A stretch of DNA of 64,000 nucleotides from Candidatus Bathyarchaeota archaeon (GTDB lineage Archaea > Thermoproteota > Bathyarchaeia > Bathyarchaeales > Bathycorpusculaceae). The notes beneath the pieces are model-generated. The model saw only the letters and a list, made by a program, of their open reading frames with translations, ran no database searches and had not been told where the DNA came from. The stretch lies in NCBI GenBank assembly GCA_963717465.1, contig OY970340.1, positions 1,504,001-1,568,000 of the forward strand, written 5' to 3'. The position numbers were made by a program, and so were the translations under genes. This document shows positions 1-64,000 of this stretch, piece after piece. Numbering within the stretch: the stretch's first letter is position 1; each line of letters begins with the position of its first letter.

Positions 1-902
1 GTGTAAACAAGAGGCACCGCCTGGTCACAGGGCACCGAAATTGCTTTTCGGACTCCAAGATTCATATCCCACGGGTTCGGGTACTCAATTGGGCAGGTAT
101 CTCTGCATTCTCCGCATCCAGTGCAGTTCTGCGCGATAACGTAACGAGGATTTTTGCGAACCTTCACATGAAAGTTGCCGATGAATCCTGACACGCCAAC
201 TAAATCTGCAAAAGAAATAATTTGGATGTTAGGGTGACGACCAACATCAACCATTTTTGGTCCTTCAATACAAATGCTGCAGTCAAGCGTTGGAAACGTC
301 TTGTCCAGTTGAGCCATGTGTCCGCCGATGCTTTCGCTTTTTTCAACAAGGTACACTTTGATGCCCATTTCTGCTAAATCTAAAGCAGCGCTTATTCCAG
401 CAATTCCACCGCCAAGCACCATTGCCTTGTTCGTAACTGGAACTTCAATTCTTGTTAACGGTTGAAGCAATCGGGCTTTTGCAACCGCCATCTTTATTAT
501 ATCTTTAGATTTTTCCATGGCTTCTTCAGGCTGTCCAGAATGAGGCCACGAAGAAAACTCGCGGATGTTCGCTATCTCAAGCAGGAACGGGTTTAATCCA
601 GCCTCGGAAATTGTTCTCCTAAAAGTCTGCTCATGCATTCTTGGGGAGCAGGCAGCCACTACAACACGGTTAAGCTTGCTTTCTTTGATTGCTTTGCGTA
701 TTATTTCTTGTCCAGGATCAGCGCATAAGTACCGGTTTTCTTTAGCAACGACGACATCCGGCAACGTTTTTGAGAATTTCACAAGAGCCTTTATGTCCAA
801 TGTTCCAGCAATGTTCAATCCACAATGACAAATGAAAATGCCTATCCGTGGTTTTCCTATCTTTTGCTCAGGCGCTACATCAATTTCCGACGCGAGATTC
901 AC
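1..902 (-). CDS. hdrA: Heterodisulfide reductase subunit A, Cys-encoding paralog; 3' part runs off the window
   Basis: Manual translation: [15 protein letters not shown]...[12 protein letters not shown]...VLGGGIAGISAALDLA...[25 protein letters not shown]; open frame from a possible GTG at 902 to the window edge. Confidence 0.92.
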   Translation of the reverse strand, partial: MNLASEIDVAPEQKIGKPRIGIFICHCGLNIAGTLDIKALVKFSKTLPDVVVAKENRYLCADPGQEIIRKAIKESKLNRVVVAACSPRMHEQTFRRTISEAGLNPFLLEIANIREFSSWPHSGQPEEAMEKSKDIIKMAVAKARLLQPLTRIEVPVTNKAMVLGGGIAGISAALDLAEMGIKVYLVEKSESIGGHMAQLDKTFPTLDCSICIEGPKMVDVGRHPNIQIISFADLVGVSGFIGNFHVKVRKNPRYVIAQNCTGCGECRDTCPIEYPNPWDMNLGVRKAISVPCDQAVPLVY

Positions 903-1157
903 CTCTTATGGGGTATTATGCGTAAATTTAACAAAAAGGATGTTCCCAACCCAATATATATTGATTTATTGCGCCAATCATGCAAATGAGCGGATAAGAT
1001 TAGAATTTGTAATTTTCCCGTAAAGTTTTTGACTTAAAGGGCTAAAGCATGGAAAAATTATCAAAGTGAAGACTAAAATATTTATGTAGCGGAGCATCGA
1101 GGATAAACATTGATTTGCTTGTTATATGATATGCTTTCAAGTTAAGAAGGAAAATCC

Positions 1158-1706
1158 ATGACTCAAGCACCTGTACCAAATAATAAAGAGCCCATAAAAT
1201 CTTCTGAGATGGACCCGAATTTTAAGCGTGAACTCATGAAAATGCATGGGAGCGAAAAAATTCTCAGATGTTACCAGTGTGGAACTTGCACTTCTGATTG
1301 CCCTGTAGCACGCTATAGTGATTCTTACAGGCCGCGAACATTAATTCATATGGCTAAATTAGGCCTAAAAGACCGAGTTTTAAAGAGTGACACTTTATGG
1401 TTATGCGCTGCTTGCTTTACATGCACTGACCGTTGTCCACAAGGTGTTGAAGTAGCAAATGTCATTCGGGTACTGCGCAATTTAGCCGTTGAAAACGGAT
1501 GCGTCCCCGATGTTTTCAAGGAGCAAACCGCAAGCCTACTTGATTCAGGGTACGCTTACAAAATTCCAGAGTTAAGAATCAAAAAACGTGAAACAACAGG
1601 GTTGCCACCCTTGCCAAAAGGAAACGCGGAAAACTTGCGTAAAGTGCTCAAAGGCGTTAAATTTATAGATAACATTCAAAAACCGGTGGAGTCACATGGT
1701 CAATAA
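1158..1706 (+). CDS. hdrC: Heterodisulfide reductase subunit C
   Basis: CYQCGTCTSDCP and CAACFTCTDRCP 4Fe-4S motifs; overlaps the hdrB start. Confidence 0.92.
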   Translation: MTQAPVPNNKEPIKSSEMDPNFKRELMKMHGSEKILRCYQCGTCTSDCPVARYSDSYRPRTLIHMAKLGLKDRVLKSDTLWLCAACFTCTDRCPQGVEVANVIRVLRNLAVENGCVPDVFKEQTASLLDSGYAYKIPELRIKKRETTGLPPLPKGNAENLRKVLKGVKFIDNIQKPVESHGQ

Positions 1707-2577
1707 ATTCCTGTTTTTCCTCGGCTGCGCTATTCCTTATCGTGTGTCGTCGTACGAGATTTCGGCACGAAAAGTTCTCTTTAAGCTTGGCGTTGAATTG
1801 GTTGAGATGCCTGAATTCAATTGCTGTGGCCTTCCGTTTGATCCGGTTAGCCACGAAACAATGCTTATTCTTGCAGCAAAGAATTTGGCGTTGGCTGAGC
1901 AGCAAAAACTGGACGTGTTGACTTTATGCCCTGGATGCGCTGGAACGCTAAAGAAGGTTAACAAGAGTCTGAAAGAGGATAAAGTGTTAAGAGCAGAGAT
2001 TAACGCTCACCTAAAAGAAGCAGGATTGGAATTCAAGGGAACCATCAATGCTAAACACTTGCTTCAAGTGCTCAAAGAAGATGTGGGATACGATAAAATT
2101 AAGGCTGCAGTTACTAAGCCGTTGAGTAACTTAAAGGTTGCTGAACACAATGGCTGCCACATTTTAAGACCAAAAGAGTATATTGGGTTTGATGATCCAG
2201 AAGATCCTAAGACACTAAGAGAACTGATTGAAGCTACGGGTGCAACATGCCTTGATTACATGGATAAAACTGAATGCTGCGGAGCACCAAGCGTAGGAAT
2301 CAACGATAAAATTGCGCTTCAATTAGCAAGAGACAAACTTAACCACGTGAAAATCGTTGAAGCCCAAGCATTAATCACGATTTGCCCGTTCTGCCACATA
2401 ATGTACGACACAAACGAGCTAAGAATCGAAAAAATGTTCAACGAAACCTACGGCATCCCCATAATCCATTACCCACAACTGCTCGGGTTAGCTATGGGCA
2501 TGACTCCCGAAGAATTAGCATTCAACGAGCTACGAGTCAACGCATTAAAACTCCTAAACAGCCTCAAAAATCAATAA
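1696..2577 (+). CDS. hdrB: Heterodisulfide reductase subunit B
   Basis: Two CCG domains (FLGC...NCCG...CPGC; HNGC...ECCG...CPFC). Confidence 0.93.
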   Translation: MVNKFLFFLGCAIPYRVSSYEISARKVLFKLGVELVEMPEFNCCGLPFDPVSHETMLILAAKNLALAEQQKLDVLTLCPGCAGTLKKVNKSLKEDKVLRAEINAHLKEAGLEFKGTINAKHLLQVLKEDVGYDKIKAAVTKPLSNLKVAEHNGCHILRPKEYIGFDDPEDPKTLRELIEATGATCLDYMDKTECCGAPSVGINDKIALQLARDKLNHVKIVEAQALITICPFCHIMYDTNELRIEKMFNETYGIPIIHYPQLLGLAMGMTPEELAFNELRVNALKLLNSLKNQ

Positions 2578-2882
2578 TTTTCCAATGGTTAGAAAAACAA
2601 CGGCTTGAATTTGCGGATTTAATTTTTTAAGGGCAGAGCTAATTTTTAGAAAAAGCATATAATGTTAAGGCTGATTAGCTAAAAAAGCAACAAATGCCTT
2701 CTGAAGTCATATATACTTTTTCTTTTAAAAGAAAACCGAATGGATTCCACGTATTTGTATTTAGGCGACTCAGTAGGCGACATCCATCGTGTCCCTCGCA
2801 AACAAATACGAAACAAGTTAGATCTTTTTGAGTTTAACTAAAATTTAATAGCGTGTGCTTCATAGAAATTCTTGGTGATTCT

Positions 2883-3344
2883 TTGATAAGTAACATATTA
2901 GTAGCTAATGATTTTTCCGAGAACGCAAATAGAGCGTTAGATTTTGCCGCCGATTTGGCAGAAAAATTAAACGCCTCAATAACTGTCGTAAATGTCATTC
3001 AATATGTACCTGGAATTGTTAAAGCTGCTGGAATTGATTCAAGTGGGTGTGGGTCAGAAACAGGAATACCTGTTCCAGAAAACTATTTTATCGATATGAG
3101 GAAAATGAGCGAGGAAGCAATGGCTAAGGTTGTTAACAAGGTTAAAGGCCTTAAACCTAATTTGAGGGTTTCCTCTATAGTTAAAGCAGGTTCTCCAGTG
3201 AATGAAATAATTAGTATGTCAGAAGATTTTGACATTATTGTAATTGGTCACAGCGGTCAAGATAGTTTGCGTGAAGCTTTTATGGGTGTTAATAGTGAAA
3301 GAATTGTTAATATGGTAAAATGCCCCGTCTTAGTCATCCCATAG
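2883..3344 (+). CDS. Universal stress protein (UspA family)
   Basis: NILVANDFSENANRAL...DIIVIGHSG...MGVNSERIVNMVKCPVLVIP; TTG start after GGTGA. Confidence 0.88.
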   Translation: MISNILVANDFSENANRALDFAADLAEKLNASITVVNVIQYVPGIVKAAGIDSSGCGSETGIPVPENYFIDMRKMSEEAMAKVVNKVKGLKPNLRVSSIVKAGSPVNEIISMSEDFDIIVIGHSGQDSLREAFMGVNSERIVNMVKCPVLVIP

Positions 3345-3594
3345 CTAAAATAGACAGACTCTCCTTTGTAGAACATAGAAAAGAATTACGTGTCTCAAAA
3401 ATGAATTTACCCATGTGAACTCTTACTACTTTCCTAATAAGCTTAACCTACCACCTTTCTCACAATCTCTTCTTAATCTGCAAGAAGGCATACCACTTAC
3501 CCATACGAGGCTCTCCCTCACCATCGTCGCCGCACACGTATCAGAAGGGACGAGTAGTTTACATTTGAAAAAAATTGATGATATTTTCTATGGT

Positions 3595-4854
3595 TTAAAC
3601 TTGAAACGGAATTTTGAAGGTTTCAAGATAAGCCTTAGCTGAATATTCCATATTTTCCAGCGGCGAAGTAGGATCAAAGCCTATCGCATGTCTGGTTCTA
3701 TATCCCTGTGTAGGATACGCCGCAAATATCTTTGCTTGTCGCTTCCACATGTCAAGAATTCTTTGTTTAGGGCCGTCCAACATAGTTTTCACGTCAGCAC
3801 CGCACATTGCTGTAACGTTATTAAATTTCCTAGTCATCTTGTACCATTCCTCTATAGGCGGTGACTCAGAGTGTCCTAAAATACCAATGCAACCACCGTT
3901 CTCAGATGCGATTTGACTAACGATTTCCATTGTGACTAAAGGTGCTTCTGGAGCAAACCCGCATCTAAATCCTTTTTTTGCAGCATAAGGAACATCGGAA
4001 CCGTAAGTGAGAGGCAAAGTTCTCTTGAACTCTTCAAGATTAAAAAAGCTTGCGGCATCGCACCACCATAGCCAATTGCCTTTTCCGCTCTCATCTAGGT
4101 CAGAATCTAGTACGCTTATCATTCTGTCAATCTTTTTGTGGAGGAATTGAGATGAGCATTTAAGAATTAGTTCGGCCATTTCAGGATTTTTACGCATATC
4201 AACCAAAAGATTTTTGATTCCTCTAAGGAAGCTAGCGCCAGATATAGTGCCAGGACAAACCGATCCGTTTACCACAAATTCTGGGAAGAATTTGAATGAT
4301 TGCCTAAGTAACCATAGATATGACGGGTATGTCCCTTGTAGTGCGGGATCAGGCATATTATCTAAGAAGAACAGTGCGTCTTCTCTGGATTTTAGTAAGG
4401 GTTCAATGGATAATGGTGGACCGTATTCAATCAATCGGTATTTTGAGCTAAGTACTTCTTCGGCGTAACTGAAATTATTAGGAGCGATCAGGTCGCTGAG
4501 CCAGAACTTAGTTGTCCATATCACTTGTCCGAGGAAATCTAAGTTTGGATAATTTATCATGTCTCTTTGTCCAAATACTGATGGGGTTTCAGCGAATGCA
4601 TCAAATACCCTGGGCATGGCATTGTGAACTCCTGAACAGAGAATGGATAGGCGATCGAGTGGCCCATTGCTAAACTGAGTCCTTGCGAGCCGCTCTCTTG
4701 GTGTTAATTGTTCTTCGCCCTTTCTCTCCATAATTCTTTGGCGGCACTTCGTAATAATGAACTCTTCAGTTTCACTCCACTGATAAGTAAATGGAGCTTT
4801 GTTAAGAGTTCTAAAATAATCACCGTTTATTTCTTGAGGTATTCTTAAACTCAT
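3595..4854 (-). CDS. Uroporphyrinogen decarboxylase/MtaA-fold protein, probable corrinoid methyltransferase component
   Basis: LTPRER...DRL N-terminal motif and GSVCPGTISGASFLRGIKNLLVDMRKNPE; paralog of 8169-9437; near a corrinoid protein gene. Confidence 0.72.
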   Translation of the reverse strand: MSLRIPQEINGDYFRTLNKAPFTYQWSETEEFIITKCRQRIMERKGEEQLTPRERLARTQFSNGPLDRLSILCSGVHNAMPRVFDAFAETPSVFGQRDMINYPNLDFLGQVIWTTKFWLSDLIAPNNFSYAEEVLSSKYRLIEYGPPLSIEPLLKSREDALFFLDNMPDPALQGTYPSYLWLLRQSFKFFPEFVVNGSVCPGTISGASFLRGIKNLLVDMRKNPEMAELILKCSSQFLHKKIDRMISVLDSDLDESGKGNWLWWCDAASFFNLEEFKRTLPLTYGSDVPYAAKKGFRCGFAPEAPLVTMEIVSQIASENGGCIGILGHSESPPIEEWYKMTRKFNNVTAMCGADVKTMLDGPKQRILDMWKRQAKIFAAYPTQGYRTRHAIGFDPTSPLENMEYSAKAYLETFKIPFQV

Positions 4855-5162
4855 GATTTCGCCTCGCACGCTATTTGCTAATGATTGTCTCTGAAGTTAG
4901 CTATTATTAAATTCTAGTCAATTGCACATGTGCGAGCAAGGGAAGGATAGAACGGATTAAAATTTAATCCCCAAATCCAAATCCAAAACCTAAAAACGTG
5001 GGATGCGTCTAAGAAGTGCAGAAAAAGCAGTATTATGCTCTTTATGCCCCTTGCCAAATTATTGTTCCCAAAAAACATCAAAGGCACGCTAGACATAGTT
5101 ACTCTGCAATTGTTAAACTCGCATCCAATGCCTGGTCATGAATCATAAAGCATTTTTCTTTG

Positions 5163-5892
5163 GTACATTTTAACCGAATATAATTTGCAGCTTCAAAGGT
5201 TCGGTTTGTGGCCCTTCAAGTCCTATCAGGCCTTTCAGTATGGCCGACATAGGGGATAATGTTTGTCCATTATTCCTTTGAAGGTTTCTGTTGTCCAACT
5301 TAAGGTTACAACTGCCTGATCCTTTTTAATTGCCTTTTCAAATTTCTCAAGGATACCTTCCATAGATAGCTTATACCAGTATCCAACGTTTGCATCAGTG
5401 TATATAACCTGAAATGCCTTGCCCCAACCTGTCATAACTTCCGCATTTTCCCTAATTCTATCAGCCATTCTATTTGCAAGTTCATCAGCTATCTTTTCCT
5501 TACTTTGTGACAATTTTTTTCACCGCAGTTTAATTCCTCTAAATCTTTTATATAATTGAGTTCGTTTTATTGAGTTCGTTTTACTTGCAATGCACTAGAA
5601 GAAATAGGTTTACAGGCAAATAGCTAACAAGTTAAGCTTCTCAATTTTGAAAAAGTGCTCCAAAGAATGCGTGGGGATCACAGAAAGGCTTCAGCAACTA
5701 TCTTTGGATGAAAACGGGGTTCTGAGAGAAAAATAAAGGATTTGAGGGGAGAATTAGCCTTTGGTTACCAGTAAGTTTGAATTTCTAGAGGTTGACCGTT
5801 TAGTTTTTAGTGAAAAGAAATATGTAAGTGAGGGATTCAAGGAAAAACAACTAGCATTTCGTCCTTTTGCAACGTCCTCAAAAATATAAACG
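5163..5892. repeat. Segmental duplication copy 1 (SCP2 gene plus divergent promoter region)
   Basis: Direct repeat of 6669-7385; intergenic part nearly identical except a 14-bp tandem duplication at 5555-5582. Confidence 0.95.
5170..5513 (-). CDS. SCP2 sterol-binding domain protein, copy 1 (1-nt frameshift near 5272)
   Basis: Colinear with 6676-7020; 344 vs 345 nt; restoring one A gives ...LSPMSAILKGLIGLEGPQTEPLKLQIIFG*. Confidence 0.7.
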
Positions 5893-5940
5893 TACAAGGC
5901 AGCACACCAATCAGGATAATGCATAGGTGTGTATATTATC

Positions 5941-6495
5941 ATGTCAACAGGAGAAGTAAAAGAAGTAAAAAAAGAAGTAAAAGAAAGTGGTTTGGAAAAA
6001 CAAAAAGCGGAATTTGAAAAACTTTTAATAAACGTTATGATAAAACAGGTAGGAAAGTTGCATGAGGGTATTAGCCAGCTCAGTGGCGAGGCGCAAGATA
6101 TGATGCTCCGGAAGGTCTCTGAAGCATCGACTGAATTTGCGAAAGAAATGTACCCTCGTATGCTTGGCCGTACCATCGATACTTTGACCGTTGATGAGAT
6201 GATGAAAATGGCAGAAATAATGGAGAATTCGGCTTCCGTGTTTTATGGTAATGGAGAGCCGGTAAGTATAACCAGAAAAGGTAACATTATAACATGGCAA
6301 GGCTGTAAAGTATGTTATGACCCCAGTATTACGAAGGGGTGGGTAAAGCCATACCCTGCTTATTGTGATTGGTGCAACAAGTATTATTTTGAAGATATTT
6401 TCAAGATTGCTCATAAAGGGCCAGTGAAGGTGAAGGGTCTCAAAAGCGTAATTCGTGGTGATGGCACGTGCCTTACCCAGATAGAATTGCTTTAG
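5941..6495 (+). CDS. Cys-motif V4R-like small ligand-binding protein (DUF6144-like)
   Basis: CKVCYDP...YCDWC...SVIRGDGTCLTQIEL pattern. Confidence 0.5.
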   Translation: MSTGEVKEVKKEVKESGLEKQKAEFEKLLINVMIKQVGKLHEGISQLSGEAQDMMLRKVSEASTEFAKEMYPRMLGRTIDTLTVDEMMKMAEIMENSASVFYGNGEPVSITRKGNIITWQGCKVCYDPSITKGWVKPYPAYCDWCNKYYFEDIFKIAHKGPVKVKGLKSVIRGDGTCLTQIELL

Positions 6496-6668
6496 ATGCC
6501 TGAACCTGCTTCCACTGCAAGGTTTCATCAACTTTCTTCTTTTCTTCTTTGAATTGGCTAAAGCGCGCCCTTAGACCCATATGGTTCAGGGAAAAGGGAA
6601 AGAAATAATGAATTGTTTTGGTTAGAGCGGAAAGAGTCCAGGCCCAATAGTGGGATGGATTTTCTTCC

Positions 6669-7385
6669 GTACATTTTATCCGAATATAATTTGCAGCTTC
6701 AAAAGCTCCGTTTGTGGCCCTTCAAGTCCTATTAGACCGTTCAGCATAGCCCCCATAGGTGACAATTCTTTGTCAAGTATTCCTTTGAATGTATCTGTCT
6801 TCCAACTCAAGGTTACCACGGCTTGATCCTTTTTAATCGCTTTCTCAAATTTCTCAAGATTACCATTCATATCTAACTTGTACCAGTATCCAACATTTGC
6901 GTCAGTATATATAACTTGAAATGCCTTACCCCAACCGGCCAACAGATCAGCATTTTCTTTAATTCTATCAGCCATTCTATTTGCAAGTTCATCAGCTAGC
7001 TTTTCCTTACTTTGTGACAATTTTTTTCACCGCAGTTTAATTCCTCTGAATCTTTTATATAATTGAGTTCGTTTTACTTGCAATGCACTAGAAGAAATAG
7101 GTTTACAGGCAAATAGCTAACAAGTTAAGCTTCTCAATTTTGAAAAAGTGCTCCAAAGAATGCGTGGGGATCACAGAAAGGCTTCAGCAACTATCTTTGG
7201 ATGAAAACGGGGTTCTGAGAGAAAAATAAAGGATTTGAGGGGAGAATTAGCCTTTGGTTACCAGTAAGTTTGAATTTCTAGAGGTTGACCGTTTAGTTTT
7301 TAGTGAAAAGAAATATGTAAGTGAGGGATTCAAGGAAAAACAACTAGCATTTCGTCCTTTTGCAACGTCCTCAAAAATATAAACG
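6669..7385. repeat. Segmental duplication copy 2
   Basis: Direct repeat of 5163-5892; identity ends just after the AAAATATAAA box. Confidence 0.95.
6676..7020 (-). CDS. SCP2 sterol-binding domain protein, copy 2
   Basis: AVVTLSWKTDTFKGILDKELSPMGAMLNGLIGLEG matches the SCP2 C-terminal pattern. Confidence 0.75.
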   Translation of the reverse strand: MSQSKEKLADELANRMADRIKENADLLAGWGKAFQVIYTDANVGYWYKLDMNGNLEKFEKAIKKDQAVVTLSWKTDTFKGILDKELSPMGAMLNGLIGLEGPQTELLKLQIIFG

Positions 7386-7421
7386 ATTAAGGCACCACTA
7401 ACAATCGAGGTAAATGTAATA

Positions 7422-8147
7422 ATGCCTTTAGTTGAAATCATCAAAGAACTTAAGGACGCATTCTACGCGCAGGACGATGCAAAATGCCCACAACTTACGA
7501 AGAAAGCTTTGGAGGCAGGCGTTGATCCACAGGAGCTGCTTGAAAACCATCTTTTAGCTTGGACAAAAGACATCACTGGCAGAAGCATTTTTGACTCATG
7601 CCGTGAAACCGACGGTACAGCACCTCCCAAGGCAGAAAATGCAATAATGCTCTCGGAACTGGTAGCAATCGCTGACTGCCTCATGGCTTCAGTAGCTGTC
7701 TTAAAGCCTGAATTAGAAAAGCGAGCCGTGAAGGTGGATAGCCCTGGGCGAATCGTAATTGGAACTGTCGAGGGAGACGTCCACGACATAGGGAAAAGTT
7801 TAGTTGGTTCTATGTTGCAATCAGCTGGATACGAGGTTTTCGACCTGGGATTTGATGTGCCAGCCAAGAATTTTGTCACGGAAGCAAAGCTCCATAAGGC
7901 CGATATCATCGCTTTAAGCTGCTCGATGGCCATGTCAAGGACAGTAATGAAAGAAGTAGTCAACGAATTGAAAAAACTTAACATGCGTACCAATGTGAAA
8001 ATCATAACTGGTGGTCAAGCATCCTTTGATACTGATGTACAAACTTATGGTACAGACGCATTTGGCGCCAGCATCTCTGCGGCAATATCTCAATCTAAGG
8101 AAATGATGAGAATTCTCAAGGAAGAGAGAACAAAAAATAAATCATAA
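7422..8147 (+). CDS. Corrinoid (B12-binding) protein, MtaC/MtbC-like
   Basis: GTVEGDVHDIGK (DxHxxG), IIALSCSM and IITGG motifs; N-terminal cap domain. Confidence 0.92.
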   Translation: MPLVEIIKELKDAFYAQDDAKCPQLTKKALEAGVDPQELLENHLLAWTKDITGRSIFDSCRETDGTAPPKAENAIMLSELVAIADCLMASVAVLKPELEKRAVKVDSPGRIVIGTVEGDVHDIGKSLVGSMLQSAGYEVFDLGFDVPAKNFVTEAKLHKADIIALSCSMAMSRTVMKEVVNELKKLNMRTNVKIITGGQASFDTDVQTYGTDAFGASISAAISQSKEMMRILKEERTKNKS

Positions 8148-8168
8148 TAAAAATTTGGAGGTATAAAA

Positions 8169-9437
8169 ATGAATATAGAATGGAATAGTGAAGAAAATAA
8201 GGGGCAATACCCACGTACATGGAATAGTGCGAATTTTCACCTCGAATACACAGAGATAGAGGAGCTCATTATTAGTAGGTGCCACCAAAAGATTGTGGAA
8301 AAGACTCAAGCTGATAAATATACACCGCGCGAGAGATGCATGAGAGCTTATCATGGCAGTGATCCAGATCGGATTCCAATTGTTAACGCATTTTCGCCAC
8401 CAGTTGCTACTAGAATCTTTGATAGTTTTGGTGAGACGCCGCCAGTAGTTCATAACAGGGATTTCATTGAATTTCCAGAATTGCACATGCTTTCGATAGC
8501 TTTGTGGTATTCTAGGTTTAAGTCTGACTTTATACAGCCTATTTCTAATACCTTTGGTGAAGAATTGGTCACCAAGAAGTTTAGGCTTATTGAACACGGT
8601 CCGCCGTTGGCTGTTGAACCCTTCGCTAAAACTAAGGAAGACATGGAATGGTTCTTGGATAACGTGCCTGATCCCGGTCACAGAGGAATTTACCCCCTAA
8701 CGCTATGGATTACAAAGCAATGTATGAAAATTATGCCGGAACTTCTCACTGAAGGTAGTTGTTGTGCCGGTCCGCTTGCAGCGGCTACATTTTTCAGAGG
8801 ACCTAGAGAATTTCTAACCGATGTACGTAAGAATCCTGAAATGGCAGACTTGGCTCTCAAATGCGTTTTAAAATTCTTCTTAAAGAAAGTTGATAGAATG
8901 GCGGAAGCACTAGGACCTGTATTTAATGCTGATACGCCGAACGGTAATATAATGTTTTGGTGTGATGGCGGAGGCGCTTACCTAACACTTGAAGAGTTCA
9001 AGAGAACTTGGGATCTACATTATGGAACCACTATTCCTTATTGTGCAAAGAAGGGCATTAATCCCCGCATTGCTCCTGTAGCATCAAAAGATCATGACGC
9101 ATTAATCATTAAGATTATGGATGAGAACATCGGCGGAGAACTTGATGATTCTGATGAAGTGCCACCTGTGGAGGATTTCGTTCCAGTGTGGGAACAACGT
9201 GACAAGAAAGATAATAAAGTCTTTGGGTTAGCTGGTCCCCAAACTAGAAGTATATTGCTTGGTGAAGAAGCAACTCGCAAAGACATGTTAAGATTTGCAG
9301 GTCTTCTCGCAAAAACTCCTGAAAAAGGTCTAAGAGCGGCGACCGGTATAGTTGCTGATGCTAATACGCCGTTGACGAACATAGATATGGCGAATAGGTT
9401 GGTGTTTGAGCTATTCAAGTATCCAGTGACTGTTTAG
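8169..9437 (+). CDS. Uroporphyrinogen decarboxylase/MtaA-fold probable corrinoid methyltransferase
   Basis: YTPRER...PDRIPIV and GSCCAGPLAAATFFRGPREFLTDVRKNPE; immediately downstream of the corrinoid protein gene. Confidence 0.75.
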   Translation: MNIEWNSEENKGQYPRTWNSANFHLEYTEIEELIISRCHQKIVEKTQADKYTPRERCMRAYHGSDPDRIPIVNAFSPPVATRIFDSFGETPPVVHNRDFIEFPELHMLSIALWYSRFKSDFIQPISNTFGEELVTKKFRLIEHGPPLAVEPFAKTKEDMEWFLDNVPDPGHRGIYPLTLWITKQCMKIMPELLTEGSCCAGPLAAATFFRGPREFLTDVRKNPEMADLALKCVLKFFLKKVDRMAEALGPVFNADTPNGNIMFWCDGGGAYLTLEEFKRTWDLHYGTTIPYCAKKGINPRIAPVASKDHDALIIKIMDENIGGELDDSDEVPPVEDFVPVWEQRDKKDNKVFGLAGPQTRSILLGEEATRKDMLRFAGLLAKTPEKGLRAATGIVADANTPLTNIDMANRLVFELFKYPVTV

Positions 9438-9737
9438 GCTATGAATAATATACTCCTGCATAAAGAAAGCAAAAGTAACAGACTACGAAAAGAACGATGC
9501 TTACAACTCCCTTTCTCTCCCTTTTTTGATCTTCGTTTACGTGAAAGCGGTGAAATCTTTTTATAGTTAACTATATTGTCGGTTAATTTGTTGATGCTTC
9601 AGATTGCTACTCGCATGTGAATTGAAGTTGTCAGGTAAGAAGCAGCTAGTTCACTTGAAAGGTCACTTAGACAGGGCAATCTAGAAAGTTTTAAATGAAA
9701 CTAACTTCTATGACATAGTCGGGCGAGGGGGATACAT

Positions 9738-10745
9738 TTGAGCAATCCTCTATTTATCAATAATCTCTTCTTGGAGAAGACGCTATTTGACTTAGGAATG
9801 ATTAAGGGGGCTTCGGAAATCTACACCTTTTTGCTAAAAAGAGGCCCTAAAATGGCAAAAGACATAACGAAATTTACAGGAGGAAACAAAGCCCTAGTCT
9901 ATCGCAGGCTGAAATTTTTGTTATCCAAAGGCTATATCAAATCAACCCTAGATTTTCCAGCTCGATTTGAAGCGGTCCCTCTTGATTTGATAATTAATCA
10001 GTTTGCAGAAAGCAAGAAAAGAGAACTTCACAACATTAAGAGAAGTAGAGAAAAACTGCGAGACATTCTTGAAAACCTGGATACTGAAGAAGAAACAGCA
10101 AAAGATGAATTCTCAATAATGAAGAGTTCTTTCTTAGGCATAATCAAATGTTTATCGATAGCTAAGCAAACTAAAAATGAATACTTGATTATGAATGACC
10201 AACTGGCACCGTTTCAACATGATTTTATCAAAGATATGCAATTAATTGCCTCACAAACCTTACGAAACAAGGCTGAATTCAGATTCATAACTAATGTTGA
10301 TAGTAAAAACTTGAACGAGGCAAAACAGATTGTAAAAAAATTAAACTTAAATAGTCCGTATATTGGGGTGCGTCACTTAGATTTGCATCAGGATGATTTT
10401 CCACGTTTTGCACTGGGCGACGAGGATGCGGTTGTCTTCTACTTTGATACATTAGATTTTAAGACGATGTTAAATCCAGAGAAATTATTTTGGACAAGCA
10501 ACGTAGCTTTTATCAGATCAATGAGATTATTATTCAATGAGTTATGGCATAAATCAATCGATATTCGCGCAAGGATAGCTGAACTTGAAGGAACTGAATT
10601 TGCCATTCCGTCTTCACGAAACCAAGAACCTTTCTTACAGCTTCCATCTACTGAAAGCGGTCTCAAGGCTGATAGTCCTTTTGAAAATGGGCACCATGCT
10701 TGCCGAGCACGCGATACACAAATTGGCCTTTCATTTGAGGAATAA
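9738..10745 (+). CDS. TrmB-family transcriptional regulator
   Basis: N-terminal wHTH (IYTFLLKRGP...VYRRLKFLLSKGYIKSTLDFPARFEAVP) and C-terminal effector domain (WTSN...LFNELW). Confidence 0.8.
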   Translation: MSNPLFINNLFLEKTLFDLGMIKGASEIYTFLLKRGPKMAKDITKFTGGNKALVYRRLKFLLSKGYIKSTLDFPARFEAVPLDLIINQFAESKKRELHNIKRSREKLRDILENLDTEEETAKDEFSIMKSSFLGIIKCLSIAKQTKNEYLIMNDQLAPFQHDFIKDMQLIASQTLRNKAEFRFITNVDSKNLNEAKQIVKKLNLNSPYIGVRHLDLHQDDFPRFALGDEDAVVFYFDTLDFKTMLNPEKLFWTSNVAFIRSMRLLFNELWHKSIDIRARIAELEGTEFAIPSSRNQEPFLQLPSTESGLKADSPFENGHHACRARDTQIGLSFEE

Positions 10746-10891
10746 GCAAAATATTGCTTTCCAATTAACTAATTACTTGCGTCAATATTACTTTTATTTT
10801 GTTTTTATGATACAAACTTTTTAAATAGAGACTCTTCGTAATAACGGTATAGTTTGCAGTTTAATTTGTTATTTGTTGGTTAAAGATATTG

Positions 10892-10928
10892 GTATTTCGC
10901 TCTCTTGCAACTACCTTCAAAATATAAA
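10892..10928 (+). promoter_or_regulatory. Promoter/operator motif shared with the methyltransferase-cluster promoters
   Basis: 29/37 ungapped identity to 5854-5890 (and its copy 7347-7383), ending in AAAATATAAA. Confidence 0.65.
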
Positions 10929-10964
10929 GAATTGCGCCATTGAGACTATGAGGCGAATAACTAG

Positions 10965-11431
10965 ATGACAGATATTTTAGGATTCGATTTTCGACCTGAA
11001 CTATTTTATAGCACAGATCATGTATGGGCTAAGCCAGAAACTGACGGGACAGTAAGAGTGGGATTTGATGACATTATTTCTAAAGGAGCTCATGAGATTT
11101 TCTACATGAAACTTTTGCCCAAGGGAACAAGCGCAGGACAGAGAAAGAAATTAGGCGTCATTGAATCGCGCAAATATACAGGTCCCATTCCATCACCGAT
11201 CTCAGGCGAAGTTTTGATTGTTAATGAAGAGGTTGTTAAACTTGGCGCTGAAGGTTTTATGGAGGATCCTTATGGGAGGGGTTGGTTGTTTATTATGAAA
11301 CCTTCAAGTCTTGAGGCAGAACTGGCGACTCTTATGCATGGTGAACAGCGGCTGAATGGTTTAAAAAAGAAGCAGAGCCATTGGTGGATGAACTTGAGAT
11401 CTTTAAGATGAAACACACACGAGCGAAATAG
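10965..11431 (+). CDS. gcvH: Glycine cleavage H-like lipoyl carrier protein (frameshift near 11347)
   Basis: DHVWA...VRVGF...IESRK (lipoyl Lys)...SPISGEV...EDPYGRGW; alternative frame ends AAEWFKKEAE...RAK*. Confidence 0.82.
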
Positions 11432-11718
11432 TATGTAACTACCTCACACAATGGGGGTCGACATAGTATTGTGTTCGCGCGAACAATTCTTGCAGAGACG
11501 AGAAACCTAATGTGTGCGCCTCTCCCTTCCTGTGCCTCTCTCCCTGTGTGTGTATATGTGTGTGAGTGTGAGAGAATTAGCGTAAAAGAGCAGGAGTCCG
11601 AGAGAGAATTAAATTTTAATCCACCACAAACCCAAACCCAAAAACTACTCCAACGCCTACACGCCTATACGTACTGCCCACACACTTTCCATTTCTTCTC
11701 TCTCTTATTCCCCCTCTA

Positions 11719-11800
11719 ACACAATTACAATTACATACAATTACAATTACAATTACAAATAATAGAGAGTCAATCACTTAGTCAGTCACTGTCAGTCAGC
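11719..11800. repeat. Low-complexity (ACAATT)n and (GTCA)n microsatellite-like tract
   Basis: acacaattacaattacatacaattacaattacaattacaaat, then gtcagtcactgtcagtcag. Confidence 0.8.
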
Positions 11801-11833
11801 TGATAGCACGCGCGCTTAAGACTTGTCATAAAG

Positions 11834-12458
11834 TCATTTGTCATGTCTAAGCTTCGGGATGAACCGTGGGGTTCGTTTCATGTATTTACGATATTCATCG
11901 CCGAATCTATCCATCAACATCGCCTCCTCCTTACTTATCTGCGCGTAAAAATTAATAGTCGTAAAAAGTGCAGGCAAAATAATGACCCAATTGGCTGCCA
12001 CAAGAGCTTAGGCTACAAAGAAGGTGAAGGCTCCCAAGTACATCGAATGTCTAACATAATGGTCTGGTCCGCTCGTCACAAGTGTCGTAGCCTTTCTATG
12101 TTGGAACTCTGATGGGTTTAGGCAGTGAACCCAGTTCTTGCCAAGTGTTCGCCAACCCATAGCGTCAATAAAATGCTCAAAGCGCACAGAACGACCATGA
12201 TTAACCTGAACCAATCAGGCAGTGGACTCGAATCCGACTGGGAAATGCGAGGAAGAGAATTATTCCCAGCCACCAGAATGGAGCAATCAAGGCACGCGTT
12301 ATGATGTACAACCGTCTTTCATGCCGAACTGGCTGGTCACTCGGTTACTTACGACTAAGCTCTCTCGTTGAATACCTTACCAATGCTAAGCCAATAACGA
12401 AAATAATCCACAGAGATGAAAAGATGACTCTGAAAATCAGTTCGTTCGTCATGTTCAT
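11834..12458 (-). pseudogene. Isoprenylcysteine carboxyl methyltransferase (ICMT/PEMT) family pseudogene
   Basis: LVTSGPDHYVRHSMYLG and KEEAMLMDRFGDEYRKYMKRTPRFIP; at least two in-frame TAA stops plus a frameshift. Confidence 0.8.
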
Positions 12459-12615
12459 GACCAGCCTTCCAACCGATGAGGACAACCCTAAGGGACAATA
12501 TCGAGGAAAAAAGCTTTGCACACATTAAAAATGCACTACAAATAACAACAACATCCGTTTTAGTGGAGGATGACAAATTTAATAAAACCGCGCGCTAGAT
12601 TTTGGCAAGTTTTAA

Positions 12616-12643
12616 ATATCACGCTTGATATCAAGCGTGATAT
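12616..12643. promoter_or_regulatory. Perfect 28-bp palindrome, probable PadR operator
   Basis: ATATCACGCTTGAT|ATCAAGCGTGATAT overlapping the TTTAAATA box upstream of the PadR gene. Confidence 0.75.
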
Positions 12644-12673
12644 ATTGACAAAGTACAAGCAATCAGTGGTCTC

Positions 12674-13228
12674 ATGTCTGAAGAAGAAATTAGCAAAGGA
12701 AAACGAAAATTAAAACAGCACACCGCCAAGGTTGCCGCAGGATTCATACGTTATCATGTACTTGTTGCACTCAATGAAAAACCGCTATCTGGATCAGAAT
12801 TAATCGAAAATTTCGAGAGGAACACAGGCGGATTCTGGAAACCAAGCCCAGGCTCAATCTATCCACTTCTATCCTTCCTGCAGAATAACGGTTGCATAAG
12901 GGAATTCCCAGCTGAAAACGGCATGAAACGCTATGAACTAAACGAAAGAGGCAAAATACTACTTGAAGAACAAAAGAAAGTCATGAGTGACTTCTATGAA
13001 ACGCTTGGCATTCAAAATGCGTCGTTTAGTGATTTCATTCCACGCGAAGATACACCTGTCTTTCAGAAAGCCTATATGCGTGCCGGCAAAGTGTGGCAGC
13101 AACTAGGAAATGCACTGCAAAAAAATTATTCCAAAGAAGCATTGTATGAAGCAGTGAAAGTAATGGATGAATCTTCTGAGAAACTTGAGAGAATTGTAAA
13201 GAAAATTGTGGGTGAAAAACTTGAGTGA
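12674..13228 (+). CDS. PadR-family transcriptional regulator
   Basis: PLSGSELI...WKPSPGSIYPLL...KRYELNERG. Confidence 0.9.
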   Translation: MSEEEISKGKRKLKQHTAKVAAGFIRYHVLVALNEKPLSGSELIENFERNTGGFWKPSPGSIYPLLSFLQNNGCIREFPAENGMKRYELNERGKILLEEQKKVMSDFYETLGIQNASFSDFIPREDTPVFQKAYMRAGKVWQQLGNALQKNYSKEALYEAVKVMDESSEKLERIVKKIVGEKLE

Positions 13229-14255
13229 AAAAAATATGATTGAAGTTGAAGGGTTAACCAAAGTCTTTAAGACTGGTCGCGATAAGAGTCTAACCGCAGT
13301 TGACCACGTTAACTTTAGTGTTAAGAAAGGGGAAATTTTTGGTCTGCTAGGTCCAAATGGAGCAGGCAAAAGCACAACACTGCGAATGCTCTCCACACTG
13401 GCTAAGCCCAGTGAGGGCAGCGCCAAGATTGGTGGCTTTGATATTGTTAAAAATGACAATGCTGTTCGAAAATTGATAGGAATTGTTTCTGAAAAAATGA
13501 TTGTATACGACCAGTTAACTGCAAAAGAAAACCTGTGGTTTTTCGGCAGTCTTTATAGACTTCCAAAAGATAAAATGAACAAGCGAATTGATGAACTTTT
13601 AGAACTTGTTAACCTTACAGAGTTTAAAAACGTTCAGTCAGGTACCTTCTCAACAGGTATGAGACAGAGAATGAATGTTATTAGGGCCCTGCTTAACGAA
13701 CCTCAAGTGCTATTCTTGGATGAACCTACTTTAGGTTTAGATCCTCAATCTTCCGTTGAAATTCGAGAGTTCATTAAAAAACTCAATAGAGACAGCGGAG
13801 TGACCATTATAGTGACGACACATATGATGGTTGATGCAGACATACTGTGCGATCGTATAGCGATTATGGATTATGGAAAGATTGTAGCTCTTGATACTTC
13901 AGCGAACTTGAAGAAAGCAACCAAGGGAGCGGATACTTTGATAATTAACATGGAAATAGCTAACTTGAACCTTGAGATGATTGACAAGGTAAAATGTATT
14001 TCAGGTGTTGACGCGGTAAATCAAGAAACCGATAATAAACTGCGCATTATTGTTCATGGCGAAAATGCTTTCGAGGAAATTCATGATAGCATACGTAACA
14101 TGAATGGCAAAATTAGCTCGATGGAGAATTTGCAGCCAACTTTGGAAGATGTTTTCTTGCATATGACAGGTCATACTGTGAGGGATAGCGTGGGTGTGAA
14201 AGCGGATATGCCGCAAAAGCGTGGGTATATGAGTGTGAGAAGAGGAATGAGGTGA
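13221..14255 (+). CDS. ABC exporter ATP-binding protein (DrrA-like)
   Basis: GPNGAGKST, FSTGMRQR, LFLDEPTLGLD, C-terminal PTLEDVFL. Confidence 0.93.
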   Translation: MSEKNMIEVEGLTKVFKTGRDKSLTAVDHVNFSVKKGEIFGLLGPNGAGKSTTLRMLSTLAKPSEGSAKIGGFDIVKNDNAVRKLIGIVSEKMIVYDQLTAKENLWFFGSLYRLPKDKMNKRIDELLELVNLTEFKNVQSGTFSTGMRQRMNVIRALLNEPQVLFLDEPTLGLDPQSSVEIREFIKKLNRDSGVTIIVTTHMMVDADILCDRIAIMDYGKIVALDTSANLKKATKGADTLIINMEIANLNLEMIDKVKCISGVDAVNQETDNKLRIIVHGENAFEEIHDSIRNMNGKISSMENLQPTLEDVFLHMTGHTVRDSVGVKADMPQKRGYMSVRRGMR

Positions 14256-15493
14256 AAAACATGACGGTAATAACAGTTTTAGAAAATAGTTTAAGGATTG
14301 CTTGGAAGGACATTAGAGCGATGAGTCGAATGAAGGGAGTAATGGTGATGCTTATTCTTATGCCGATATTTATGATGGTTATGGTTGGCTTCATTTATCC
14401 AAGCGGCAGTTCCGTTGATATGAGTAGCTTAAAAGTTCAAGTTATCAACCAAGATATAGGATACAATAATGTTAGTTTAAGCGGGATTTTTACTTCAGCC
14501 TTTACTGTAGCTAATAATAATAGTACTAAAATGCAATTATTCACTGGTGCTAATGGCACAAATGAAGATACACTTAAGGACAGCATTAAGCAAGGTGATT
14601 TTGATGCAGGCATTATTATTCCTGAGAATTTCACCTATTGTATCCTGACTAAGCAGAAAGTAAACATAACTGTCATTACAGATAATTCTAATCCGCAAAT
14701 CAGTCAATATTCTAGTGCCGCGTTGCAAGGATTAGTGGGAGCTGGCTGGGAAGGACTGATGATTGCACCAACTGTGAATCAGCAAATTGCACAGTTGTTC
14801 AGTTATTACAATCTGACAGACCCTAATGCAGGGTATTACATGGCACCTTATGCAGTCGCTTCAAGTGGTGTTGTAGGTGGTGCTAACACAAACTACTTCG
14901 AATTTATTGCTCCTGCCATGATAATGATGACTGTAATGTTCAGTGTAATGACTAATCTGCCGCAAGCTATAACTCATGAAAGAGAATTGGGCACGTTAGA
15001 TGGCATTATGGTTGCTCCGATTAATAGACTTTCAATTATAGTTGGAAAAACATTGTCTTCACTTGTGTATGGCTTAATTCAGGGCTTAATAATAATGGCA
15101 TTATCAATAGGTTTATTCGGAGTTACCATACAGGGAAACATTTTGCTCGTATTTGGTTTACTGTTTCTTGGCGTTTTCAGCTTTGTAGGATTAGGTATAG
15201 CTTTAACTTCACTTGCAAAAGATCAGCAGACAGCCTCAATGATAATGATGACATTGACATTCCCGATGATGATTCTCAGTGGCATATTCTTCCCGATAAA
15301 AATGATGCCACAATTCATGCAATATATCAGTGATTGCCTGCCGTTAACTTACGCTGCGGATGCCATGAGGAAAGTTATGGTGTTAGGTGCAAATGTTTCA
15401 CAGATATCAACAGACCTGATCGTGCTAATTGTGTTCGGCATAGTTATGCTCGTAATCGCAGTGCCAATATTTAGAAGGATGATGACAAGATAA
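14252..15493 (+). CDS. ABC-2 exporter permease
   Basis: ERELGTLDGIMVAP, LSGIFFP, PLTYAADAMR; multiple TM segments. Confidence 0.92.
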   Translation: MKNMTVITVLENSLRIAWKDIRAMSRMKGVMVMLILMPIFMMVMVGFIYPSGSSVDMSSLKVQVINQDIGYNNVSLSGIFTSAFTVANNNSTKMQLFTGANGTNEDTLKDSIKQGDFDAGIIIPENFTYCILTKQKVNITVITDNSNPQISQYSSAALQGLVGAGWEGLMIAPTVNQQIAQLFSYYNLTDPNAGYYMAPYAVASSGVVGGANTNYFEFIAPAMIMMTVMFSVMTNLPQAITHERELGTLDGIMVAPINRLSIIVGKTLSSLVYGLIQGLIIMALSIGLFGVTIQGNILLVFGLLFLGVFSFVGLGIALTSLAKDQQTASMIMMTLTFPMMILSGIFFPIKMMPQFMQYISDCLPLTYAADAMRKVMVLGANVSQISTDLIVLIVFGIVMLVIAVPIFRRMMTR

Positions 15494-15529
15494 ACTAGAA
15501 AGGCAGCTACATGCAAGCAACATTTTAAA

Positions 15530-15550
15530 TTTCTTTTTTTTATTTCTTTC
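15530..15550 (+). terminator. T-rich archaeal terminator after the ABC operon
   Basis: tttctttttttttatttctttc-like tract ~40 nt after the stop. Confidence 0.5.
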
Positions 15551-15919
15551 CGTACCATTAAAACTCGCGAGCACTATCGAGCTTTTTTCTTATGGTACGT
15601 CTAACTTTTGCTAACACGCGCGGCGCTCGTTAGCTGCAGAATTATAGGTTTTTACTAAACTATGCATTTCTGAATTATTTTAACCGGTTACTCTTTTTTC
15701 TTACTTTTTCCTAGAACCTGTTCCTCGCACTCTTGTTTAGCACCATTTTACGATTGTTTAAGCCTTTATCGATTTGCATTCGCCGCTAATCTGAACCATA
15801 AAGAACAAGTCGAAGCTATTATTGATTAAGAAAATTGAGATAGTCATGTAGTGCTATTTAATAAAGGCAAGCAAGCAAATCAAGATACTAATTATTAAGC
15901 AAAAAAGTTGGTAGTTTAT

Positions 15920-18484
15920 TTAGACGGGTTTTCCCCCGTCGGTAGCTTTGGCAACTGGAGCAACAGGTTTTGCCACAGCTTGGTCGGCTGGTTTAGCTGC
16001 TGGGGCTGCTGCTGGAGCTGGGGCTGCTTTGCGTTTTAGCATGTTCTCTAGTGTTGGTTTAAGTTTTGCGTTTTCGGCTTTGATTTTGTCTTTTCCCAGT
16101 GTCTTAATTTGCTCGGTCATTTCCTTAACTATATCGGCGAATTTCGGTCCTTCAGCTGATGAAACATAATCAACCCTGAGTCTTTCTGGGCTCAACCCGA
16201 GCTTTTGAAGCATGCCAGATAAGGCATCCATGCGTGCTTTCATCTTTACGTTTCCAGAGATATAATGGCAATCGCTGGGAAGATGGCAAGCGGCAATCAG
16301 TACCCCTGCTGCTCCTAACCTAAATGCTTCCATAACGAAGTCCTTGTCCACTCGTCCAGTACACATTACTCGAATAGACCGTGTCATTGGCGGGTATTCA
16401 AGCCGGCTCGTCCCTGCACGGTCCGCGCCGGCGTAACCTCACCAGTTACACATAAACGTCAGTATCTTATCTTCCGGGTCTTTTTCTAGCGCACCCCTGA
16501 TTTGTGAGAATATTTGTTCATCCGTAAAGTGCATCTGAGTTAAAGCATCTTGCGGGCATTCTGCAACACATGTTCCACAACCGTGGCACATAGCCGCATT
16601 GATCTGGGCTGGTTGTCCCGGATTCGCAGTTATGGCTCCAAAGGGGCAGCTTTTTACGCATATTCCGCATTTTGCTTTTGCGTTTCTGCACTTGGCTACG
16701 TCAACTATCGAGACGATGGGTTCTATCAACCATTTGGGTTGAGAAAGGATGGTTGCAGCTCGTGCTGCTGCGCCGCTTCCTTGTGATACGCTGTAGGGTA
16801 TGTCTTTTGGTCCTTGGGCAGCGCCTGCTATGAATACTCCATCCATAGGTGTATCGATTGGTTTGAGTTTTGGGTGGCTTTCCATGAAGAACCCGTCTGA
16901 TCCTCGCGTTATGTGGAGGATGCTGGCTAATTCTTGGGCTCCTTTGCTGGGTATTGCGGCTGTGCTTAACACAACGAGTTCCGTTTCGAGATCGAGGGGT
17001 AGTCCCAGCGCCATGTCTTCTGCTCGTACAATCAAGTTTTTGGTCTTTGTGTCTTCAATTATGTTGGATGCTTTTCCCCTGATGAAGTTGATTCCCATTT
17101 CACGGGCTCTTCGATAGAATTCTTCGTAGCCTTTGAAGGGAGTTCGCATATCCATGTAGAGAATGTAGACTTCCACATCATCATGGTAATGTTCTTTCAG
17201 AAGGATGGCTTCTTTGAGCCCATACATGCAGCAGAAACCTGAACAGTACTCGAACTTGTTTATGTCCCGTGAACCGACGCAATTAATGAAAGTGACGCTT
17301 TTCGGTTTCTTTCCATTGGACGGGCGGATCATGTGTCCACTTGTTGGGCCGCCTGCTGTGATAAGTCTCTCAAACTCCAAAGCTGTAATTACGTTATCGT
17401 ATTTTCCATAGCCGTACCTGGCGTCGTCATAAGGCATATAAAAGTCGCAACCGGTTGTTACGATGATTGCTCCAACTTCCAATTCAACTTCTTCCGGCTT
17501 CTGATCAAAATTGATAGCTTCACGTGCACCACAAGCATCAACGCATTTGAAGCACTCTATGCAGTAATCCCTGTTTATTGAGTAGATAAGAGGCACTGCC
17601 TGATCAAACGGAATGGAGATAGCTTTTCTTAAACCTAAATTCATCTCAAACTCATTAGGATACTCTATTGGGCAAGCATCTCTGCATTCACCACAACCAG
17701 TACATTTTCCAGCCATAACGTACCTTGGGTTCTTGCGAACCTTCACTCTGAAATTGCCCACAAACCCCTCCACGTTGAGGACGTCCGCATTGGATATTAC
17801 TTGGACCTTAGGATGGCGATATACTTCCACCATCCTAGGTCCTTCTATTCATATGCTGCAGTCTAAAGTGGGAAAAGTCTTGTCGAGTTGTGCCATGTGA
17901 CCTCCTATGCTCGTGTTCTTCTCGACAAGGTATACTTGGAACCCCATGTTCGCCAAATCAAGAGCGGATTGGATGCCGGAAATGCCTCCGCCGATAACCA
18001 AGGCGTTTTTTGTCACCGGCACCTCCATGGTTTCAAGAGGCGCAAGTAACCTCGCTTTGGCAACAGCCATCCTTACAATGTCTTTTGCTTTTTCCGTGGC
18101 TTCTTTCGGAGTGCTGGGATGGCACCACGAAGAGAATTCACGTATGTTGGCCATTTCAAAAACATAAGGATTTAACCCTGCTTCACTTACGGTTTTCCGA
18201 AATGTTGGCTCATGCATTCTTGGGCTGCAAGCGGCTACAACGACGCGGTTTAGTTTGTGTTCTTTTATTGCTTTTCTGATTTCTTCTTGTCCGGGGTCGG
18301 CGCATGTGTAACGGTTCTCTTTAACTAAAACAACGTCAGGTATCGTTTTAGCGTATTCGACTACTTGTTTAATGTCAATTGTGCCAGCGATGTTTAAGCC
18401 GCAGTGGCAAACAAAAACTCCCACTCGTAAAGGTTCTGGTTGTTTGGCGGATTCAATTGGTTTCTGTGTTTCTTTATTGCTCAT
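15920..18484 (-). CDS. hdrA: HdrA-MvhD fusion (854 aa) with two in-frame UGA codons at positions 212 and 682; putative selenoprotein or readthrough product
   Basis: ORFs 17849-18484, 16439-17833 and 15920-16387 share one frame; junctions read TLDCSI*IEGPRM and [14 protein letters not shown]; both stops are TGA at conserved Cys/Sec sites. Confidence 0.88.
16402..16432 (-). promoter_or_regulatory. Stem-loop 6 nt downstream of UGA-682 (candidate recoding signal)
   Basis: GCCGGC-G-CG-GA-CC/GUGCA/GG-GA-CG-A-GCCGGC: 10 G-C pairs plus tandem G.A. Confidence 0.6.
17803..17842 (-). promoter_or_regulatory. Stem-loop 6 nt downstream of UGA-212 (candidate recoding signal)
   Basis: GGACCUAGGAUGGUGG-AAGUAUA-UCGCCAUCCU(A)AGGUCC: 16 bp including 2 G-U, one bulged A. 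Confidence 0.7.
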
Positions 18485-19416
18485 TTTGAAACCTCTTCAA
18501 CAAATAATCTTCTTTCTACTGCTTCCTTTCTTTTCGAGGCAGCAGCAGCTTTCAATTCTTTAATAGCCTCAACAGGTGAAGTAAGCCTTTCTAAGGATTT
18601 ATTCCATGTCCCTGAATGAATTGGAGTATGGTATATTTTGGTTCTTTTTAACCTTAGGGCTTCATCAACAGGACAAACCACTTTGCACGCACCGCAGAAA
18701 TCGCAAAAAACATCGTTCACATGAACTTTTTTATCCTCGCCAAGCGTTAAGGCTCCTGGTATGGGGCAGACGTCAAGGCAATCTCTGCAACCTTCAGGGC
18801 ATTTCTCCTGATCAATCTCTAATTATCCCTTCAATGCACTTTTTAACTTTAATCACTCCCGGTGCACATTTGAACTCGCAAACTCTGCAGGTTGGGCAAT
18901 ACTCTTTTTGAATGTCAAGGTTAACTCGCACATGTTTTTTTTCGTGTGGTGGCAATACATCTAGATTTTCCATTAGTTTGCCGTCGGATCAGTTTTTATA
19001 ACTTTAATTAAAGATAGAGGACATGCGCTTTCACACTCGACGCATTCCTTTGGGCACTGACGTGAATTTACCGTAATATCGCGGATGAGTGATGGATAGC
19101 TTTCTTTTGACAACACAGCAAGATCATGCTTGCCATTTAACGTCACTTTAATAGCTCCATATGGACAGGTGACGTCGCAAATACCGCAAAAACTGCATTT
19201 CGCTAAGTCAATGTCGACTTTGGCTTTCTTTGTTTTTTCTCCCTGCACCTTTGGTTGCTTTTCGAGTGTTATTACACCTTTTGGGCAGGCTAAACTGCAT
19301 ATTTGGCAGCCTACACACCGCTTTTTATCTAACATTAGCTTGAGATCCTTTACTGGCAAAATCCACTCTAAAGTTAAAGAATCTGCGGAGTTTTTCTTTA
19401 TTGTTTTTAAAGGCAC
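18481..19416 (-). CDS. Polyferredoxin (FwdF/MvhB-like), split by about two frameshifts
   Basis: Repeated CxxCxxCxxxCP motifs across frames ([56 protein letters not shown]); stop overlaps the hdrA start. Confidence 0.8.
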
Positions 19417-19604
19417 TTACTTTAATCCTCCAATCGATTGTTTGCTCGTAACGGGTGCTCGCATTTGTTCGCAAACACCAACCAAACAGCAAGTCATTCG
19501 AACATCCCGCGCAGTTTTTAAGGGAAGTATTTTAGAATATAAATATTCCTTGCGGTAACATTGATTCCGCATGACTGCAAAAGAAACTCCGGTATCCTAA
19601 TTTT

Positions 19605-20158
19605 CTAGTTTCTAATGCATACCGCAATATAACATTTTAAAAATTCTTCATCAAAAAACTGGACAATACTTAAGCTTGAATTTTTCAACATATCTATAAA
19701 TTCCAATTGGGTGAACGCTTTCTTTAATCCAGTAACCACAAATCTGCCATTTTGCACGGTAACACGTTTCAACTCGTTTAAAGTTTCAGTTGGTTTAGGC
19801 ATGTTTTGAAGTACAGTAAAAGCGAAAACCTCACTGAATAACGTGTTTTTGAACGGCAAAAAGTCTGCATCAGCCAACAACAAGTGAACATTGTTAGCTT
19901 TTCGGGTTTTTTTTTTTGCTTGAAGAAGCAACATGCGAGAAATATCAGCGCCAACAACTATTTCTGGCAAATCAACGTATCTGAAAAATAAGCCTGAGCC
20001 GCATCCAACATCCAAAACCACACTTTTCTTACTAAATTAATGTTGACTAACGCTTTTTTGTATTTAGCATCTTGTTCATCAGCATATCTTTCCTCGTACA
20101 TTTGAGCAGTTAAATCATACCGATGCATTATCTGGCGTTTTTTACTCCAACTCGTCAC
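19605..20158 (-). CDS. Class I SAM-dependent methyltransferase (frameshift near 20025)
   Basis: YDLTAQMYEERY N-terminus in one frame; VLDVGCGSG...GADIS...ADADFLPF in the next. Confidence 0.8.
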
Positions 20159-20224
20159 GGGTTTTCCTTCAAGAAATCTTATGTACCAATGAACCATTTA
20201 AAATACTCTTGGCTGAAAAACATC

Positions 20225-21001
20225 TTGCAAGAAAACAAGCTAGCAGTATTAACAGAACCAACTCTTACAGTGGCTAAGTCGCTGATTGAAAAAGCATTTC
20301 TTCAAAGAAGAACCATAATAATTGCAGGTTTATGCCAGGTAAATTATTCTGGAAGGGCAAATTCAACGCTTGAACTGGGTGAACGCATACTAATCATCAA
20401 AGCGGATGGTTCACTTCTCGTCCACAGGCCAGTCGGCTATGAACCTGTAAATTGGCAGCCTTCAGGAAGCGTCTTTCACACGCAAATAAAAGAAAACTGC
20501 CTTGAAGTGAATGCGGCAAGACAGAAACCTCGAGAAAACGTAAAAATCAAATTCTCAAGCATCCTTTTAGTTTCCGCCCTTAAGCTTTTGGACGCTGGAG
20601 AATTTGTTCTAAACGCAAGCGAAGAAGACATGCACAAAGCAATACTGATCAAAGCCTGCGCTTATTGAGGATGGCTTTAAACCGATCAGCTACGAGAAAA
20701 AAGTTGAACCAGGCTTTATGGATGTTTACGGCGAAGATAAAAACGGAAAACTTGTAGTGATTGAGGTTAAAAGGAAAACAGCTGGAAAAGACGCTGCCCT
20801 GCAACTTGCAAGGTACATTGACGCTTAAAGCTTAAGGCTAACCGGGAAATTCGAGGAATTCTTGCTGCGCCAAACCTTGGCAAAGATGTTCAGCGGCTTC
20901 TTTTCACATTGGGATTAGAGTTTAAAACGTTAGAGCCAAAAAAATGTGCTGAAGTTCTAAAAAAAGCTGGAACAGCTAAACTGGAAAAGTTCTTTCAATA
21001 A
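20225..21001 (+). CDS. nucS: Mismatch endonuclease NucS/EndoMS (two frameshifts)
   Basis: CQVNYSGRANSTL...ILIIKADGSLLVH...PVNWQP...SEEDM; downstream frame MDVYGEDKNGKLVVIEVKR...QLARY. Confidence 0.88.
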
Positions 21002-21076
21002 CGACAAATAAAAACTCAGAGGATTGGAAGTAAGATTAACACTTAGTAGCATAAAACTCAGCGTGAATCTGTGTTT

Positions 21077-21464
21077 TTAGAGTAGAGTTACTTTTACTTC
21101 CTGGATTTGCTTGTTTGCTTTTAGAGCTGTGATGAATGTTTGCATGGTTTGTGCGTCTCCTTTTGCTATAATGATTTCTATGCAATAGCCTTCCTCTATG
21201 TGAGTGTGCAGAAATGTAAGGACTATGTCGCCATACTCGATGTTGTGTGTCTACAATTTGGCTTCGCTTTGAACCTTTTTGGTAAATTATTGTTATCGTG
21301 GCAATGATTTTTCCTTTGTGCTCAGCCAAGTTTTTTGCCTCAGATATGTAAACCCGTAACGCTTGGCGTGTGATTTCTGAACGATTTTGGTAGCCTTGCT
21401 CTTTTATGTACTGGTCAACTTTTTCCAGTAAGTTATCAGGAATTGATATGCTAATAATGGTCAT
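21077..21464 (-). CDS. nikR: NikR-like ribbon-helix-helix regulator (frameshift near 21240)
   Basis: IISISIPDNLLEKVD...GYQNRSEITRQALR; other frame HTHIEEGYCIEIII. Confidence 0.75.
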
Positions 21465-21686
21465 GTTACTAACTTTAAGCGTTTAAGTATATAAATTTAT
21501 TAACATTTTAGAAAAATTTAATAATAATTGCACGATAGTGTTTTATTGGATTCTCCATGTGGAGCATTTTCAATCCGAGTTTGCCTTTACAGATTCAATG
21601 GCCGTTTTAGCCAGCACTATTATTTTTGCAATTCCAATAATTATTTATTAATTGGAAATAAAGATATCAAAATAGGCGAATTAAAA

Positions 21687-22118
21687 ATGAAAAGATACAC
21701 TGGCAAAACATCCACTGCAATAATCCCCTATTCTGAAGATAAAATTGTACTGATAAAAAGGAACACAGTTCCATTCAAGGGATATTGGGCTCTACCCGGC
21801 GGACGTGTAGATCCTGGAGAGACAGTTGATCAAACAGTCGTTCGTGAAGTTAAAGAAGAAACAGGTTTAGACGTTACAGTTGTCTCTGCAATAGGCGAGT
21901 ATGTAGAGAAAGGCATCATGGATGATGTTGATTACGAGTACTATCCAACCTGTTTTTTAGTCAAAGTTGTGGGTGGCAAATTGGAGCGGCAGGAAAGTGA
22001 AATTCAGGAAATCCAGCTTTTCAGCATAAGAGCGCTTCCAAATCCTCTGGCGTTTGAGCATGACAAGATGATTAAAGACTATTTGACATTTCTGAGAAAA
22101 AAATACGGTTGCTTCTAG
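21687..22118 (+). CDS. NUDIX hydrolase
   Basis: WALPGGRVDPGETVDQTVVREVKEETGL Nudix box. Confidence 0.92.
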   Translation: MKRYTGKTSTAIIPYSEDKIVLIKRNTVPFKGYWALPGGRVDPGETVDQTVVREVKEETGLDVTVVSAIGEYVEKGIMDDVDYEYYPTCFLVKVVGGKLERQESEIQEIQLFSIRALPNPLAFEHDKMIKDYLTFLRKKYGCF

Positions 22119-22245
22119 ATTATCGCCCTAAATGACAAAAGACAACAGTATCGCCTCTGAAATTCAGGCTAATTAAGAAAGATCAATTTTTGATTTATTG
22201 AGCAGTCTACAATATTTAATAGATTGAAAAAGCTCATTTTTAATT

Positions 22246-23460
22246 ATGGATTTTTTAAGGGATTATGCTGAAATTGTAGGCCAGAGTGTTATTGACAACC
22301 TCTTCGAGAAAGCTGACAGACTTTCTGGAAAACACATCGTGTGCATAAGTTCTACTTATCATGGTGGAGGCGTGGCTGAAATTCTGGATAGTGCAGTAAT
22401 ATTACTCAATGAGATCGGAGTAGAGATTGGTTGGCGAATTTTTCATGGAAGCCCAGATTTTTTTACTGTTACAAAGAAATTTCATAATGCTTTGCAAGGG
22501 GAAAAAATTAATCTGTCTGAACAGAAAAAGCGTATTTATTACGAGACAAATAGGCGGTTCTCTATTTTTACGCATATAGAGCATGATTTGGTTATGGTGC
22601 ATGATCCTCAGCCTTTGCCGCTGATAGATTTTTACCATAAAAATTGCCCTTGGATTTTCAGGTGTCACATGGACTTGTCAGCTCCCAATCCTGAAGTCTG
22701 GAATTATCTTAAACATTTCATTTCAAAATATGACCGTTTCGTGGTATCGCTTGATGAGTATAAGCAGGACTTGCCGATTCCTCAAAGCGTTATTCACCCG
22801 GCCATAGATCCTTTAACTTCCAAAAATAAGGAAGCATCCGAAGAAGACGTAAGTAAATACCTGAAAAAATTTGAGATAGATCAAGAAAGACCTATTATTT
22901 CTCAAATTTCACGATTTGACAAATGGAAAGATCCATTGGGGCTTTTAGACGTCTTTGAAATGGTCAGAAATAAAATGGATTGTCAACTGGTACTTCTTGG
23001 TGCTCTTTCTATTGATGACCCTGAAGGTCACTTAATTTATGAGAAAGTTCATGAAAAAGCAATGAAATCTCGCTATGAAAATGATATTAAATTGCTTATG
23101 ATCGATAATGATTTCTTGGTGAATTGTGTGCAGAGAGCTTCTTGGGTTGTTGTTCAAAAGTCTATCAGGGAAGGATTCGGATTGACTGTTTCTGAAGCTC
23201 TCTACAAGGGTACTCCTGTTGTGGCCTCTAACGTGGGAGGAATTCCTATCCAGCTAATCGACGGCTATGACGGATTTCTTCATGAACCTAAAGACTTTTC
23301 TGGATTTAGCCGCAGCATCATAAAATTATTGAAAGATGAAAAACTTAGAAAGAAACTGGGTCAAAACGGAAAAGAACACGTTAAAAAGAATTTCTTGATT
23401 ACCCGATTCATTTCCGACTGGCTAACACTTTTTGAAAATACAATGAAAAAGCATGAATAA
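22246..23460 (+). CDS. treT: GT4 glycosyltransferase, trehalose synthase TreT-like
   Basis: STYHGGGVAEIL, TKKFHNALQG, HDPQP, QISRFDKWKDPLG, QKSIREGFGLTVSEA. Confidence 0.8.
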   Translation: MDFLRDYAEIVGQSVIDNLFEKADRLSGKHIVCISSTYHGGGVAEILDSAVILLNEIGVEIGWRIFHGSPDFFTVTKKFHNALQGEKINLSEQKKRIYYETNRRFSIFTHIEHDLVMVHDPQPLPLIDFYHKNCPWIFRCHMDLSAPNPEVWNYLKHFISKYDRFVVSLDEYKQDLPIPQSVIHPAIDPLTSKNKEASEEDVSKYLKKFEIDQERPIISQISRFDKWKDPLGLLDVFEMVRNKMDCQLVLLGALSIDDPEGHLIYEKVHEKAMKSRYENDIKLLMIDNDFLVNCVQRASWVVVQKSIREGFGLTVSEALYKGTPVVASNVGGIPIQLIDGYDGFLHEPKDFSGFSRSIIKLLKDEKLRKKLGQNGKEHVKKNFLITRFISDWLTLFENTMKKHE

Positions 23461-24399
23461 TCTATTTTTTGTTTTTCTCCTGTTGCGGCTGCGGTATCGG
23501 GATTATAGATGCTTTTGTTAGGTTCTCTTGCTCATTAAGAATTAGTGATATGGCTTTTCCTTCAGGAACAATTATCTTGGTATTCTTCTCCAAAGCCGTT
23601 GCGATTGTTTCCAATTGCTTGTAGACGATTGCGCTATCCTTGAAGTACGTTGTTAAGACTTCATTTCTCAGTTTTTCGTTGCTTGAGCATCGCCTTCAGC
23701 TATCGCGATGGTAGCAGTTTTTTGGCCTTCAGCTTCGAGGATGACTGCTTGTTTTTGTCCTTCAGCAACCTGAATTGCAGCGTTCTTCTGTCCGCTTGCT
23801 AAGGTAGCTTGAGCTATGGCGGTTTTTTCAGCTGCTTGCCTATCGTTGTCTGCTTTAAGGACTGACTCCATGGATATTATCAGTTCTCGGGGTGGCTCCA
23901 AATCCTTGATTTCAGCACGAACAATCTCAATCCCCCACTTCTCAGTTTGTGCATCTAGGGCTGCCTTGAGGGAGGTGTTGATGATTGGTCTGGATGTGTT
24001 AGCTATAGCCATATCCATGCCGCCAATGATATCCCTAAGTACTGTTCTGGCAAGAATGTCGATTTGAGCTGAATAGTTGGCGACATTGTACTCTGAAGCT
24101 TTGACTGAGTTTTCATCAGACTTGACCTTGTAAAATACTACTGCGTCTACGCCCATGAAGACTTTGTCTTTGGTGATGACGTCTTGACGCTGTACGGGCG
24201 TCATACGCTCGGTAATGTTGACTCTTATTATGCGGTCAATTATTGGAAAAAGCAAGGTTACGCCTCCTTCAACAAAGCGGCGGTATTTTCCAAGGCGCTC
24301 AACTAAGCCTTTTTCAGTGGGTCTAACGATGTGAAACGACGCTACAAACAAATAAAGGATTACTGCTATGGGAACTACTATCGCCACTACTTCAAGCAC
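23461..24399 (-). CDS. SPFH/band-7 (stomatin-like) membrane protein; frameshift near 23672, end approximate
   Basis: N-terminal TM, VERLGKY, QDVITKD, WGIEIVRAEI, AEGQKQA repeats; coding-like frame continues past the called stop. Confidence 0.85.
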
Positions 24400-24512
24400 A
24401 CTTCAACCTTTGCTCCCTCTCTTATATTGTCTCATTGCGAGCAAGCATATTTGGGATTTAAGATTTGCTATTAGAAACAAACTTAAAACCATTAGGATTC
24501 AAACAAAATAAG

Positions 24513-24588
24513 CGGGCCCGGTGGGATTTGAACCCACGATCTCCGGCTCCGAAGGCCGACACCTTAATCCGTGCTAGGCTACGAGCCC
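24513..24588 (-). tRNA. tRNA-Arg(UCG)
   Basis: GGGCTCG acceptor, anticodon arm TCGGC-CT-TCG-GA-GCCGG, GGTTCAAATCC T-loop. Confidence 0.95.
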
Positions 24589-24864
24589 TTTTCCATGCGA
24601 TAACACTAGTACACGGAGCTAGAGATGATGCTTGCCTTTATCGGCTTTCGTTGCGGATTTCGTGTTTTTAAGAGTAAATGCAATATTTAGGCTTTGCATG
24701 TCCAACTATTCCATATAGGGTTTTCTAACTTCCACAGAATTTCTGATAGCTTTTCTTGCTGCTTCCCTGATTCTCGGACCACGCACTTCTACTTTGTTGT
24801 ATTTTTGATCTCCAAAGCATTCTGAAGGTAAAAATTAAATAAAGCGTGCCTTAACCGATATAGT

Positions 24865-25365
24865 ATGGATATCGGAATCGGGGAAATCGACAAAGAATTC
24901 TATAATCGACGTATAAAGGGGGTTGATTGGAAATCAATTTCTCCGGAAATAGCTAAAATATTGGTCAGCCCGAGTTTTTATCTTACGCAGGCGCAACTTC
25001 ATTATCAAAGAAAAATTCGAGAATTGCTGGTCGATTTCGATGTGACGGAAACTCAGTTTAACTTGCTTGTCCGCCTGATGGTATTGGCAAAAAAAGGGCA
25101 GGTAGTCACACAGATGAACCTTGCTAATTTTTTGAACGCAAATAAGATGCAGGTTTCAAAAGTCCTGCGTACGATGGAGAAAAAGGAGCTAGTTGTACGG
25201 AAAAAAAATCCGCTGGACGGTCGGGCGAGATCCATTGTAGTAACTGAAAAAGGGCTCAAAACTATTGATAATGTATTGACTCTTGTCGTGAAATTTGATG
25301 AGGGCTTCTTTTCCATTCTTGATAATAAGGATGAATTCGTAACACAGCTGAAAAAATTATTCTGA
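24865..25365 (+). CDS. MarR-family regulator
   Basis: VTETQFNLL...TQMNLA...VSKVLRTMEKKELVVRKKNPLDGRARSIVVTEKG. Confidence 0.9.
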   Translation: MDIGIGEIDKEFYNRRIKGVDWKSISPEIAKILVSPSFYLTQAQLHYQRKIRELLVDFDVTETQFNLLVRLMVLAKKGQVVTQMNLANFLNANKMQVSKVLRTMEKKELVVRKKNPLDGRARSIVVTEKGLKTIDNVLTLVVKFDEGFFSILDNKDEFVTQLKKLF

Positions 25366-25446
25366 CTACATGCATTTTCTTTAAACGTAATATTTTCTAG
25401 ACCAAAAATGCTAAATAGTAACCACGATTACTATATTACGATAAAA

Positions 25447-27235
25447 ATGCTGACCATTTCAAAAAATTTCGCGACTAAAACCCGCTGGTGGGCAGGACCA
25501 ATTTTCATCTTAAATCTTATCTCAATAATATTCGGAATCGCCTATCTTTCGTACTCTGCATACACAGTTGCATGGGAAGTTTTTGGAATTATCTTATTAA
25601 TTACATTCTTCGGCAATTTGCTCCTCGTCTACTTGTCAGATGGGGTAATAAACAAAAACATCCCAGCTGGCAATCGCCTAAATTGGGCTTGTTATGGATT
25701 CCTTATTATTATAATGCTGGCTATGGTGGGGATGTTAGAAGGCAATACCACCAGTTCAGGTACCTATTCTAACGCCTTCGGGATAGGAAATGCAATTAGT
25801 ATTGTGAGTTATTTTAGCATCGAAGTTATGGGCATGATAATCGCTGTTTGGGCTATTAGAATTCATCCATTTCGATCGGAATGGCAACCAACCCACAAAT
25901 TGGCTCACCAATCTATTCCTCATAAACGGGTTAGAATCATTATCCTCATTCTTTCATTCATATTATTAATGGTAATGGGATATTTTGCAATTGCAACTTT
26001 GGCTGGAGCAACAATTGCTTCTCTGACTTCAGGAACCGTACATATTACAGCTGGATTAGTCGGCGTTTATGCTGCGGAGTTCGGAGGATTTTGGGTTTTC
26101 ATTGCTCTATCCGCCACTATCTTTTTCTTAAAGGCTTCAAGGCGCTTTAATAAACGACTACTAGGCAACAATCATTTGTGCTTTAGGATTAGTTATCAGT
26201 CTAATACTCTTTATTCCGATGGTTGCAATGGCATCTTCCTTTCCAGCATCATCTGCGGATCAAGAAATGAACGACGCTTTTACTACTAGCTGGAGTGCTA
26301 TTCCATCAAATGTGGAATCCTATTTCTTATCCTCTCGCTTTAACGTACCAGCTTATTACTTAGGAATTCCAGCAGAAAATTGCGAGGTAATTCCAAATGT
26401 ATCCTTCTACAATGGGACAAGCGGGGTGGATGCAGGACTACAGTTGTATTTTGATGCCTATTTACCTCCAGATCATGGAATTGGTCTACCTGGTCAAAAT
26501 TCCACACTAATTAGAATTCATGGAGGAGGCTGGACCATAAGTGATAAGGGCTTTCCCAATACTCTTCAGATGAACAAGTATTTTGCCGCCCAAGGTTATT
26601 GCGTCTTCGATATTGAGTATGGTCTAACTAATCAATCGCCCCCCCTGATTCCGGAAGCACAATCTGTAACGCCTTCGTACACTGTAGGGAACTTCACAAT
26701 GAACGACATGGTTCGTCAAATCGGAATCTTTTGCAAGTATCTGACGACATATCATTCAGAATATGGTGCCAACATTAGCTCAGTTTTTATCGAGGGAGAT
26801 TCAGCTGGAGGGCAATTAACTTGTGCGACTGCACTGGCAATTGCCAGCGGTAATTATACGTCACTTTTCGGAACAGGTTTAACTGTTCGGGGATTCATCC
26901 CTGTTTATCCTGGCAACGGAAATCATAAAAATGCTGACTACGGTATTTTACCCTATTCTTTAGATAACAATGCAAGTTTACCCCAATTCTATGATCCAAC
27001 TCTCTTAGTGACTGCAAATAGTCCTCCCTGCATAGTGTTCCAGGGAACCCAAGATGGTCTTGTCAATCCAGCCACCTCAATAGCTTTGCAAACAGCCTAC
27101 AAAAATCAGGGAAACTCAGCATGTGCGCTGATTCTAATGCCGTTCGCAAATCACGGGTTTACTCTATATTTCTCTGATTATTATACGTACTTCCTCGTTT
27201 ATTATATGGAACGGTTTATGTATCTATACAGGTAA
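25447..27235 (+). CDS. Multi-TM membrane protein fused to an HSL-family alpha/beta esterase (frameshift near 26165)
   Basis: Hydrophobic N-half overlapping an ORF with HGGGW, GDSAGG, QGTQDGLV, ANHGF. Confidence 0.7.
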
Positions 27236-27302
27236 TGGCGTGGAAAGTGAAGACCCATAATTTTTTATGCATTTGCTTCCGTTTTTAATTAAATGATTGA
27301 TA

Positions 27303-27596
27303 ATGGTTAAAAAAAGGTTCAAACTATCAGCTAACATATCTAGTGATAATCCATCCGCAATCAAACCAGTGTTGGAACGGATCATAGGCAATAAAGGAGT
27401 TGTCAAGCCCACGGCTGAGGGTTTCGAAGTTAACGCAGAACTTGATGGAGAAAGCGCCAAAGACCTAAACCGAGTTTTGCTATCAGAAATGCGCAAGGTT
27501 GAGAAGAAGACTAGAATTCGCTCGGAATGGATTTTGAGTGATACGGTTGAAAGGTTTTTTGATTATGTGCTTAAGTCAACTCGGAAAGTAAAATAA
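27303..27596 (+). CDS. Hypothetical protein
   Basis: Intact ~97-aa ORF with normal composition filling the intergenic space. Confidence 0.6.
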   Translation: MVKKRFKLSANISSDNPSAIKPVLERIIGNKGVVKPTAEGFEVNAELDGESAKDLNRVLLSEMRKVEKKTRIRSEWILSDTVERFFDYVLKSTRKVK

Positions 27597-27676
27597 ATTT
27601 TAGTATTCCGAGAATGATGTCGTGCTTTTTTGTTTTTATTTGTTATATTGATATTTATTTCGAAAGATTAAAGAGC

Positions 27677-27693
27677 TACTATAGTTGATAGTA
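27677..27693. promoter_or_regulatory. TACTAT-N5-ATAGTA palindromic operator upstream of the BlaI-like gene
   Basis: Perfect inverted repeat 17 nt before the start; recurs at 29671-29784. Confidence 0.7.
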
Positions 27694-27710
27694 AATGTAG
27701 TGAACCATAC

Positions 27711-28160
27711 TTGACGGATGAGAAAAAACCCGGCGTCTCGCAATATAACATAGAGGGCAAAGCACTTGAAGCCTTCCTAGGTCCATTAGAATCAAGCATC
27801 ATGGACACAATCTGGACATCAAATAAGACGCCCCTAACAGTAAGGGAAGTTTACGAAAACCTCAAAAAAACAAAAAATCTAGCCTACACAACCATTATGT
27901 CAACGATGGATCGATTGTTTGAGAAACGCCTTCTTGACCGCAAAGTAGAGAAGGGCAGAGGCGGCTTATACTATGTCTATTGGCCTTCACTAGAAAAGCA
28001 AACCTTTCAAAAATCCGCTGTTCGAGAAGTACTCTCTAGTCTAATTGACAATTTCGGTGATGTGGTAGCTAACTGTTTAGTGGATGAAACAAGCCTGAAT
28101 GAAGAGGAACGTGCAGTTCTCAAAGAACAACTTAATAAAAACATGCCTAAGAAGAATTAA
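27711..28160 (+). CDS. BlaI/MecI/CopY-family repressor
   Basis: LGPLESSIMDTIW...LTVREVY...LAYTTIMSTMDRLFEKRLLDR. Confidence 0.9.
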   Translation: MTDEKKPGVSQYNIEGKALEAFLGPLESSIMDTIWTSNKTPLTVREVYENLKKTKNLAYTTIMSTMDRLFEKRLLDRKVEKGRGGLYYVYWPSLEKQTFQKSAVREVLSSLIDNFGDVVANCLVDETSLNEEERAVLKEQLNKNMPKKN

Positions 28161-28176
28161 AAGTTGGCCGTTCAAA

Positions 28177-29568
28177 ATGAACTTTGAAGCCATGCTCAAC
28201 CAAGTATTTCAACCATACTTCTACTACTCAGTCATATCTTTAGTTATTTCTTTTATCTGCGTAAAAATCTTAACAAAATACTGCAGCTTCATAAGCAATA
28301 AAACAAAAAGCTTCCTTTTCCTTACCCCGCTAATACTGCCTTTGGTAGTCATGATCATCTTCAATCCTTCAACAGTCATCCAAACGACCACTCAGAGAAT
28401 AGCTACTTTTGTTATGCCAAACGCAATTCAGGCAAACAACGTGTTTAGCACAGCTCCCGTTTTGCCGCCATCTTCCATGCCAGTGGGTATTATCGTAAGC
28501 TTTCTTACAATTACCGTCCCATCGTACACGGGAATAATCTGCATAATCGGCCTTATTTTAGGCGGATTGTTTGCTCTTCTAATAACGCTTGCTGATGACC
28601 GAATAACTAGAAGGATGCTGCATGTAATCTTGCTCTCTCCTAACGAGCAACCATGGTTAAAGGCGAAAGTGGATGAAGCCTCACAGAAATTGAAAATTGT
28701 CCCTCCGAAAATTGGAATAGTTGAAGATTTACGGCCGAACGCCTTCACTATTGGCTATGGGCACAGAGCAACGATTGTCTTCTCAATTGGTCTATTTAAT
28801 ATTCTTAAAAAAGAAGAATTAGAAGCTGTAGTGTCTCATGAACTGGCACATGTTAAGAATCAGGATTTCTTCTTCAAAACCCTATCAAACGCGTTAACAA
28901 TGATTTCCTTCTTCAACCCTATTGCATACATCGCTTCCTCAACCGCTCAAAGAGAAAGAGAAATGTTTGCTGATGAACAAGCAATCTTAACTTTAAAAAG
29001 ACCTGAAGCGTTGGCCGATGCGCTTGCTAAAATTTGCGTGGCAATTCAGACATTACCTAAAGAAGGAGCGCTAACCACTTTTTCTTCAAACCTCATAGTC
29101 GCATCATCAATTATTCATAAGGCTGATATACTCGCAACTCACCCAAAGCTAGATAAAAGAATTAAGAACATTTCGTTGATAAAACCAGGCAATAGCCATT
29201 GGAACATGAAAAATAAGTGGTATGCAATTCTGCTCTCTTTGCTTTTAGTTTCTTCAGCAGTAGCTGTGATGTTAGCTATGGCTAGTCTGCAAGCAAGTTA
29301 TGCCAGCACACAAATTAATTTAACTCCAACTGTATTAAATCTTGGTTCTGAAGGTTTAAGTTCAGTAAATGGTCCTCCCTGCTGCAATTCAATAATTCTG
29401 CATTCAAATAGCACTCAATATATGGTTGTGCAAACTTATCAGCCCATTGTGGTGATGGGCAACGGTAGTAATACGTTTGGTAATGTCCAGTATCGGTATG
29501 AGGGTGGCTTTGTTGTCGTTTTTCAAAATTCTACTTCTAATAGCGTAGGAATTTTTGCTTCCAATTAA
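28177..29568 (+). CDS. Membrane zinc peptidase (M48/M56, HtpX/BlaR1-like)
   Basis: PNAFTIG, VVSHELAHVK, REREMFAD, ATHPKLDKRI; TM segments; follows the BlaI-like gene. Confidence 0.85.
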   Translation: MNFEAMLNQVFQPYFYYSVISLVISFICVKILTKYCSFISNKTKSFLFLTPLILPLVVMIIFNPSTVIQTTTQRIATFVMPNAIQANNVFSTAPVLPPSSMPVGIIVSFLTITVPSYTGIICIIGLILGGLFALLITLADDRITRRMLHVILLSPNEQPWLKAKVDEASQKLKIVPPKIGIVEDLRPNAFTIGYGHRATIVFSIGLFNILKKEELEAVVSHELAHVKNQDFFFKTLSNALTMISFFNPIAYIASSTAQREREMFADEQAILTLKRPEALADALAKICVAIQTLPKEGALTTFSSNLIVASSIIHKADILATHPKLDKRIKNISLIKPGNSHWNMKNKWYAILLSLLLVSSAVAVMLAMASLQASYASTQINLTPTVLNLGSEGLSSVNGPPCCNSIILHSNSTQYMVVQTYQPIVVMGNGSNTFGNVQYRYEGGFVVVFQNSTSNSVGIFASN

Positions 29569-29670
29569 GTGTCATTAGTTGTGTTTCTTGTAGTTTTGTA
29601 GGTTTGGGACTTTGGGAATTTTGATAATGTTGGTAGTGCTTGATTAGGTTTGTTCGGATTTGTGTAAAGT

Positions 29671-29784
29671 TACTATTGGTAATAGTGGGTCTATAAAGGT
29701 TACTGTTGGTGAGGGCGGGTATATATAGACCGCTACTATCAATGTTAGTAACATTTATATTGGAAGCTATTACTTGTGATAGTA
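29671..29784. promoter_or_regulatory. Array of TACTAT-N5-ATAGTA-like operators upstream of the HtrA gene
   Basis: 29671-29687 (11/12 match), 29734-29750 (11/12), 29768-29784 (10/12), plus a half-site at 29701. Confidence 0.65.
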
Positions 29785-30001
29785 ACTACTCCCAACGAAC
29801 GGAAGTGGCCAGAAAAGACACCGCAAAACGCAAAATCCCCAAAATGAGCAAAAAAGAGGAACAAAAAATGACCACCACAAACATAAAAAGAACCCAGATC
29901 AAACCCCTATCATGCAAACAAACACTACTAGCCAATAAACCTCAAAGACAACAAACAGCAAAACCCCCAGGTGGAGGCAGCAAGCACAAGGAGGCCGAAT
30001 A

Positions 30002-31375
30002 ATGGAGTTTCCTTCTCCTTCTCCTTCGTCTGAGTCTCCTTCTCCTCCACCTGAATCTCCTTCGTCTGAGTCTCCTTCTCCTCCACCTGAATCTCCTTCG
30101 TCTGAGTCTCCTTCTCCTCCACCTGAATCTCCTTCGTCTGAGTCTCCTTCTCCTCCACCTGAATCTCCTTCGTCTGAGTCTCCTTCTCCTCCTTCAGTGA
30201 AGCCGCCGAGAGTTAAACGTCGTTTTTCAGCTTTATTTGTGGTGGGAGTGTTGTTGGTTGGATTAGTTGCTGGTAGCTTGATTTGTTATGCAGCTAGTTA
30301 TTCGTTGTTTAACGGTAAACTTGCCTATTTAGAGTCAGCGCAGAGTAACCCGTTGAATGTTACTTACCTGAATGGTACTTACTATTTGGATGGAAACGTT
30401 TCGTTGTCTGCGGTCTACGGGCAAGTTCAGCAATCCGTTGTTGTCATTCGTGATCTTCTTCCTGAGTATACTTTCTTCGGAACGGAGTATGAAGAGTTGC
30501 AGGGGTCAGGTTTCGTGACAACTGTTGATAATCAGCAAGTCATAGTTACGAATAATCATGTGGTGGAAGGTACGACAAACATAACTGTGACGTTCGCGGA
30601 TGGCAGTAGCTATATAGCAAATGAAATCGGTTCTGATTCGTTGGCAGATCTTGCGGTTCTTACTGTAAGCTCTATGCCTAGTGGTATACCGTCATTAACA
30701 TTGGCTAGTTCAACTACTCTTCAGGTTGGTGACCCAGTTATTGCAATAGGTTCACCCTATGGGTTGTCAGGGACACTTACCACGGGCGTTATCAGTGCAC
30801 TTGACAGAACGATAACTGAAGAATCAAGCGAAAGTGGTGCAACGGGTCCAACGATTCCTGATATGATTCAAACTAGTACTGCTATTAACCCGGGCAATTC
30901 AGGTGGACCGCTTGTTAACTATGCAGGTGATGTTGTAGGAATTACTACTGCAGCCGTAAGTGATTCTGAAGGTTTAGGTTTTGCGATTCCATCATCCACG
31001 ATTATACGTGAATTATATTCGCTGGTAACAACAGGCACATATGATGAGCACCCAACGATTGATACTTCTGGAGTTGACATGGATTACGCTATTGCACAAG
31101 CCATGGGCACAAACGTAACATATGGTTATCTTGTTGAAAGTGTTTCCACGCAAAATGGCTTAGATGGCGGCAATACGCAAACAACAATAGAAGGCTCAAC
31201 TGTAGTCATCGGCGGCGACATCATCATCGCTATCAACGGGACAAAAATTATCAACACTGACTCGCTGCTTGCTTACTTAGAGGAAAATACACTACCAGGA
31301 CAAACCATGAACTTTACAGTAATACGTGATGGAGCAACTCAAACAGTTTCAGTGACCATTGGGAAACTTTCATAG
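30002..31375 (+). CDS. htrA: HtrA/DegP-type serine protease with PDZ domain and N-terminal Ser/Pro/Glu repeats
   Basis: GSGF, TNNHVV, DLAVL, AINPGNSGGPL, GDIIIAING; single TM anchor. Confidence 0.9.
   Translation: MEFPSPSPSSESPSPPPESPSSESPSPPPESPSSESPSPPPESPSSESPSPPPESPSSESPSPPSVKPPRVKRRFSALFVVGVLLVGLVAGSLICYAASYSLFNGKLAYLESAQSNPLNVTYLNGTYYLDGNVSLSAVYGQVQQSVVVIRDLLPEYTFFGTEYEELQGSGFVTTVDNQQVIVTNNHVVEGTTNITVTFADGSSYIANEIGSDSLADLAVLTVSSMPSGIPSLTLASSTTLQVGDPVIAIGSPYGLSGTLTTGVISALDRTITEESSESGATGPTIPDMIQTSTAINPGNSGGPLVNYAGDVVGITTAAVSDSEGLGFAIPSSTIIRELYSLVTTGTYDEHPTIDTSGVDMDYAIAQAMGTNVTYGYLVESVSTQNGLDGGNTQTTIEGSTVVIGGDIIIAINGTKIINTDSLLAYLEENTLPGQTMNFTVIRDGATQTVSVTIGKLS
30020..30192 (+). repeat. 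36-bp coding tandem repeat (SPSSESPSPPPE), ~4.8 copies
   Basis: Unit tctccttcgtctgagtctccttctcctccacctgaa repeated without spacers. Confidence 0.95.
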
Positions 31376-31575
31376 CAACTTTTTAAGAGTGCTCCTTTCT
31401 TTTTCGGTACGCTTGAATGCGAAGGATCGATACTATTAAGTGCGTTTGATTGATTTTCCAATATATTTTTAGCTTTGTGTTATTACTTAAAATTATACGT
31501 CGAATTCTAAACGATAAAAACGTAAAAAGAAGACTCGAACAATGAAAGAAAGAATAAGACAAGTCATGGAGATGT

Positions 31576-31902
31576 TTGTTGTTGAGTGCAACGCCCGATG
31601 AGTCTGAAAAAACAGAGCCAGAACCGAGCCCTGTTGACATATCTACTTTGGACATTTATCAGCTTTTAGAATTGTTTATTATGCTGTTAAGTGAACAGGC
31701 GTGGCGTCTAATAGGATTACAGGTTGATCCGCGTACGAATAAAATAAATAAAGATCTGGTAAAAGCTCATGTCGCGATTGACTGCATAATCTCGCTCGTT
31801 GACAAGATGGAACCTGCCTTAAACGCTGTGGAAATGGAACGTTTGCGAAGGCTAATAACTGACCTGCAATTAAACTACGCCGAGCAAAGTTCAAAAAAGT
31901 AA
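31576..31902 (+). CDS. DUF1844-like protein
   Basis: LSEQAWRLIGL...DLVKAHVAID...LITDLQLNY pattern. Confidence 0.65.
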   Translation: MLLSATPDESEKTEPEPSPVDISTLDIYQLLELFIMLLSEQAWRLIGLQVDPRTNKINKDLVKAHVAIDCIISLVDKMEPALNAVEMERLRRLITDLQLNYAEQSSKK

Positions 31903-32139
31903 CATCAATCATTTTTAAATCCATAAATATTAAACTGTTTGAGCATGAATCTTCGGTGAGATTGGTAGTTTAAACCTTTAGCATTGCATAGGGTTTAAAA
32001 ATAGGAAAAGAATTTACTTAAAACACTCTCTGGGATGACTGCTCTGGGAAAAACTCTGAGAGTGAGTATCCAAAGAAATGGGAATAACTCAATGACCTGA
32101 CTACTGTCTTGTTGAGTTCCATTTCGAAAGAGACACTGA

Positions 32140-32217
32140 GGGCCGGTAGCTCAGCACGGCTGGAGCGTTCGACTGATAATCGAAAGGTCGCCGGTTCAAA
32201 TCCGGCTCGGCCCACCA
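32140..32217 (+). tRNA. tRNA-Ile(GAU), CCA encoded
   Basis: GGGCCGG acceptor, TTCGA-CT-GAT-AA-TCGAA anticodon arm, GGTTCAAATCC. Confidence 0.96.
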
Positions 32218-32298
32218 GTAAGCGGCTGAACGTTTTTTTAAAGCTAAAATCTTATTAAGATTAAATCTTATTAGTTGACCTGAAAGGGGAAGAAAAAA

Positions 32299-32667
32299 GT
32301 GGCAAAAGAAGATGAAATGCTACAGGAACTAAGAAAGATCAGAGAAGCACTTGAAAAACCGCCAGCGCCTGCGCCGCCAAAAGGTTTCTCGAACGAGTTT
32401 AAGGATTTTCTTTCGAAGTACAAGATTTTCGGGCTTGCAATTGCGTTTGTCATCGGTTTGTACGTTGGAGCCTTAGTCAGCGCGTTAGTCAAAGATTTGC
32501 TGGTGCCAGCGATTGGTCTTTTAATTCCAGGCATGAGCAATTTATCGCAGTTCACGTTTGGGCCATTCGGAATCGGCGATTTCCTGAACGCCTTAATAAC
32601 GTTCCTATTCGTTGCTCTATTTGTCTTTGTGCTGGTGAAAGTTGCGAAACGTTGGGGCATCGAGTAA
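32299..32667 (+). CDS. mscL: Large-conductance mechanosensitive channel family protein
   Basis: EFKDFLSKYKIFGLAIAFVIG...VSALVKDLLVP...GDFLNALITF. Confidence 0.85.
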   Translation: MAKEDEMLQELRKIREALEKPPAPAPPKGFSNEFKDFLSKYKIFGLAIAFVIGLYVGALVSALVKDLLVPAIGLLIPGMSNLSQFTFGPFGIGDFLNALITFLFVALFVFVLVKVAKRWGIE

Positions 32668-32896
32668 TCGCAACGACTAACGCAGCGACTAGCCAACCAA
32701 CTCTTTTTTTTCTTTTTAGTCCATTTTGGTGCAGATACTATCGTTGATTGTCGGCATTATTCATTTTAAGAGGTTAAGCTAAAACGGTCTTACCTAACAG
32801 AGAAGAGGTCCCAAAAAAATAAGTTTAATCGTTAACTGATATTCCTGATTATGTAAGACGTTAGTTTTAAATGGTGACAAGCATGATTAAAGAACG

Positions 32897-33148
32897 GTGT
32901 ATTTCTTGAAGAAGGATGAAGCGGTGGCTTGCCTAAAGGAAATTCTGCTTAAATGCCAATTTTCAGCTAATTTTTACACCATAACTAGCCCTGAGAACAA
33001 CATAATTTTAAAAACCGTTCTAGACGAGGCATGTCAAATAGAAATTGATAAGATCATTCAAAAATACGTTTTAGCCATAGATAGAAAGAACGGTTATTAC
33101 TTAATTTTCGAGCCTGAAACGGGATCAGTGAAAAAATACCAAACATAA
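32897..33148 (+). CDS. Small hypothetical protein
   Basis: 83-aa ORF with plausible composition; no recognised motif. Confidence 0.45.
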   Translation: MYFLKKDEAVACLKEILLKCQFSANFYTITSPENNIILKTVLDEACQIEIDKIIQKYVLAIDRKNGYYLIFEPETGSVKKYQT

Positions 33149-33273
33149 TTTGCTACTTTAAAAGGGGTTCCACATTCATCACAAGTGTAAGTTGCTATGT
33201 TAAACACTGTATTTTTTAATTCTTTGTCAGGCGGTTTGTTGAGCTTCTTTCCGCATTTAGGGCAACTGAGCAT
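33097..33273 (-). CDS. Small zinc-ribbon protein (58 aa, CPKCG...CDECG)
   Basis: Manual translation MLSCPKCGKKLNKPPDKELKNTVFNIATYTCDECGTPFKVANY...; below the ORF-track length cutoff. Confidence 0.6.
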   Translation of the reverse strand: MLSCPKCGKKLNKPPDKELKNTVFNIATYTCDECGTPFKVANYVWYFFTDPVSGSKIK

Positions 33274-33627
33274 TAAGGGCTACCTTAGTACATTAATTAC
33301 CGCTTAATGATGCATATTTACAATAAATATGTATGTTGTCACATTATTGAGACAATTATTGATGATAATGATTCATAATTCATCTTCTCTATATGTGGGA
33401 GTTTATCCCATTCTGTAAATTGTTTTGGCAGGCAAACTTTGGCCTCATGGCTTTTGACGCAATTATAGTTCTCATTGTTGAAGGCTGGGAAATATAGACA
33501 GTGCGCACACTCTTACTCTTAATATGAAACTATATGTCGATAGTTACCGCGTAAACGGGAATGACGATAAATTAACAGAACCCACAATCGACCTCATCAT
33601 AGAATCCTAAGGCTCAACACTCTACAG

Positions 33628-35958
33628 CTAGGAACTATTTTTGCTTTCCATCAAAGTGTAATAAAAGGAAGCTACAAAATTCAAATCTCTATCGTCTTTT
33701 AATTCGAGTTTAGGTTCAACCGGCAAAGTAACTGTGAAGGTTGTACCGTTGCCTTCGGAAGTCTCTACGTCAATTTTTCCACCATGAGCGTCAACTATGC
33801 GTTTGCATATGGCTAAGCCAAAACCCATACCCTGCGCCTTAGTCGTAAATAACGGCAAAAAGAGCTTTGGCAATATCTCTTTTGGAATACCTATACCTGT
33901 ATCAGCGAAAGAAACTTGCACATTATCCTTGTCTCTTTTGCTGGTAATCGTCAATTTGCCTCCATTTGGCATAGCATCAAACGCATTCTTAGCAAGATTA
34001 GTAAATACTCTTTTTACTTTAACACAATCCACACGTAAGCTTAGTTCTTCAGGAAGATGATTTAAAACTCTTATTTTTTCAGGAACATTTAACATAGCTA
34101 AACTTTCGTCTAATAATTTTTTAAGCGAGGTCTTTTGCTTTTCCAACTGTATTTCTCTGGAATAATCTAGTAGATCCCTTATAATTTTGTCAGAATGATC
34201 AATACAACTGTTAATTGTTTGAAGCATTTCCATAGTCTGCTTTTCTTTGCCTGCTAAGGTATCGACGTTTCTATTCAAATAGTAAACGGCGCTTTTAATT
34301 CCAGTCAAAGGGTTACGCAGATCATGACCAATCATTCCTGCAAGTTCACCTATCGCTGCTAATCTCTCAGACTTTAAAAGTTTAGCCTGCGTTTCAGCCA
34401 ACTGCATTGTTCTTTGCTTAACCAGTTCCTCAAGACCTTTAGAATAAGTCTCAAGCTGATCTTGCATCTTTTTACGCTCAGTTATATCAGATATCACTCC
34501 AAAATTTCCAATTAGTTGTCCCGTGTCATCTGTAATTTCAGAGGTCGCAACACTTGTGTAAACGCGCGATCCATCCTTTCGAGGAAATTCATATTCAAAA
34601 TGTCCAATTTTCACATTCTCTCTTAAAAAGCTATTAAGATTTTCAACGTCTTTCTGGTCTACTAATTCAAATAAGCTTTTTTCCATAATTTCGCTTTCAT
34701 TGTAGCCAAGTATTTGAGCCATGCAATGATTTACGAAAGTTGTTTTGTAATATTTATCGGTCACCCAGATGCCTTCTTGCGCGAGTTCAACTAATTTGCG
34801 AAACCGCAACTCGCTCTTCACAAGGTCATCTTGTATTTTCTTTATCTCAGTTATGTCGTGAAAAAGGCATTGAAGAACTTTCTTACCGGCCAATTCAATT
34901 GTTTTTACTGTTACTACGACATTTCTGATTTCGCCATTTTTTGTGTAATGCTCAGTTTCAAACTCAGCAACTCCATCCATCATTACTTCAGCTTCTTCAA
35001 GTGCTTCTTTTTCTTCTATCTGAGGAATTGTGAGCTTTGAGAATTCTTCTCTTGAATACCCTAGTTGACTATGTGCAACATCATTGAACTCAATAAAGGC
35101 CATTGTTTCTGGATCAATCACCAAGACTCCTAATGGCGCTTCTTCAAATAATGCACGATAACGCGCTTCCGCCTCTTTCAGCGCCTGCTCGTCTTGTCTT
35201 ATTTTGGTGATATCTGTCACTATCCCGAGAATGGCTTGTTGACCCTCGTACTCAATAAGTTTCGCGTTAATCGCAACATCTATTCTTCGTCCATCTTTTG
35301 TAATCTCTTGAACGAAATACGGCGAGGAATCAACGCTACTCATGTGCCTGCGCAAACTATCCTTAGCAAGCTCCCTGTTTTCAGGAGCCATTAAATCTAG
35401 GAAATTAAATTCAGGTGAGTAAAAGTATTCTTTTGAATATCCCAATGATCGCTCGCATTCCTCATTAACATAAATGACTTTTCCATTTTGGAAAATGAAA
35501 ATCATATTCGGGGATTGCTCGGCGAGATTACGAAATTTCTGTTCACTTTCAACCAAGGTTTGCTTGAGCATTTCTTGATGCTTGTTTCGCTCGGTAACAT
35601 CGTGAAAAACTATAAGGTCAAGCAACTCGCCTTGATATTGAACTCGATTCCCATTGGCTTCTAGAAATATTAATTTTCCTTCTTTTGTAGTTATTTTAAT
35701 CTCATATGGCGGGATGTCAACTCCGCTAAGCCTCTTCTCTATATTCTCCCCTAAACCTAAAACTTGCTCTTGATCAAAAAACTTGCTAAAGTGTTGCCCC
35801 ACAAGTTCCTTGCTATCGAAACCAGTGAATTTTCCCGCCATTTTGTTGGCTGCAACAAAAATACCGTTCGCATCTAAAATCACCACGGAATTCGGGATGA
35901 GGTCGATTAAAGTTGAGAAATAATCTCTAAATTCTTTATTTTTGAGGTTGCCCATCAT
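33628..35958 (-). CDS. Multi-PAS sensor histidine kinase
   Basis: Four PAS repeats ending DVTER/DITK/DITE/DITER, H-box GHDLRNPL, NLAKNA, DTGIGI, GMGFGL. Confidence 0.95.
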   Translation of the reverse strand: MMGNLKNKEFRDYFSTLIDLIPNSVVILDANGIFVAANKMAGKFTGFDSKELVGQHFSKFFDQEQVLGLGENIEKRLSGVDIPPYEIKITTKEGKLIFLEANGNRVQYQGELLDLIVFHDVTERNKHQEMLKQTLVESEQKFRNLAEQSPNMIFIFQNGKVIYVNEECERSLGYSKEYFYSPEFNFLDLMAPENRELAKDSLRRHMSSVDSSPYFVQEITKDGRRIDVAINAKLIEYEGQQAILGIVTDITKIRQDEQALKEAEARYRALFEEAPLGVLVIDPETMAFIEFNDVAHSQLGYSREEFSKLTIPQIEEKEALEEAEVMMDGVAEFETEHYTKNGEIRNVVVTVKTIELAGKKVLQCLFHDITEIKKIQDDLVKSELRFRKLVELAQEGIWVTDKYYKTTFVNHCMAQILGYNESEIMEKSLFELVDQKDVENLNSFLRENVKIGHFEYEFPRKDGSRVYTSVATSEITDDTGQLIGNFGVISDITERKKMQDQLETYSKGLEELVKQRTMQLAETQAKLLKSERLAAIGELAGMIGHDLRNPLTGIKSAVYYLNRNVDTLAGKEKQTMEMLQTINSCIDHSDKIIRDLLDYSREIQLEKQKTSLKKLLDESLAMLNVPEKIRVLNHLPEELSLRVDCVKVKRVFTNLAKNAFDAMPNGGKLTITSKRDKDNVQVSFADTGIGIPKEILPKLFLPLFTTKAQGMGFGLAICKRIVDAHGGKIDVETSEGNGTTFTVTLPVEPKLELKDDRDLNFVASFYYTLMESKNSS

Positions 35959-36244
35959 ACTATCACAACTGAAATGTCACTAGACGGCTTTTACAGTGAT
36001 TATTGCTCAAATCTATCTCGCCTGCACAAGCTTTCCATCAAACCATTATTTCTCTTTCTTAAGTATAGCTTGACTCGAAAGAAATTAAATGTCTTTTGAA
36101 TTTCAGATACTGACCTTTAATTAATGAAATTAGTCATCTTTCTAAGTCTCTTTTCCGAAATTCTTTCATGACCCTTGTAGATATAATTTTTTTCTGGATT
36201 TCTTGTAGGTAGCAGAAAATAAATCCCTACTGGGAAGCAAGGGT

Positions 36245-36538
36245 TTAGTAAGGAACCAAAACTTGGTTTCTTGCTTCTTCAACCATTGGAAGAATTTGTC
36301 TTAGTTCTCTAAATTGCTTTAGCACGGTAATGCCACGTTGTGTTACAGCATAAACTACTCTAGATTTGCCCACAACTCGCTCTTCAACAAGACCTTGTTT
36401 TAGCAGAAAATCAAGATATTCTTTGAGTACACTGCAGTTTACGTTTGCTTTGTACATTACATGAGTTAGCTTTAACGGTCCTCGATGAGCCAATACCTTT
36501 AATACATCAATATAAATTTCGAGTTTTGACCTATGCAT
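36245..36538 (-). CDS. Archaeal winged-helix regulator (ArnR1-like/HTH_45)
   Basis: RSKLEIYIDVL...LTHVMYKANVN...YLDFL...YAVTQRG. Confidence 0.85.
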   Translation of the reverse strand: MHRSKLEIYIDVLKVLAHRGPLKLTHVMYKANVNCSVLKEYLDFLLKQGLVEERVVGKSRVVYAVTQRGITVLKQFRELRQILPMVEEARNQVLVPY

Positions 36539-36826
36539 CCTTTTTAGCCTCTTATTATAGAACTCCTATTTTATTATAAAGATTTGTGGCGTTATAATCA
36601 ATATTTTTTCCATTATTAAGGACGTTGTAACCAGTGCCAGAACTATATTAAGAAATAGCCTGTAGAGTCACATCAAAACTGCTTTTTTGCTTGTGAAATT
36701 TCCCAAGTTGTAAATTTATACTTGAATAAGTTATTTATACGTTTAAGAGTTAAAAATAAGCCGCTTAAGCTTAGCGATTAAGGCTCTTTAAGCGCTAAAT
36801 CGCTTACTCGTATGCACCTTTCAGTT

Positions 36827-36982
36827 ATTGGTTTTTTGATTCCAGGCATGAGTAATTTGTCGTCGTTCGTGTTAGGGCCATTTGGAATCCGCGACTTCTT
36901 GAACGCCTTTATAACATTCCTATTCGTTGCGTTATTTGTCTTCGTGCTAGTGAAGGTTGCGAAGCGCTGGGACATAGAATAA
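36827..36982 (+). pseudogene. Diverged 3'-part duplicate of mscL
   Basis: 156 nt colinear with 32512-32667 (IGFLIPGMSNLSSFVLGPFGIRDFLNAFITFLF...RWDIE*); no 5' part. Confidence 0.85.
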
Positions 36983-37237
36983 GTAAGCGGCTAACAATCC
37001 AACTCTCTTTTTTCTTATAGATCGGTTTCGGCACAGGCGTTACTGTTGTTTGATTTCATTGTTTACCAATTGTTGTTATTTGTATCATTTTATAGACCAT
37101 TCGTGTATTCAGATTTTTCGAATAAAAAGAATTAAAAACTTTGAAGTTAGGAATCTAAAAATAAGCTTCCTATTAAGGATTCTAAGTTCATAAATGATTT
37201 ATAAAAAAATTGACCATTCCAATTCAGATGGCAATAC

Positions 37238-37579
37238 ATGAACAGGTCTAAGCTAGAGTTCTATGAGGACATCATGCAGGCCTTGGCGAAAAGGCCCTTA
37301 AGTATCGAGCGAATAGCCTTCACCTGCAACATGGACTGCGTTAATTTGCGTCAAAGAATAAACTTTCTAATAAAGAACGACATTGTGCAAGAAAGGATGT
37401 ACGGAAAAAAACCACTTTATGCCCTAACTGCAAGGGGATTAGCAATCTTTAATACCCTTAACCTGACGCATCAGTTGGAAAAGCTTCAGACAACAGCTGA
37501 TGAATTTGACCAGAAAATCACTGTTCCATCTTTCTCAGAAATCAAGGAACAAAAGAAAAAGAAATCCGAAAAATATTAA
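37238..37579 (+). CDS. Archaeal winged-helix regulator, paralog of 36245-36538
   Basis: MNRSKLEFYEDIM...YALTARG. Confidence 0.8.
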   Translation: MNRSKLEFYEDIMQALAKRPLSIERIAFTCNMDCVNLRQRINFLIKNDIVQERMYGKKPLYALTARGLAIFNTLNLTHQLEKLQTTADEFDQKITVPSFSEIKEQKKKKSEKY

Positions 37580-37611
37580 CCAAACCAAAAGTTTCTTCTT
37601 TACGAAAAATT

Positions 37612-38616
37612 ATGATAGCTTTCTCTCCAGAAACGGTATGGAATGCTAACGAAAAAGAACTCTTATCAATGCTAGACCAAAATGGGTTTGTAAGCAAGCG
37701 TAAGGAAATTCGATTTTATGCCCCAAGTTTTACTTATTACAAAACAAGGTTTTATTGTTCGTCGCCTGTTGATTTTCCAACAATTTCAGTAACAGGAAAT
37801 GGCTGCTCGCTTAACTGTAAGCATTGCGGAGGCAAAGTGCTTGAAACAATGCATCCAGCCAACACGCCTCAAGAACTCTATAATTTAGCAATAAAACTTA
37901 AGAAAGATGGTGCTTCTGGCTGCTTAATTAGCGGCGGATGCTTACCTAACGGTTCCGTGCCGCTTGATAAGTTCATTCCAACAATAAAAAGAATCAAGCA
38001 TGAATTAGACCTTACAATTTTTGTTCACACAGGAATAATCGACCAGCAAACCGCTTTTTCACTAAAAGACGCAGGCGTTGATGCAGCTTTAATTGACATC
38101 ATCGGCTCAGAAGAAACAATACGTAAAATTTACAACCTCAAGATAACCGTAAAAAATTACGCTGATTCGCTAAAAGCATTGCACAGGGCGAAATTGAATT
38201 TAATACCTCACATTATCGTCGGTTTGAATGATGGCAAATTAGACGGTGAATTCAAAGCGCTCCAAATAACTTCAACTGTTAAGCCTAATGCTCTAGTCAT
38301 AATTGCTTTCATGCCTATTCACGGCACTGAGATGGCTCAAACCAAACCGCCAACACCAAACGACATCGCAAGAGTAACGGCGACGGCGCGACTAATGTTT
38401 CCTAAAACGCCAATGGTTCTCGGATGTATGAGGCCAAAAGGCAAATTGCGTGCAGAAACTGATATTTTAGCATTAAAGGCTGGGGTTGATGCTATAGCGT
38501 TTCCCAGTGAAGAAGCGATACAATATGCGCAAAGCAGGGGTTATGAAATTTCTTTTTCTTCTTATTGTTGTGCCCAAATTTATTTGGATGCAGCTTTTCG
38601 AAGGCCTTCGAAGTAA
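37612..38616 (+). CDS. Radical SAM protein, probable archaeal lipoyl synthase component LipS1
   Basis: CSLNCKHC plus C-terminal GCMR and CC motifs typical of LipS1-type proteins. Confidence 0.7.
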   Translation: MIAFSPETVWNANEKELLSMLDQNGFVSKRKEIRFYAPSFTYYKTRFYCSSPVDFPTISVTGNGCSLNCKHCGGKVLETMHPANTPQELYNLAIKLKKDGASGCLISGGCLPNGSVPLDKFIPTIKRIKHELDLTIFVHTGIIDQQTAFSLKDAGVDAALIDIIGSEETIRKIYNLKITVKNYADSLKALHRAKLNLIPHIIVGLNDGKLDGEFKALQITSTVKPNALVIIAFMPIHGTEMAQTKPPTPNDIARVTATARLMFPKTPMVLGCMRPKGKLRAETDILALKAGVDAIAFPSEEAIQYAQSRGYEISFSSYCCAQIYLDAAFRRPSK

Positions 38617-38639
38617 AAACATTGTGAAAGAGTTTTAGC

Positions 38640-39242
38640 TTAACTTTTTGCTTTTTTAATCATTAGGTAGCCGAGCACAAATGTCCAAATTGAACCAGCC
38701 AGTCCTGATATGAATTCTGGGATGGCAACTTTTGGAGCAAATTCAATTGTGAAATATAGTACCCATATTAAGGATGCAATTAACGCTAAAATCAACGTGA
38801 ATACCACTAGTTTATTTTGATGTTTGAAAGCGAAAGCGGCCATGTTGACTATGAGTGCAATTCCAAGTAATGAGAAGAAAGCTACAGACACGATATAGTG
38901 TGTGGGTGAAAAGTGTTCGTTAAAAACTCCAATGGCAATCAAAGCTAAACTTGTTAAAGCGAAGAATACTGAACCGACGCGTCCGATAATGTTTTCTTTG
39001 AAGTAGAAAAATAAGCCTAAACCGAAGATGAATGCGAAGATACCTGCTAAAACCAGGCCTGTGTTGAATAGTATTGAAGTGGCCCCGGGAACAACTCCTA
39101 AGTCGCTTAGTGCATTATTTTGCCAACCGAACTGTGGATAAAAAGCGATTGCTAACAGAATAAACGTGAATGCTACAAAGGGTATGCATAAACCGAAAAA
39201 TCCTGATATTTTAAGAATTGTAGAATCTCTTTTCGTTTGCAA
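38640..39242 (-). CDS. DUF998-family membrane protein
   Basis: WQNNALSDLG, LFNTGL, IGVFNE...HYIVS. Confidence 0.75.
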   Translation of the reverse strand: MQTKRDSTILKISGFFGLCIPFVAFTFILLAIAFYPQFGWQNNALSDLGVVPGATSILFNTGLVLAGIFAFIFGLGLFFYFKENIIGRVGSVFFALTSLALIAIGVFNEHFSPTHYIVSVAFFSLLGIALIVNMAAFAFKHQNKLVVFTLILALIASLIWVLYFTIEFAPKVAIPEFISGLAGSIWTFVLGYLMIKKAKS

Positions 39243-39279
39243 GGTTCTTACCCTAACTTACAACTGCTTGTTTTCTTGT

Positions 39280-40419
39280 TTAAAAGTTTGCGTCTGCTGG
39301 AACATATCTTCTAAGCCCTTGGAGAGAACGTAGTTTTTCTTTTTCGCCGATTTTTGCGGCTTGCACTGCTTGCTTGAGAACTTGTATTGATTCGTCCATT
39401 GCTTTTCGGTCGACTGGGTATGGTACGCCGTCTTTTCCGCCGAAGGCGAAACTGAATTTTACGGGGTCTTCCCAGCTTGGTTGTTCGCCGTAAATGAGTT
39501 CTGCTACGAGTGCTAATCCTCGAACTGTTGCTGGTCCGACGCCTTTTACGCTTAATAATTCTTCGTAATTTTTGGGTTGAAACTCGTAAACTCTGCTGAG
39601 CGTGTCCCAGTTAATGTTTCTTGGCATGTTAAGAACGCCGACGGTTCGCCGCAGTGAATCCCCGCTTGGAAGCCATTCTTGAAGTGATTTTTGATTTGCA
39701 GGCTTAATTGCAGATTCAATTAGCCTCATTATTCTGTTCGGTGGCTCCTTAGCTAAATCCACTGATGCTTTTCTTGTGCCCTCACTTGTTTTCGCAACCA
39801 TATTCAGAGCTTTCTCGCGTTTCACGTCGCCAACGATAGCATTATGAGGTTCAACCACAAAATCTCTTGTGCTGTCTGAAAGCCAATGATAGCGTCGTGC
39901 AGTTCGATCTTGATTGCTCATGCCCTGCTGGATAACTGCCCACTTCTCATCTTTTGTAATCAGGAAAGCGTGATGGTAAAGTTGGTAGCCTGCTTGAATA
40001 GCCGTATTATCCACCTTAGCCGTCATTCTGCTCGTGTAAGTGAGTTTGTTGGCGGTTTCTTCTGAAAAATGGAATTTTTCGGCTGCGACTGTTATTTCGT
40101 TTGGCGTTTTTCTGGATGTTTTGCCTTTGCCGCCGCAAACAATTATACCGTGTTCTGTTGGTGAGAGTGCTCCTTTAAGGATACCAGTAACTACTGTAGT
40201 TACGCCTGAACTGTGCCAGTCATAAGCTAAAACGCATCCGAACGCTTGAAACCAATAAGGGTCCGATAGGCGCTGGATGAATTTGCTTGTGCCTTGCTCC
40301 TCAATGATTATGTCTGCTACTTCTTTGGCTAATTTGCGCATTCGAATTGTAAGCCATGCTGGGGCTTTTCCTCCATGAAGCGGGAGGTCAGCAATACCTG
40401 TTCTTGACATTGTTTTCAT
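39280..40419 (-). CDS. DUF763-family protein
   Basis: ADLPLHGGKAPAWL, DWHSSGVTT, AKVDNTAIQ, FAFGGKDGVPYPV. Confidence 0.88.
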   Translation of the reverse strand: MKTMSRTGIADLPLHGGKAPAWLTIRMRKLAKEVADIIIEEQGTSKFIQRLSDPYWFQAFGCVLAYDWHSSGVTTVVTGILKGALSPTEHGIIVCGGKGKTSRKTPNEITVAAEKFHFSEETANKLTYTSRMTAKVDNTAIQAGYQLYHHAFLITKDEKWAVIQQGMSNQDRTARRYHWLSDSTRDFVVEPHNAIVGDVKREKALNMVAKTSEGTRKASVDLAKEPPNRIMRLIESAIKPANQKSLQEWLPSGDSLRRTVGVLNMPRNINWDTLSRVYEFQPKNYEELLSVKGVGPATVRGLALVAELIYGEQPSWEDPVKFSFAFGGKDGVPYPVDRKAMDESIQVLKQAVQAAKIGEKEKLRSLQGLRRYVPADANF

Positions 40420-40703
40420 TTTTCTTGATGGCTAAAGGTATATTTTGATATTTTGATCTTTTTAACAGCATTAATACAAAAATCCTTTGAACCTGATGGA
40501 TGCTTGCAATATGCGGAAATAAATTGATTAAAGCCGTATGGGATTAAATTTTAATAGCGTGTTCGATTTGAAGAGAGATGTGGAGTAGGCAAGCAAACGA
40601 ATGGAATTGGAGATTTGGCAATTTTAGCATCTGACTATTAAAAAGTCGCGCCGCTACAGGCAGTCTTGATTTGGCTAATACTGCTCGTGTTATGTGATGA
40701 ACA

Positions 40704-40940
40704 TTACCTTAAACAATAATAGCCTTGTTCCAAGTTGAATTTGTCAAAGTTTATGCAACTGCTGCATATGCAATTTTCTTGAATTTTCCTGTTCAAGAGA
40801 TCCTTAAAATCAAATACCGCTTCTTTTGCCTTGCCTTTGGCGCAATAGAAATTGCTACTAAATTGGTTTTTCTTGAATGTTGGGCATTTTTGACAAATGC
40901 AATGGTTCATGTTTTCAATTGTATCTGGCACTGTAACCAT
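40704..40940 (-). CDS. Small Cys-rich protein (DUF2769-like)
   Basis: CICQKCPTF...FYCAKGK...CICSSC...YYC. Confidence 0.65.
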   Translation of the reverse strand: MVTVPDTIENMNHCICQKCPTFKKNQFSSNFYCAKGKAKEAVFDFKDLLNRKIQENCICSSCINFDKFNLEQGYYCLR

Positions 40941-40999
40941 TCATTCATTCACCTCCTATAAAAAATGTCAAACTATTCTGGGTTCTCTGTTGAATTGAC

Positions 41000-41314
41000 T
41001 TATGTTTTTAAACCCTTGATTAGAACGTGATTATTTTCTGTTTGAACTTCAAATTTTGGTTCAGGCTCGCTGGCTGGTCCAGAGACTTTAATACCTGTTT
41101 TTACGTTGAACGATGAGTTATGACAAGGGCACGTTACGTTTTCTCTATCAAGTGTTCCTCTTGAAAGCAAACAGCCCATGTGAGTGCACACATTTCCTAT
41201 AGCAAAAAATTCTCCATTTATGTTAGCGACAAGGACTTTATTATTCTCCACTGCAAAGCCCTTCATTTTACCAGGCTTTATCTCCTCCGTTGTACATAAG
41301 TTAACAAATGGCAA
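41000..41314 (-). CDS. Rieske-type [2Fe-2S] ferredoxin
   Basis: CTHMGC...CPCHNSSF. Confidence 0.9.
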   Translation of the reverse strand: MPFVNLCTTEEIKPGKMKGFAVENNKVLVANINGEFFAIGNVCTHMGCLLSRGTLDRENVTCPCHNSSFNVKTGIKVSGPASEPEPKFEVQTENNHVLIKGLKT

Positions 41315-42109
41315 CTTGAAAAATACCTCCAAGACTAAAACGTAGTGTTGGTTTGAATTAACCTAATTTTAATCCGAGCGAAAATAAAATTACCTGTTAG
41401 GTATGAAAGGGTCTTTTCACTTTGACTAAACGTCAACTCAACCAACTTTTTAACCAACTTTATGCTTTGCGCTTGTCAAAGTTATTTGGCTAATACTCTC
41501 TTATGATTATGTGACTGTATGATAGCAACAACATAGGGCTTAATATTACAACAACATTAGTCCTTACCTAACTGTAATACTAAGCGCACGCTATGACAAA
41601 GCGGAAAAAGCGCTGAAAATTGAGGGGATGAGTGTAAATGAAAAATGTGGAGATAGCAAAAGTTCTTTCCTTGTGTGATGAACTACATCTAGTTATTCTG
41701 GAAACTGAAGAGAGAAATGAGAAAAGCGTCTCTATGTCTAGGGAACAAGTCAAGGATATTATGAAAAACCAAGTAGCTAAACCTCTGTTTATCTTGCGAG
41801 CTGAATAATCTTTAGATGCTCTCAACAAATTAATCCTTATTTTATGTGAATTAGCACGCTTAATTTCAGGGAAAAGCAAATACTCTAGCGTGCATGGCTG
41901 TTTCTAAAATTGCTAGATAATGTTTTTGGTTAACTTTTTCTAAATAATTTTTATTGTAGAAACCTGCTAACGAAGCAAAAGCCAAAAACCGCAAAATAGA
42001 AAAGAATTACGTACTTCAAAAATGAATTTAGGAACACGCATGCTCTCCAAAAAAAATAGTTAAAAAAAGTGAGTGGTTAGGCTAAAGCCTCTATTGGTTA
42101 ATCGTCGCG

Positions 42110-42660
42110 CACTTAACCGGGTTGCGTGAACAGAGAGTCTGGAAGTGAAGGATTAATTTGGATATTGGTGAAAGCAACCGTTCCTCCTGCATTCGTACCA
42201 CTCGTTATATTATAAGTATAGCTTCCAGGCCACCATAGGCTTCTAGCATGTTTACGTATAAAGTTGCTGTTGATTCTACGCTAGATTGCAGAGATGCGTA
42301 ATCGGTAGTGAGATTCGTCCATGTTCCGTCACTATATACCCATGCCTCCTGCGTTACTCCATTTATAATGGTCTCAGTGGTGCCACTCGAAGGAGTTGTT
42401 ATTACCCATAGGTACTCAATGTTAGATGTCTCAAGATTTTTTGTAGCAATTTATGCCATGTCAAGTACGTTCCGTTACTAGCCTTTTCGGTTAAGTTGAA
42501 CTCATAACTGGTTGCATCAGTGATAGAGTAGGTGTAGCTGTCGGGGTTGGTGTGGCTGTAGCGAACAAAAACCACCGAGCAACCTCTAAACTCGGCTCTT
42601 CCCACTTCGCAATAAACTTGGCAATTTTCTAAAGTCAAAATTAGTTTTCACATAGTCTCA
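42110..42660 (-). pseudogene. Fragmented Ser/Thr/Tyr-rich secreted-protein remnant
   Basis: Short coding-like frames (YSHTNPDSYTYSITD...; TTPSSGTTETIINGVTQEAWVYSDGTW...) broken by shifts. Confidence 0.35.
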
Positions 42661-42913
42661 ACAGACCAGACATACGCGTAAATAATAATCCAGAAAGGAC
42701 TGTTTTCAACAAATACCCCTTAAATTGCAGTTCACTCAAATTTTATTTAAACAGCAGCGATTTTTTTTATGGTGTTGGCGCAATCTTTTCTTTGGACTTG
42801 GGCATTTTTGCTTTAAATGTCTTCGGACTGTGGGGCGCGACAACCGAAGTAAATACCTTCTTCGTTCCTAGCGGGGAAAAAGAAACTAAATAGTAAGCAT
42901 AGTTTAAGTCTGT

Positions 42914-43360
42914 TTACTTTGACAGCCCAAGTTGCTGCATAAAACCTACGACATCGTAGAATAGTCGCTCTTCGACGATTTCTCCGTTTTTCCATGTGGC
43001 GACAGTACAAAATTCGAGCTTTGCCGTTTTTCCGGTCGGCGGGATCATTTTCCCGTCAGGACCTTTCATCGGTTCCTTCATAGTTACAGTCCAATCGGCT
43101 ACAGTGCACGTGTAGTCTCCAGCGCCGAACATTATTTTGTATGGGTTGTTGACGAGTTTGTTATCAAATTTCTTGAAGAACTCTACCGCTTCAACGTCGT
43201 GGGCATGACGTCCCATAGTAGGCAATGGTTGAGCTGGCCAGTACACTTTCACGTCTTCTCGGTGTCGCTTTCTAAAAGTCTCCCAGAGTGGGCTGTTTGG
43301 CCCCGCATTCCAAGCATCATCAAGGGTTTTCATCAACTCAAGATTTTCTTTAACTCCCAT
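42914..43360 (-). CDS. SnoaL-like/ester cyclase (NTF2 fold) protein
   Basis: IPPTGKTAKLEFCTVATWKNGEIVEERLFYD...QQLGL. Confidence 0.85.
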   Translation of the reverse strand: MGVKENLELMKTLDDAWNAGPNSPLWETFRKRHREDVKVYWPAQPLPTMGRHAHDVEAVEFFKKFDNKLVNNPYKIMFGAGDYTCTVADWTVTMKEPMKGPDGKMIPPTGKTAKLEFCTVATWKNGEIVEERLFYDVVGFMQQLGLSK

Positions 43361-44118
43361 AAAATTCGCCTACTAGTTGTTTGGCGTTATTGTTAATAAA
43401 CGTGAGCAATTTACAATCATAGCTTATTCCCTCTTCTTTGAAACATGTTAAAATAGGGTTCTGTAAAGTTGTCGGTAAGAAAGACGCACGCTATGGAAAT
43501 TAAACCCGAGTACTCTAGCGATATCGCCAATCGTTCATTTTCTTGGTAGCTACTTTCTCTTTTTTAGAATAATCCTACTCTGGAGCAATCCGATGGGACT
43601 CGTAAACATGTGCGAAAAAGGTACGAGCGTTTCCTATTTTTCCAATTTTTTCCAAACTTACCAATAACGCTCGGTGAATCTTGCAGCTTAGGCTGCCAAG
43701 TAGGCCGTGTGTTAAAACCATTGTAAGCTGTAGCCTCAAAAACACCCCAATTTAGCACCTAAAACCTTAACTAATGCACATAAAACCTTAACAATTTCCG
43801 TCTTGTTAAAGCCGTCTCCTTCAAGCTTTAACGAAAATAAGCGTATTTCAAGCGTATCTCTCACCATAAAAACCACTTTTTTTAAGGTTTACTTAACTTT
43901 TTGCGAATTTTACTACCAGCCCTTGAAGTTACCTATTGTTTTATTCAACCGTGTGGATTCTCTAAAAATATACGAGTTTAAGCCAAAGAGCTGGAGATGG
44001 GAATTGCATCCCATGCAAGTGGAGTTATCTCCCGCAAAATTCTCTTTTTTCCATGCAGGCTATTTTCAATGAGAAGAGTTACCTTAGTTTTTTATGTTAA
44101 GGGCGTAATATTCTATTC

Positions 44119-44742
44119 ATGCCTAATTATTCCAAGAAACCACTCCTAACAGTTAATGACGAAGAATACATGATATTAATCGAGGTTGCTGAAGAATTTC
44201 AGAGACAAAAAATCGGAAAAACAGCTTGTGAGACATCTGGAAATGCAACTGAAATAGTAATGCGCAATCATCTTTTGAGAAGAAATCTTAACCTTTCAAT
44301 GAATCCAAACGTCAGAATTCAAGGATCAAAAATCAAAAACGATCTGCTTCTTTTAAAGAACGGCGTAAACCCAACCCAAGAAACCTTCACGTCTGACAAT
44401 GTGAAAATAGTAATAGAGATTAAGAACAACGCCGTCGGTGGCAAAATTATGGAAAACGGAAAGCGGGAAGACCCTAACAAGGTGTTGCGTTCCAAATTCA
44501 ACGAGCTTGAAGCAATTACCAATGTAAGAAATTTTGCTGTTATCGTTCTTTCTGAAACGCTACTTCCACCTAAAACCCCCTACAAATGGCGATTTAAAGA
44601 AGAGGTAATAGGAAAAGAAAACTGTAAAGTCTTTACTTTAGTTGCCCGTCAGATGTATCCTCCTGGTGGACTCTACATCAAGTCAAACATAGTAGAACTG
44701 CTCCAGAAAGAACAGATGAAAAAAACCGGAGAATTTCAATAG
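44119..44742 (+). CDS. Hypothetical protein, possible PD-(D/E)xK nuclease
   Basis: GNATE...NDLLL...IEIKN spacing resembles restriction-endonuclease cores. Confidence 0.45.
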   Translation: MPNYSKKPLLTVNDEEYMILIEVAEEFQRQKIGKTACETSGNATEIVMRNHLLRRNLNLSMNPNVRIQGSKIKNDLLLLKNGVNPTQETFTSDNVKIVIEIKNNAVGGKIMENGKREDPNKVLRSKFNELEAITNVRNFAVIVLSETLLPPKTPYKWRFKEEVIGKENCKVFTLVARQMYPPGGLYIKSNIVELLQKEQMKKTGEFQ

Positions 44743-45048
44743 CTGATAAATTACCTTCAAAACTTGTAGAGCGCGCTCCGGAGGTCAAATATGATTTGTT
44801 CGTTTTAATGCTCAAAAATGGGCGGGATTATTTGCAGCGGGTGTGGAGGGATTCGCTCTCATCCCATAGTGGGGACATCTCCCGCAAACTATCCTCTTTT
44901 TCTTTTTATGCTAGACCTGAAGAACAGATTTTCTAAAATGCAATAAAACTAAAAGCAAAACTAAACTAGCAGAGACCAGATAAGATACTGTTAAGTTATT
45001 TGTCGCGCGCTATTACATAAAAGTAAAATCTACTAAGGGAAACAAGAA

Positions 45049-46326
45049 TTGACTACTGAAAAAATAACTCGGTTTTACGGTTGCCAGTTAACAACCACTA
45101 ATTCAGTAAAACAGCATAAGCTGAGAAGACTCGTAGCATGGTTATCCGATAAAGAGGGACAAGGAAAAGAATTCATCTCGCTTTACATACCTTCAGGAGC
45201 ATCAAAAGATGCAATAGCAGCAAGCCTTAAAAAAGAATTTGATTCCATAACTAAATCAGGCACCATTGAAGAACGCGTCCAGACTGCGCTCAAAAATCTT
45301 ATTCACCAAGTGAGGCAGTATAAGGAAATTCCAGAAAATGGATTGGCACTTTTTGCTGGGTCGTTTGAGAATGACAATCAAGAACGAGAAATTTTGAATG
45401 TTGAAGAGATAATCCCCCCAGAACCAGTTACTAACTACCTATATGAGGTAAACGACCATTTTCTCTTAGAGCCGTTAAGGCAAATGCTACGAGACCCAAG
45501 AATTATAGGCCTTATGATCATGGATTCTAAGGAGGCTAGCTTTGGAATTTTTGAGGGCGAACGCCTCGAAATAATCGAAAACATAACTTCGGGGGTTCCT
45601 GGCAAAACTGGCAAGGGCGGACAAAGCCAAAGGCGATATGAGAGAGAACGCGACATGGAACTTGCAAACTTTTTCCATCGGGTTTCTGAGCATGCAACGA
45701 AGGCATTTCTTGAGAGCCACAAAGTTACAACGTTAGTCGTCGGTGGCCCGAGTCTAACTAAAAATGATTTCTTAAAAGGCAACTACCTCCACTATGAGTT
45801 AAAAAATATGCTTCTAAGCATGGTTGACACCCAATCAGCGAGCAGAGAAGCTATCAGAGAACTTCTTGATAGGTCGTTTAATGCGTTAAATAATATGTGT
45901 TTGCCTGAGGAGAAGAAAATTATGCAGCGACTTTTGGTAGAGTTAGGTAAGCATGACGGTTTGGCTATTGCTGGGTTAGATGCAGTGCTTGATGGGCTTA
46001 AAAACGGTGAAGTGGAGGTTGCCTTGGCAACTGATAGCTCTCCTTTAATTGAAGTTATTGCCATTTGTAAAAAATGCGGTTTAGCAAAGATGCAAATAGT
46101 AGATAAGAAGGATGTCGGAGCAATACAGAAAATCATATCAGCATCATGCGAGAAGTGTCATTCGGCTGAATATGAGATGCAAGAGAAAGACATGATTGAT
46201 GTGCTAGAGGATGCTGCTTCACAGACGGATGCAAGAGTTCAGGTAATAGCCACAGATTCAGAAGAAAAAACCAAGCTAATAGCTTTAGGAGGTTTTGCCG
46301 CTCTTTTGAGATACAAGCCTCATTAG
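45049..46326 (+). CDS. Divergent aRF1/eRF1-family release factor paralog
   Basis: ISLYIP, PENGLALF, GKGGQSQRRYER, C-terminal CKKC...CEKC insert and GGFAALLRY; NIKS and YxCxxxF motifs degenerate. Confidence 0.88.
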   Translation: MTTEKITRFYGCQLTTTNSVKQHKLRRLVAWLSDKEGQGKEFISLYIPSGASKDAIAASLKKEFDSITKSGTIEERVQTALKNLIHQVRQYKEIPENGLALFAGSFENDNQEREILNVEEIIPPEPVTNYLYEVNDHFLLEPLRQMLRDPRIIGLMIMDSKEASFGIFEGERLEIIENITSGVPGKTGKGGQSQRRYERERDMELANFFHRVSEHATKAFLESHKVTTLVVGGPSLTKNDFLKGNYLHYELKNMLLSMVDTQSASREAIRELLDRSFNALNNMCLPEEKKIMQRLLVELGKHDGLAIAGLDAVLDGLKNGEVEVALATDSSPLIEVIAICKKCGLAKMQIVDKKDVGAIQKIISASCEKCHSAEYEMQEKDMIDVLEDAASQTDARVQVIATDSEEKTKLIALGGFAALLRYKPH

Positions 46327-46519
46327 ACGAGCAGCACACGTTAAACATGCATGAGTGAATAGGCTTCATCCGACTGAAACAAACAAGGGCAAAGGCGTAT
46401 TATTGTCAGCTTTCGAGGCAATACGTTAAGCGTGGGTTTTTCTCATTTTGGTTTTTTCTGGCAAAGCTGATATAGCTTTTTTATACAAAGAATATTAATC
46501 TTAAAGGGGAAGGTGTTCT

Positions 46520-47236
46520 ATGACAAAAGCACTGTTTTTAGTCGACAGTTATCTCAAAGAATCTAACGCGACTGTAGTTTCTGTGAAAGATGGAAAGTAT
46601 GTGGTCCTGGACCGAACAATCTTTTATGCGAAAGGAGGCGGTCAACCACATGACACGGGCAAGATGATTAAAGGCAACGAGGTCTTTAAAGTAGTCTTTG
46701 TCGGAAAGTTTTCGGGCGAAATCTCCCATGAAGTTGACCACATCGGTCTTCAACCCGGCGATGTTGTCTACTGTGGCCTAAACTGGGAAAGAAGATATAG
46801 ACTGATGCAAAGTCATACTGCTGCGCATGTTCTTGCAGCTCTGCTCAACAAAGGTACAGGCGCCCTTATCACAGGTAACCAGCTTGAGGAAGATCACATC
46901 CGCTTCGACTTCAGCTTGGAAAAATTTGACAAAAACCTCCTTGAAGCTTATCTGGTGAAGGCAAACGAGTTGTTCGGCATCGACATTCCCGTGAAATGGT
47001 ATGAGTTGCCCCGAGAAGAAGCGATGAAAATTCCCGGTGTAATCAAGATGGCTGAAGCATTCCCGCCAGACCTTCCTGTTCTAAGAATCGTCGAAATCGT
47101 TGGTGTAGATAAGCAGGCGGATGGCGGTACCCATGTTAAAAACCTTAATGAGATTGGAAAAATTGAGCTTATCAGGACTGAGAACAAAGGTAAAAACAAT
47201 AGGCGCATTTATTTCAAGCTAAATAATAGTACATAG
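46520..47236 (+). CDS. AlaX-M alanyl-tRNA editing protein
   Basis: LDRTIFYAKGGGQPHDTG, HTAAH, QADGGTHV. Confidence 0.9.
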   Translation: MTKALFLVDSYLKESNATVVSVKDGKYVVLDRTIFYAKGGGQPHDTGKMIKGNEVFKVVFVGKFSGEISHEVDHIGLQPGDVVYCGLNWERRYRLMQSHTAAHVLAALLNKGTGALITGNQLEEDHIRFDFSLEKFDKNLLEAYLVKANELFGIDIPVKWYELPREEAMKIPGVIKMAEAFPPDLPVLRIVEIVGVDKQADGGTHVKNLNEIGKIELIRTENKGKNNRRIYFKLNNST

Positions 47237-47396
47237 GGCTTGCTTGTACATAGGGCTTGCTTGTTAGCTTTTTCCGCAATGAAGGACAGTCGAGAACAAA
47301 CACGGCAAACTGCACTGTTCTTTGGTGGACAGATGCTTATCTCTTTGCTGGGCGGCGTTACGCTACGACAAGCAAACAGTGGAAAACGTGCTAAAG

Positions 47397-47663
47397 TTAC
47401 TTGAACGTGTTAGCATCAATTTCCTTGACTTCTGAAATTTTGTTTATTGATAGTTGAGCTTTCTTAGCGTGTTCATACAGTAGTTCAACATTTGGAGATT
47501 CGAAAACACAATATAAAATGTTTGATTTTTTTGGCGCGTAGCTCTTAATCCATTTTATCTTGCCAATTTCAGCCACAGCTTTTTTTGAACGTTTAACAGC
47601 TTCTGCTAGTTCATCATCACTTAAAGGTCTCCCAGTTTCGCGCTCAATCACATATAAAGGCAT
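47397..47663 (-). CDS. DUF4242-like small protein
   Basis: MPLYVIER...WIKSY...YCVFESPN...EHAKKA. Confidence 0.7.
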   Translation of the reverse strand: MPLYVIERETGRPLSDDELAEAVKRSKKAVAEIGKIKWIKSYAPKKSNILYCVFESPNVELLYEHAKKAQLSINKISEVKEIDANTFK

Positions 47664-47848
47664 TTTAGTTCACATCCAAATACACTTAATTCCTAAATTT
47701 TAAGATGACGCTCATAACAGTTGCAGCGGGCTTAAGCTCAGTTGTACCTCGAAAACTTACCGATGTAGTTAGGTTAGGTAGCGCGAACTAAAATCGAGAG
47801 CCTAACACTTAAAGAATGCTAATGCACTCGTGTTAAGGGTAATACAAT

Positions 47849-48478
47849 TCAACCGATTAATATTAGACAGTTCTGTGTGATTGCTTCTTTCGAGTTCCAA
47901 GTTAATTGTATGCCTGCATTTTTCATTGTTTTATTGATATCGATGCCCATTGCTTCCATGCTTGGTCTTGCTTCCCAGGGGTGCTTGCATGGAAATTTTA
48001 GTTCGCATGTTTCACATAACATGCAGGCGCCTGATCCAAGTCCAAGTGATAAATAATAGCCTTTGTTAAATGCTTCTCTTTCTATTGACGAAATAAGGTT
48101 TCTAAGTTTTTTACTAACAGTGTCCCATACAACTTTCATTTCTTTTTGAAATTCAGGTTTATTTATGATATCTTGGAATTTTGCTCCGTCAACATTTAGG
48201 TGATTTTTTATTTCGTCAACGTATGGATGACTTATTTGTGCTGCAATGGCATAATCATATTTTTTGACAATTTCCCGGAAGTCTTTTGCATTAGGCGTGT
48301 AAGGAGGACACATAAGATTTTTTCCATAGTTAATGCAGGGAGGATATACGCACTTTAGTTGAACTCTTTCGTCTACAACAACCTTCCCGGACTCTATTAC
48401 TTTTACGTCGGTTGCACCATTTTTTAAGGCAAAATTGCTTAAATCTTCCAGGTCTTTTTTTAATCTATCCACTTCCAT
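47849..48478 (-). CDS. DUF2284 predicted metal-binding protein
   Basis: RVQLKC...CINYG...CPP...GACMLCETC...CKHPWEARPSMEAMGID. Confidence 0.85.
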   Translation of the reverse strand: MEVDRLKKDLEDLSNFALKNGATDVKVIESGKVVVDERVQLKCVYPPCINYGKNLMCPPYTPNAKDFREIVKKYDYAIAAQISHPYVDEIKNHLNVDGAKFQDIINKPEFQKEMKVVWDTVSKKLRNLISSIEREAFNKGYYLSLGLGSGACMLCETCELKFPCKHPWEARPSMEAMGIDINKTMKNAGIQLTWNSKEAITQNCLILIG

Positions 48479-48801
48479 CCTATTCCCTCACTTAAGTTCG
48501 ACGATTAAAGTTCTTAAATATTGGGTTGTTTGGTTTTTGAAAGAAGAGTTTTGTTTTAGACACCAGTCTTAATTTAGCGCTAGGAACGATTTGAACCCTC
48601 TCGCAATGGAGATTTTATCCGCGAAACTCCTTTTTTTTCTTTTTAAAAATAGTGGTTCAGTTCAATTCCTAAACTTAAATTTATGATATTCTTAAATTGA
48701 GAAATCGTTCTAAAGAATAAACCTAAAAGGTACTGAATTAAATAGTTAACAGCTGCAATGAAAGCGTAGTTGGCGTCAAGATGTCTGCACATTGGAAGTA
48801 A

Positions 48802-49428
48802 GTGTTAGCAATAGTAGCTGCAATCATTATTCTTGGGGCAGGAGCCCGCGCTTTAGGTGTCGAGTTAACTAACTTTAAACCAGACATAATAGCATCACCA
48901 AACTTGCCACTTAATCTAATCGAGCCTATGCAAAGCTGGACTAGTCCTGGTTTATCTACTGCCAATACAGCCACCGCCACTCCTACACAAACACCGACAC
49001 CAACTCTCATGCCGCCTTCGGCCTCTGCATCTTTTTACGGGATTTTTGAACTTACAATTTCAGTTGAAAAGGACTCGTATGAAGTAGGCGAGCCAATTAA
49101 CATAACTTTAGCGATAACAAACATCAGCAATAAGACCGTTAATTTTACACACACTGGGATGGATTTCGACTTCATAGTGACCGACGACAACAATAACTTA
49201 GTTTATCAATGGTCTACGGGCAAAGCCTTTCCTATGTTTGTCATGCTCGAGCCGCTTGGCCCCGACGAAAATGTGACGGCAACTTACGTTTGGGCTCAAA
49301 CTTGCAACAGCAACCCTTCTTCGGTTAGCACACAAGTTGCCCCTGGAACATATTATATTGTTGGCAAAAGTGACTCAATTTACGAGTTGCAAACAAAACC
49401 AGTTCAAATCACGATAATTAGCTCTTGA
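48802..49428 (+). CDS. Membrane-anchored/secreted protein with Thr-Pro linker and Ig-like (BsuPI-like) domain
   Basis: Hydrophobic N-terminus, TATATPTQTPTPT, YEVGEPINITLAITN...FDFIV...VYQWS. Confidence 0.6.
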   Translation: MLAIVAAIIILGAGARALGVELTNFKPDIIASPNLPLNLIEPMQSWTSPGLSTANTATATPTQTPTPTLMPPSASASFYGIFELTISVEKDSYEVGEPINITLAITNISNKTVNFTHTGMDFDFIVTDDNNNLVYQWSTGKAFPMFVMLEPLGPDENVTATYVWAQTCNSNPSSVSTQVAPGTYYIVGKSDSIYELQTKPVQITIISS

Positions 49429-49439
49429 ACGCATGATAA

Positions 49440-49847
49440 AATTTTTAGAACTATCAAGTGGGTCCACTCGGCAAAGAAAGAAGGCAGCATTAAAACTCGG
49501 AAACCCACGCCTGCTGCAATTAACCTTCCATACATTCAGGCACTGAAGGCAACAATGGGCTATCATAAAACCAAAGACATCCTTTACGTCATGCACCTTT
49601 TAGGACATAAAAATATCAAGAATACCCTTGTTTACACAAAAATAGTTAATTTTCCAAAAGAAAAAGAATCCTCTGCAAAGTTGCCAAAACGCTTCAAGAA
49701 GCAAGCCAATTGATAGAAAATGGCTTTGAATTTGTCTACGCGATGGACGAAGTAAAGCTGTTCAGAAAACCAAGAAACTACATAGTAATCTCCCGAAAAG
49801 CTGAGGATTCGGCTAAAGAGCTGGGGATGGGAATTGAACCCATATAG
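49440..49847 (+). pseudogene. Tyrosine integrase C-terminal remnant
   Basis: LTFHTFRH*...YHKTKDILYVMHLLGHKNIKNTLVYT (HxxR, LGH, Tyr), with a stop and frameshifts; frame runs into the tRNA-Cys antisense. Confidence 0.8.
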
Positions 49848-49891
49848 AGCAGCTCTGCAGGCTACCGCCTGAACCATTCGGCCACCCCAGC
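49819..49891 (-). tRNA. tRNA-Cys(GCA)
   Basis: GCTGGGG acceptor, GTAGC-CT-GCA-GA-GCTGC anticodon arm, U discriminator. Confidence 0.95.
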
Positions 49892-49958
49892 ATGGATGAC
49901 TAGGCTTAGACTATAATAAAAATATTTTTGGGTATTCTTATGGTTTTTTGCATATGAT

Positions 49959-50321
49959 TTATTTCTTAAAGGCTAAACCTGAAAAAAACGCGACGATTTT
50001 GTCCTCTTTTTTAACTGTAACATTGTATAGCCCTGTTGTTTTCCCATCATTCATCCTGACTGCCTCAGCTGTTAAGGTATCTCCTTCGATTGACGGTTTA
50101 AGAAAATGTATGCTAACTTGCACTGCTACAGCGACGTTATCTCCAAAGTTGCATGCTTGGGCAAAAGCGTAATCTGCAAGGCTAAAGATTGCCCCGCCAT
50201 GCGTGAAGCCTAAAGCGTTCGTGTGATTCTTTTCAACCTTCATGGAAACTTTCGCATAACCATCCTTTGCTTCCAATAGTTTAATTCCCAAGTTTTCAGC
50301 AAACCAGTCTGTTCCCTTCAT
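49959..50321 (-). CDS. paaI: PaaI-family acyl-CoA thioesterase
   Basis: NALGFTHGGAIFSLAD hotdog motif. Confidence 0.88.
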   Translation of the reverse strand: MKGTDWFAENLGIKLLEAKDGYAKVSMKVEKNHTNALGFTHGGAIFSLADYAFAQACNFGDNVAVAVQVSIHFLKPSIEGDTLTAEAVRMNDGKTTGLYNVTVKKEDKIVAFFSGLAFKK

Positions 50322-51419
50322 TTATTCTTACTCTCCTTATTCTGCGGCTTCTCTTCAGTCATTATCCAATTATAGAGCTTGCGGAATAATGGTATTAAGC
50401 CTCCTGGACTAAAAATGACGATTAAAAGCAGAATTACACCTATTAGCAAATAAGTTATGGGCGGTCCAACATAGCTAATTTTTGGAAATAATGGTCCCAA
50501 CGAGTTATTAAGCGCTATTGTAACGCTCTGTGTTGCAAAAATTTGCTCTATTGATATCAAGAAAACTGAGCCGACTATTGGCCCTGCGACTGTGCCCAAG
50601 CCACCGATAACGCTCATTATAAGCGGGATAAATGACAGAGTCGGAGCAAAAATCGAGTTATCGACAAACCCGAAAAAATAAACGTACAATCCGCCAGCTA
50701 TGCCCGCAAAGAACGTGCTAATAACGAAGGCTATCAGCTTGTACTTAGCCGTGTTAATTCCAATCATTCTCGCCTCAGCCTCATTGCCATGAATCGCCCT
50801 AAAAGCAAAACCAATTCGTGACTTCATGAGCAAGTACATTATCCCAATGGATGAGACAGCAAAACAAATCACCAAGATATAAAATGCGTAACCGCTTGGC
50901 ACCAAGGTTACTGGCGGAAAACCGTTTATCCCATTTGTAACGGAATCAAACTGGTATGATATAGTAGTCAGCAATGACTGAGAAGCCAAACGTAACTATC
51001 GCCAGATACCAAGCTTTCAACCGTACACAAGCCAGCCCAATCAGCAAGCCAATTCCAGCTGATAAAAAGCCCCCGACGAGAATTACCAGAATCTGCAGTG
51101 AGACTGACAAAAGTCCTATAGGCATCGTATAGACACCTAATCCCAAAATGATTATAGTTGCTATTCTCGTGCCAATTATGGCTGACGCAAAACCTCCGAT
51201 GCCTAAAAACATGGCATGACCAAGGGAGCCCTGTCCTGAATTGGCCAAGAAATTCCAGCTTGCCGCATAAATCCCATAGATAAAAATTAGTGTAAACGTG
51301 TAAAGAAAGAAACTGCTTCTTATTAAAAAGGGAATTAGGGCCAAAATTATTATGGCGATTAGAAAAAATTGAAAGCTTTTTGAATGCAGAAAAGTGCCAG
51401 TTTTAGGTTTGCTTACCAT
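50318..51419 (-). CDS. livM: Branched-chain amino acid-type ABC permease LivM (frameshift near 50960)
   Basis: GQGSLGHAMFLGIG, YLAIVTFGF, IGGLGTVAGPIVG. Confidence 0.85.
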
Positions 51420-51420
51420 G

Positions 51421-52298
51421 TTATTCTCCTTTTTCGCCGAATAAGCCAGTAGGCTTGATAATGAGTACAATTATCAGCAAAGCAAACGCTATAGCGCTTG
51501 ACCAGATTCCACCAAGAAACAAAGTTGCCATCTGCTCAGTAATGCCATACAGTAAGCCAGCCGACGATTGCTCCTCGTATGCTTCCTAAGCCTCCCAGAA
51601 TAATTACTGCGAAAGCAATGATTGTTGGCATCTCCCCGCTTACATTATTAAATGAAAATACTATGCCGTAGAATCCTCCAGCTGCAGCAGCTAATGCGGT
51701 TCCTACCGCAAAAGCGATGATGTAAATTTTTTCAACGTTAATTCCCATAAGCATAGCTGTAAGACTAGATTGGCTGGTAGCTCTCATAGCTAATCCAATC
51801 TTTGTTCGATACATTAAAACTCCAAGGGCTAAGAGGATAATAACTACCGCCGCGATAACAACAAGAATGTCATAGCTAATAGAAATGTCTTGCAAGTTCA
51901 AACTTAAACCGTTAACAGGGCTCACAATCATGTGAGAGTTATTTCCCCAAAGAAGCACTGATGGCGTTTTCAAAGATGTAAATCAATCCAAGACTAACAA
52001 AAATCTCGTTCAACTTATCCGTGCCTAAGACCTTGCGAAAAGTAAACCGTTCAATAACGACACCTAGTACTGCGACGATTGCCATAGAGACAACAATAGC
52101 TACATAAGCGTTTAATCCAGCTTCAACTGAGATGGCCCAAGCGGCAAAAGCTCCAACGGTAAGAAACTGTCCATGGGCAAAATTCGCAAGTTTCATCACC
52201 CCAAAAATAATGTTTAGCCCAGTTGCTAAAAGCATGTAGACGCAGCCAATGGCCACACCCCAGATTAAAGCGAAGATGAAAGTCGATGCTATTATCAT
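51421..52298 (-). CDS. livH: ABC permease LivH (two frameshifts)
   Basis: GLNIIFGVMKLANFAHG, IGLAMRATS, ILGGLGS. Confidence 0.85.
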
Positions 52299-52422
52299 GC
52301 TAAACCTTTTTCCTCTTTGCCATAATCAATTGGCATTTGGCTCATCTATTTCTCACAAAAGTATTTAAAACATATTCGTTTCGAAACCAAAAGAAAAAAG
52401 GAATTGTGATAGGAAGGCTTGT

Positions 52423-53851
52423 TTAGCTTCCAGAGACGTATCCGTCTGGCAGAGTGAAGGTCGTTTGATTAAAGTCGCTTATGCCTGCAGCAGTTGATGG
52501 CCAGATGATTTTAGACTGCAATTTGTTAGTTGTTGAGTTCAGATAGAGTTGCTCCATGAACGTTATTGGCTGTATTTCATGATAGCTGATGCCTATACTG
52601 CTAGAAGTTCCGTTGCCTGTGCTGAACTGTATTTTGCCAGTCTGCGTAAGTATGAGGCTATCAGGCATATTCGTGTTCTCTAATGCATCGCGAACAGATG
52701 CTTTATCAACTGTTCCTGCACTTTCGATTGCTGCTTTAGCGATGTAAAATGCATCGTAAGTGTCAGCGCCCATCATTCCAGGCATCACTCCTAAGTCTGC
52801 GTTAAATGTCGTTGCGTAAGTTCCAACTGCTGATGAGTACGAAGGCATCATGAATGGATCCATTTTTGACTCCAGCAGAGTACCATTTCCCTCGGCCATA
52901 TTACCCATGCCTTCAAGTAAACTATAGAACTGTGGGTCTTGATTGTTCTCGACTGCAACGTAAACAGTTTTTAGTCCAACAGTAACTCCATCCTTCCTGA
53001 ATTAACGACGGTGTTAAGTTTGGGTTTTCAGCGACAAATACTGCATCCGGATTTGCAGCTTTAGCATTGTCAAGTGCGATTGCTGCGCTTGGATATAGTC
53101 AGTTACGACATGCAGTGTACCCTTGGTCAGCCACGACAGTGATTGGCAGACTTTCGTTTTGTATCCAGTATTTGGTTGCTTTATCAACGCTTTGGCCGAA
53201 AGCGTCATTTCGGTAGACTATGGCAAGGCTGAAGTTTCGATCAGGTGCGACAATTGGTTTCATTACTTGGGTAAAGAAATCAACTACTGTTTTAGTGTAG
53301 TCGTAGGTTGTGGTGCAATAGTGGAACATGTAACTCATTCCATCAGCATCGGTGATACTGGTGCTTGCTGTAGCTCCCTCGCCGCCATAGTTGCCTTGTG
53401 GTCCGCGTCTTGTTACAAGAGGGTTTGACGCACCGGTTATTATGAAGGGAATCTTATCTTGTATTGCCACGACTTCATCAGCGAGTGTTGCTGCGCTGCC
53501 ATATCCGCCAATGAACATGTCAACAGGAGTTTGGCTCTCTAATTGACTTACTGCTGTTTCAGCGGCAGATCCAGAAGAATCAGTGCCTGTGTCAGCGACT
53601 GCCAAAGTTATGTTTACTTTTGTACGCCAACTGGAAACGTAAACGCCGCCTTGATCGTTAATTTGATTAACAGCCAACTGAGCCGCGTGATCCATATCTT
53701 GTCCTATTGAGGTTGACATAGGTGCAACTAAGCCAATTACAATGCTTCTTGCGTCTGGTGAAGGTTCAATGTATTGAGTGTATACTACTACTCCTACTGC
53801 AGCTATGATGATTATTACAATTACGATTATAGCTATTGTTTTTCTTAGCAT
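52423..53851 (-). CDS. LivK-type ABC substrate-binding protein (several frameshifts 52910-53110)
   Basis: N-terminal anchor, IGLVAPMS, LAVNQIN, IGGYGS, NDAFG; C-terminal TYDAFYIAKAAIESAG. Confidence 0.8.
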
Positions 53852-53907
53852 TTTTCTTCTTTCTCCTCAATTTTTCTGTAGTAAATGATAACGTAAGATT
53901 AATAAAA

Positions 53908-54495
53908 CTATCTTAAGACAGTCTGTCTACCAAGCTGAAAAGCCTTCAAATTCACGTTAACGTACTTATCCTTCAGTCTGCTGCTCATCGCTTTTTCAAA
54001 AGATTCTTTCTTCACTGGAATCTCAGATAAAGCCGAAAGAGCACCTAAAAGAACAGTATTAACAACCAGTAAATTTCCCAGTTGCTCAGCGATTCCGTTG
54101 CCATCAACCTCATGGACCTTTAGAGCTTTGGCTTTTATGATTTGCATTAACTCTTGGCTTGTTTTTGGTTTAGCACTGCTAAGCGTGCAGTTAGGCGGCA
54201 TGTACTTCATGTTCACTACAACTGAACCTTCGCTCTTTAGCATAGGCAGAGTTCTTGCAGTTTCCAAAATCTCAAACCCAACTACAACATCAGCTTTCCC
54301 ATGCTCAATCAGTGGTGACTCAACTTTGTCGCCGATTCGCGCGTAAGCAACTATTGAACCGCCACGCTGAGCCATCCCGTGAACTTCAGCTTTTGCAACA
54401 TCAAAGCCGTCCAGCATGGCTGCCTCACAGTAAATATCGCTTAAAACAACAACTCCTTGCCCCCCAACGCCTGAAAAAATAACGTCTAACTTCAT
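53908..54495 (-). CDS. iorB: Indolepyruvate:ferredoxin oxidoreductase beta subunit
   Basis: GVGGQGVV, EVHGMAQRGGS. Confidence 0.93.
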   Translation of the reverse strand: MKLDVIFSGVGGQGVVVLSDIYCEAAMLDGFDVAKAEVHGMAQRGGSIVAYARIGDKVESPLIEHGKADVVVGFEILETARTLPMLKSEGSVVVNMKYMPPNCTLSSAKPKTSQELMQIIKAKALKVHEVDGNGIAEQLGNLLVVNTVLLGALSALSEIPVKKESFEKAMSSRLKDKYVNVNLKAFQLGRQTVLR

Positions 54496-56684
54496 TTCTC
54501 TTTTCTCCCAACAGCGTCAAAAGGGCAAATCGCTTCACACACGCCGCATCCATAACAAAGCGTTGGATCAATTTCCGCATGCTCTCCAGATAAGGATATG
54601 GCTGGGCAACCGAAAGCTTTCACGCATAACCCACATGCATTACATTCATCTTTAACCTTCCTTATCTGACCTTTACTGATTAAAAGCGGACATGGTCTCT
54701 GAGAAATAACCACAGACGGCCCATTATAAACAAGCACATCCCTTAACACTTTAATCGTGCCATCAACATCATAAGGGTCAACAACATCTACCCTGTCAAT
54801 TCCAAGTCCCTTGGCAACGTCAATGAGTCTGACTATTTTAGCGTCTTGACCCATCGCTGTTTTCCCAGAAGCAGGTGTTGGCTGATGACCAGTCATAGCA
54901 ACAATATTATTATCAAGAATAACCACGCAGACATTAGCCTTATTATAAACTATATTCAACAAGCCAGGCATGCCAGCGTGAAAAAAAGTGGAATCTCCAA
55001 TAACTGCAAAAACCTTATCATCAACACCTGCATGAACCATTCCAGCAGCTTGAGAAATTCCTGCCCCCATGCAGAGGCATGTTTGAACCGCGTTAACTGG
55101 TGGCAAAACGCCTAAAGTGTAACAGCCAATGTCGCCTGTAACAATTTTGTCTTTCGATTTTCCTGTCAGTGTTAAAGCGTTTTCAGGGCAAAGCTGAATA
55201 CATTTTGGATCGCCTTGACAGGTATCGCAAATTATAATTTTCTTCTTGCTTGGATGCAACGTGATGGCTCCGTACTCGCAGGATTCGATGCACCAGCCGC
55301 AACCATTGCATTCATCTTCGTAGACATTTATTATTCCTGTTTCTTTTGACTGCGTTAATGCGTTTTTCGGGCAAGATTTCACGCATGGTGCGTTAAAGCA
55401 TGTTTTGCAGGTTATTGCTGTGTTAAAGGTTTGGCTCAAACGCAGCGAGCGGATACGCGATTTTAAGGGGTTAAAGACTTTTTCTTTCTCATAGCTGCAG
55501 GCGTACTCGCATATATCGCATCCTACACATTTTTGACTGTCGCAATTAACGAATGGATTAACCATTCCTAAAGCGTAATAAAACGCTCTATGCGGGCAAC
55601 CTGGGCAAAGAACTGGTGGACGTGGCGGCAAATCTAAAATCTCTTTTTTCTTAGCCTTCTCCGCTAATCCCAAGTTTGCAAATGCTTCGCGTATCGCGTC
55701 GGGAGTAAATTCGCCGATTTCTTCTAACTTTAACGCTTTTTTGCCAGAAATATCCAGCCTCAACCGCTGAATGTTTTCTTCAAGATATGGCCTTAATTCC
55801 TCAATCACAATTAGCTTCTTTACTTTAGCCGCAAACTTCTTCACTATCGCATCTGGAAAGGGATACACAAAGCCGAGTTTTAACCAAGAAAACCTTTTCG
55901 CATCTAGTACAGAACGCGTGTAGTAATAACCTACCCCGCTTCCAACAATACCCACATCACTGTTATTGTCTTCAATGGAGTTGAATCTTGATTTTTCGGC
56001 AAGCTTTTTTGCCTCCACTAACCTGCCCTCCAAAATTCTATGTTGCCTAATGGCGTTGGAAGGCACCATGACCCATTTTTCGCCTTTTTTATCAAACTCT
56101 ACTCTTCGGGTGATTCTCTGGAACTCGCCCATTTTTACTCTTGCTTTTCCATGGGCAACTCGAGTGGTAAGCCTCAAAATTACGGGTAGATTTAATTCTT
56201 CGCTTAGTTCAAACGCATCCCTTGCCATGTCTAAAGCTTCCTGAGGGTTTCCAGCATCCAACAAAGGCAGTTTCGAATGAACCGCGAAAAATCTAGTATC
56301 CTGCTCATTTTGGCTACTGTGCAAGGCTGGATCATCGCATATTGCGATTAACATTCCGCCTACCACACCAGTGTAAGCCAGCGTCATTGCAGCGTCCGCA
56401 GCGACGTTTAATCCAACATGCTTCATGGATACGATTGCTCTTGCACCACTCATCGAAGCGCCTGCCGCAACTTCTGTTGCGACAATCTCGTTAACGCTCC
56501 ATTCAGCGTAGATGTCGCGTTCTTTTGCAGCTTCAGCAAGAGCTTCTAAAATCTCAGTTGCGGGAGTGCCAGGATAAGAAGCAGCAACCTTAACGCCTGC
56601 TTCAATTGCCCCTCTTGCAACTGCTTCATCGCCGTTAAGCAGGGCATAACTGCCAGGCTTAGCCACTGCAATCTTTGAAGTCAT
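54492..56684 (-). CDS. iorA: Indolepyruvate:ferredoxin oxidoreductase alpha subunit with an internal 16-Cys ferredoxin insert
   Basis: YPGTP, MKHVGLN, SSQNEQD, RPPVLCPGCPHR, GDIGC, GDSTFFH, C-terminal 2x4Fe-4S. Confidence 0.93.
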   Translation of the reverse strand: MTSKIAVAKPGSYALLNGDEAVARGAIEAGVKVAASYPGTPATEILEALAEAAKERDIYAEWSVNEIVATEVAAGASMSGARAIVSMKHVGLNVAADAAMTLAYTGVVGGMLIAICDDPALHSSQNEQDTRFFAVHSKLPLLDAGNPQEALDMARDAFELSEELNLPVILRLTTRVAHGKARVKMGEFQRITRRVEFDKKGEKWVMVPSNAIRQHRILEGRLVEAKKLAEKSRFNSIEDNNSDVGIVGSGVGYYYTRSVLDAKRFSWLKLGFVYPFPDAIVKKFAAKVKKLIVIEELRPYLEENIQRLRLDISGKKALKLEEIGEFTPDAIREAFANLGLAEKAKKKEILDLPPRPPVLCPGCPHRAFYYALGMVNPFVNCDSQKCVGCDICEYACSYEKEKVFNPLKSRIRSLRLSQTFNTAITCKTCFNAPCVKSCPKNALTQSKETGIINVYEDECNGCGWCIESCEYGAITLHPSKKKIIICDTCQGDPKCIQLCPENALTLTGKSKDKIVTGDIGCYTLGVLPPVNAVQTCLCMGAGISQAAGMVHAGVDDKVFAVIGDSTFFHAGMPGLLNIVYNKANVCVVILDNNIVAMTGHQPTPASGKTAMGQDAKIVRLIDVAKGLGIDRVDVVDPYDVDGTIKVLRDVLVYNGPSVVISQRPCPLLISKGQIRKVKDECNACGLCVKAFGCPAISLSGEHAEIDPTLCYGCGVCEAICPFDAVGRKEK

Positions 56685-56696
56685 AAATTTGATCCT

Positions 56697-58028
56697 TTAC
56701 ATTTTGCCCTTTCGTAAATCTAACACTCTTTTTGCTTTTCCTTCAGTTCTCGGAATTTCTCCGCACTTTACGATTTCAACATCCGCGGTCAATCCGGTGA
56801 CAATGTGAATTCTCTGCTGAATATCATTTTTAAGAGCATTCTTGTCTATCTTCGAATTCTTAGAGGCTTGATCTGACAGTTCAACTTTAACAAGGAAAGT
56901 ATCTAATGCCCCTGGTCTATCTAGAATGATTTGGTATTGAGTGGCTAATTCTGAGAAACACATCACAGCATACTCTATCTGCGAGGGAAAAACGTTCACT
57001 CCCCTAACGATTAGCATGTCATCAGACCTGCCGTGCACGCGCATCATTCTTGCATGCGTGCGACCGCACTTACACACGTCTGTTTCTATCTTAGAAATGT
57101 CTCGTGTTCTGTAGCGAAGCATCGGTAAACCTGTTTTTGTAAGCGTAGTAAATACGAGTTCACCTTCTTCTCCAGCAGGCAATGGTTCGCCTGTATCAGG
57201 ATCAATTGTTTCAACGATAAAGTGATCTTCCCAAATGTGCAAGCCCTTATGCTCGGGGCACTCAACTGAGACGCCTGGTCCGCATAGTTCAGTTAAACCG
57301 TAAATGTCAAACGCTTCGATTCCAAGTTCCTGCTCAATTCTCTCCCTAATCTTATCTGACCAAGGTTCAGCCCCGAAGAGTCCCAGTCTTAATTTGAGGT
57401 CTTTTTTCGGGTTTATGCCTTCCTGAGCCATGGTTTCCGCAAGGTAAACGGCAAAGCTCGGTGTGCAGGCTAATGTTGTTACGCCCAGGTCTTTCATCAG
57501 TTTGATTTGTCTTTGTGTCATTCCGCCGCTTGCAGGAATTATTTTGGTTCCGATTTTTTGTGCACCATAATGGAATCCAAGTCCGCCTGTAAATAATCCG
57601 TAACCGTACGCGATATGGATAACGTCATTTGGTCTAGCGCCAGCAGCGTATATTGAACGTGCCATTAGTTCCTGCCATACATCCATGTCTTCTTTTGTGT
57701 AGGCACCAATTATAGGGTTTCCTGTAGTTCCGCTTGAAGCATGAATTTCGACGATTTCATCGGATTTCACGGTTACCATTCCAAACGGGTAGTTATCTCT
57801 TAAGTCGCTTTTCACGGTGAAAGGAATTTTTCTTATGTCTTCAAGCGATTTTATGTCTTCTGGCTTTAGGTCGATACTGTCAAATTTCTTTCTGTAAAAA
57901 GCGCTGTTGCTATAGCAGTGTTTCACCATTTGTTTAAGCTTTTTTAATTGACTTGTTCTTATTTCCTTACTGGGCATTGTTTCAATTTTGTTCCAATACT
58001 GATTCGTTACTTTTCCCCCTGCTTTCAA
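56697..58028 (-). CDS. paaK: Phenylacetate-CoA ligase
   Basis: HASSGTTG, YGYGLFTGGLG, DIYGLTE, RYRTRD, GVNVFPSQIE. Confidence 0.93.
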   Translation of the reverse strand: MKAGGKVTNQYWNKIETMPSKEIRTSQLKKLKQMVKHCYSNSAFYRKKFDSIDLKPEDIKSLEDIRKIPFTVKSDLRDNYPFGMVTVKSDEIVEIHASSGTTGNPIIGAYTKEDMDVWQELMARSIYAAGARPNDVIHIAYGYGLFTGGLGFHYGAQKIGTKIIPASGGMTQRQIKLMKDLGVTTLACTPSFAVYLAETMAQEGINPKKDLKLRLGLFGAEPWSDKIRERIEQELGIEAFDIYGLTELCGPGVSVECPEHKGLHIWEDHFIVETIDPDTGEPLPAGEEGELVFTTLTKTGLPMLRYRTRDISKIETDVCKCGRTHARMMRVHGRSDDMLIVRGVNVFPSQIEYAVMCFSELATQYQIILDRPGALDTFLVKVELSDQASKNSKIDKNALKNDIQQRIHIVTGLTADVEIVKCGEIPRTEGKAKRVLDLRKGKM

Positions 58029-58729
58029 AGTCCAAGGTACACTTCCTTAATATGACTATTAGTTAGTAGTTCCCTGCTTTTTCCTTCTAAAATTATTTTT
58101 CCTTCTTCAAGAACGTATCCGCGGTCAGCAATGTTTAATGATTCATGGATATTCTGTTCAACCAACAAGACAGTTACTCCTTCCTCATTGATTTTGCGAA
58201 CTGTATCCAAAACTTTCTCGACAATAATCGGCGCTAAGCCTAATGACGGTTCATCAAGAATCAGTAGTTTAGGGTTAGACATTAAGCTCCTGCAGACAAC
58301 AAGCATTTGCTGCTCGCCGCCGCTGAGAGTTTGAGCAAGCGCTTTTTCCTTCTTTTTCAATACTGGGAAGATTTCGTAGACTTTTTCTTTTGTTTCTTTA
58401 ACTTTGGCTCTGCCCTTTACCGTGTAGCCGCCTAAAAGCAGGTTCTCCTCAACAGTCATTTTAGGAAAGATTTCCCTGCCTTCAGGAATCATTGTTAATC
58501 CCCTCTTTACTATTTCGTTAGTGGCAAGTTTCTCGATGTTTTTTCCATCGAAGCGTATTACTCCCTTTTTAGGATGAAGCAAACCCATGATTGTTTTTAC
58601 AAGGGTAGTTTTTCCAGCTCCGTTAGGTCCAATGATGCTGACGATTTCCTTTTCTTCAATGCGAAATGACAAATCGCGCAGTATCTGCACCATGCCATAA
58701 CCCGCTGAAACGTTTTCAACTTCTAACAT
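58025..58729 (-). CDS. livF: ABC ATPase LivF
   Basis: GPNGAGKTT, LSGGEQQM, LDEPSLGLAP. Confidence 0.92.
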   Translation of the reverse strand: MLEVENVSAGYGMVQILRDLSFRIEEKEIVSIIGPNGAGKTTLVKTIMGLLHPKKGVIRFDGKNIEKLATNEIVKRGLTMIPEGREIFPKMTVEENLLLGGYTVKGRAKVKETKEKVYEIFPVLKKKEKALAQTLSGGEQQMLVVCRSLMSNPKLLILDEPSLGLAPIIVEKVLDTVRKINEEGVTVLLVEQNIHESLNIADRGYVLEEGKIILEGKSRELLTNSHIKEVYLGL

Positions 58730-58730
58730 C

Positions 58731-59462
58731 TTAATCCTCGCCGAAGTTGAATCTCTTTCCCAAATACACTTTTACAACGTTTTCGTTGCAAACTATTTCT
58801 TTTGGGGCTCCTTCGCAGATTTTTTCTCCATGATGAAGAACAATGACTCGATTGCATAATCCCATGATTACTTTCATTACATGCTCTACCATGAGAATGG
58901 TTACGCCTTGCTTGTTGATTAGCCTAATTAAGCTTATTGCTTCATCAGATTCCTTAGGCGTCAAGCCAGTGAGAAGTTCATCTAACAAGAGCAATTTAGG
59001 GTTTGTAGCCAAAGCCTTAGCAAGTTGAATCCGCCTCAGTTCAACAACGTTTAGATTTTTCGCTTTAGTGTTAAATTTCTCCTTACTTAAACCAACAAAT
59101 TCCAAAAATTCTTGAGATTTGCTTAATTGTTCATTTCTAGCGAGTTTTTGGTTAAAAAGCAAACTTGTTAATACATTTTCAACGGCCGTCATTTCTGGGA
59201 ATGATTGGACTGTTTGTGCAGTCTTAGTGATACCTCTCCTACAGATTGCATATGGCCGGAGCTTCGTTATTTCCTTATCCAAAAAAATTATTTTGCCTGA
59301 ATCCGGCTTGTAAACGCCGCTGATTAAGTTTAAAAGGGTTGATTTTCCAGAGCCGTTTGGCCCAACAAGTCCAGCGATTTCACCCTGGTTAACGGTTAAG
59401 TCTACTTTTTTTAATGCTTGAAGCCCTCCAAACTGTTTTGAGACTTCTATGCACGTTAACAA
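58731..59462 (-). CDS. livG: ABC ATPase LivG
   Basis: FGGLQAL, GPNGSGKST, LLLLDE, VEHVM. Confidence 0.9.
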   Translation of the reverse strand: MLTCIEVSKQFGGLQALKKVDLTVNQGEIAGLVGPNGSGKSTLLNLISGVYKPDSGKIIFLDKEITKLRPYAICRRGITKTAQTVQSFPEMTAVENVLTSLLFNQKLARNEQLSKSQEFLEFVGLSKEKFNTKAKNLNVVELRRIQLAKALATNPKLLLLDELLTGLTPKESDEAISLIRLINKQGVTILMVEHVMKVIMGLCNRVIVLHHGEKICEGAPKEIVCNENVVKVYLGKRFNFGED

Positions 59463-59616
59463 TCCGTAGACTCACCCAATTTCGTTAAGTTAGTGCAAAA
59501 GTGAAAATATAAATATTCTTCAATTCAACATGGCACGGAAAATAAAACTCGGATAGTCTTTTTAGAAAAAGAATCTATAAATATTGTTTATAACAAAATC
59601 AGTACAGGGTGCCTGT

Positions 59617-60063
59617 TTGACTATACCTCAAGTAAGCGTATTCCTGGATAATCATCCTGGATCCCTTCATGACGTAATGATGCAGTTAGACAAGAATCAA
59701 ATCAAAGTTTTCGCCTTATCCATCGCAGATGCAGGCGAATTTGGCTTAGTGCGAATGATAACTCAAAAACCTCAAAAGACAATTCAACTTCTTGAAGACG
59801 CAGAATTTAACCTTGCAAAATCTAAAAAGAACACTGAAGCCACCGCAGTTTTCATTACTGAAGAAGACAATCTGTCAAAGATAACAAAAATCCTCGGAGA
59901 GGGCGGCATAAACATTGAATATGCATATTCTTCAGCAATCCATGTAGAAGGCAAAATTGCATTAATACTACGACCCAGCAATATTGAGAAAGCCGAGCAA
60001 ATGCTAACAGCTAAAGGCATATTCATCCTTTCACTTGACCAAATCGAAAAATACTTCCAATAA
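59617..60063 (+). CDS. Tandem ACT-domain protein
   Basis: QVSVFLDNHPGSL...ALSIADAGEFGLVR...GINIEYAYS; commonly linked to paaK. Confidence 0.85.
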   Translation: MTIPQVSVFLDNHPGSLHDVMMQLDKNQIKVFALSIADAGEFGLVRMITQKPQKTIQLLEDAEFNLAKSKKNTEATAVFITEEDNLSKITKILGEGGINIEYAYSSAIHVEGKIALILRPSNIEKAEQMLTAKGIFILSLDQIEKYFQ

Positions 60064-60339
60064 ATAACAAAGAACCTACAGATTTCAATAGATTAGCGAG
60101 TTTAAATCGCATGACGATATCAATAACTTTTTCAATTTGGGCTGCATTCTGCCATGGAAAGTTCACGAAGCATTTGTAAACGCTAAACTTGCGCCTTATC
60201 TTGGTTTCTCGCGCACCCGAACAGTTTGGCACTTTCGTTAATAGAAGACAATAGGAAGTGTTCTTGCAGAGATCATGGCGTAACATTGCTTTAAATCTTT
60301 AACTATTTCGTTGCTAACATAAAATAAGAGTGGTCTCGG

Positions 60340-61884
60340 ATGGAGTTAACAGTCGACATTTTATATATCACTACGGGCGGAAGCAGAATCGCCATTTTGA
60401 ACGAGAAGAACGCCAATTTACTGGGCGTTCACAGTTCAGACAGAATAAAAATAACTTATGACAGCAAAGAAATGATTGCAATCGCAAACATTTCAGCTAA
60501 ATTCCCAGTAAACCATGTCGGACTCTATGAGGAAACCGCTTCTGCCGCTGACGTAAAAAAAGGCGCAACCGTTAACGTGGAGTTAGCACAACTCCCCGAA
60601 TCGCTTATGAATGTGAGAGCAAAACTTCACGGATTACGACTTCGCGAAGAAGATATCCTGACTATCGTAAAGGACGTAGTTGAGAGGCATTTAAGCACTG
60701 TTGAAATAGCTGCTTTCTTAACAGCCCTTAGCATCCATGGTTTAAGCATCAGCGAAAATGAAGCCTTATCAAGAGCCATGGTTGCAACGGGAAAAACGAT
60801 TAGCTTTGGCGGTAAACAAATTCTTGATAAGCATAGTGTAGGCGGAATACCGGGCGACAAGACCTCAATGGTAGTCGTGCCCATTATTGCCGCCGCAGGA
60901 TTCACAATTCCCAAAACCTCATCCAGAGCGATTACTTCTCCCTCCGGCACTGCTGACCGAGTTGAAACGCTTTGCCCCGTAAACTTGGCGATTGACGAAA
61001 TAAAAAGTGTTGTTTCCAAAACAAACGGCTGCTTGGTTTGGGGAGGAGCTTTAGAATTAGCGCCAGCTGACGACTTGTTCATTCAGGTTGAATACCCCTT
61101 GGGAATCGACCCATTGCTGTTGCCTTCAATCTTAAGCAAGAAAAAAGCAATCGGCGCAACGCACGTGATTATTGATATTCCAACAGGCGTGGGCGCAAAA
61201 ATTAAGACAAGAACCGAAGCCTACACTTTAGCTTCTGACTTTATCGATTTAGGCAAACGTTTAGACTTGAACATTCAATGTGCGTTAACTTATGGTGACC
61301 AACCACTTGGAAGCACGATGGGACCTGCCCTTGAAGCTCAAGAAGCCTTGAAGGCACTTATGGGTGCAGGACCGCCGGATTTGCGAGAAAAAGCCGTAAG
61401 TCTTTCAGGTTTACTCTTGGAAATGGTTGGCGTTGAAAACGGACGAGAAAAAGCTGAAGATTTAATAGATTCTGGCAAAGCTGAAAAGAAACTTCGAGAA
61501 ATTATAGAGGCTCAAGGTGGAAACCCAAGAATTAAGCCTGATGACCTTCCAGTTGGCAAAGAAAAAGCTGAATTCAGGTCAAATTGTTCAGGAAAAGTCT
61601 TGTGGCTCAGCACTGATGACCTAGTTAGAATTGCACGCGAAGCTGGGACACCTAAAGAGAAAGGCGCAGGCATAGTACTTAAGGCAAAGCTAGGTGCAAC
61701 AGTGCACAAAGACAGCGTATTGTTCGAAATTTACGCTGAACGAAGCAGCAAGCTAACAGCGGCTTTAGAGCTTGCAAATAAATTGCAACCTATAGTTCTA
61801 AGCAAGAAACCCGAGGAAAAAATGATTTTAGATCAAGTCCCTCAAAGAGGACTTCACGAAAAAACATTCATGCTTGACAGATGA
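60340..61884 (+). CDS. AMP phosphorylase (archaeal NMP degradation)
   Basis: DKHSVGGIPGDKTS, PKTSSRAITSPSGTAD, N-terminal extension of the AMP phosphorylase type. Confidence 0.9.
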   Translation: MELTVDILYITTGGSRIAILNEKNANLLGVHSSDRIKITYDSKEMIAIANISAKFPVNHVGLYEETASAADVKKGATVNVELAQLPESLMNVRAKLHGLRLREEDILTIVKDVVERHLSTVEIAAFLTALSIHGLSISENEALSRAMVATGKTISFGGKQILDKHSVGGIPGDKTSMVVVPIIAAAGFTIPKTSSRAITSPSGTADRVETLCPVNLAIDEIKSVVSKTNGCLVWGGALELAPADDLFIQVEYPLGIDPLLLPSILSKKKAIGATHVIIDIPTGVGAKIKTRTEAYTLASDFIDLGKRLDLNIQCALTYGDQPLGSTMGPALEAQEALKALMGAGPPDLREKAVSLSGLLLEMVGVENGREKAEDLIDSGKAEKKLREIIEAQGGNPRIKPDDLPVGKEKAEFRSNCSGKVLWLSTDDLVRIAREAGTPKEKGAGIVLKAKLGATVHKDSVLFEIYAERSSKLTAALELANKLQPIVLSKKPEEKMILDQVPQRGLHEKTFMLDR

Positions 61885-61919
61885 AAAGTTTAACAAGTGA
61901 ACTTGTGCAAAGGGCTTAG

Positions 61920-62538
61920 ATGACCAACAAAAACGGACTGATGTTCCTTGTTAAAACTCAAGACTTAAAGATTCTTGTTGTTGGATCCGGAAAGATTGCT
62001 CGAAGAAAGATCTTTAAGCTCTCCGATGCAGGAGCAGATTTCACCGTTGTATCCAAAGATAAACCATCATTTACAGCCGCAAGAGTGAAGTTTGTTGTTG
62101 ATGAAGGGTTAAACTACACCAAAAAAAACATCAGTAATTTTGACATTATAGTAGCAGCGACTAACAATAAAGAAGTAAACAACAAAATTGCAGAACTCGC
62201 ATTGAAAGAAAAAACATCAATGTGGTAACCAACCCTGAAAAATGCAACATTTTCTTCCCAGCAATAATAGATTTCAAAAACTTCCAGATAGTGTAACGAC
62301 ACAAGGCAAAAGTCCGCTTATGGCAAAAATGCTCAAAAAGAAAATCCTAAAAGCAATCAAGAAAGAGGATCTTGACCAGATAAACTTTGCAATCCGAGCT
62401 AGAGAAGTTTTAAAGAGAAACAATTATGGCGCAGAAGAGATAAAAGAATTCGTTAAATCCATAGACAAATAAGCTGTAGATAAAATAACAGATGATGAAA
62501 TCCTAAAACGGGCAAACAAGCTTCGTAAAGTATTTTAA
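61920..62538 (+). CDS. Precorrin-2 dehydrogenase/SirC-Met8-like (several frameshifts)
   Basis: ILVVGSGKIARRKI, VAATNNKEVN, VTTQGKSPLMAK. Confidence 0.75.
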
Positions 62539-62575
62539 AATAACTGAAAGTTCAAGAATTAAGGGTCAGCGTTTT

Positions 62576-63952
62576 TTATCTGTGCCTGTAAGATTGGCAT
62601 GAATTAACGAATTTGCGTACTGTTTTTGGGCATGCAAGATAGAGGAGATGCGTATACATTCCCAAGGTCTCGTTATAGCGCAAGCCATCCATTGAGTTGT
62701 TGATGCCTTTTCCTCGAAGAACCTTGAACATAAAATTAGTTTCATTCAGGTTTTGTATGGCTGAGTAGTGGAACTCATGACCTTTAAGGCGGTCGCCCTG
62801 CTCAGCGATTGGATTGGCAGCTGTTGATTCGAGTAAAACGTAGCTGAGAGCTTGAGGTTTATCGCGCATCACGGCTTCACCGTTGAATACGCCGGCCATT
62901 CTCATTTTTGAACCTCCAGTTGTTATTGAATTGCACAGGTACATTAATCCGCCGCATTCGCCAATGATCGGCATGCCATTGTCAGACTTGTCTTTGACGT
63001 CCTTTCTTAAAGACGAGTTAGCTTCCAGCTGACGTGCGAAAACCTCAGGATAACCTCCCCCAATTATTAGGCCTGACGTATCATCGCCAACATTCGTATC
63101 GGATAAACTGTTTATTGTGTGCACGTTAACGCCACACTGCCGTAACGCGTCAATGTTGTCGGCGTAATAGAAAGTAAATGCTGAATCAGTGAATACTCCT
63201 ACAGTCACATTCGGTCCACTATTGTCTGGAACTTTTTCTTCTTCAGGAGCCTCCAGCGGCGGAGCAGTTTTCATTATGTTGAGAAGGCCTTCAAGATCAA
63301 ATGTTTCTTCAAGCATTAAACCAACAGATTCGATGACTCGAAGTGTCTCAGCGTTTTCCTGAACCGTGAGAAGACCTAAATGTCTCTTCGGAATCGCGAA
63401 GGACGAATCACGATATACTACGCCTAAAACAGGAATGTTAGCATAATATGAAATCGCGGATCGCAACTTGTCCTCGTGACGCTTGTCACTAACTTTGTTG
63501 AGGATTACTCCGGCTACCTGCACGTTTTTATCAAAAGCTTTTAAGCCTAAAAGGTTGGCTGCTGCACTTCTCGTGATACTTTGACAGTTCAACACAATTA
63601 TCACAGGTGCATTGAGAATCTTGGCAATGTGCGCTGTGCTTCCATGCTCATCCAGAGGCGATTCAGCCTCGTAGAGGCCTCTTACACCCTCTATTATTGC
63701 AAGATCTGCTTTTGCCGCTGACTTTATGAACGAGCGCTTAATCGTCTCTTCATTCATGATCCATGAGTCAAGATTTCTCGAGGGCACGCCTGAAGCTATC
63801 GTATGGTAGCCTGGGTCGATGTAGTCGGGTCCAACTTTAAACGGCTGAACCCTGTAACCATGCTTATTCAGCAGCCAAAGAAGAGCCGTGGTCACTAATG
63901 TTTTTCCAGCATCGCTACCGTTGGCTGATATAACTACTCTAGGAGTGCTCAA
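62576..63952 (-). CDS. cbiA: Cobyrinate a,c-diamide synthase (CbiA/CobB family)
   Basis: AGKT, FKVGPDYIDP, IEGVRGLY, RHLGL, GECGGLMYL, GHEFHYS. Confidence 0.88.
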   Translation of the reverse strand: MSTPRVVISANGSDAGKTLVTTALLWLLNKHGYRVQPFKVGPDYIDPGYHTIASGVPSRNLDSWIMNEETIKRSFIKSAAKADLAIIEGVRGLYEAESPLDEHGSTAHIAKILNAPVIIVLNCQSITRSAAANLLGLKAFDKNVQVAGVILNKVSDKRHEDKLRSAISYYANIPVLGVVYRDSSFAIPKRHLGLLTVQENAETLRVIESVGLMLEETFDLEGLLNIMKTAPPLEAPEEEKVPDNSGPNVTVGVFTDSAFTFYYADNIDALRQCGVNVHTINSLSDTNVGDDTSGLIIGGGYPEVFARQLEANSSLRKDVKDKSDNGMPIIGECGGLMYLCNSITTGGSKMRMAGVFNGEAVMRDKPQALSYVLLESTAANPIAEQGDRLKGHEFHYSAIQNLNETNFMFKVLRGKGINNSMDGLRYNETLGMYTHLLYLACPKTVRKFVNSCQSYRHR

Positions 63953-64000
63953 ACCTTAAAACCTCTAAGTCTTCATCCGAAATGAATTCCGGAACTCTTG

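Follow-up and report, generated by a model that had tools for sequence, protein, structure and literature searches.

Selenocysteine (Sec) use in Bathyarchaeota is already in print: Mukai et al. (2017, PMC5424206; 2022, PMC8762117) describe, in their passages on these archaea, Sec-encoding systems with a PSTK-aSelB fusion from diverse Bathyarchaeota, and they count HdrA and VhuD among the selenoproteins of related archaea. The term SECIS is absent from the main text of PMC8762117, although its figures and supplements may show more. In Methanococcales and Methanopyrus, the accounts cover HdrA and VhuD as separate genes, with two Sec in VhuD and a GAA_A-type SECIS in the 3' UTR, and the canonical Sec position of HdrA is given as ~200 (Mariotti 2016). 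In Lokiarchaeia, the HdrA and VhuD genes stand in tandem with a single eukaryote-like kink-turn SECIS 3' of VhuD, and RNAz is reported to have given no further conserved structure in or near them (Mariotti 2016). As summarized in PMC11881835 and PMC13188914, the archaeal SECIS described so far all lie in UTRs, and according to reviews up to 2026 the archaeal SECIS-binding factor is unknown. The fusion of HdrA to MvhD is described as a class of its own, type Ia or HdrA2 (PMC12054007).

In the 64,000-nt stretch of the genome of an uncultured Bathyarchaeia archaeon that we analyzed (the window), we found an energy-metabolism gene of this class that is very likely intact and that, judging from its conserved codons, would encode a selenoprotein with Sec at the equivalent of HdrA Cys197 and at one MvhD Cys position (Table 1). 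Its translation runs to 855 positions, and stops occur only at 212, at 682 and in the last position; i.e. a single frame interrupted by TGA alone, in the contexts TLDCSI*IEGPRM and FMCNW*GYAGAD, and 854 aa long when read through, which reproduces what had been reported for this DNA before. Called mechanically, the same frame falls into three ORFs (17849..18484, 211 aa; 16439..17833, 464 aa; 15920..16387, 155 aa).

Table 1. Features of the HdrA-MvhD locus and its surroundings, in window coordinates.
Feature	Position	Strand	Remarks
HdrA2-type HdrA-MvhD fusion gene	15920..18484	(-)	854 codons, two in-frame UGA (candidate Sec)
UGA 1 (codon 212)	17849..17851	(-)	TGA; canonical HdrA Cys/Sec site
UGA 2 (codon 682)	16439..16441	(-)	TGA; conserved Cys position near the MvhD-domain N-terminus
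Hairpin 1	17803..17842	(-)	16 bp, one bulged A, 7-nt loop; candidate in-CDS Sec insertion signal
Hairpin 2	16402..16432	(-)	6-bp GC stem, further short stems, 5-nt loop; candidate signal
Six-T run	15901..15906	(-)	begins 14 nt past the TAA stop; terminator-like, function inferred
2x[4Fe-4S] ferredoxin gene	18973..19416	(-)	upstream of the Sec-type gene, same strand
Cys-type HdrA-MvhD paralogue, N-terminal part	3..902	(-)	68% identical; continues beyond the window start
HdrC-like gene	1158-1706	(+)	Fer4_8; divergent from the Cys-type paralogue
HdrB-like gene	1696-2577	(+)	CCG domain; divergent from the Cys-type paralogue

On the read-through product, Pfam placed an FAD/HdrA-like N-terminal part, 4Fe-4S domains and FlpD/MvhD (residues 674-797, E 5e-47), and the FlpD match runs across codon 682. 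In alignments, HdrA (5ODC_A) covered residues 18-666 and MvhD (5ODC_D) residues 671-804, and the NCBIfam model NF040770 (HdrA2) scored 1074 bits over residues 20-800, just below its curated cut-off of 1100. The domain set of HdrA, a flavin/iron-sulfur protein of the heterodisulfide-reductase type, is followed by MvhD/FlpD, as in the MvhD-fused type, and all three comparisons uphold the identity as an HdrA-MvhD fusion that the earlier note had proposed.

No HdrB or HdrC partner gene adjoins the Sec-type copy in its window neighborhood; the ferredoxin encoded upstream is a possible partner of the fusion protein. The Cys-type paralogue (G000:C1:1502431-1504851 of this genome) is free of internal stops and lies 15 kb from the Sec-type copy. 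It is adjoined by the HdrC-/HdrB-like pair (1158..2577), which is likewise 15 kb from the Sec-type copy. A second HdrA-like gene of this genome (L074) was rejected as a selenoprotein, being Cys-type and split, with TGAs that are not Sec sites.

All 12 orthologous loci that are 84% or more identical have TGA at both sites, and their flanking codons show synonymous changes; both TGAs recur in G330, whose genome belongs to a second genus. At the same two columns, 21 of 21 Bathyarchaeia relatives (68-77% identity) carry Cys. Codon 212 aligned to Cys197 of the solved HdrA 5ODC_A, i.e. to the canonical HdrA site, which bears out its earlier reading as a known Sec position. Hence, the placement of the TGAs on Cys columns and their retention in every orthologue are more than chance, and the earlier judgment that TGAs on conserved Cys sites are unlikely to be errors stands. 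HdrA homologues from other families (G025, G027, G030, G035, G038 and G318) were rejected as Sec-type since their TGAs are gene ends, and at the two sites they carry Cys, apart from some paralogues with a different residue; two genes of the same genus (G021 and G023) were rejected as Cys-type with frame breaks, their TGAs not being Sec sites.

Directly 3' of each UGA we found a predicted hairpin, and the spacer is exactly 6 nt at both sites, so that each hairpin begins at the 7th nucleotide. Hairpin 1 folds at -24.3 kcal/mol (z -6.04), and none of 200 shuffles was as good. Hairpin 2, whose short stems flank G/A and tandem GA/GA internal loops, folds alone at -20.8 kcal/mol (z -4.11); in its 63-nt GC-rich context it is not exceptional (z -1.17, with 25 of 200 shuffles equally stable). 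The UGA-to-loop distances are 22 and 19 nt and the loops 7 and 5 nt at sites 1 and 2, respectively. The loop at site 2 is GUGCA or GAGCG, with G within the first two positions; at site 1 it is AGGUAAA in several orthologues and AAGUAUA here, where G comes third.

The hairpins go with the UGAs. At site 1, a single structure was found across 12 of 12 Sec-type loci, and hairpin 2 kept an identical register in the same 12; energies range from -20.7 to -28.4 kcal/mol at site 1 and from -22.9 to -25.9 kcal/mol at site 2. In comparison, the 21 Cys-type loci had no consistent structure at site 1 and, with a near-identical peptide, reached -4.1 to -18.5 kcal/mol through differing folds, whereas at site 2 two Cys-type relatives match the energy of hairpin 2 (-22.8 and -23.3 kcal/mol) via other structures. 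Over codons 216-230 synonymous diversity falls to 0.08, and over codons 681-695 to 0.06, against a gene-wide mean of 0.32 (527 usable columns), and the two deepest troughs of the gene adjoin the UGAs on their 3' side. Since the HdrA hairpins are invariant, they provide no covariation.

Covariation comes from another gene family. We scanned the whole genome for in-frame TGAs within coding-like sequence; among the 410 obtained (median 60-nt MFE -8.2), the best-ranked were the HdrA-MvhD gene and 11 paralogues of a Mo/W oxidoreductase, all with UGA, a 6-nt spacer and a hairpin. In the Mo/W family, 89% of cells pair, compared with 23-47% for slid partners, and both sides have changed in five pairs; this covariation is modest and derives from paralogues of one genome. 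The Mo/W loop is UAGGAUU, with G third. At E<=1e-100 the family was found in none of 100 other genomes of the genus, and its nearest database relatives are fragments of ~600 aa that are truncated at the UGA. The same layout after a UGA was found in the SelD genes of two further genomes (G039 and G211) and in three to four surface-protein genes from two other Bathyarchaeia families. In this genome, the rule of UGA, ~6 nt and hairpin brings the number of candidate selenoprotein genes to at least 13.

In the assembled sequence, the SelD gene of this genome itself has a UGA as codon 14 (G000:C1:951702), on the catalytic Cys/Sec site, with no hairpin at the 6-nt register (60-nt MFE -9.2), and the SelD genes of G315, G327 and G151 likewise have none at that register. 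Hence, the rule is not universal, and those genes must use another signal. A SelD fold at +20 to +88 was considered for this role and rejected: it is predicted in Sec-type genes (-24.8 to -32.2 kcal/mol), but Cys-type genes fold equally (-22.8 to -38.7 kcal/mol).

If SelD is decoded here without an adjacent hairpin, the hairpins of the HdrA-MvhD gene might be mere stimulators of a true two-Sec selenoprotein, resembling the eukaryotic SRE, with the real SECIS an unrecognized UTR element. We consider this unlikely, yet it has precedent, as some eukaryotic selenoprotein mRNAs carry both an SRE next to the UGA and a 3'-UTR SECIS (PMC3541580) and the UTR is where the described archaeal SECIS are placed (PMC11881835, PMC13188914). 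The flanks offer some material for such an element. Of 10 HdrA-MvhD orthologues, five have a T-run 4-13 nt past the stop, and the other five lack an early T-run; what these five have in common is a GC-rich 3' segment, in which local hairpins fold at -12 to -18 kcal/mol. This genome also has two hairpin-like stretches ~280-375 nt past the stop (window ~15545-15637).

Against a UTR element, no element is common to the flanks of all 10 orthologues, the median identity being 0.38 on the 3' side and 0.52 on the 5' side. We rejected the two distal stretches as a 3'-UTR SECIS since the T-run precedes them and nothing in the unrelated 3' flanks of the orthologues corresponds to them. In the nine intact Mo/W paralogues, T-runs 15-35 nt past the stop (9 of 9) are the sole common 3' motif, and with T-runs this close to the stop codons there is little space for a 3' signal. 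Rfam returned no SECIS family at E<=10 for positions 14500-19500, with five matches at chance level; this result carries little weight, as archaeal types may lie outside the Rfam families. Flank comparison of the 10 orthologues and nine Mo/W paralogues thus revealed no GAA_A-type (euryarchaeal) UTR SECIS, and neither the Rfam search nor the 3' flanks revealed an AUGA_GA kink-turn SECIS.

The Sec machinery is missing from the window, as the earlier note had stated, and we found its genes elsewhere on the same 3.05-Mb contig, including everything that note had proposed to look for (tRNA-Sec, SelB, SelD, PSTK and SepSecS). Two tRNA-Sec genes score 71.8 and 61.8 bits (gathering score 47), and ARAGORN calls both SeC with anticodon tca; the genome has no other UCA-anticodon tRNA. 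SepSecS (489 bits) adjoins a tRNA-Sec gene, and PSTK and SelB are joined in one 732-aa ORF, whose PSTK part reaches 151 bits, below the curated cut-off of 290. This fusion has two paralogues in the genome (54% identity) and was found in five of five further Sec-positive Bathyarchaeia, with one copy interrupted. Among 101 genomes of the genus, tRNA-Sec and SepSecS occur in an identical set of nine. In G009 (56% complete), the two-UGA gene is present, and SepSecS and tRNA-Sec were not found; SepSecS was also not found in a group of 38 genomes reached via a Methanobacteriota-labelled locus. For the bacterial components, PF09107 (the SelB SECIS-binding winged-helix domain) had 0 matches, and SelA had nothing over the cut-off, with 20-bit matches only.

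This gene set makes it very improbable that the UGAs are read without selenium, whether as Cys on tRNA-Sec or by a near-cognate Trp or Cys tRNA, with the hairpins aiding read-through. Such a reading could draw on the Sep-tRNA-Sec to Cys crosstalk that PMC8762117 discusses as possible in archaea with SepRS/SepCysS, and on the dependence of this genome's own SelD on UGA decoding. However, the Sec pathway is complete, it occurs together with tRNA-Sec in nine of nine genomes of the genus having either, and a Cys-type paralogue already lies 15 kb away, so reading UGA as Cys would add nothing.

Median dN/dS over 45 pairs is 0.085 before UGA 1, 0.109 between the UGAs and 0.106 after UGA 2. Hence, all three segments evolve under purifying selection (dN/dS ~0.1), which answers the earlier concern about decay of the downstream frame. 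A broken gene (pseudogene or assembly error) or three separate polypeptides is hardly credible and already contradicted by the presence of TGA at the same two codons in assemblies from different species (12 in all), by the low dN/dS of each segment and by the FlpD domain crossing codon 682, even though frame breaks exist in this and related long-read assemblies, including indel-type breaks in the copies L055, L056, G021 and G023. With conserved TGAs, purifying selection and a full Sec gene set, Sec decoding is well supported, so that the UGA recoding first suspected in a Bathyarchaeia archaeon is very probably to Sec. The accompanying premise that Sec use was unestablished in this lineage is wrong (Mukai 2017, PMC5424206; 2022, PMC8762117). 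Hence, the two-UGA gene as a Sec user adds to known Bathyarchaeota Sec use, and the hairpin signal is the new part.

In the reading that we prefer, a Sec-decoded gene with an in-CDS hairpin signal, Sec for both UGAs would be synthesized in the archaeal manner, on tRNA-Sec(UCA) by PSTK and then SepSecS with SelD, and the aSelB part of the PSTK-SelB fusion would deliver the Sec-tRNA. A hairpin beginning at the 7th nucleotide past the UGA would mark Sec codons apart from ordinary UGA stops, which end 350 of 1381 long frames of this genome, and the PSTK-SelB fusion itself is a candidate for the hairpin reader. From gene content and conservation, we hold with high confidence that the organism's archaeal-type pathway decodes both UGAs. 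The hairpins are very likely to be functional recoding elements of some kind, and they are probably the Sec insertion signal themselves. For the explanation as a whole, derived computationally, we estimate a probability of roughly 0.62. A bolder and less probable extension, for this genome only, is that its pair of tRNA-Sec genes and its pair of PSTK-SelB paralogues might form two partly separate modules, one for hairpins of the HdrA type and a second for those of the 11 Mo/W-oxidoreductase genes.

If this explanation is true, the domain of life does not dictate where a SECIS lies, which bears on the ancestral arrangement. It would also offer a simpler system for finding what reads an archaeal signal, since such a reader has to work at the ribosome during decoding. 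In addition, it would account for annotators systematically splitting selenoprotein genes of abundant sediment and soil archaea, and UGA, ~6 nt and hairpin would serve as a rule for recovering the split genes.

Among the nearest known systems is the Bathyarchaeota Sec system of Mukai et al. (2017 mBio; 2022 Front Genet, section 3.4.1 and Fig. 9), which this genome resembles in lineage, in the fused PSTK-SelB ORF and in the tRNA-Sec gene adjoining SepSecS. The passages of Mukai et al. on that system do not describe in-CDS hairpins, a second tRNA-Sec/PSTK-SelB module or a Mo/W-oxidoreductase expansion. With HdrA and VhuD as described for Methanococcales and Methanopyrus, the locus shares Sec at HdrA ~200 and within the MvhD/VhuD module; unlike them, the Bathyarchaeia gene is fused, with one Sec per module and no common 3' element. 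The described HdrA-VhuD genes of Lokiarchaeia (Asgard) are alike in having several Sec codons up to ~2 kb apart and the archaeal PSTK/SepSecS route, whereas in the gene described here a separate hairpin follows each of the UGAs. Methanosarcina HdrA2 and its kin have the same domain order but are Cys proteins. The eukaryotic SRE (SEPN1 and others) is likewise an in-ORF stem-loop abutting a Sec-UGA (PMC3541580); it acts with a 3'-UTR SECIS, whereas we found no partner element for the Bathyarchaeia hairpins.

In position, the hairpins resemble the bacterial SECIS (bSECIS): they lie within the ORF immediately after the UGA, every UGA has a single one, and their sequence differs from gene to gene. 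E. coli fdhF is an example of a gene with a bSECIS. The bSECIS model given in PMC13188914 is an ORF hairpin 3' of the UGA with a loop of 3-9 nt, an upper stem of 4-16 bp, a UGA-to-loop distance of 16-37 nt and an MFE <= -7.5, and both hairpins fall within it for distance, loop, stem and energy. Its rule of a G in the first two loop positions holds for the Bathyarchaeia hairpins in part. By comparison, at the HdrA Sec site of the bacterium Thermincola the hairpin is weaker and more distant (+18 to +38, -11.7 kcal/mol). The bacterial system uses reading by the SelB winged helix and synthesis by SelA, whereas here synthesis would be archaeal and neither a SelA above the cut-off nor the winged helix was found. 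Hence, the candidate element is bSECIS-like in position and does not itself belong to the bacterial system. The most likely arrangement is placement as in a bacterial-type SECIS, rather than in the 3' UTR as in Methanococcales and Asgard archaea, combined with archaeal Sec synthesis; we have not found an in-CDS hairpin signal for archaeal Sec described in the literature. We tentatively suggest, as a possibility that we rate well below our main reading, that Bathyarchaeia use a third mode in which, with no 3'-UTR SECIS, Sec synthesis by the archaeal/eukaryal PSTK/SepSecS route is joined to an in-ORF hairpin read by the PSTK-aSelB fusion.

We found that the HdrA-MvhD fusion gene reads as a single frame of 854 codons with the positions and peptide contexts quoted in the earlier note, and that standard-code translation cuts it into separate ORFs of 211, 464 and 155 aa. 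The window sits within one contig of 3,053,889 bp. In the read-through product, Pfam places an MvhD/FlpD domain (residues 674-797) after the HdrA domain set; residues 18-666 align with 5ODC_A, the solved Methanothermococcus thermolithotrophicus HdrA, and residues 671-804 with MvhD (5ODC_D), and the top NCBIfam model is HdrA2 (1074 bits vs a cut-off of 1100). HdrA fused to MvhD is a known class, 'type Ia', in the portion of PMC12054007 available to us. In this non-methanogen the product is probably, by homology, the core of an Hdr-type complex that carries out flavin-based electron bifurcation or confurcation, joined to its MvhD electron-entry module; in the protein, Sec would substitute for the Cys adjoining the FAD site and for one MvhD Cys.

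The Sec copy is solitary: upstream is a ferredoxin gene, and downstream a convergent ABC transporter. A Cys copy (68% identical) lies 15 kb away, adjoining HdrC- and HdrB-like genes. Methanococcus has Sec/Cys isoenzyme pairs, of which these two copies are reminiscent. In three relatives (L045, L047, L049) the Sec-type gene is followed directly, ~300-400 nt further on and on the same strand, by a Cys-type HdrA paralogue; in G330 (locus L105), which belongs to a second genus, SepSecS lies within ~400 nt of the Sec-type gene. A further HdrA-MvhD-like gene of the window's genome (L074, G000:C1:799572-802025), Cys-type at the canonical site, is split into ORFs of 301 and 434 aa, which may be an assembly frame break or a pseudogene.

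Comparing the product by tblastn across 45 loci (L025-L069), we found a stop at both sites in 12 loci, all at least 84% identical (the gene's own locus, L026, L045-L052, L055 and L056), and Cys at both sites in 21 Bathyarchaeia loci of 68-77% identity. L057 reaches the second site alone and has Cys there; in more distant loci the second site is mostly Cys, and the first-site column is mixed in paralogous matches. In two loci of the bacterium Thermincola, only position 212 is a stop. At the codon level, TGA is present at both sites in 10/10 intact orthologues while neighbouring codons differ synonymously, and L055 and L056 keep both TGAs with frame breaks elsewhere. Median pairwise dN/dS (45 pairs) is 0.085 ahead of UGA 1, 0.109 from UGA 1 to UGA 2 and 0.106 beyond UGA 2. 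Hence, all three segments are translated and equally constrained. Two genomes of the same genus whose rows contain TGAs (G021, G023) were ruled out as Sec-type; they have Cys-type genes with frame breaks.

The earlier note was correct that the window holds no Sec machinery; the genes lie elsewhere in the genome, where we found tRNA-Sec(UCA), SepSecS, SelD (240 bits), PSTK and SelB, the last two within a single 732-aa ORF; another ORF, of 730 aa, likewise combines them. In this genome, SelA gave no match over the cut-off, and the winged-helix domain of bacterial SelB was not found. Since UGA ends 350 of 1381 long frames and ARAGORN reports the two tRNA-Sec as the only UCA tRNAs, UGA use is site-specific recoding, not an altered genetic code. 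Of 101 genus genomes sampled, the 9 with SepSecS above cut-off are also the 9 with tRNA-Sec above cut-off, and of 401 class genomes sampled, 12 have SepSecS, spread over 6 of 131 genera; in G009 (56% complete) the two-UGA gene is present and the machinery was not detected. Together, TGA conservation, Cys in relatives, dN/dS and the machinery make it well supported that both HdrA-MvhD UGAs are recoded as Sec, as the earlier note had proposed.

The genome has a second Sec module (G000:C1:2827783-2829725; L002, L015), a tRNA-Sec(UCA) adjoining the 730-aa PSTK-SelB ORF. This tRNA has a compensated acceptor-stem change, and the ORF is 54% identical to the first; its SelB G motifs, read from the alignment, are GHCKHGKT, EMPGN and SKID vs GHVDHGKT, DLPGH and NKID. 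No other genome in the sample of 101 from the genus has two tRNA-Sec. In 10/10 aligned tRNA-Sec genes (9 genomes; L001, L002, L092-L099), CCA directly follows the discriminator G in the DNA; a review states that CCA is not encoded in archaeal tRNA-Sec genes. By eye, the acceptor stem has an apparent U:U mismatch. ARAGORN also lists one tRNA (G000:C1:904785-904882) to which it assigns no type and whose anticodon has four bases, ccgg; this tRNA may contain an intron.

Measuring synonymous diversity pairwise at amino-acid-invariant degenerate codons in an alignment of the 10 intact Sec-type genes (mean 0.32, 527 of 856 columns), we found the two deepest troughs of the gene directly 3' of the UGAs, at codons 216-230 (0.08) and 681-695 (0.06); the third- and fourth-lowest are 0.14 and 0.16. 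Each trough holds one hairpin, beginning at the 7th nucleotide past its UGA, and structure and register are identical in 12/12 Sec-type loci and also in G330. Hairpin 2 has a z of -4.1 alone and only -1.2 in its GC-rich 63-nt context. Cys-type relatives encode near-identical peptides, with few residue changes, by other codons and have no common structure; their fold energies run from -4.1 to -18.5 kcal/mol at site 1 and from -10.3 to -23.3 kcal/mol at site 2. Hence, energy alone does not discriminate at site 2.

Features of the Sec-decoding genes and their hairpins
Feature	Location	Strand	Detail
HdrA-MvhD fusion gene	window 15920-18484	-	two TGAs its sole interruptions
UGA 1	window 17849-17851	-	TGA, codon 212
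UGA 2	window 16439-16441	-	TGA, codon 682
Hairpin 1	window 17803-17842		16 bp, one bulged A, 7-nt loop; -24.3 kcal/mol, z -6.0
Hairpin 2	window 16402-16432		GC stem, G/A and tandem GA internal loops, 5-nt loop; -20.8 kcal/mol
Mo/W family, TGA first bases	G000:C1 124642, 132694, 480584, 617083, 1134713, 1211628, 1822504, 2055182, 2378454, 2495990, 2799134		whole family, loci L070-L073, L082-L091
Surface-protein gene	L132:17059-18519	+	in-frame UGA, hairpin from +8
Surface-protein genes	L134:5918-7162, 4754-5797, 1342-2406	-	in-frame UGA, hairpin from +8
tRNA-Sec, anticodon UCA	C1:845693-845779		directly adjoins SepSecS (489 bits)
Second tRNA-Sec	C1:2829638-2829725

The same layout recurs elsewhere in the genome. 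Our scan took in 2753 in-frame TGAs preceded by at least 40 codons and followed by at least 25. At 410 of them codon usage is coding-like on both sides (60-nt MFE median -8.2, first percentile -20.5), and the top ranks are HdrA site 1 and a family of 11 paralogues. These are Mo/W-bisPGD oxidoreductases of ~770 codons (~150 codons, TGA, ~620 codons) in which the TGA lies within the Pfam Molybdopterin domain and a CCCACG...CGUGGG hairpin comes after a 6-nt spacer; the TGA holds this position in 10/10 copies matching the peptide pattern, and at least two genes (617083, 2799134) are broken further downstream. In the 11-sequence alignment, 89% of cells pair vs 23-47% with partners slid, and both sides change in five pairs, a result reached by 2 of 500 shuffles, all among paralogues of one genome that are not independent. 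At E<=1e-100, none of the 100 other genus genomes yielded a member of the family. Its nearest database relatives are ~600-aa fragments cut off at the UGA, and the NCBIfam models that match it best, PhsA and FdhA, stay far under their cut-offs.

In other Bathyarchaeia families, the layout also follows the UGA of SelD (G039, G211) and occurs in three homologous signal-peptide surface-protein genes (E 1e-15 to 1e-36) and a fourth, weakly similar one, adjoining SelD/SepSecS in two families. Their products have Ig-like, CarboxypepD_reg or dockerin domains, with the UGA in an N-terminal domain without Pfam match; none was found in the window's genome, and together they are a candidate for a new selenoprotein family.

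The hairpins are most economically explained as Sec insertion signals in the bacterial position; each candidate hairpin, inside the ORF and directly 3' of its UGA, would mark that codon for Sec insertion. The main rival is that they are SRE-like stimulators and that Sec insertion needs an unseen UTR SECIS as well. Across reviews and research papers published through 2026, among them PMC11881835 and PMC13188914 in the parts available to us, archaeal SECIS elements are placed in UTRs and their binding factor is called unknown. Near the HdrA-MvhD gene, we found no Rfam SECIS family, and the 10 orthologues show little conservation in their flanks (median identity 0.52 at 5', 0.38 at 3') and have no hairpin common to all. 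A run of at least five T lies within 4-13 nt of the stop in 5/10 orthologues, including ours (here six T, the first 14 nt after it); the remaining five have in common a GC-rich 3' segment that may be a signal element. In nine intact Mo/W paralogues the sole common 3' motifs are T-runs 15-35 nt past the stop, and local hairpins are weak. If the T-runs are terminators, as archaeal transcription suggests, these mRNAs would have almost no 3' UTR.

SelD is an exception. Its TGA at the catalytic Cys/Sec codon (VHG-U-SCKLP; G000:C1:951702, L008 position 1531) is without a hairpin in the +7 register in this genome and in G315, G327 and G151. Hence, at least one other way of marking UGA must exist in the organism. 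The codon is TGC, with nearly the same downstream sequence, in five Sec-positive genomes of the genus, and TGA in 5 of 7 SelD genes found among eight other Sec-positive genomes; in our genome the TGA may either genuinely encode Sec or stem from a substitution in the assembly.

The earlier note held that Sec use was not established in this lineage, which is contradicted by published Sec systems: the accessible parts of Mukai 2022 (PMC8762117) describe PSTK and aSelB in one ORF in 'diverse Bathyarchaeota', repeated in the sections seen of a review (PMC9499178), and HdrA Sec position ~200 is canonical in those of Mariotti 2016 (PMC4989117). Hence, the two-UGA gene in itself is not new in kind. 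In the literature on Bathyarchaeia SECIS and selenoproteins, as far as its text was available, we found no description of in-CDS UGA-adjacent elements; Mukai's figures and supplements may bear on this point. The adjacent in-frame hairpins are a predicted Sec-decoding variant that would be new to archaea, and comparative evidence supports them well. All 5/5 other Sec-positive Bathyarchaeia checked have the PSTK-SelB fusion (one copy interrupted), which hence co-occurs with the hairpin layout; the two may be causally linked. The bacterial SECIS model, as given in the available part of PMC13188914 (loop 3-9 nt, upper stem 4-16 bp, UGA-to-loop 16-37 nt, MFE <= -7.5), fits both HdrA-MvhD hairpins in geometry, and its loop-G rule is followed only in part. 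The system here differs from the bacterial one in that Sec is made by an archaeal-type route and its SelB has the archaeal domain III and lacks the winged-helix extension.

Follow-up and report, generated by a model that had tools for sequence, protein, structure and literature searches.

Stem-loops six nucleotides past both in-frame UGA codons of a bathyarchaeal hdrA-mvhD gene as candidate codon-proximal selenocysteine recoding elements

The hdrA-mvhD gene and its in-frame UGA codons

The window analysed, a stretch of 64,000 nucleotides of bathyarchaeal DNA, carries on its minus strand an hdrA-mvhD fusion gene of 854 codons (15920..18484), defined by its translation with TGA read through and by Pfam domains. 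The reading frame 18484..15920 is unbroken once TGA is read through and ends with a TAA stop at 15922-15920 (minus strand). In-frame UGA occurs at codon 212 (17849..17851, minus strand) and codon 682 (16439..16441, minus strand). FAD and Fer4 domains are present in the protein, and residues 674-797 form an MvhD (FlpD) domain that includes U682. UGA-212 is located at the canonical Sec/Cys position of HdrA; UGA-682 lies in the MvhD domain within the motif CNWUGY. Both are assigned as Sec codons. Cys-type orthologues with 65-76% identity span both sites. Opposite UGA-212, 41 Cys-type sequences have TGC or TGT and 33 TGA-type sequences have TGA; the corresponding numbers for UGA-682 are 42 and 30. 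The cysteine is invariant at both sites in the Cys-type homologues compared.

The host is not a methanogen and was identified as a Bathyarchaeon with PSTK-aSelB fusions. In relatives, hdrA-mvhD is part of a Sec gene cluster and adjoins tRNA-Sec. The copy of a congener seems to be frameshifted in the assembly, with three reading frames. In the genome, 253 of 1032 long ORFs use TGA as stop, so that a discriminator for Sec UGA is needed.

Two hairpins and their conservation

Both UGA codons are followed by a spacer of six nucleotides and then by a stem-loop. The spacer AUAGAA (17843..17848, minus strand) connects UGA-212 with hairpin 1 and varies in its third-codon positions among orthologues (ATT/ATC/ATA). 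Hairpin 1 (17803..17842, minus strand) comprises 40 nt with 16 pairs, one bulged A and the 7-nt loop AAGUAUA. After UGA-682, the spacer GGUUAC (16433..16438, minus strand) leads to hairpin 2 (16402..16432, minus strand), which is GC-rich and 31 nt long. Its 10 pairs are arranged as a GCCGGC stem, a G/A mismatch, CG pairs, a GA/GA internal loop and CC/GG pairs below the 5-nt loop GUGCA. The distance from UGA to loop is 22 nt for hairpin 1 and 19 nt for hairpin 2. The initial annotation had reported both stem-loops at this identical spacing. Folding reproduced them at 17842-17803 and 16432-16402.

The predicted energies are -24.3 kcal/mol for hairpin 1 (z = -6.0) and -20.8 kcal/mol for hairpin 2 (z = -4.1, both against dinucleotide shuffles). 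Resampling of synonymous codons, a check proposed with the initial annotation, showed the hairpins to be more stable than expected from the encoded peptide: equally stable samples numbered 0/1000 for hairpin 1 and 9/1000 for hairpin 2. Of 20,000 in-frame coding windows drawn at random from the same genome, none reached the energy of either hairpin. Genome-wide, 20 of 115,368 TGA triplets are followed by a +7 window at or below -19.0, and 12 of these 20 are the Sec sites of HdrA and MopB.

Hairpin 1 occurs in 33/33 TGA-type sequences; in L141 it is reduced to the inner 11-bp stem. Hairpin 2 is kept in 30/30, where only the loop, the spacer, bases past the stem and one terminal G-C pair, turned into G-U in L126, differ. 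These totals include TGA-type genes from species genomes, which retained the hairpins in 15/15 cases at site 212 and 16/16 cases at site 682. The second proposed check, a search among Cys-encoding homologues, had a clear outcome: hairpins were not found in the Cys-type orthologues, 41 at site 212 and 42 at site 682. At site 212, the window +7..+46 folds at -25.9 to -18.8 in TGA-type sequences (n=18) and at -13.1 to -2.9 in Cys-type sequences (n=41). At site 682, the window +7..+37 has -20.9 to -19.0 (n=14) versus -14.2 to -2.9 (n=42). The ranges do not overlap at either site. The N-terminal part of a Cys-type hdrA-mvhD paralogue is located at 3..902 of the window (minus strand, 68% identity), with TGT at 272-270 replacing UGA-212. 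Its window +7..+46 folds at -12.0 into two small stems. As had been described, the paralogue has no +6 stem and forms an 8-bp stem further on, from about +22.

Stem 1 was built by amino acid changes (K>R, N>K, I>V, E>Q) together with silent changes. The TGA-type HdrA sequences form one clade with 84-89% identity. The contrast between TGA and Cys types is therefore one evolutionary event, and covariation within hairpins 1 and 2 is slight because the sequences are so close. For the HdrA hairpins, synonymous constraint is the stronger evidence. Synonymous diversity was computed over 20 TGA-type sequences and has a gene mean of 0.32. The hairpins match the two deepest troughs of the gene. In zone 1 (17798..17845, minus strand; codons 214-229), twelve codons are at 0.00, three at 0.10-0.28 and one was not scored; in zone 2 (16394..16432, minus strand; codons 685-697), eleven are at 0.00 and two at 0.15 and 0.24. 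The lowest 25 windows of 13 codons all start at codons 210-220 or 674-687.

Sec machinery, other selenoprotein genes and 3' regions

The genome encodes SepSecS, a SelD with TGA, two tRNA-Sec genes and two PSTK-aSelB fusions. The tRNA-Sec has a U6:U67 mismatch. The fusion ORFs have 732 and 730 aa and the Pfam domains KTI12/PSTK, GTP_EFTU and aSelB_III. The SelB-wing domain had no Pfam match in PSTK-aSelB, where aSelB_III is present instead. The SelB part of the fusion aligns end to end with the aSelB of M. maripaludis (4ac9); bacterial SelB matches the fusion only over the EF-Tu-like part, residues 280-575. The delivery factor belongs to the archaeal type and has no known SECIS-binding module. 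A match to SelA was not found in the genome. A search for a SECIS-binding protein beside the Sec genes revealed no RNA-binding domain among the neighbours, which are transporters, a TIM-barrel enzyme, SCP2 and two ORFs without a Pfam match.

Eleven Sec-type paralogues of molybdopterin oxidoreductase (MopB) are encoded in the genome, with TGA at the presumed Mo-ligand position. Each of the eleven has a hairpin from +6 or +7 after TGA; the MopB loop reads UAGGAUU. In the hairpin alignment, 89% of the cells are paired and five pairs change on both sides; the covariation score was reached by 0/500 shuffles. Covariation is slight in the HdrA hairpins and real in the MopB hairpin. The hairpin was not found in distant Cys-type MopB homologues. 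Taken one by one, most MopB sites do not stand out from synonymous resamples (5 to 161 of 1000), since a peptide so rich in Gly/Ala/Pro gives stable folds in any case.

For SelD, a hairpin from +6 or +7 is present in 6/10 TGA-type Bathyarchaea. The selD of this genome has TGA at codon 14 and only a weak stem of 4-5 bp (-9.2 kcal/mol over 60 nt), and the hairpin is likewise weak in its two closest TGA-type relatives. In a congener, the Cys-type selD forms a stable fold (-19.9). UGA decoding here thus does not always go with a strong +6 hairpin. No sequence motif is common to the four hairpin types.

Asgard archaea served as control. Loci around PSTK/SelB contained no HdrA or SelD, and the control was taken from whole Asgard chromosomes instead. 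The +6 hairpin was absent at 22/22 in-frame TGA sites in six HdrA/VhuD genes on four chromosomes, and the windows at these sites fold at -0.6 to -9.3, which equals background. TGA-type HdrA is absent from the Sec-using Bathyarchaea G110, G037 and G103 of the class sample, so these provide no independent HdrA test. A ranking of in-frame TGAs by codon usage and dicodons was too noisy as a list of the selenoproteome and was rejected. Of its nine high scorers other than MopB, seven appeared from Pfam to be adjacent in-frame genes or a transposase, one had no match and one was an ORF of the MttB family.

A T6 tract (15901..15906, minus strand) starts 13 nt past the TAA stop, in agreement with the T-tract noted earlier within ~20 nt of the stop. 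It is likely an archaeal terminator at which transcription would end. The same arrangement is present after 9/9 full-length MopB selenoprotein genes examined, and oligo-T lies within about 10-30 nt of the stop in 10/10 genes. An Rfam gathering search of the window detected three tRNAs only. Rfam SECIS families had no match at E up to 10 in the gene with its flanks and in 12 other selenoprotein loci. Folding of the 437-nt 3' intergenic region gave less structure than its shuffles did (z +1.4). In ten 3' flanks of 300 nt, a Loki-like core matched once (1.03 expected) and a Methanococcus-like (GAA_A) core not at all (0.005 expected). The 3' flank could not be aligned with the 3' flanks of orthologues. 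A small hairpin of the AAGAAUUCGUUCUU type just past the stop in most relatives is missing in this genome and was set aside.

A putative codon-proximal recoding signal

The hairpins are probably cis-acting RNA elements under selection, by which the UGA directly before them is marked for Sec; they would in effect be the SECIS of a bathyarchaeal Sec system, located within the reading frame. From the comparison of sequences, we assign a probability of roughly 0.7 to this reading, in which codon-proximal Sec recoding elements are bacterial-like in place and shape and would have archaeal factors as readers. A codon-proximal signal unlike the canonical archaeal SECIS had been suspected from the DNA at first sight. 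The suspicion gained support from the shuffles, the difference between TGA and Cys types, the synonymous troughs, the Asgard control and the searches of 3'UTRs, in which a SECIS was not found.

We infer a role in Sec insertion, a geometry on the ribosome and a possible binding by PSTK-aSelB. With UGA in the A site, the 6-nt spacer would place the stem base at the mRNA entrance of the ribosome. A hairpin at this place may slow the ribosome or hinder the release factor. Alternatively, the upper stem and a G-containing loop may be shown to the Sec-tRNA delivery factor PSTK-aSelB or to an unknown adaptor.

UGA-adjacent SECIS elements in the coding sequence are the textbook arrangement of bacteria, not of archaea. 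The bacterial SECIS (bSECIS), with SelB as reader and E. coli fdhF as prototype, is like the elements described here a simple stem-loop with a small apical loop, diverse in sequence between genes, located in the reading frame directly 3' of UGA and present once per UGA. The bSECIS criteria of Zhang and Gladyshev, as given in PMC13188914, are a loop of 3-9 nt, an upper stem of 4-16 bp and a UGA-to-loop distance of 16-37 nt. Hairpin 1 (7-nt loop, 16 pairs, 22 nt from UGA to loop) and hairpin 2 (5-nt loop, 10 pairs, 19 nt) both fall within these sizes. A G in the first two loop positions is present in hairpin 2 (GUGCA/GAGCG) and in hairpin 1 of most relatives (second position, AGGUAAA/AGGUAAU), but not in hairpin 1 of this genome or in the MopB loop. 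The lower stem of bSECIS is at or over the UGA, in contrast to the fixed start at +6 or +7. Bacteria use SelA and a SelB with a C-terminal winged helix, whereas this genome has archaeal-type SelB, PSTK and SepSecS.

Reviews up to 2026 place archaeal SECIS elements in 3'UTRs (PMC13188914). The euryarchaeal systems of Methanococcales and Methanopyrus share with this one the domain of life and the factor class (aSelB, PSTK and SepSecS). Their SECIS is located in the 3'UTR, rarely in the 5'UTR, and acts at a distance, unlike an element in the coding sequence 6 nt past UGA. The distance from UGA is given as 88-679 nt in the 3'UTR, without local codon context, and the same source calls the communication of the archaeal SECIS with ribosome and aSelB unknown (PMC9622424). 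The GA/GA internal loop of hairpin 2, topped by 2-3 G-C pairs and a short terminal loop, loosely resembles the GAA_A motif, but the hairpins lack the GAA_A bulge of the Methanococcales type, which has three S-S pairs in a G/C-rich upper helix and a long lower helix.

The eukaryote-like SECIS of Asgard archaea (lokiSECIS) acts on the same gene pair, hdrA and vhuD/mvhD, with Sec at the same positions. One element 3' of vhuD is reported to act on as many as six UGAs across roughly 2 kb (Mariotti 2016, PMC4989117; Huang 2024, PMC11227280), compared with one adjacent hairpin per UGA here. The lokiSECIS features, an AUGA_GA (K-turn) core, a helix of roughly 9 bp and an A-rich loop in the 3'UTR, were not found at this locus.

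The selenocysteine redefinition element (SRE) of SEPN1 starts 6 nt after UGA. This eukaryotic stem-loop downstream of UGA stimulates read-through (PMC2248747). It resembles the hairpins as a stem-loop in the coding sequence adjoining a Sec UGA, but it assists a 3'UTR SECIS and is known from one gene family, whereas the hairpins occur in several gene families without a detected 3'UTR SECIS. In its factors, this genome has the bathyarchaeotal PSTK-aSelB Sec system described by Mukai et al. (PMC8762117), with the fusion, SepSecS, SelD and a tRNA-Sec with U6:U67; two fusion paralogues and two tRNA-Sec genes distinguish this genome from it. The word "SECIS" occurs 0 times in the main text of that paper (PMC8762117).

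The hairpins could be accessory stimulators similar to the SRE, making UGA redefinition on the ribosome more efficient, with aSelB recruited by a separate, unrecognised SECIS on the mRNA or operon. We regard this as unlikely. The geometry resembles that of the SRE, a purely structural action on the ribosome fits four hairpin families without a common motif, aSelB has no known hairpin-binding domain, and selD, whose hairpin is weak in this genome, is presumably decoded all the same. Rfam, pattern scans and conservation revealed no 3'UTR element, however, and oligo-T follows closely on the stop in all ten genes. A separate hairpin follows every UGA, even where one gene has two; a SECIS acting at a distance would need none, and the Asgard genes with a 3' SECIS are without such hairpins at all 22 UGA sites.

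A conserved RNA structure might also have a function apart from Sec, for instance in mRNA stability, as a processing site or in local pausing of translation for cofactor insertion. Synonymous constraint proves that the RNA is under selection but does not reveal for what, and the Cys-type selD of the congener keeps a stable structure. Such a function is nevertheless improbable: the only two constrained zones in 854 codons start 6 nt past the only two UGAs, this spacing is seen again at the UGA of MopB and of SelD genes in other Bathyarchaea, and the 41 and 42 Cys-type orthologues are without hairpins. That the UGAs are not decoded as Sec and belong to a split gene or pseudogene with terminator-like or chance structures, a reading for which the seemingly frameshifted copy of the congener could be quoted, is highly improbable given the retention of the two TGAs in 33 and 30 sequences, the conserved coding before and after them, the alignment of the TGAs with an invariant Cys in 41 and 42 homologues, the MvhD domain across U682, a complete Sec machinery in the genome and the Sec cluster by tRNA-Sec that holds the gene in relatives.

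Recoding by codon-proximal hairpins remains the preferred reading. It may extend to a third archaeal Sec route, for which the odds appear about even. An intragenic hairpin exactly 6 nt past each UGA would be the sole SECIS, read by PSTK-aSelB, perhaps with the tRNA-binding PSTK part or domain IV, or would act on the ribosome directly. If true, a bacterial-style solution operates on factors of archaeal and eukaryotic type, either by convergence or as a relic of an arrangement ancestral to the 3'UTR SECIS. A literature search found no paper describing such codon-proximal elements in archaea. Pipelines that seek archaeal 3'UTR SECIS elements would presumably miss the HdrA-MvhD with two Sec and the eleven Sec-type MopB. 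As a compact cis-element of 31-40 nt with fixed spacing, the hairpin is usable in the search for the missing archaeal SECIS-binding activity. A lineage with archaeal factors and an own hairpin per Sec codon breaks with the rule that assigns the ORF to bacteria and the UTR to archaea and eukaryotes, and it bears on the evolution of the SECIS position between the domains.

Two UGA-proximal hairpins in hdrA-mvhD

The hdrA-mvhD fusion gene is an 854-codon minus-strand frame (window 18484-15920), open only with read-through of two TGA codons, UGA-212 (17851-17849) and UGA-682 (16441-16439). Translated with both TGAs read through, the product matched the HdrA FAD-binding start, ferredoxin-type clusters and a complete MvhD (FlpD) domain in Pfam. 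This domain spans residues 674-797 and thus contains the second UGA. After UGA-212, the 6-nt spacer AUAGAA precedes hairpin 1 (17842-17803, minus strand), a 40-nt structure of 16 pairs with a single bulged A and an AAGUAUA loop (-24.3 kcal/mol). After UGA-682, the 6-nt spacer GGUUAC precedes hairpin 2 (16432-16402, minus strand; 31 nt, -20.8 kcal/mol), in which a G/A mismatch separates the GCCGGC stem from two C-G pairs, and a GA/GA internal loop separates these from two G-C pairs below the loop GUGCA. Sequence and folding thus agreed to the base with the initial annotation, which had described hairpins at +6 after both UGAs. On the same strand, a 79-codon ORF without Pfam match (18481-18720) overlaps the hdrA start, and a 147-aa two-cluster ferredoxin is encoded upstream (18973-19416). 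These two and hdrA-mvhD may form one operon.

The natural folds exceeded nearly all synonymous-codon shuffles, a comparison proposed with the initial annotation. Among 1000 sequences per region, resampled with the codon usage of this genome, none was as stable as the hairpin 1 region (z -5.7) and nine were as stable as the hairpin 2 region (z -2.6). None of 20,000 random in-frame positions in the long ORFs of the genome had a +7 window that matched either hairpin in stability; four reached -18.8 (40-nt window) and seven -15 (31-nt window). All 115,368 TGA triplets of the genome include 20 with windows reaching -19.0; twelve of these are the Sec sites of hdrA-mvhD and of the molybdopterin oxidoreductase (MopB) family.

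TGA-type orthologues, with 84-89% protein identity, were gathered by a metagenome scan and a species-genome scan. TGA and hairpin were kept in 33/33 sequences at site 212 (19 distinct) and in 30/30 at site 682 (10 distinct); some organisms may recur in both scans. In one locus, L141, hairpin 1 is reduced to its inner 11-bp stem. Differences were confined to spacer third positions, loops, the first or last pair and register-preserving changes. Across 20 TGA-type sequences aligned at the nucleotide level, synonymous diversity averaged 0.32 over the gene, and all 25 lowest 13-codon windows along the 854 codons begin at codons 210-220 or 674-687. Within codons 214-229, 12 of 15 scored codons showed zero diversity, as did 11 of 13 within 685-697; immediately beyond, values returned to 0.4-0.7. 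Selection thus targets the RNA itself, precisely at the two hairpins and at no other place in hdrA-mvhD. We regard these troughs as the strongest single result.

The orthologue of a congener (L040, 3264-5772) was spread over three frames by tblastn. Both TGAs and both hairpins are intact despite the two apparent frameshifts, which point to an assembly error or to gene decay. On three metagenome contigs (L157, L158, L160), distant MvhD homologues of the TGA type (39-45% identity), which may be bacterial or archaeal, have a hairpin with its apex (GGACCUGGCAGGUUC) at the codons that hairpin 2 occupies.

Cys-type orthologues and the Asgard control

At both sites, Cys-type orthologues (65-76% identity) have a Cys codon, TGC or TGT, and the hairpin is absent. 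At site 212 (+7..+46), folding energies were -25.9 to -18.8 for TGA-type sequences (n=18) and -13.1 to -2.9 for Cys-type sequences (n=41); at site 682 (+7..+37), they were -20.9 to -19.0 (n=14) and -14.2 to -2.9 (n=42). The Cys-type set includes the paralogue whose start lies at the left end of the window, with TGC/TGT in place of TGA; its lack of a +6 hairpin, reported earlier, was confirmed and is shared by the other Cys-type orthologues. The contrast represents one evolutionary event, because all TGA-type sequences form one clade. Stem 1 stems partly from amino-acid replacements and not from silent changes alone (PKMVDVSRHPNIE in Cys-type versus PRMVEVxRHPKVQ in Sec-type proteins).

Asgard lineages have a eukaryote-like SECIS located after the gene, according to the available text of two papers (PMC4989117, PMC11227280). 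Four Asgard chromosomes provided six HdrA/VhuD homologues, which together contain 22 in-frame TGAs; several of these coincide with sites 212 and 682. The +6 hairpin was absent at all 22; their +7..+46 windows (-0.6 to -9.3) equalled background. The hairpin is therefore no by-product of Sec at these positions.

Hairpins in other selenoprotein genes

Eleven MopB paralogues (Pfam Molybdopterin, Molydop_binding, Fe4S4) each have a TGA within the motif GSPNxxxxxxxxU, whose U we take to be the Mo-ligand position. Their TGAs lie on genome contig C1 (L061-L071) at 617083, 2799134, 2378454, 124642, 2055182, 1822504, 2495990, 480584, 1211628, 1134713 and 132694; the copies at 617083, 2799134 and 132694 are apparently truncated or broken. 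A hairpin of the form CCCACG..AGCCU-UAGGAUU-AGGCU..CGUGGG starts at +6 (+7 in one). In the alignment, 89% of cells are paired, five pairs are changed on both sides, and the covariation score was matched by 0/500 shuffles; slid controls fall to 23-47% pairing. The most divergent paralogue keeps the helix via a register shift (CCAACG/CGUUGG). Taken singly, the sites were modest against synonymous resampling (5 to 161 of 1000), owing to a peptide rich in Gly, Ala and Pro. Among 201 genomes of the class, the expanded TGA-type family was found in this genome only; its closest counterparts within the class are Cys-type homologues of 42% identity, and distant Cys-type homologues lack the hairpin.

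SelD gave a mixed picture, which is the main evidence against a universal hairpin requirement. Among ten distinct TGA-type genes from Bathyarchaea, six form a clear hairpin (AAGCU(U)CC..GGC-GAGA-GCU..GGAGCU(U)) starting at +6 or +7, one forms a marginal hairpin, and three form only weak stems. These three are the gene of this genome and those of its two nearest TGA-type relatives. The selD of this genome (L081; C1:951702, plus strand, TGA at codon 14) lacks a clear +6 hairpin and has a stronger stem from ~31 nt 3' of the TGA. The Cys-type selD of one congener folds well.

An MttB-family (trimethylamine methyltransferase-like) ORF (L074; C1:1121393-1122982, plus strand) runs in frame through a TGA at 1122407, flanked by 339 and 190 codons, without a strong +6 hairpin. 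This TGA may represent Sec, a split gene or a pseudogene.

Sec machinery and the predicted recoding signal

The window derives from a single 3.05-Mb contig with 40% G+C. The genome encodes SepSecS, selD with its in-frame TGA, two tRNA-Sec genes with a U6:U67 mismatch in each, and two ORFs (732 and 730 aa) with a PSTK (KTI12) domain fused to archaeal SelB; a search for SelA found none. Over its whole length, the SelB part aligns with aSelB of M. maripaludis (PDB 4ac9); bacterial SelB matches it over the EF-Tu-like domains only. The PSTK-aSelB fusion is a known trait of Bathyarchaeota in the accessible parts of PMC8762117 and PMC9499178, and its best-matching fusion proteins (67-77% identity) come from public records assigned for the most part to Candidatus Bathyarchaeota or Bathyarchaeia. 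For these reasons, the methanogen host assumed in the initial annotation was wrong; its archaeal machinery stood.

True SepSecS occurred in only 5/201 genomes sampled from the class, and the other four Sec users have one fusion apiece. The two paralogues here are 54% identical and, with the two tRNA-Sec genes, lie outside the window at C1:953-955 kb and 2,827-2,830 kb (L002, L003). The first lies directly downstream of selD after a gap of only ~40 nt. The second adjoins tRNA-Sec no. 2 and has altered GTPase motifs (GHCKHGKT for GHVDHGKT, EMPGN for DLPGH, SKID for NKID). In relatives, Sec-type hdrA-mvhD lies within the Sec gene cluster, with tRNA-Sec close behind (~250-300 nt after the hdrA-mvhD stop in L117, L119, L120, L121 and L140; also L172, L174-L183, L185, L186 and L189) and PSTK-aSelB less than 10 kb away. 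In this genome, hdrA-mvhD is far from both Sec clusters. Loci L175, L176 and L180, with typical Bathyarchaeal PSTK-aSelB and Sec-type hdrA-mvhD, are labelled as Sulfotelmatobacter, Nanoarchaeia and Limnocylindrales MAG, probably by mis-binning or mislabelling.

TGA is an ordinary stop here, ending 253 of 1032 long ORFs, and some local discriminator is therefore needed. Archaeal SECIS elements are located in UTRs in the available text of reviews and primary papers (PMC13188914, PMC9622424). No Rfam match to a SECIS family was found up to E = 10 in hdrA-mvhD, its flanks and 12 other loci. The 437 nt after the hdrA-mvhD stop have less structure than shuffled versions (z +1.4), and the 3' flank did not align with those of orthologues. 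In ten 300-nt 3' flanks, a Loki-like pattern matched once (1.03 expected) and a Methanococcus-like pattern never (0.005 expected). The T-tract noted earlier soon after the stop was verified as T6 at 15906-15901, and all ten genes have an oligo-T tract ~10-30 nt from the stop. Going by archaeal terminators in general, these tracts would terminate transcription. Papers on the Bathyarchaeotal Sec system (including PMC8762117) do not mention SECIS in their accessible parts. Full-text searches of the literature gave no account of Sec hairpins inside archaeal genes; subscription papers and supplements may hold more.

The constraint, the TGA/Cys contrast and the 3' searches led us to adopt the codon-proximal recoding signal proposed initially. 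The hairpins share with bacterial SECIS their place, one element per UGA, the general shape and the UGA-to-loop distance (19-22 nt). Unlike in the bacterial system, the factors are archaeal and lack the bacterial SelB RNA-binding extension. With the UGA in the A site, the 6-nt spacer would put the stem base at the mRNA entrance of the ribosome. Frameshift and read-through stimulators share such spacer geometry, as does the redefinition element of SEPN1. This element is a stem-loop 3' of the UGA, according to the available part of PMC2248747. Given the bacterial-SECIS-like features and the ribosome-entrance geometry, we read the hairpins as the predicted cis-acting signal by which the neighbouring UGA is redefined as Sec, with a probability of roughly 0.7. 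They may recruit PSTK-aSelB directly or via an adaptor, or may act on the ribosome alone. Because the four hairpin families have no common sequence motif, we lean towards an action through structure and position and away from a sequence-specific reader.
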